32,000 nt of DNA. Source: Candidatus Nitrospira inopinata (GTDB lineage Bacteria; Nitrospirota; Nitrospiria; Nitrospirales; Nitrospiraceae). Under the pieces are notes generated by a model. The model saw nothing but the letters and a program-made list of their open reading frames with translations. It did not search any database and was not told the origin of the DNA. The position numbers and the translations under genes were made by a program. The stretch spans positions 720,001 to 752,000 of the forward strand of contig NZ_LN885086.1 in the NCBI RefSeq assembly GCF_001458695.1. The letters run 5' to 3'. Positions 1-32,000 of the stretch are shown piece after piece; positions within the stretch are counted from its first letter, which is position 1; each line of letters starts with the position of its first letter.

Positions 1-8172: not shown

Positions 8173-9995
8173 TCAATACGCTTGACTAGCTTTTCAAGAG
8201 GTCCAGTGACCTGTTGAAGCCCATCGCGTACCATATCGCTACTGGCCTTTAACTCTTGCGCCGCCTGAGAAAATGATTCATCAAATCGCGTGAGTTGTTG
8301 TTCTGTATACTCTTGAACCACCGACGAATACCGTTCCATGCTATGGGTGAGTTCCGTAAGCACGTTGCCGAGTCCTGTCTCAACAGTATGGAACACAGTT
8401 TGGAACTGTTTGAGGGTTTCTGTCTGAACAGCGTGGATCTCTGCGAAGCGGGTCAGCTGTTGGGCTAACCGCTCGGCGTTCTGGCCTGCTTGCTCCTGAA
8501 GCTGCCGCATTTCCTGCACAGTAGCTGCGAACGAACGTTGGCCCTCCAGGAGCGTATAAGCTGCCTGTTCGACTTGTTTGAGAGCCTGTTGGCCTTCAGT
8601 TACCATGGCGCGGAACGACTCCAAAGCTTCGTTGAGGACAGATTTAGTCTGCGCAAGCTGTTGGCTGGCTGATCGATGCTCATCAAGTGCAGCCATGAGG
8701 TTCATGGCACCCTGCTCGGTCCATTTAGCCGTTCGCTGAAGTACGATATCGACAGTCTTGGAGAGATGGGCTTGTGAGTGTTCCTGTGCCTCGCGGATTG
8801 TCGTTGTTACAGATGCCAAGAGTTCATGGGCTCGACGTTCATGTTCAGATCCCACATTCTCCAGTCGAGCAAGCACGGACCCCACGGTTTCTCGCAATTG
8901 TCCTATCTGGTCACTCACGGCTCGATTTTGGGCCGCCATGGAATCGTCCAAACGTTGGATGAACGTGGCTAAGCCAACTCGGCTTTCTTCGCCTGCTCGG
9001 TTAAGCTCCTCCATCCGATTACTAGCAGAAGCGAGGACCGTTTGCAGTTCGGTAAACTGTGTCTTGGTCGTCCCTTCAAGACCTTTCAGAAATTGAGCGA
9101 TAAGCTCCTTAATGGCATCGTTATTGTCTTGGCGCTGTTGGGTGGCCAAGCGCTCCACAACCTCCACCATGCGGCGAAGAGTTGGGCCGAGGCTTTCAGA
9201 AATCCCTTCTTTCAGGCGGGTTGAAAGATCAACCCCAAAATGACGAAACGCCGTGGTCTGCTCTGCGAGATTTTGATGCATGTCTTCGAGAATGTGTTCG
9301 CTCGTCCTGCGACTGAGTAGCCTGTTAAGGGCATGGGTGAATCGATAGTAACTATTACTTAGGCCATGGACCAGCGGTTTCTCAAGTAAGAGGTAAACGG
9401 TCGCACAAGATAACGCTACGATGGAGGTGAGGAACTTTCCTGCTAATCCGTTGATAAGGCCAGAAATTCCCTCAATGCGAGAGGATTCTTCATCGATGTT
9501 GACTTGCAATAGTCCTGCGAAAATAGCTAAAAAAGTTAATAATAAGCCGACACCTGTCACGATTCCAGGAAAGCTGGAGTAGAAGAACAAATTGATACGT
9601 TGATTGATCAGATTGTCTTCAGTAAAAAACTCCTCTGCTGGACGGGTATTATAAATCTTGCCCGGTGAGTCTTTAACAAGTACTGTCTCTCGAAACTCTT
9701 CCCATGCCTGGGCGAGCGGCTCAACTTTACCGAAAAGACCGTCGAGACGGTTAAGCCCTTCTGCATCCAGCACAGAATGCTGATGCCGGAGCTTTTGGAG
9801 TTCTGTGGCGACCACTGTAAGAGGTTGCCTGACCATCCACACTTTCACTACCATCCACGTAAGCACAGCGAGCGTGACCACAATGATGCCCGCTGAGCCG
9901 ACCCAACTGAGGCCAGGAGCAGTTACAAGCCCTATGGGATTAGCATCAGTGAAGGGATGAAGAAGTAAATCAACCATTGTGCTCATGGCTGGCAT
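8169..9995 (-). CDS. zorA: MotA/ExbB-like ion-channel membrane protein with a long C-terminal helical tail (ZorA-like)
   Basis: 608 aa. Three hydrophobic segments lie at about aa 29-55, 135-163 and 178-205. The MotA/ExbB-type core reads FPGIVTGVGLLLTFLAIFAGLL...GLAGKFLTSIVALSCATVYLLLE. About 400 aa of Q/E/L/A/R-rich, proline-poor sequence follows, suggesting a coiled coil or long helix. In-frame ATGs occur at 9995, 9986 and 9977. The one at 9986 forms an ATGA overlap with the upstream ORF stop and has GGAG 10 nt upstream. Confidence 0.8.
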   Translation of the reverse strand: MPAMSTMVDLLLHPFTDANPIGLVTAPGLSWVGSAGIIVVTLAVLTWMVVKVWMVRQPLTVVATELQKLRHQHSVLDAEGLNRLDGLFGKVEPLAQAWEEFRETVLVKDSPGKIYNTRPAEEFFTEDNLINQRINLFFYSSFPGIVTGVGLLLTFLAIFAGLLQVNIDEESSRIEGISGLINGLAGKFLTSIVALSCATVYLLLEKPLVHGLSNSYYRFTHALNRLLSRRTSEHILEDMHQNLAEQTTAFRHFGVDLSTRLKEGISESLGPTLRRMVEVVERLATQQRQDNNDAIKELIAQFLKGLEGTTKTQFTELQTVLASASNRMEELNRAGEESRVGLATFIQRLDDSMAAQNRAVSDQIGQLRETVGSVLARLENVGSEHERRAHELLASVTTTIREAQEHSQAHLSKTVDIVLQRTAKWTEQGAMNLMAALDEHRSASQQLAQTKSVLNEALESFRAMVTEGQQALKQVEQAAYTLLEGQRSFAATVQEMRQLQEQAGQNAERLAQQLTRFAEIHAVQTETLKQFQTVFHTVETGLGNVLTELTHSMERYSSVVQEYTEQQLTRFDESFSQAAQELKASSDMVRDGLQQVTGPLEKLVKRIE

Positions 9996-10879
9996 GCTCC
10001 AGTGGTGATCGGTCTCCGAGTCGAGAGGAATGCCTGAGTTACAAGATGACTTTTCATGCGCCCTAACGTCATTGTTTTGCCTTTAATTTTGACTGCGGCC
10101 GTTTGAAACTCGAATAGCCGCTTGCCAAAGTCTCGTGGTATTCGAAATTCGGAAAGCCCCTCCCGTGCCTCTTGCGAAAGATGGTACGCCATCTTGATAT
10201 AGATATGGTGCGGAGGCACGAGTTCTTCCCGAGCCCAGCTCTCTTCGATAATACGGACGAGTTCTTCGGAAATATCCACACACCACCGATCCGTCCACCG
10301 ATCTTCAAACCACCGGGCCAACTTCTGGCACGCATCGTGATCCAGGACATCCACGTTCAACTCGCCCTGCTCGGACAAGCCTGCAAGCGTCAGATTGCTG
10401 CTGCCTAAATAGCCAACGATTGGGTTGATAGGATCAGGCCGGAAGAGCAAGTACAGCTTGGCGTGCAGCGAATGCCGGAGGAACAGTTTGACGATAACCT
10501 TCTTGGATTTGATTTGTTCTGCCAGCTTGCGGAGCCCCGCTTCGTCTTCGTTGGTTGGAATGCCGACGCTCAATTGCTCGCGGAACTCTTCGGCGAGCTT
10601 CTTTTTGAGGTGAATTGTCGTCTGGTTGTCTATCTCACCATCTCGGCTTATCAGGCTCAACGCTTTGCGCAATTCATCGTGCGGCAACCGCTGCATACCG
10701 ACCAATAGGCGGCAACAGTGCCCATCTCCTCCAGACCACTTCTCAATATGCGAGTCGAGTTGCTTCCATCCTCGAAGGTTGAAATACCCGACGCAAAAGT
10801 CAGCGCGGTCGGCAACCTGCATGGTTTCGCGGAGCGCGGGAAGGAGGGATTGTTCGATGTTATCAAAGATGCGGGGCAT
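9983..10879 (-). CDS. PLD-family (single HKD motif) nuclease-domain protein, probably the N-terminal remnant of a PLD-helicase fusion
   Basis: 298 aa. The HKD motif is LHAKLYLLFRPDPINPIVGYLGSSNLTLAGL (nt about 10394-10465). The N-terminus MPRIFDNIEQSLLPAL...ADFCVGYFNLRGW and the segment RLFEFQTAAVKI resemble, from memory, the first 260 aa or so of roughly 1000 aa PLD + SF2 helicase proteins. After about aa 265 the sequence becomes unrelated (KGKTMTLGRMKSH...) and stops at 9983, before any Walker A motif. It could be a pseudogene fragment or a functional short PLD nuclease. Confidence 0.6.
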   Translation of the reverse strand: MPRIFDNIEQSLLPALRETMQVADRADFCVGYFNLRGWKQLDSHIEKWSGGDGHCCRLLVGMQRLPHDELRKALSLISRDGEIDNQTTIHLKKKLAEEFREQLSVGIPTNEDEAGLRKLAEQIKSKKVIVKLFLRHSLHAKLYLLFRPDPINPIVGYLGSSNLTLAGLSEQGELNVDVLDHDACQKLARWFEDRWTDRWCVDISEELVRIIEESWAREELVPPHHIYIKMAYHLSQEAREGLSEFRIPRDFGKRLFEFQTAAVKIKGKTMTLGRMKSHLVTQAFLSTRRPITTGACQP

Positions 10880-11486
10880 AGCTGTACTGGCGTGCTTATT
10901 CGTGTGAAGCGCCGATGCAGAATGCCATTTTCTACGATATAAATCAATAATTTAGATGATCATTGGGGGCGATCTCGGTAGGATTAGGATATTGAGGTGG
11001 CAGTGCAGGTGACGGCGGTGATGCACCGGACGTTATGAATGCAAAGAGGGAAATAAGAAATCGAGGGGTCTTTTCTTGACAGAGAATGGACGTGGTTTCG
11101 GTCACAGATGCTTATGCCCCGTCGTCCGCGCCTCACTGCCGGAGATTTTGCCCGTCCTATGCTCAATCGCTGTATGGGTGCTTGCCGTTATTTGGACGAA
11201 GACAAGGGATCGGAATCAGTATTGGGCGCGTAAACGTTCCAGCACAGAGCGGAATGACTGCCAACCTCTTTAGTTCTCCGCAGATCGTCGTGGGACGATA
11301 TGCGAGCGCTTCCCAAAAGTGTCAGCGAAACAGCAGACCATCAACCTTTTAAGAGCACAGCAAGGAAAGGAGCCGGACGATTCGAACCGATGCCAAGGTG
11401 AAGCTGAGGTGCGGGAAATCCGCCTCCACACACACTTACTTCATTGACTTGTGATCTTTGGGGGAATGTTTCCAACTTGTTGTTTT

Positions 11487-11562
<76 letters not shown>

Positions 11563-11617
11563 ACCGGGTGTGTAGCTTCTTTCTGAGGCACGACTGGAGA
11601 CCTCGCCCACCTGCTGG

Positions 11618-11694
11618 TGGTGCGCCTGACAGGATTTGAACCTGTGGCCCTCAGCTCCGGAGGCTGATGCTCTATCCAGCTGAGCTACAGGCGC
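11618..11694 (-). tRNA. tRNA-Arg (anticodon CCG), CCA encoded
   Basis: The reverse complement reads GCGCCTGTAGCTCAGCTGGATAGAGCATCAGCCTCCGGAGCTGAGGGCCACAGGTTCAAATCCTGTCAGGCGCACCA. It has an acceptor stem GCGCCTG/CAGGCGC, an anticodon stem TCAGC/GCTGA with loop CTCCGGA, and a T-arm ACAGG-TTCAAAT-CCTGT. Confidence 0.93.
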
Positions 11695-11741
11695 TCCCGT
11701 CAGCAAGGTACGTCACCTTAGCACGGCCGGAAAGCCGCTGT

Positions 11742-12374
11742 CTAGGTGCCGGTCACCTCCTCACCTTCCGCCTTATCAGGCAAAAAAGCATAGGGGAGAA
11801 AGAGTTCCTCACCCTGTGCCAAATCCAGGTTGTGTAATTGAGCAAGATGCTCGGCTTCTTCGTTGATCAGTCGATCTTCTTCTTCACGAAAGGATCGAGG
11901 CAGCCGAACGAGCGGAATGGCCGTTTGAATCGCGCAGGCTCCTTCGACGATTTCTCCCGTGTCACGTGGAATGCCCATCGATCGGCAGGTGAGCGGTCGA
12001 AAGGCATAGATGCCACAGCTTCCATCGGATTGGAGGGCCGGGCAATTCAGGTCGGCAAATCGCTCGGCCAGCGCATCAACGTCACCGTCCGCCCATTGAT
12101 CGATGAACCAGGTTCGCGCCAGTCGGGGGGCGGCTCGTTCCATCATTTTGACCTGCGCTCGCGCTCGCTGGAGAATGGTTCGGCGTTGCGTCGGTTGCAA
12201 GGTGCGGAGCCCTCGTTGGATTTCGTTCCAATCCAGTATGGTGACCGGGAAGATGCCCCGACAACAGTGCGAACATCCTTGAGCGCAGGGGATTTGATCA
12301 AGCAGAGCCGCTTTGGCTCGCTGAAACCAGAGGGACGTTTTTTCAAAAAGCCCGAACGACAAGCCTCCCCTCAT
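11742..12374 (-). CDS. YkgJ-family (CxxCxxCC) zinc/iron-chelating cysteine-cluster protein
   Basis: 210 aa, starting at the ATG at 12374. It contains the N-terminal cluster CAQGCSHCCRGIF and further Cys residues (NCPAL...GSCGIYAFRPLTCRS), typical of the UPF0153/YkgJ family. It starts 6 nt after the upstream gene's stop. Confidence 0.65.
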   Translation of the reverse strand: MRGGLSFGLFEKTSLWFQRAKAALLDQIPCAQGCSHCCRGIFPVTILDWNEIQRGLRTLQPTQRRTILQRARAQVKMMERAAPRLARTWFIDQWADGDVDALAERFADLNCPALQSDGSCGIYAFRPLTCRSMGIPRDTGEIVEGACAIQTAIPLVRLPRSFREEEDRLINEEAEHLAQLHNLDLAQGEELFLPYAFLPDKAEGEEVTGT

Positions 12375-12380
12375 CTTCTC

Positions 12381-12953
12381 TCATGAGCGACCGTCATCTT
12401 CGGCACCGTCTGAGAGATCAACGACCAACTCGCCTTTCGGTGAATAGAAGCCGAGATTATCGATTTGGACGATTCCGTTACATTGCTCCTGGTAAAATTG
12501 AAGAATCCATCCGTTGAAATCGTATCCTTCATCGGTCACGTCCATTTCGTCCATTCGAGTCGTCAGGATGAATCGACAATTGGCAAGACAGCTTCTAATG
12601 AGCTGCGACTCAACGTCGTCATATACGGACAACAGTTTCAGAAACTGTGCTTTCTCTTGCTCATAGAGATCCGTGTAGCTCCCACGATCCCGCAAGCAAA
12701 ACAGCTGAATCGGCTTTCTGTCACGGTGATAGCCTAGAGACATTTGGACCCACGCCCATTCCTCCAGCGCCGTCTGATCAATGCCGGCTGGAATGATTGG
12801 AGACTGCCCGCGGGTGTTTAGAAAATCGTACAGCAGCCGAAGCGGGGGGGAGTTTTCTCGCTGGCAAAACACACGAGAATAGATGATTTTTTCAGGTCGT
12901 TCCGATTGCTTCTCTTGTGCGCCCGCGGAGAAGAGTGGTAGTTCTTTGCCCAT
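12381..12953 (-). CDS. hypothetical protein
   Basis: 190 aa ORF with balanced, protein-like composition, located immediately upstream of the YkgJ-like gene on the same strand. I recognise no motif in it. Confidence 0.5.
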   Translation of the reverse strand: MGKELPLFSAGAQEKQSERPEKIIYSRVFCQRENSPPLRLLYDFLNTRGQSPIIPAGIDQTALEEWAWVQMSLGYHRDRKPIQLFCLRDRGSYTDLYEQEKAQFLKLLSVYDDVESQLIRSCLANCRFILTTRMDEMDVTDEGYDFNGWILQFYQEQCNGIVQIDNLGFYSPKGELVVDLSDGAEDDGRS

Positions 12954-13083
12954 TGCTCGTTCAACCCATTAGTACGGGTCGCAATTTACGAATAAAGAAT
13001 GTCCCTACTGTACCCGCCATCTTCTTTTCTCCGCAAGAGCCCACATAGGTGCATTTCTTCGCGCCAAATGTGCGTTTTTGTCA

Positions 13084-13112
13084 TTGACACTCCCGGTACT
13101 CTTGGCTACACT
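13084..13112 (+). promoter_or_regulatory. sigma70-like promoter candidate for the HU gene
   Basis: TTGACA (13084-13089), a 17-nt spacer, then TACACT (13107-13112), about 130 nt upstream of the HU start. The HU start has a strong SD (AAGGAGG at 13228-13234). Confidence 0.45.
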
Positions 13113-13241
13113 CTCGCCGGTTTTCGCCACGTGCGGGCTATCATTCACTTCGCAATACCGCGCTTTCGAGCCCCGGTGATTTAACGATCATGAGTCGGCG
13201 TAGCGAAAAGGTGATCATTTTATTTTCAAGGAGGTTGACGA

Positions 13242-13529
13242 ATGGCTAAATCAATGACGAAGTCACAGATTGCTGATTACCTGGCTGGGAAAGCCGGTAT
13301 CACGAAGAAGGTCGCGGTTCAGATTCTCGATGATCTGGCGACACTCGCTTACCGTGAGGCAAAGAACGTTTTCACGATCCCCGGCATCGGGAAGCTCAAA
13401 CTGGCCAACCGAAAGGCCCGTATCGGTCGCAATCCACAAACTGGTGAAGAAATTAAGATTCCGGCCAAGCGGGTTGTCAAGTTTCGCATTGCCAAGGCAG
13501 CTAAAGACGCAATCCTCGGCAAGAAGTAA
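13242..13529 (+). CDS. HU/IHF-family DNA-binding protein
   Basis: 95 aa. The sequence MTKSQIADYLA...FTIPGIGKLKLANRKARIGRNPQTGEEIKIPAKRVVKFRIAKAAKD carries the classic HU beta-arm signature (R-NPxTGE-I-IPA). A strong SD lies 7 nt upstream. Confidence 0.9.
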   Translation: MAKSMTKSQIADYLAGKAGITKKVAVQILDDLATLAYREAKNVFTIPGIGKLKLANRKARIGRNPQTGEEIKIPAKRVVKFRIAKAAKDAILGKK

Positions 13530-13663
13530 GGCGCCGCTGAGATCTGGTCGCATGGCCTCACGATATCGCGTCCGTTGAAATCGGAGAAGAAGAGATTTGT
13601 ATCCGATTTGGATGGGGAATCTCGATTTTCTTTTTGTACCCGGCGCAGGAAGGTAGGAAGGTA

Positions 13664-13701
13664 AAGGGCCGTCGTTTTTCATGACGACGGCCCTTACTTT
13701 T
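13664..13701. terminator. Rho-independent terminator hairpin between convergent genes
   Basis: An 11-bp perfect stem AGGGCCGTCGT (13665-13675) / ACGACGGCCCT (13684-13694) with an 8-nt loop, followed by TACTTTTG on the + strand. It lies between the HU gene (+) and the MoaD-like gene (-). Confidence 0.6.
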
Positions 13702-13850
13702 GTCTGAGTAGGATTTCTTCTTTCTTGTATGGACTCAGAGGTCCCTTTTCTGAGTCTTCCTATCGTGAGTTCTTTTCAGCGCCTGGCATGCTTCTCGACG
13801 CAAGTCGGCTTTCCATCGCTTTTCAAATCGCCCGCCGTTTTGATGCCCCT

Positions 13851-14141
13851 CTAGTCGAGTGAGGGCCCTAACCCGCTTCCTCCCATTCCATTATGCCCTA
13901 TCAAGCGGACGGTATCGCCATCATGGACAAGACTGTCTTCGCTTGCAATTCTCTTATTGATTGTCACCAGTATTTTCTTCTCGCGTAGCAACGGAAGCAA
14001 ATGCCAGAGATGAGCGCCTTGTTTCCGAATCAGTTGCCTGACAGAAATTGGCATGTCGATTTTGCACGCGAGGTCTCGTTCCCCCTCGATCGTCTGAAGT
14101 TGTCCCGTTAAGTTGATCGTCACCATAAAAAATAAATCCAT
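13851..14141 (-). CDS. MoaD/ThiS-like beta-grasp (ubiquitin-like sulfur-carrier fold) protein, tentative
   Basis: 91-96 aa, with ATGs at 14141 and 14126. The pattern VTINL.G.L...(about 60 aa)...ILVTINKRIASEDSLVHDGDTVRLIGHNGMGG resembles the family's ...vN.....l.dGD.V.l.p..GG ending. Here the GG is followed by 8 extra residues (SGLGPSLD). Confidence 0.4.
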   Translation of the reverse strand: MDLFFMVTINLTGQLQTIEGERDLACKIDMPISVRQLIRKQGAHLWHLLPLLREKKILVTINKRIASEDSLVHDGDTVRLIGHNGMGGSGLGPSLD

Positions 14142-14535
14142 TTTCGATGCTGTAGTTCTGCAGCAAAGGGCTTAGCGTGAGGAAATTTTCATATCCCAAC
14201 CCAGGCGCGTCTCATTATGCTCTATATGTTTTTGAACACGGCAGCGAAAAAACCGTTCGAATTCCTTCAATTTGCTCTGGCACTCTCTCCTGTCGACAGC
14301 ATGCTCGGACTTTTCTCATGACCATCATGATCACAGGACTTAGCGATAGTCGATTCTAGACTCATTCGCTCCACGGTTTTGTACAACCGGCCCTTCCGCG
14401 TCGTCTTCATTTCTTTTCCTCTCTGCTCCGTCGTAATGATTGCCGTGCCGCAAACTTTTTTTGATGAGCATTTTCATCAGGTGACAGTGCGGTATCGAAT
14501 ATGGTAGAAGGTTCATTCATTTTTGCACTCAGAAT

Positions 14536-14613
14536 GTCCCCATCGTCTAGCCTGGCCTAGGACATTGCCCTTTCAAGGCAGTAACACGGGTTCAAATCCC
14601 GTTGGGGACACCA
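14536..14613 (+). tRNA. tRNA-Glu (anticodon TTC), CCA encoded
   Basis: GTCCCCATCGTCTAGCCTGGCCTAGGACATTGCCCTTTCAAGGCAGTAACACGGGTTCAAATCCCGTTGGGGACACCA. It has an acceptor stem GTCCCCA/TGGGGAC, an anticodon loop CTTTCAA, and a T-arm ACGGG-TTCAAAT-CCCGT. Confidence 0.92.
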
Positions 14614-14664
14614 GCAAATTACCGCTTACGAAAACAAAGCAACAAAAAAGCACGCAAATAGCAA

Positions 14665-14698
14665 GGGGGCTGCACGGAAACCGTGCAGCCCCCTTTTT
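14665..14698. terminator. Strong GC hairpin plus T-tract (terminator after tRNA-Glu; also faces the 3' end of amoC)
   Basis: GGGGGCTGCACGG-AAA-CCGTGCAGCCCCC is a 13-bp perfect stem at 14665-14693, followed by TTTTT (14694-14698). On the opposite strand it lies 47 nt downstream of the amoC stop, where the trailing sequence is less T-rich. Confidence 0.7.
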
Positions 14699-14744
14699 CG
14701 AGTTAGCTTTTCCTCTTCAGAATGTCTTTTTAACTAACCTTAAC

Positions 14745-15554
14745 CTAGTAGCCTGCTTTGGCGTTGGGGTTGACCTGGCTGGGGAACGGATCCAGGATGC
14801 TCTTGGGCGCCCCGTTCCAAATCACATCCGCCAAGTTCGACATGCGGCTCACAATCTGCGCCGCCACGCCGCCGGCCGCCCCGAACAACCCGCACCAGCC
14901 CAACGTCACAAAGCCCCAATGCAACGGCGCCGCAAACAACTCGTCCACAAACCAAAACGCATGGCCCCACTCATTGAGCCCCACGTTCGGCAAAATGAAC
15001 ATCGGCCCCACCACCGCCGCCACCAACGGAAACGACGTCGCCTGGCTATACAACGGCAACCGCGTCTGCGCATACAGATAACTCGAGACCCCGCACGTAA
15101 TGTACAACGGGAACGTCCCGTAAAACGCCACAATGTGACTGGCCGTAAAACTCGTGTCCCGAATGATCACCTGATGCCACGCCGCATCCTGCTCCAACGT
15201 GTAGCTGCCCGCATAATAGACCCCCCACACGTAGCAGGCCAACCACCCCATCCAGTAAAAATACCGCTTCAACTCCGTCTTCGGATCCAAATTCGCCAAA
15301 TTCCGATCCCGCGTCACCCAAATCCACCCCACCGAAATCGCAAAAAATAACGCATTGGCCACAATGTTAAACCGCCATAACCCCATCCACACCGCGTCAA
15401 ACTCCGGCGTCATCGAGTCCAACCCGTGCGAATACCCAAACGTCCGCTGATACAACACCCAAAAAATCCCAATCGCCAACATCGCAAACCACCCAATCTT
15501 CCACGGCCGCGAATCATACCACTGCGAAATGTCATACCCCCGCTCTGCCGCCAT
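14745..15554 (-). CDS. amoC: ammonia/particulate-methane monooxygenase subunit C family protein (AmoC/PmoC)
   Basis: 269 aa polytopic membrane protein. It contains long stretches I recognise from AmoC: [64 protein letters not shown] and [30 protein letters not shown]. An AAGGAGGG SD lies 8 nt upstream of the ATG at 15554. No amoA or amoB is present in the window. Confidence 0.9.
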
Positions 15555-15664
15555 AATACATCCCTCCTTCTGTTTATATTAACTGCCCAGAGCTACTCTC
15601 TGGACTTCATTTTCATACTTGTAGCCAGAATAGATCATTGAGGCCCATAAATTTTGCCTTAATT

Positions 15665-15901
15665 CTATCTCTGGTCATGCCGATTTTCAAGAACTTGAAA
15701 GGCCATTGCTTTCAACTGTTTAGCGCGCCAGTACCTCTCGCAACTGCGACCCCCGCATCCCCCCAAGTCGTCCATAATCTTGAACTTGCGCGCAGCTCCT
15801 ACGATCACGGTTAACAGATCCATTCTTTTTGAAGGGCCTAAATCATGGTCTTCTGTTGATATTGCAAAATGTTCGAGGCCATTGATATAGGCGATCGACA
15901 T
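15665..15901 (-). CDS. small hypothetical protein (weak call)
   Basis: 78 aa ORF between lysC and amoC on the same strand. It starts at the ATG at 15901 with no obvious SD and has no recognisable motif. It may be non-coding. Confidence 0.25.
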   Translation of the reverse strand: MSIAYINGLEHFAISTEDHDLGPSKRMDLLTVIVGAARKFKIMDDLGGCGGRSCERYWRAKQLKAMAFQVLENRHDQR

Positions 15902-15971
15902 TTACAGCATGACGCCATGGTCCAGAGGGCCGATACGCAGTGTCTCAGTGCTTTTGACTTTTGTGACCGTA

Positions 15972-17195
15972 TCAGCCTCGAGTTTTATCAAGACCGAAGG
16001 CCGTGTGCAAAGAGCGCATGGCCAGCTCAAGATACTTTTCCTCGATCACGCAGGAAATCTTGATTTCGGACGTACTGATCATCATGATGTTGATCCCTTC
16101 ATGTGAGAGCACATCGAACATTCTAGCCGCAACACCGGAATGTGAGCGCATGCCGACACCCACCAGCGAGACTTTGGCAATCGCCTCAGTGATGGACACG
16201 GACTTGGCTTCGATGTCCTTCGCCACAGCCTGGATGATCGGCTCGGCTTTTCTAAGATCCGCGCGAGGGATCGTGAACGACACGTCCGTCAACGTCGCCT
16301 GACTGATGTTCTGGATGATCATATCGACGTTGATGTTGGCCTGGGCTACCGGCCCGAAAATTCTTGCCGCGATACCCGGCTTATCCGGCACACCAATAAT
16401 GGTCACTTTCGCCTGGTTTCGGTCACCGGTGACCCCTGCCACCGCTACTGCTTCCATATCCGGGTCTTCTTTTGTCACGAGCGTCCCTCTCCCCTCTTTG
16501 AAGCTTGAATTGACCTCGACCGGCACGTTGAACTTGGCGGCAAACTCGACCGACCTGGTTTGAAGCACCTTGGCCCCCAAACTGGCCATCTCCAACATTT
16601 CTTCATATGAAATTTTGTCGATACGTCTGGCCGCCGGCACGATGTTGGGGTCCGCCGTGTACACGCCGTCCACGTCCGTGAAGATGATGCAGCGATCGGC
16701 TTTCAGGGCGGCCGCCAGCGCGACCGCGGACAGATCGGACCCGCCTCGCCCCAACGTTGTCACGTCAGATTTTTCGTTGATGCCCTGAAAACCGGCGACC
16801 ACCGGAACGATCCCCTCTTTCAAGGCCTCGCGAATCCGGTCCGCCGACACCCGCGCGATGCGCGCCTTGGTGTGGGCGCTGTCGGTCAGAATGCCGACCT
16901 GTCTCCCTGTATAGGATCGCGCATTGATGCCCCGCCCCCTCAGTTCCATTGCCAACAGCGCGATAGTCACCCGCTCACCCGTCGATAGGAGCATGTCAAG
17001 TTCCCGCTCGTCCGGATTTGGAGTCACCTCATGGGCCAGCTTGATCAAACGGTCCGTTTCTCCGCTCATGGCCGAAAGGACCACTACCACGCTGTGTCCT
17101 TCCTCACGGGCACGAGCGACTCGATCGGCGACGCGATGGATCCGCTCGACCGATCCGACGGAAGTCCCGCCGTATTTTTGGACGATGAGCGCCAC
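15972..17195 (-). CDS. lysC: aspartate kinase
   Basis: 407 aa. [15 protein letters not shown] is the N-terminal kinase signature. [16 protein letters not shown] and [12 protein letters not shown] are also present, plus two C-terminal ACT-like repeats. Confidence 0.95.
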
Positions 17196-17200
17196 CGGCT

Positions 17201-18409
17201 TTATCCGTTCGCAAAGAGCCGATTGATGAACTTGGTGGCATCTCTGGGGGGGAGATTGGTTGCTTGTGCGTCCTGCTCCGTGAAGCGCCGGCTCGATAGG
17301 GATGCCCCCTTCCGGCCACCCTCTCCGAAAGCATAGAGGGCGAGCCCCTCAGCCTTGCCGTGATCGCACATGACAAGATACCGATACGGCCCTTGCCGTT
17401 CCAATCCCTCGATTAAAGGGCCGACAAGCTCTCGATCAAACGCTTCGATACCGAGAACTTTTGCCTTGGGGTCCGTGCTGTGAATCGCCTCGTCCGTCAA
17501 GCCGCCATGGACATAGACAAAGTCTTTCTTGGCGTACTCCTCAAGCGCCACTGCCGCCTTGGTCCGCAAATCTCCGCCGGCAAGCCGATCAAGATCGACC
17601 GCTTCCAAGCCGGCGGCAATGCCGATCCCCCGATGGACGTCGCCGGTCGCCACGACCGCCCCTCTGACATGATACTTCTCCGGAAGACTGGGCCACGCAA
17701 CAGCCCGACCTTCCCCCCATAACCAGATACAATTCGCGGGTTTTTTCCCGGAGGCCAGACGGTCGTCGTTGACAGGATGATCACGAAGAATCAGATAGGC
17801 TGCGTCCATCAGCTTCCGCAGGATGTCGGCTCCGTCACCGGTCGGCAGCGCCTCGGCAATGGACCTCCCCAATACAGTTTGGGGATCCACACAATGCGCC
17901 CGAGGTTTGCCGTTGACCCACACCATGAGGTGCCGATGGCCTGACCCCGGATAAAATTGAATGGTCTCAGATCCCAACTGTTCATTGATCGCCTCGATCA
18001 ATTCCCGTGCCTCTTCCGTTTCAATCAAGCCTCCCGTCGCATCATCCATGATCACATGCGGACCCAATTTCTTGATGTCGTCGCCGGGCTTCCCGCCTTC
18101 AGGCCTGAGAGTCACCATCGTGCCGCGATAGACGACATCCTGCTCCGTGACCGAAACGCCCAAACTGACCGCCTCAAGCGGGCCGGGACCTTGATAGTAC
18201 TTCTTGGGATCGTAACCGAGAATCGCCGTCCCGGTCGCTCCGCTTCCGTGCAGGACTCCTTCGGCATGAATGACGAGCTGGCCCAGTTCGCCGTTCTGGG
18301 CCAAGCGATCGAGGTTCGGTGTCGCGGAAACCTGAAGCGGGGTGCGCCCCTCCAGTTCCGGGCGGGGCTGTCCGGCCATTCCGGCGGCATGCAGGATCAG
18401 GTACTTCAT
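17201..18409 (-). CDS. cofactor-independent phosphoglycerate mutase (ApgM)-like metalloenzyme; member of the clade proposed to act as homoserine kinase
   Basis: 402 aa. [15 protein letters not shown]...[17 protein letters not shown] and the later HG/DH-rich metal-site motifs are typical of the archaeal-type iPGM / alkaline-phosphatase superfamily. It sits between thrC and lysC with 16-nt and 5-nt gaps. Confidence 0.75.
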
Positions 18410-18425
18410 CGGGGCTTCTCTGGAT

Positions 18426-19490
18426 TCAGACCTCTAACAAACGGACAACGTCCTCGTGGGCCGCCTTGACGGTCAGTGGTTGTTTCGACACACTGATGGC
18501 AATATCGGCGTCCTTCAATCCATGGCCGGTCAAGGTGCAGACCACCGTCTCACCTTCCCGAAGCCCTCCGGCGCGGTATAACTTCGTGACGCCGGCCACA
18601 GACGCCGCCGAAGCCGGCTCGCAAAACACGCCTTCCGTTCTCGCCACAGTCGCATAGGCAGCGAGGATCTCCTCATCGGTCACCAGGTCAATGGCTCCCG
18701 AGGATTCCTCGACGGCCTGTAACGCCGACTTCCAACTGGCGGGGTTCCCTATTCGGATCGCCGTCGCCACGGTGTGCGGCTGTTCGACAACCCGACCCAG
18801 CACGATCGGAGCCGCGCCGGCGGCTTGAAACCCCATCATCCTCGGCAGCCTGGTGATTTGATTCGCCAGGCGATACTCACGATAGCCCTTCCAATAGGCG
18901 GTGATATTGCCCGCATTGCCGACCGGCAATACGTGCAAGGCGGGGGCATCTCCCAGTTGGTCACACACTTCGAACGCCGCGGTCTTCTGACCCTCGATTC
19001 GAAAAGGGTTCAGGGAATTGACCAACTCGATCCGCCGCGAAGCGGACAGGTCCTTCACCAGCGCCAAGGCCTGATCGAAATTGCCTTCGATCTGAATGAC
19101 CGTCGCCTGATGCATCATCGCTTGGGAGAGTTTGCCGAGCGCGATTTTTCCGGCGGGGATCAGAACGTACACGGCCAAGCCGGCGCGCGCTCCGTAGGCC
19201 GCCGCCGACGCGGAGGTGTTCCCCGTCGAGGCGCAGATCACGGCGCGGGCCCCCTGTTCGACGGCCTTGGAGATGGCCAAGGTCATGCCTCTGTCTTTAA
19301 ACGAGCCGGTCGGGTTGACGCCTTCGAACTTGAGATAAAGGTCGATGCCGGGAGCGATCGCCTGAGCCAGTCGAACCGCACGAATGAGAGGCGTGTTGCC
19401 TTCCAACAGGCTGATGACGGGCGTCCGCTCCGACACCGGAAGGAACTTGCGATATTCCTCGATAATGCCCCGCCATCGATTCATATGCAT
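18426..19490 (-). CDS. thrC: threonine synthase
   Basis: The ORF track extends to 19730, but that extension overlaps hom. The ATG at 19490 ([19 protein letters not shown]...) lies 10 nt after the hom stop. The PLP-lysine motif is [10 protein letters not shown]. The protein is 354 aa, typical for short-form ThrC. Confidence 0.9.
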
Positions 19491-19500
19491 GCTCGCTTCA

Positions 19501-20814
19501 TCATTCGTCCTTGCCCTCCACCCGAATGAGCGTCGCAGGCTCCGAGACAAAGGGCTTGCGATTGATCTCCGCGAGGGCGTTCCGCACGTCTCGCTCGCTG
19601 GCCATGTGAGTCTTGATGACGACCGGCACCGTTTGCCCTTCCCGACGGCCCTGTTGCAACACCGAGGAGATGCTGATTGCGCAACGGCCCAATTCTCCGG
19701 CAATCTGGGCCAACACGCCCGGCCGGTCAACCACCATGAACCGCAGGTAGTAGAGCGAGGAAATTTCCTCCATGGGCTTCACGCGCAACGGTCGGCGCTG
19801 ATCCTGACGAAACGACGCGGTGGGCACGCGGCCTGCGGCGCCCGAGAGCACGTTCCTCCCGATGGCGATAATGTCGCTCACGACGGCCTGGCCGGTCGGC
19901 ATCGAGCCGGCGCCCTGTCCATACAAGACGAGATCCCCCACTGCGTCCCCGACCAACTGAATCGCGTTGTACACACCGTCAACCCTTGCAATGGGTGAGG
20001 TCGCGGGCAGCATGGTGGGATGAACCCTGGCCTCGATCTCCCCGTTCACTAACTTGGCAATGCCCAACAACTTGATGACGAATCCAAATTCTTTTGCGTA
20101 GGCGATGTCCGTCGAAGTGACGTGCGTGATGCCCTCCGTGTAGATCTCCTTGACATTGACCGGCGTACCGTACGCCAAGTTGACGAGGATGGCCAGTTTG
20201 TGGGCGGAATCGATTCCCTGGACGTCGAAGGTGGGGTCCGCTTCCGCATAGCCGGCTTGCTGGGCGTCCCGTAACACGGTATCGAAATCATGCCCCTCTT
20301 GGGTCATGCGTGACAGGATATAGTTGGAAGTGCCGTTGATGATGCCGTAAATCGAACGAATCGAGTCACCCGCGAGGCCCTCCATCAAGGACCTGATAAC
20401 CGGAATGCCGCCTCCGACGCTCGCCTCGAACCCCACTTCCACGCCTTTACGGGCTGCGGCCTCGTAGATCTCTTCGCCGTGCAGGGCCAACAGCGCCTTG
20501 TTGGCGGTCACGACATGTTTCCCGGCGGCAATGGCATCCAACACGACCCGTTTGGCGACGTCGCAGCCCCCGATTAATTCGACAACGATATCGACGGCCG
20601 GGTCGGTGATAACGGCTCCCACGTTGGTCGTCAACAGACCGGGAGGAAGCGCGACGCCGCGATCCCGGACAATGTCGAGGTCGGCGATCCGAATCAATTC
20701 AATCGGCAGGCCCACTCGACGCCGAATGAGCGCGGCGTTGTCGAGCAGCACCCTCGCCACCCCGGTGCCGACCGTGCCGAATCCAATGACGCCGACGCCA
20801 ATGCGCGATTTCAT
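19501..20814 (-). CDS. hom: homoserine dehydrogenase
   Basis: 437 aa. It has the N-terminal Rossmann motif [15 protein letters not shown], the catalytic-region motifs [11 protein letters not shown] and [15 protein letters not shown], and a C-terminal ACT domain. The start overlaps the upstream stop (ATGA). Confidence 0.95.
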
Positions 20815-22007
20815 TCCTGCGCCTCGTCCAGCTTGAGGGCTTTGCGAATCCCTCTGACGGCCTGGCGGGTACGATGCTCGTTTTCCACTAATCCAAACCG
20901 GACGTACTCATCGCCTCCTTCGCCGAATCCGATCCCCGGCGACACCGCGACTTTGGCCTCTTTCAACAGCAGCTTCGAAAATTCGAGCGAGCCCATGTGC
21001 CGATATGGCAGCGGGATTCTGGCCCACACGAACATCGTGGCCAACGGCTTGGCCACCTTCCAGCCGATTCGATTGAGTCCGTCAACCAGAGTATCGCGCC
21101 GTCTCTGATACCGCTGCACCGTCTCCTTGACGCAATCCTGCGGTCCATTGAGCGCGATCACGCTGGCAATCTGGATCGGCTGAAAAATTCCGTAATCGAG
21201 GTAGCTTTTGATTTTGGCCAATGCCCCCACCACCTCTCGATTGCCGACGCAGAAGCCGACGCGCCAACCCGGCATGTTGTACGCCTTGGAGAGAGTATAA
21301 AACTCGACGCCGACATCCTTCGCTCCGGGAATTTGGAGGAAACTCGGCGCCTTGTAGCCGTCGAACACCAGATCGGCATAAGCCAGGTCATGGATGACGA
21401 TGACCTGGTGCTCTTTGGCAAACGCCACGATCTTTTTGAAAAACTCCAAATCGACCACGGCGGTGGTCGGATTGTGGGGAAAGTTCACGACCAATATTTT
21501 GGGACGCGGAAACGTTTGGCGATAGACTCGAGTCAACTCCTCGAAAAAATCCCGGTCCTCACGGAGTTCAATCCCTCTGACTTCTCCCCCCGCGATGATG
21601 AAGCTGTACATGTGGATCGGATAGGTCGGCGTCGGGGTCAACACGACGTCGCCGGGGCCGATCATCGCCAGGGCCAGGTGGGCAAGCCCTTCTTTCGACC
21701 CGATCGTGACAATCGCTTCGGTTTCCGGGTCCAGATCGACGTCGTAGTTCCGTTTATACCATCCGCATATGGCATGCCTCAGCTTGGTGATGCCCCGCGA
21801 AGCGGAGTAGCGATGATTCTTCCCTTTCCGAGCCGCCTCAACCAGCTTGTCGACGATATGAGAAGGAGTGGGCTGGTCGGGGTTGCCCATTCCAAAATCA
21901 ATAATGTCCTCGCCTCGCTGCCGAGCCTCCAACTTGAGCGATTGCACCTGGGCAAAGACATAGGGAGGGAGTCGCTTGATTCGATAAAATCCATCCCCGA
22001 AACCCAT
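20811..22007 (-). CDS. class I/II pyridoxal-phosphate aminotransferase, AlaC/aspartate-aminotransferase-like
   Basis: I prefer the ATG at 22007 ([18 protein letters not shown]...), which is preceded by GGAGGAGGG 3 nt upstream. The ORF track start at 22100 adds 31 implausible residues. The protein strongly resembles E. coli AlaC as I recall it ([29 protein letters not shown]). The PLP-lysine motif is [15 protein letters not shown]. Confidence 0.85.
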
Positions 22008-22320
22008 AACCCTCCTCCGGTCACCCCGAACGTTTTCCCATAGCGCAGGCGCGATGGCAATGAGAAGGCGTATTGTATTGGATGTCCGATGTCGAGTCAA
22101 TTTACCTTGTGATTCTGTGGGGTTCCATCCTTCTCCCCCATGGGCCGCTCGGAGGCCTCATTCCCCGTGCGAACATGATGTATCTGTCAATCCGGGTTGA
22201 CCGGTTGCTTCGACATGTTCTTGCCCCTTGTCCGGCCTTTCTGCTACTAATACGAGCAGCCGCCACTTCTTTGAGTTGTCCATGCGTTTCTTGATGGCTT
22301 CTTTGGCCTAGAGGCGGGGT

Positions 22321-23034
22321 ATGGCTCGACTGGGCGTCAATATTGATCACGTTGCAACCTTGCGACAAGCACGGGGCGGAGCCGACCCAGACCCGCTGGC
22401 GGCGGCCGTGTTGGTCGAGCTGGCCGGTGCGGACGGACTTGTGGTCCATCTTCGTGAAGACCGTCGACACATTCAAGATCGCGACCTCCAGCTTCTCCGG
22501 GAAATCACCCGCACCAAGCTGGATCTCGAAATGGCGGCGGACGAGGCGATGGTCAAGATCGCCCTGACCGTCAAACCGGACCTGGTGACCCTTGTTCCGG
22601 AAAAACGGCAGGAACTCACTACGGAGGGCGGCCTGGATGTCATGGGGCAACGTGAGCGAATCGAGCGTGCGGTTGGACTCCTCCACAACGGCGGAATTCC
22701 CGTCAGCTTGTTTGTCGAGCCCGATCTCCAGCAGATCAAGGCCGCGCATAAAATTGCCGCCGATTTCGTCGAGCTCCACACGGGACGCTACGCAAACGCC
22801 ACAAGGTCCAAGGAGGCCGACGCCGAATACGAAGCGATCGCCCAGGCGGCCAAGCTGGCTTACAAGCTCGGAATGGGCGTGAACGCCGGACATGGATTGA
22901 ACTATCGGAACGTGAAACGATTGACCCACATCCCGGAAATCGTGGAATACAACATCGGCCACAGCATCGTCGCGCGGGCCGTCTTCGTGGGTCTGCCACA
23001 GGCCGTCAAAGAAATGAAGGCTTTGCTCGGTTGA
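22321..23034 (+). CDS. pdxJ: pyridoxine 5'-phosphate synthase
   Basis: 237 aa. It contains [32 protein letters not shown] and HAGHGLNY, which are all PdxJ hallmarks. Confidence 0.95.
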
Positions 23035-23196
23035 TCCTCGCGATGTCGCTCCGTGCCGTCTCCCGATCCTTCCACGTGAGGGACCGTGTGGGAGTTCGGG
23101 TCTCTCCTCGATCAATGCGATCCTGGATGTAGGCCTCCCTAAATGGCCGTGCCTCTCTCCTTCGTCAACATGTTTCAGGACCGTCAGAGGTCGAAG

Positions 23197-24753
23197 ATGC
23201 TCAAGATCGTTACCGGCGCGCAAATGCAAGAACTGGATCGGCGTACGATCGCCGAAGCCGGCATTCCGGCAAGGGTGCTCATGGAGCGAGCCGGCCTCGG
23301 AGTCGCAACCGCCGTGCTGGAGAGGTTCGGGCCGATAAAAGACAAACGAGTCACGGTCCTGTGCGGCAAAGGAAACAACGGCGGCGACGGGTTCGTCGCC
23401 GCCGGGCTCCTGCACCGTGAAGGCGCGAAGGTCCATGTGGTGATGATAACCCCGCTCTCCGATTTAAGCCCGGAGGCCTCGTTCATGTATCGGCGCTTTG
23501 TGCGGCTGGCCGGGAAATCCAGCGTCCATCTTTTTACCTCACGAGAGCAACTCGCCGCTCTTTTGCAAGAGAGCGATATTTTGATCGACGCGCTTCTTGG
23601 CACAGGCCTGACTTCGGAAATTTCCGGCCGATATGCCGACGTCATTGATTGCATCAATGACGCAGGTCGCCCCGTGGTGGCCGTCGATCTCCCATCCGGT
23701 CTCCATGCCGATACCGGCCGGACGCTGGGCCGGGCCGTGCGAGCTTCGATCACGGTGTCGTTTGGTTTGCCGAAATTGGGCCTTTTCCACAATGACGGCA
23801 TCGACCTTGCCGGATCGGTCAAGATCGTGGATATCGGTTTCCCCTCCGCTTTGGTCGATTCCATCAACAGCCGCGTCGCGTTGATCACACCGGCTTTCGT
23901 GCGGACAGCCCTGCCGCCGCGCAAGGCTTCGAGCCATAAGGGAAGCTTCGGCCATGCCGGGATCATCGCCGGGTCCGTCGGAAAAACAGGAGCGGCGGCG
24001 ATGGCGGCGACGGCGGCCCTTCGGGTCGGAGCCGGTCTTGTGACCGTCGCCGTTCCCTCCAGTGTGAACGACATTCTTGAGGCGAAATTGCTGGAAGCCA
24101 TGACGGCGCCGATGCCTGAAACGAAAGCTCGAACGTTCTCTCGCGCCGCCTTTGATCGTTTGTCCGCATTTATCGCGGCAAGAACGGCGGTGGCCATCGG
24201 ACCCGGATTATCGACCCATCCGGAAACGGTGGAGCTCGTTCAAGCCTTGATCGGACAACTGGATCGCCCTGCCGTCCTTGACGCAGATGCCTTGAACGCG
24301 CTTGCGGGCCGCGCATCAACGCTGACCACGTGCAAGGTCCCCCCCGTCCTGACGCCTCATCCCGGAGAAATGGCTCGCTTGGACGCCCATGCCACCGCCC
24401 AGACCGTGAACGCCGATCGACTTGGAACGGCGGTCGGTTTCGCCTGTGCGCGAGGGGTGTTCGTCGTCCTCAAGGGAGCTCGCACCGTCATAGCCAGACC
24501 GGATGGAACCGCCGCCATTTGTCCCACCGGGAATGCGGGTATGGCGACGGCGGGAACCGGCGACGTGCTCACGGGCATGTTGGTCGGTCTTTTGGCGCAA
24601 GGCGTCCCCCCGTGGGAGGCCGCTTGCGCCGCTACGTATCTGCACGGATGGGCCGGAGATCTGGTGGCCGCTGAGAAAGGACAAGCGGGACTGATCTCTC
24701 GAGATTTGATCGATAAGATTCCTGCGGCTGTCAAAATGGCTTATGAGGCGTAA
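23197..24753 (+). CDS. nnr: bifunctional NAD(P)H-hydrate repair enzyme (epimerase / ADP-dependent dehydratase)
   Basis: I prefer the ATG at 23197 (MLKIVTGAQMQELDRRTI...), which has AGAGG upstream. The ORF track start is 23143. The YjeF-N motif GKGNNGGDG is present, along with the C-terminal carbohydrate-kinase-like motifs SHKGSFGH and GTGDVLTG. Confidence 0.9.
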   Translation: MLKIVTGAQMQELDRRTIAEAGIPARVLMERAGLGVATAVLERFGPIKDKRVTVLCGKGNNGGDGFVAAGLLHREGAKVHVVMITPLSDLSPEASFMYRRFVRLAGKSSVHLFTSREQLAALLQESDILIDALLGTGLTSEISGRYADVIDCINDAGRPVVAVDLPSGLHADTGRTLGRAVRASITVSFGLPKLGLFHNDGIDLAGSVKIVDIGFPSALVDSINSRVALITPAFVRTALPPRKASSHKGSFGHAGIIAGSVGKTGAAAMAATAALRVGAGLVTVAVPSSVNDILEAKLLEAMTAPMPETKARTFSRAAFDRLSAFIAARTAVAIGPGLSTHPETVELVQALIGQLDRPAVLDADALNALAGRASTLTTCKVPPVLTPHPGEMARLDAHATAQTVNADRLGTAVGFACARGVFVVLKGARTVIARPDGTAAICPTGNAGMATAGTGDVLTGMLVGLLAQGVPPWEAACAATYLHGWAGDLVAAEKGQAGLISRDLIDKIPAAVKMAYEA

Positions 24754-25357
24754 TCCATCTCCAGCACCCGGCCTGCGGATCAATCCCTCGGCAAAGCGCG
24801 CGCGCGAGGCCGATAGCCTCTGCAAGATAGAGCTTCCTCTCTCCTCACCGGCGCAGATGAATTTCTTGGGACGAACCATCGGGCGGGTTTTACGCGAAGG
24901 GGACGTGTTGGCATTGACGGGTGAGCTTGGCTCAGGCAAGACCACGTTAGTCCGTGGAGTCGCGACCGGCCTTGGCGTCGCATCGGCGACCGTGAGTAGC
25001 CCGACTTTCGTTCTCGTTCATGAATATCAGGGCCGACTTCCCTTTTTTCATCTTGATCTGTACCGGCTGAAGAAACCAACCGAAGCCGAGGCCATCGGCT
25101 TGGCTGACTATGTGACCGAATCCAGCGTGACAGCCATAGAATGGGCCGACCGTTTCCCTTTTCTTCTTCCACAAGACCGTCTCGACATTTGCCTATGGCA
25201 CTGGAGCCTGACGCGACGACGGGCCGTATTGAAAGCCACCGGCCCGCGGTCGGCCGATCTTCTCCTCCGTATCAGACGATCATGGGCGTCGAGCCGACGG
25301 CGATCGGGGTCCTCAACACCCCGTGTCGCCATCCGGAGAAAGGCGGCTCCGCGATGA
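24743..25357 (+). CDS. tsaE: tRNA t6A37 biosynthesis ATPase TsaE (YjeE family), with terminal extensions
   Basis: It has the P-loop GELGSGKTTLVRG, followed by SPTFVLVHEY, HLDLYRL and IEWAD. The ORF is 204 aa, against about 150 aa typical for the family. The last 30 aa or so are R/S-rich. The stop overlaps the next gene's ATG (ATGA at 25354-25357). Confidence 0.8.
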   Translation: MRRNPSPAPGLRINPSAKRAREADSLCKIELPLSSPAQMNFLGRTIGRVLREGDVLALTGELGSGKTTLVRGVATGLGVASATVSSPTFVLVHEYQGRLPFFHLDLYRLKKPTEAEAIGLADYVTESSVTAIEWADRFPFLLPQDRLDICLWHWSLTRRRAVLKATGPRSADLLLRIRRSWASSRRRSGSSTPRVAIRRKAAPR

Positions 25358-25701
25358 TTCGCGTCATTCTTGTCGGAATTTTGCTGCTCCTCTCGCTGGC
25401 GTTCTTTCTCCAGAACCAGGAGCAGGAGGTGACGCTCCGGTATTTCTTCGGGCTGTTGGAGGAATCAACGCCGGTGTATAAGCCGATTTTGGCGGGTTTC
25501 GTCGTCGGTCTGCTGGTCGCCGGCATCTTGTTGTTTCCACCGTGGATCAGAGGGCGGATCGAGCTTCGACGGAAGATGCGCGCGCTTCAAGAAGCGGAGG
25601 TCGATCTGGAACGCCTCCGACAGTCGTTCGAAAAATTATCCGTTCGGCCGGCGAGTCCCTCTTCCCTTGAACATCCCCAGGATCACACCGATGAACGATG
25701 A
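25354..25701 (+). CDS. LapA-like (DUF1049) small inner-membrane protein
   Basis: 115 aa from the ATG at 25354. It has two TM helices (MIRVILVGILLLLSLAFFL and ILAGFVVGLLVAGILLF) followed by a charged helical tail (RRKMRALQEAEVDLERLRQ). The ORF track start at 25141 lies inside tsaE. Confidence 0.6.
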   Translation: MIRVILVGILLLLSLAFFLQNQEQEVTLRYFFGLLEESTPVYKPILAGFVVGLLVAGILLFPPWIRGRIELRRKMRALQEAEVDLERLRQSFEKLSVRPASPSSLEHPQDHTDER

Positions 25702-28270
25702 GGATTTGTCCCCCCTCATGCGCCAGTACAGAGCGATCAAGCACCGCTATCCCCACGCGATTCTGTTTTTCCGTGTCGGCGATTTCTACGAGATGTTTTT
25801 CGAGGATGCGGAAACGGCCTCGCGGCTTCTTTCCATCGCCTTGACATCCCGCGACAAACAGAGTCCTCAGCCGGTTCCACTCTGCGGGGTTCCCCACCAT
25901 GCCGCGACCGGCTACATTGCCAAGCTGCTCAAGGCGGGGAAAACCGTTGCGCTCTGCGAGCAAGTCGAAGACCCCAAAATGACAAAGGGCCTTGTCCGTC
26001 GCGAGGTAGTCCGCCTGTATACGCCGGGGACCCTGGTTGATACGGACTTGCTTGCGCCCAACGAATCAAATTATCTCTCCGCGCTGTCATTCCGACCGAA
26101 TACCGACCGGCCGACGCTCATTGGATTGGCGGCGCTTGATGCCTCAACGGGAGAATTTTGGGTCACGGAATTCCACGGCCCCCATGCAATTCCCTTGGCA
26201 TCTGATGAGTTGTCGAGACTTGAACCTCGAGAGGTCTTGCTTCCGAGCGGCTTTGCCGGAGAGGCGAGGATGATGTGGGCCGAGAGGATGAAAGGAGCCC
26301 GCCTGTGCGAGCGACATCCGTCTTCTTTCGATCGACAAGCGAGCATCCGATTGTTGCTCGACCAATTTCGCGTTCCGTCGCTTGACGTATTCGGCTGTCA
26401 AGACCTCACTGCCGGCATAGAGGCGGCCGGGGCCGTCCTTCAGTATGTTCGAGAAAGTCAACCCGGCGCCTCCTCGACGCATATTCGCCGCATTGCCGTT
26501 CGGCGACGCAAAGAGTTCATGCATCTCGATGGTTCGACGATCCGCAATCTGGAACTTCTCAGACCGATGGCCCCTGTTCAAGACGGATCCCGCTCTATGA
26601 AGGCCGATTTGATTTCCACGCTCGACCGCACGTCGACGGCCATGGGCGCCCGTTTGCTGCGCGAGTGGATCGTCAGACCGCTGGTTGACTGCGACCAAAT
26701 CCGGGCGAGGCACGAGGCCGTGGGGGAGCTCAAAGATCGATGGGAAGAACGAACGGCCATCCGCGCCTGCCTGCGGGAGGTGCAGGACATGGCTCGCCTC
26801 GGGAGCCGTATCGCGCTGGGCTACAGCACCCCGCGCGAGTTGCTGGCGGTGAAAAAATCGCTGAGCGTGTTGCCGACGTTGTTTGCTCTTCTCGATTCTT
26901 TCAAAAGCTCGTTGCTGGCCGAGATTCGAAAGTCTTCGGACGACGGGAAGGACCTTCACGATATCATTGAACAGGCCATTCATCCCGATGCTCCGCTCTC
27001 GACTCACGATTTGAACATCATCAAGGACGGTTACCACCCGGAAATCGACGAATGGCGAAAGGCGAGGAAGGAGGGGAGGCAATGGATCGCCGACCTTGAA
27101 GGCAAAGAGCGTAGCAAAACCGGGATCGATTCATTAAAAGTTCGTTACAACCAAGTACACGGCTATTACATCGAGGTGACAAAATCCAACCTTCATCGTG
27201 TGCCGCCCGATTATATTCGGAAACAGACCCTGGTCGGCGCCGAGCGATTCATGACTCAGGAATTACGCGCCTTGGAGGAGCGAATCACGACCGCCGATGT
27301 CAAACTGGCGGCCTTGGAGCAAGAAGTCTTTGGGGCCGTGTTGAGCCGATTATCCGCCGAGGCCCATCGGCTGGAAAAAATCGCGTCGCAACTCGCGTTA
27401 ATCGACGTGATCGCCGGACTTGCCGAGACCGCCGCCTTGCATCGCTACACGAAGCCGCTCGTCGATAACAGTGGGGGCATCGCCATACGAGAAGGTCGCC
27501 ATCCGATCGTTGAGCAGCTTCGAGATGATCGTTCCTTCGTGCCGAATGACACGGTGCTTGATCTCGAAGACCATCGCCTCCATATCCTGACCGGCCCGAA
27601 CATGGCGGGGAAAAGCACCTATCTTCGGCAGGTGGCCTTGATCGTCTTGATGGCGCAACTGGGGAGTTTCGTGCCGGCGACCTCCGCGCACATCGGTGTA
27701 GTGGATCGCATTTTCACTCGCGTCGGCGCCTCGGATAATCTGTCCGGCGGTCTCAGCACCTTCATGGTGGAAATGGTCGAAACCGCACACATTCTCAACA
27801 ATGCAACCCCGCGAAGTTTGATCCTCCTCGATGAGATCGGCCGCGGAACAAGCACCTACGACGGTCTGAGCATCGCGTGGGCCGTGGCGGAATACATCCA
27901 CGACCGAGGAAAGCTGGGAGCCCGCACCCTCTTCGCAACCCACTATCACGAATTGGCTCAACTTGCGCTTCAGCGGGAGGGAATCAAAAACTATCGCGTG
28001 GCGGTACAGGAACGGGACGGGGACGTGATCTTCCTTCACAAAATTATTGAAGGAGGAGCCGATCGAAGTTACGGCATCCACGTGGCCAAGCTGGCGGGAT
28101 TACCCGATTGCGTGATCGAACGAGCGACCGCCATCTTATCGCAGTTGGAGGAGCCGGAGGCCCGCCTCACTCAACGAGACGGTGGCCCGTCAGGCTCTCC
28201 GCTCCAACCATCCCCGCAACCTCATTCTTTGGCCGGGAGCGAGAAGCAGATGGACCTGTTCGCTTCGTAA
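25691..28270 (+). CDS. mutS: DNA mismatch repair protein MutS
   Basis: The ATG at 25691 (MNDEDLSPLMRQYRAIK...FFRVGDFYEMFFEDA) gives the mismatch-binding domain. The track start at 25667 is a TTG. The Walker A motif is GPNMAGKSTYLRQ, and LILLDEIGRGTSTYDG and FATHYHEL are also present. Confidence 0.95.
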   Translation: MNDEDLSPLMRQYRAIKHRYPHAILFFRVGDFYEMFFEDAETASRLLSIALTSRDKQSPQPVPLCGVPHHAATGYIAKLLKAGKTVALCEQVEDPKMTKGLVRREVVRLYTPGTLVDTDLLAPNESNYLSALSFRPNTDRPTLIGLAALDASTGEFWVTEFHGPHAIPLASDELSRLEPREVLLPSGFAGEARMMWAERMKGARLCERHPSSFDRQASIRLLLDQFRVPSLDVFGCQDLTAGIEAAGAVLQYVRESQPGASSTHIRRIAVRRRKEFMHLDGSTIRNLELLRPMAPVQDGSRSMKADLISTLDRTSTAMGARLLREWIVRPLVDCDQIRARHEAVGELKDRWEERTAIRACLREVQDMARLGSRIALGYSTPRELLAVKKSLSVLPTLFALLDSFKSSLLAEIRKSSDDGKDLHDIIEQAIHPDAPLSTHDLNIIKDGYHPEIDEWRKARKEGRQWIADLEGKERSKTGIDSLKVRYNQVHGYYIEVTKSNLHRVPPDYIRKQTLVGAERFMTQELRALEERITTADVKLAALEQEVFGAVLSRLSAEAHRLEKIASQLALIDVIAGLAETAALHRYTKPLVDNSGGIAIREGRHPIVEQLRDDRSFVPNDTVLDLEDHRLHILTGPNMAGKSTYLRQVALIVLMAQLGSFVPATSAHIGVVDRIFTRVGASDNLSGGLSTFMVEMVETAHILNNATPRSLILLDEIGRGTSTYDGLSIAWAVAEYIHDRGKLGARTLFATHYHELAQLALQREGIKNYRVAVQERDGDVIFLHKIIEGGADRSYGIHVAKLAGLPDCVIERATAILSQLEEPEARLTQRDGGPSGSPLQPSPQPHSLAGSEKQMDLFAS

Positions 28271-28351
28271 TGTCTTTTACTCTCTTTGCTATACGGAGAG
28301 GGATGAGGGACGGCCAACAGTCAGACGTAAGTTTGCAGGCTACGAAAAAGA

Positions 28352-28384
28352 AAGGGCGACCCTCCCTTAAGGAAGGTCGCCCTT
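28352..28384 (-). terminator. Rho-independent terminator for the 28407-29063 gene (may also stop mutS read-through)
   Basis: A 10-bp stem AAGGGCGACC (28352-28361) / GGTCGCCCTT (28375-28384) with a partly paired 13-nt interior. Read on the minus strand, it is followed by TCTTTTTCG. Confidence 0.6.
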
Positions 28385-28406
28385 CGTCGAGAACTCTAAA
28401 TCGCTC

Positions 28407-29063
28407 TCAGTGCGGCATGTTGTACTGTGCCGTCCAAGGAATCAACCCACCGACTGGTTTCCCCCCAGGAAGCATCACGTCGTATTGCATGATCGGCTCA
28501 ACACTGAAGGTATTGAGCCCTGTCTTTGCCTTGGCACAAGACGGTTCTAACTCGTGCTTCCCCTGGCATTCTTTGAACTGAAGCGCCGAAATGCTGAGGG
28601 GCTTTCCCGGAGCACCGGTCACTTCCGGAAGTTTCTTGACCGACAAGATCACTCGATGGTTCTGCTCCTTTTCAACGGCCACGAACTCAATGAGATCCGT
28701 CGTGCTGCCCGGAGGCACCTCTTTGGCTGCGGCAGGGCCCGCATGAACACGGCCCATTTTTTTCAATTCGTCCCACGCTCCCTTTTCCGCGTAGAGTTTA
28801 AGAGTCTTCCCTGGATGCACTTTCTGCCACCAAAGCCCGCTCTCGGCATTCCCACCATACACGGCGATATTGATCCAGACGGCCTCATCATAGGGATCGA
28901 GCACAATGACCCGACCTTGAAGAGTGGTAGGTTTGCTCATGTCCCCCCACTCGAACCTTTCTTGAAACGACTCAATGGCCCATGTCGTCGAAGTCATTCC
29001 GGCCAGCAATAGAACCGCGGCCAGGAGCATTCCGCCTTGTTTCTTGAGCCTCATTATCCTCAC
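28407..29063 (-). CDS. secreted hypothetical protein
   Basis: 218 aa with an N-terminal signal peptide MRIMRLKKQGGMLLAAVLLLAGMTSTTWA|IE. No motif recognised. Confidence 0.6.
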   Translation of the reverse strand: MRIMRLKKQGGMLLAAVLLLAGMTSTTWAIESFQERFEWGDMSKPTTLQGRVIVLDPYDEAVWINIAVYGGNAESGLWWQKVHPGKTLKLYAEKGAWDELKKMGRVHAGPAAAKEVPPGSTTDLIEFVAVEKEQNHRVILSVKKLPEVTGAPGKPLSISALQFKECQGKHELEPSCAKAKTGLNTFSVEPIMQYDVMLPGGKPVGGLIPWTAQYNMPH

Positions 29064-29105
29064 CTTTTCCTCCTTGTAAAAGGTCGCGCCTGCAAATAAG
29101 CGCCT

Positions 29106-29621
29106 TTAGTCTTTCAACACTTTGAAGCCGGTAATCGTCCGACCATCCAAGGTTACTTCCATGGCCACAAGCTCCTGGGAGGCCTTGATGATTTTATCCA
29201 TTAACGCCTTGTCTTTGACTGCCAGACGGACCGTAGTGGCGGCGTGGTACCAGCCGGAGTATGGGTTGTTCTTATCGACGCCTCCGACAAATCCCCATGC
29301 GCAGCATGTGAACAACGGATCCGGCGGCTTGACGTCCAACATGGTTGAAGATCGCCCCGACGGAGTTCCGGAAGCAGGCTCCCCGGAATTCCAATACTGG
29401 ATGCCGAAGAGGAGTTCACCATCCGGATTATCGGCCCACTGTGACCAGACTCGCCCTTGAAGGGTTTTGAGCGGAGACTCGGCCTTCAGAGGCTTGCCGC
29501 CCACGACCGCGTCGGCAATTCCAATGCGTTCCACGCTTCCGTCAGCGAACACGGATTCGGCCGTTAAGAGAGCTGTGGCTAGGAACGTTCCCATGGCAGC
29601 TAGGATGAGTGCCCGTTTCAT
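29106..29621 (-). CDS. secreted hypothetical protein
   Basis: 171 aa with a signal peptide MKRALILAAMGTFLATALLTAESVFA|DG. No motif recognised. It lies 42 nt upstream of the previous secreted ORF on the same strand. Confidence 0.6.
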   Translation of the reverse strand: MKRALILAAMGTFLATALLTAESVFADGSVERIGIADAVVGGKPLKAESPLKTLQGRVWSQWADNPDGELLFGIQYWNSGEPASGTPSGRSSTMLDVKPPDPLFTCCAWGFVGGVDKNNPYSGWYHAATTVRLAVKDKALMDKIIKASQELVAMEVTLDGRTITGFKVLKD

Positions 29622-29945
29622 TTTCGTCCCTCCTTACAACGAGTGTCGATAAGACAATTTTCTCTCTTGCGTCAGGCCGCATACAGACTTCCGTCTGGCC
29701 CGACATCTACCAACTTGTTCTTCCTCAGCCGGCGAATCGTCTCTCTCGTACTTGTCGATGCCTTTTCACGATCGAGTTTTAAAGCAAACAGACCGCCGTG
29801 GAACGGTACTGAAACCTTGCTTTTATGTCAAGGAAATGTTTCCCTCACCCGCACGTTGCCGACTATAGCACCGCGAAGTCTTGAAAATCAATCGGTTACA
29901 ATGATTTTCCGGGCCCATCAGTTCTGGGATCTTTTTCAACCGCTT

Positions 29946-31274
29946 TCACTGTCTGAGTACGGCCGCCTGACGCGACGAGAGCGGTCCCAAACACGTGATG
30001 GCCAGGGTCTTCTGATCAAAGAGACCTTGGGCGACACGAGCCACGCGCGGCAGAGAGAGTTCGTCAATATCCATCAGCATTTGTTCGAGACTCGTATGTT
30101 GGCCGGCGATCAGCTCGTCTTTGGCGAGCTTGTTCATCCGGCTGTGTGAGCTTTCCAGGCTGAGCATTAAACTGCCTTTCATTTGTTCCTTCGCTCGCCT
30201 CAACTCTTCTCCTTCAATGCCGTGAGCCGCAATCTTCCTGATTTCCCGCCTGATCACGTCAAGCACACGTTCCACTTCCCGAGCTCTGGTTCCGGCATAG
30301 ATCGTAATGGTCCCCCCATCGGAGTATCCGGATAAAAACGAATAAATCGAGTAAGCCAGTCCTCGTTTCTCGCGAACTTCTTGGAAGAGACGAGAGCTCA
30401 CGCTTCCGCCGAGCACGGTATTCAACGCATACACCGCGTAGCGATCTTTATGGCCGGCGGCAACCCCTTTGAGCCCGACGCAGAGATGCACCTGCTCCAG
30501 CGGTTTCCGCTTGAGAATCACGCCGCCGCAAATCTCCGGCGGCCAGCGTTTTCGTCCGTTGGCGCCATCGGGAGAGACGGGAGAGCGGTGGTTCCCGAAG
30601 AAACGATCAATCACTCTGTCCAGGCGGTTTTGGTCGAAATTTCCCGCGACGGCGAGCACCATGTCTTTCGGCTGATAGTGCATCGCGAGATAACGGCGCA
30701 AATCGTCCCGTCGCAGTCCGGCGATCGTGGATTCCAGGCCAAGAACCGGTCGGCTGAGAGGATGACGCCCCATCACAAGCCCGGTGTGGAGTTCCTGAAC
30801 CAAGTCCTCCGGATCGTCTTGCACCATGCGAATTTCTTCAAGCACGACCTGCTTTTCCTTTTCGATTTCCTTGGGGCTGAGGCGGGATCGGTATAAAAGG
30901 TCCGCGAGCAGTTCGAGGGCTTGAGGGAGATGCTGATCGAGCACTTTGACATAAAACGTCGTCGTCTCGCGGGTGGTGAAGGCGTTCATTTCGCCTCCGA
31001 GCGCATCGATCTCTCGGGAGATGTCGATGGCCGAGCGGGTCTCCGTTCCCTTGAACAACATGTGTTCAAGAAAGTGGGAATACCCGGCTTCCGAAGGGGT
31101 TTCATCGCGGGAGCCGGCATTGACCCACATGCCGACCGTCACGGACTTGAGCGTGGGGATCCGTTCGGTGACCAGCCGAATTCCGTTATCAAGCACGCGT
31201 TTTCGATACGACGAACCGCTTTGCGGCTTACCCCTTTGCACCGCCTTCACCCTCGCCGGGAACCGGCATCGCAT
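29946..31274 (-). CDS. M16-family (pitrilysin/insulinase-like) zinc peptidase
   Basis: It has the inverted zinc motif [11 protein letters not shown] plus a downstream E ([14 protein letters not shown]), with a typical length of 416-442 aa. The ATG at 31274 overlaps pnp by 47 nt. A GTG at 31196 (VLDNGIRLV...) would be a non-overlapping alternative start. Confidence 0.85.
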
Positions 31275-32000
31275 CTTTTCGGCTGAGTCGAATCTTGCCC
31301 TGCTTGTCGATTTCCAGCACCTTCACCAGCACTTGATCGCCTTCGGCCACTTCATCCGACACGGCCTTCACCCGATGGTGCGCCAACTGCGAAATGTGGA
31401 CCAATCCGTCAACGCCCGGCAACACTTCGACGAACGCTCCGAAATCCATGATCTTTTTCACCGTGCCCAAGTAGATCTTGCCGACTTCCACCTCTTCGGT
31501 GAGTCGGGCGATGATGTCTCGGGCCTTTTGCAGCGACGCCTCATCCGAAGACGCAATCGTGACGATGCCGCTGTCTTCGACGTTCACCTTGACGCCGCAA
31601 TCGGCTTGGATGCTCCGAATCGTTTTCCCTCCTTGACCGATGATTTCCCGAATTTTGTCTTGCTTGACCTTCATCGTAAAGATGCGCGGCGCGAACGGCG
31701 ACAAGTTAGGGCGAGCGCCGGAAAGCGCTTTGCTCATGTGCTCCAGTATGTGAATCCGTCCGACGCGGGCCTGCTCCAACGCCCGAAGCATCAGCTCCGT
31801 CGTAATCCCCCCGATCTTGATGTCCATCTGCAACGCTGTCACGCCGTTTTTCGTCCCGCACACTTTGAAATCCATATCGCCGAGATGGTCCTCGAGACCG
31901 AGAATATCGGACAGGATCATCACGCGGTCCCCTTCCTTGATAAGCCCCATCGCGATTCCGGCGACCGGTTCCTTGATCGGCACCCCCGCGTCCATCATCG
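31228..32000 (-). CDS. pnp: polyribonucleotide nucleotidyltransferase (PNPase), C-terminal part; 5' end outside window
   Basis: It has the second RNase-PH domain motif [22 protein letters not shown], the KH domain ([11 protein letters not shown]) and the S1 domain ([33 protein letters not shown]). The frame is open to the window edge. Confidence 0.95.

Follow-up and report, generated by a model that had tools for sequence, protein, structure and literature searches.

Type I Zorya comprises ZorA1, which is MotA-like with a long tail, the MotB-like ZorB1 with an OmpA domain, ZorC with an EH_Signature domain, and ZorD, which carries SNF2 and Mrr domains, and none of the types described in the Zorya literature has a PLD component. 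HKD nuclease domains are joined to helicases in other defence systems, among them the Type-2 BREX-related (BR) systems, which combine an HKD-Snf2 helicase with an N6-MTase and are defined by a DUF499 ATPase and DUF3780 (PMC12839542). In a 32,000-nt stretch of DNA from Candidatus Nitrospira inopinata, analysed as a whole and called the window here, we found a canonical type I Zorya system with its four genes in canonical order (PADLOC, Pfam), which differs from the described systems by an extra 298-aa HKD ORF (PLD′) fused to the front of the operon. The features of the locus are as follows.

2567–6022, minus strand: zorD, SNF2 helicase and Mrr nuclease (PADLOC ZorD1, 723 bits, 1.2e-217; Pfam SNF2-rel_dom, Helicase_C, Mrr_cat)
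6027–7409, minus strand: zorC, 460 aa from an internal ATG (PADLOC ZorC1; Pfam EH_Signature, 2.2e-32)
7435–8172, minus strand: zorB (PADLOC ZorB1, 1.4e-32; Pfam OmpA)
8169–9986, minus strand: zorA, 605 aa from the conserved ATG at 9986 (PADLOC ZorA1, 1.5e-33)
9983–9986, minus strand: ATGA in which the stop of PLD′ and the start of zorA overlap (ATG 9986–9984, TGA 9985–9983)
9983–10879, minus strand: PLD′ ORF, 298 aa, ATG start (ORF list; Pfam PLDc_2 and RE_NgoFVII)
9986–10084, minus strand: post-breakpoint tail of PLD′, 33 codons
10085–10879, minus strand: part of PLD′ homologous to the full-length family, codons 1–265 (tblastn with P0123 ends at 10085)
10388–10465, minus strand: catalytic HKD signature in the translation, HAKLYLL (H139, K141) to GSSNLT (N162)
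10919–10947, minus strand: sigma-70-like promoter candidate, TTGATT-N17-CATTCT, lying 39 nt ahead of the ATG of PLD′
11487–11694, minus strand: tRNA-Lys(CTT) and tRNA-Arg(CCG) (ARAGORN)

The two tRNA genes flank a low-GC island that holds both PLD′ and Zorya (GC 0.48–0.55 over positions 2501–11500, compared to 0.58–0.62 on the 1–2500 side), and no att-type direct repeats of the tRNA-Lys 3′ end were found at its far side. The listed zorC ORF of 523 aa is too long at its 5′ end, orthologues in L093–L098 being 460 aa. An earlier note on this DNA had called the setting a non-canonical Zorya context, which holds in the weak sense of an extra ORF, while the operon itself is canonical type I.

PLD′ is the 5′ stump, roughly the front quarter, of a large HKD-nuclease/SNF2-helicase restriction gene. 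Its codons 1–265 cover the HKD nuclease domain and a helical linker and run into the first residues of the Q motif of the helicase. Full-length relatives, including P0123 (1,135 aa), P0131 (1,166 aa) and dozens of others in the range 1,085–1,170 aa, match residues 1–267 only, with 71–83% identity over residues 1–265 and homology ending at residue 265–268 (around nt 10085). Past the breakpoint the full-length consensus continues as ...FEFQTAAVKIAAHHLNKRGGVLIGDVVGLGKT (SNF2 motif I) and the window as ...AAVKIKGKTMTLGR..., 33 residues unrelated to the full-length family; the SNF2 ATPase core (motif I GLGKT to Helicase_C) and the C-terminal region are missing from the product. The earlier note had described the ORF, its intact HKD motif, the 33 unrelated residues and the ATGA junction correctly throughout, and its proposal of a truncation is confirmed by the ~1,130-aa relatives, which align to residues 1–265 alone. 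It had also proposed a search for the lost 3′ part, of which tblastn detected nothing anywhere in the window, positions 1882–2566 included.

The opposite reading, that the ORF is an untruncated member of a genuine short PLD protein family, draws on homologues of ~285–298 aa with related C-termini (L009, L010, P0001), but these belong to one Zorya-linked lineage with a single common junction, the C-terminal tail is neutral, homology stops within the helicase Q motif and unbiased relatives are mostly ~1,130 aa long, such that this reading is effectively refuted. A systematic truncation or insertion hotspot was also rejected. It had been suggested by a first protein search, which returned relatives of at most 520 aa with every truncation length; that ceiling, ~1.75 times the query length, was most probably set by a length filter in the search tool, and both an exhaustive representative search and the DNA-based locus sample described below gave relatives mostly of ~1,130 aa.

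The tail beyond the breakpoint evolves neutrally, with differences spread evenly across the three codon positions. Its last ~35 nt contain a GGAG ribosome-binding site and are homologous to the sequence upstream of zorA in L093, and came in with the Zorya cassette. The other ~60 nt had no match in the parent genes or the proteins encoded.

The parent family was characterized in an unbiased, DNA-based sample of 80 metagenome loci, in which the genes were mostly 1,122–1,150 aa in length. A methyltransferase of ~1,090 aa followed the full-length gene on the same strand in 50 of the 80, in most cases after a gap of 0–16 nt, and matched PADLOC REase_MTase_IIG (>1,000 bits) and Pfam Eco57I and MmeI_Mtase. 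It is thus strongly supported that the parent was a two-gene, restriction-modification-like operon, with a ~1,130-aa HKD-SNF2 gene followed by a ~1,090-aa Eco57I-type N6-adenine methyltransferase. The C-terminus of this methyltransferase (VLAKxYGFTxEELDFI..., the last ~40 codons) lies just downstream of zorD in L010 and L098, and the same remnant lies downstream of a zorD remnant in L001; neither gene nor remnant was detectable in the window itself. Because the methyltransferase end adjoins zorD in these relatives, we conclude that zorABCD replaced the interior of the two-gene operon, leaving stumps on both flanks. This strongly supports the earlier note's first reading, in which Zorya landed in a PLD-helicase gene and left a 5′ remnant, and extends it by a second remnant at the other end.

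We therefore regard as likely a defence-system replacement in which Zorya took over the interior of a restriction operon and the stump became its promoter-proximal leader. In a Nitrospira ancestor, a zorABCD cassette would have entered with ~35 nt of its own upstream sequence and swapped out the nuclease-helicase gene beginning at its codon 266 and everything beyond it up to ~40 codons short of the methyltransferase stop, and the resulting composite (promoter, PLD′ stump, zorABCD, methyltransferase stump) would then have spread and recombined among Nitrospira.

Seven other Nitrospira Zorya loci share the junction of the window by descent (the Nitrospira name comes from four MAGs, the others being metagenome contigs), and the same breakpoint with a homologous tail was found in L009, L010, L096, L012 and L001. 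The earlier note had tied a functional link to the occurrence of the PLD ORF in related Zorya loci. An HKD-containing ORF is kept in three of the seven, once with an in-frame deletion, and the stump is dead in the other four, by a frameshift in L096 and by a common 557-nt deletion (window 10557–10001) that takes out the HKD region in L011, L097 and L098. In L001 it was Zorya itself that was later replaced, by mazEF. Two close Zorya relatives, L093 and L094, have no stump at all, which indicates that Zorya does not need one; dead in four loci and absent from two, the stump is thus no obligatory fifth component of Zorya. The stumps are also a recombination mosaic with crossovers within the stump. 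Over codons 1–150, L010 is nearest to the untruncated L016 (distance 0.16, compared to 0.25–0.26 to other stumps), and over codons 200–262 all stumps are 0.04–0.06 apart and no closer than 0.22 to any full-length gene.

At the junction itself, a second zorA ATG at 9995 would overlap PLD′ by 13 nt, but this codon is GTA in L009 and GTG in L010 while the ATG at 9986 is kept in both, so we take 9986 as the true zorA start. The ATGA overlap is present in L009, L096, L097 and L098 and missing in L010, L012 and L001, where the stump ORF ends ~45–65 nt earlier, and translational coupling is therefore no conserved requirement. Upstream, the promoter candidate of the window aligns with TTGTCA-N17-TATnCT in L001, L098, L016 and L014 and with variants in L009, L097, L011 and L012. 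Such a promoter-like element is present in every stump locus with upstream sequence available, dead stumps included, which fits promoter capture, although the window's own candidate (TTGATT/CATTCT) is weak and falls below the threshold of a generic promoter scan. There was no convincing terminator, the minus strand giving a single weak terminator-like site inside the zorA start. It is plausible that the old promoter ahead of the stump now drives zorABCD, as the earlier note had proposed; the conserved element, the lack of a convincing terminator and the mere ~35 nt of upstream sequence that zorA brought along favour this part of its reading at the level of sequence. The stump in the window would then most likely serve as the leader of the Zorya operon, with transcription starting from the old restriction-gene promoter (~10919–10947) and passing through PLD′ without a terminator, and ribosomes that end PLD′ at the TGA (9985–9983) might restart on the zorA ATG that overlaps it. 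A 298-aa protein with a single HKD motif is probably still produced in this genome.

Alternatively, the stump could be a neutral, recently stranded pseudogene, with Zorya relying for its transcription on signals of its own, inside the stump or past it. Repeated independent decay in relatives and the existence of stumpless Zorya loci would agree with this, but the open frame and the catalytic residues have both survived a synonymous divergence of 0.16–0.5 with a deficit of nonsynonymous changes, Zorya came with only ~35 nt of upstream sequence of its own, and the first ~320 nt of the stump persist together with the promoter-like element in dead copies too. We consider this highly improbable.

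A retained, working stand-alone HKD nuclease, forming a homodimer as in the Nuc/BfiI type and acting alone or as an accessory effector of Zorya, perhaps beside the SNF2 helicase ZorD in the absence of its former motor, is a rather unlikely alternative but one with more in its favour. PLD′ has one HKD motif only, and it is intact: H139, K141 and N162 are all present in the window, L009, L010, L012 and L001, and the columns of H139, K141, G159, S160, S161 and N162 do not vary across an alignment of 48 sequences. Codons 196–265, in which the stumps diverged only after truncation, are under purifying selection, with pairwise dN/dS of 0.11–0.24, similar to that of zorA and zorB (0.15–0.24) and of full-length family members in these codons. 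In the window, L009 and L010, changes specific to a lineage amounted to 8 nonsynonymous and 12 synonymous, compared to a neutral ratio of ~3:1 (p = 6e-4). Selection of this kind exceeds what a mere leader would need and points to a protein-level function. Further lesions followed loss of the HKD region in two of three loci (L011 and L098), while four of the five HKD-containing copies are still open, and the L001 copy, which is without Zorya, has 5 nonsynonymous changes to 1 synonymous and one codon deletion. However, these are small numbers of substitutions, and L001 did not differ significantly from the intact copies (Fisher p = 0.16). Of the eight stump-linked Zorya loci four have a dead stump, the two close relatives have none, described Zorya types have no PLD component, and an AF2 model of PLD′ was of too low a confidence to compare folds (mean pLDDT 52). 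The earlier note's second reading, an extra nuclease, thus gains from the selection and the intact catalytic residues and loses from the dead and absent copies.

Recombination also affects how selection on the stump is read. Whole-ORF dN/dS against L001 (0.06) is not a clean measure, since the stumps are not monophyletic in their 5′ half, and its low value is partly owed to recombination with functional full-length alleles, which weighs against the retained nuclease as well. Unusual nucleotide conservation over codons 200–262 prompted us to consider a functional DNA or RNA element there, which was rejected: these codons gave no Rfam match, no stable fold (z = −0.66) and no promoter call, are deleted in L011, L012, L097 and L098, and have a synonymous divergence (0.16–0.25) equal to the zor-gene baseline. 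The pattern is explained by an older, recombined 5′ sequence, the neutral tail and amino-acid constraint.

Like Nuc, the N-terminal domain of BfiI, and NgoFVII, the stump has one HxK...GSxN motif per chain, and it matches Pfam RE_NgoFVII. In these single-HKD nucleases two monomers make one active site, so a stand-alone stump could in principle be active by analogy. A PDB sequence profile search gave no sequence-level match to solved PLD structures, the SNF2 part alone being matched. That the stump has been co-opted in the lineage of the window, as an HKD nuclease co-expressed and translationally coupled with Zorya and aiding defence, possibly with ZorD, seems improbable; if true, it would be a five-gene Zorya variant caught at its origin.

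Under the replacement of a restriction operon by Zorya, which we favour, the locus is a base-level record of one anti-phage system displacing another, in which two remnants of a restriction-modification-like operon survive and the composite has moved between genomes through recombination inside the stump. The understanding of Zorya is unchanged unless the stump is active. A truncated neighbour may look selected partly through recombination with intact alleles, which calls for caution with dN/dS in defence islands.

Among described systems, the parent is closest in architecture to the PADLOC candidate 'HKD+Snf2' (C3a139) and Type-2 BR, with which it shares the fusion of an N-terminal single-HKD endonuclease to Swi2/Snf2 followed by a large N6-adenine methyltransferase (restriction-modification-like), whereas the window keeps the HKD domain and linker only. 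Clustering of ORFs in the sample of 80 parent-family loci gave no DUF499 or DUF3780 as a conserved neighbour, and flanking ORFs in L079, L053 and L019 had unrelated Pfam domains only, with neither DUF499 nor DUF3780. The parent differs from DISARM in that full-length P0123 scored 128 bits against NCBIfam DrmD (cut-off 610); matches of the parent system to DrmD/DrmMI and to NCBIfam phospholipD_antiphage were far under the cut-offs, and no DrmA or DrmB was seen. The event itself, though well documented at this locus, is ordinary defence-gene turnover. As in other defence islands, one system was swapped for another between conserved flanks in a low-GC, tRNA-adjacent island, but here the flanks are the displaced operon's own two ends, and its promoter was apparently captured.

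The minus-strand ORF at 9983-10879 encodes 298 residues with a single HKD signature (HAKLYLL...GSSNLT; H139, K141, N162) and Pfam matches to PLDc_2 and the NgoFVII N-terminal PLD domain, such that translation and Pfam both bear out the earlier note's description of one intact HKD motif. The minus-strand ATGA joining it to zorA, in which ATG 9986-9984 overlaps TGA 9985-9983, was likewise confirmed in the sequence. A second candidate zorA start, ATG 9995, is present in the window as had been noted, but is replaced by GTA in L009 and by GTG in L010, two loci of relatives; since it is not kept there, zorA starts at 9986. The four genes after the ORF are a canonical type I Zorya:

ZorA1: 605 aa from ATG 9986, minus strand
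ZorB1: with OmpA
ZorC: with EH_Signature, 460 aa, start most likely 7409
ZorD: with SNF2 and Mrr

The listed zorC ORF (6027-7598, minus strand, 523 aa) overlaps zorB by 164 nt, and because orthologues in six loci have 460 aa, the real start is probably ATG 7409. The operon itself is thus of the standard type I kind, and the non-canonical context previously suggested holds only in a weak sense. The Zorya module (2567-9986) is a patchwork when set against L009 and L010: the nucleotide distance of the same pair of loci swings between 0.03 and 0.38 (150-nt windows; for example, zorA's first 150 nt and zorD ~4735-4885), which points to frequent recombination between Zorya alleles.

When cluster representatives were searched exhaustively with HMMER, dozens of relatives of the 298-aa product came up, 1,085-1,170 aa long (including P0123, 1,135 aa and 71% identical, and P0131, 1,166 aa). 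All match residues 1-267 only, which upholds the proposal that the ORF is the N-terminal module of a much larger protein. Members of this parent family begin with an HKD domain, which is followed by an SNF2-type ATPase core, Helicase_C and an extended C-terminal region; their best PADLOC match is the candidate 'HKD+Snf2'. Its sequence goes on FEFQTAAVKIAAHHLNKRGGVLIGDVVGLGKT; the window departs directly after AAVKI. The missing 3' part was sought by tblastn with 48 full-length proteins, which found no further piece of the parent gene anywhere in the window. Judged by these homologues, the ORF is a truncation, a gene remnant (stump) of a known protein architecture.

A word-indexed protein search with the 298-aa query listed only matches of ≤520 aa, though ~1,130-aa relatives score comparably. 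Since metagenome loci sampled by DNA (n = 80) are dominated by complete genes of 1,122-1,150 aa, this limit looks like a length filter of the search tool, and its subject lengths are not to be read as biology. Among the 58 loci of the DNA-based sample with an ORF reaching a stop inside the contig, ~10 were frameshifted or ended well short. Other stumps of the family, 290-429 aa long and each with a different breakpoint, occur in L005 (P0078), L006 (P0109) and L007/L008 (P0018). These belong to unrelated genomes, where the stumps sit mid-contig in islands rich in toxin-antitoxin, IS and restriction genes.

After the HKD-SNF2 gene, 50 of the 80 metagenome loci carry a gene for a ~1,090-aa protein, in most of them on the same strand and 0-16 nt away or overlapping. 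This partner scores >1,000 bits on PADLOC REase_MTase_IIG (PDLC03628) and carries Pfam Eco57I and MmeI methyltransferase domains; a ~200-aa PsyrA/DprA-like gene comes next in 17 loci. By gene content, the parent is a restriction-modification-like system of two or three genes.

A ZorA search of GTDB genomes yielded four Nitrospira/Nitrospirales MAG loci (L009-L012), in all of which the PLD stump directly precedes zorA, and ZorA homologues provided more loci. The last ~40 methyltransferase codons (VLAKxYGFTxEELDFI...) lie downstream of zorD in L010 (8497-8544) and L098 (8216-8320), and downstream of a zorD remnant in L001 (12026-12154); they were not detectable in L009 or the window, including 1862-2566. 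That interval, which separates zorD from the next convincing gene by ~700 nt, holds only overlapping, implausible ORFs, and L009 aligns only to 2018-2224 within it. The stump before zorA and the methyltransferase remnant after zorD show that both ends of the displaced operon flank Zorya, an arrangement in which Zorya has evidently replaced the interior of the parent operon. The earlier reading, that a Zorya cassette landed in, or recombined with, a PLD-helicase gene and left a 5' remnant, is thereby supported and sharpened, with stumps on both sides in L010 and L098; that the remnant's promoter drives zorABCD is plausible.

Homology to the sequence that precedes zorA in the stump-less L093 covers only the ~35 nt next to the zorA ATG, so the cassette came essentially without a promoter; no source was identifiable for the other ~60 nt of the tail (the last 33 stump codons). 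A sigma-70-like element, TTGTCA-N17-TATnCT, lies 8-9 nt before the ATG in L001, L098, L014 and the untruncated L016. The window has a homologous variant (TTGATT 10947-10942, CATTCT 10924-10919, 39 nt before the ATG), and related variants occur in L009, L097, L011 and L012. Even dead copies retain the element along with the stump's first ~320 nt, and no convincing terminator was found between stump and zorA. The old restriction-gene promoter would now drive zorABCD, and the ATGA overlap may couple translation of zorA to that of the leader ORF in the window lineage.

Breakpoint and tail are homologous in the window, L009, L010, L096, L012 and L001.

Fates of the stump in the window and related loci
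Window, L009: 298 aa, ATGA overlap with zorA
L010: 285 aa, stop 48 nt ahead of zorA
L012: 242 aa, ~residues 219-255 lost in frame, HKD kept
L096: 1-nt frameshift
L097: window 10557-10001 deleted, HKD region gone, 115-aa mini-ORF left, ending at ATGA
L098: deletion as in L097, frameshift near codon 32
L011: deletion as in L097, in-frame stop at codon 61
L093, L094: ZorA 77-81% identical, neither stump nor methyltransferase remnant
L001-L004: stump kept, mazE/pemK in place of zorA through most of zorD

The mazE/pemK toxin-antitoxin pair, which accompanies the stump in place of Zorya (L001 10001-12160; also L002-L004), shows that the cargo at this site was replaced a second time; 116 nt from the 3' end of zorD remain, as does the methyltransferase stump. 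A DarT/Macro (DarTG-like) pair adjoins zorD downstream in L097 (8178-9779), and in L093 Zorya is preceded by a DUF3427 gene and a very large ABC-toxin-like gene.

Because the stump is dead in some Zorya loci and absent from L093 and L094, Zorya does not need it, which counts against the alternative that the short PLD protein was retained as an extra nuclease, while selection on the surviving copies speaks for it. Whole-ORF dN/dS is very low (0.06-0.10). Over codons 1-150, L010 is closer to L016 (distance 0.16) than to other stumps (0.25-0.26), whereas over codons 200-262 stumps differ by 0.04-0.06 from one another and by 0.22 or more from any full-length gene. The stump is, on these distances, a mosaic with internal crossovers with resident full-length alleles, so much of its 5' divergence arose in intact genes, and selection analysis was restricted to the monophyletic, post-truncation part. 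There, pairwise dN/dS was 0.11-0.24, similar to zorA and zorB (0.15-0.24) and to full-length genes over the same codons, and the window, L009 and L010 had 8 nonsynonymous to 12 synonymous lineage-specific changes (P = 6 × 10−4 against the 76% of nonsynonymous changes expected under neutrality). Changes in the tail were equal across the three codon positions. The Zorya-less L001 copy had 5 nonsynonymous and 1 synonymous changes plus a codon deletion, a contrast with intact copies that was not significant (P = 0.16). Surviving HKD-containing copies behave like a gene under constraint, though counts are small, and a retained nuclease is possible for this lineage.

Stump and Zorya lie in a low-GC island (2500-11400; 0.48-0.55 vs. 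0.58-0.62 on the 1-2500 side), with two tRNA genes directly upstream, tRNA-Lys (11487-11562, minus strand) and tRNA-Arg (11618-11694, minus strand); no integrase gene or att-like direct repeat was found for it. A 269-aa ORF at 14745-15554 (minus strand) resembles, by eye, subunit C of ammonia/methane monooxygenase (AmoC/PmoC), which together with the Nitrospira relatives suggests that the window belongs to a Nitrospira that oxidises ammonia completely. That defence systems turn over within islands is well known as a general phenomenon. Unlike 'Type-2 BREX-related' systems, which are defined by DUF499 and DUF3780 genes (PMC12839542), the parent loci examined had neither gene nearby, but the parent system resembles the core of those systems, HKD-Swi2/Snf2 plus N6-MTase.
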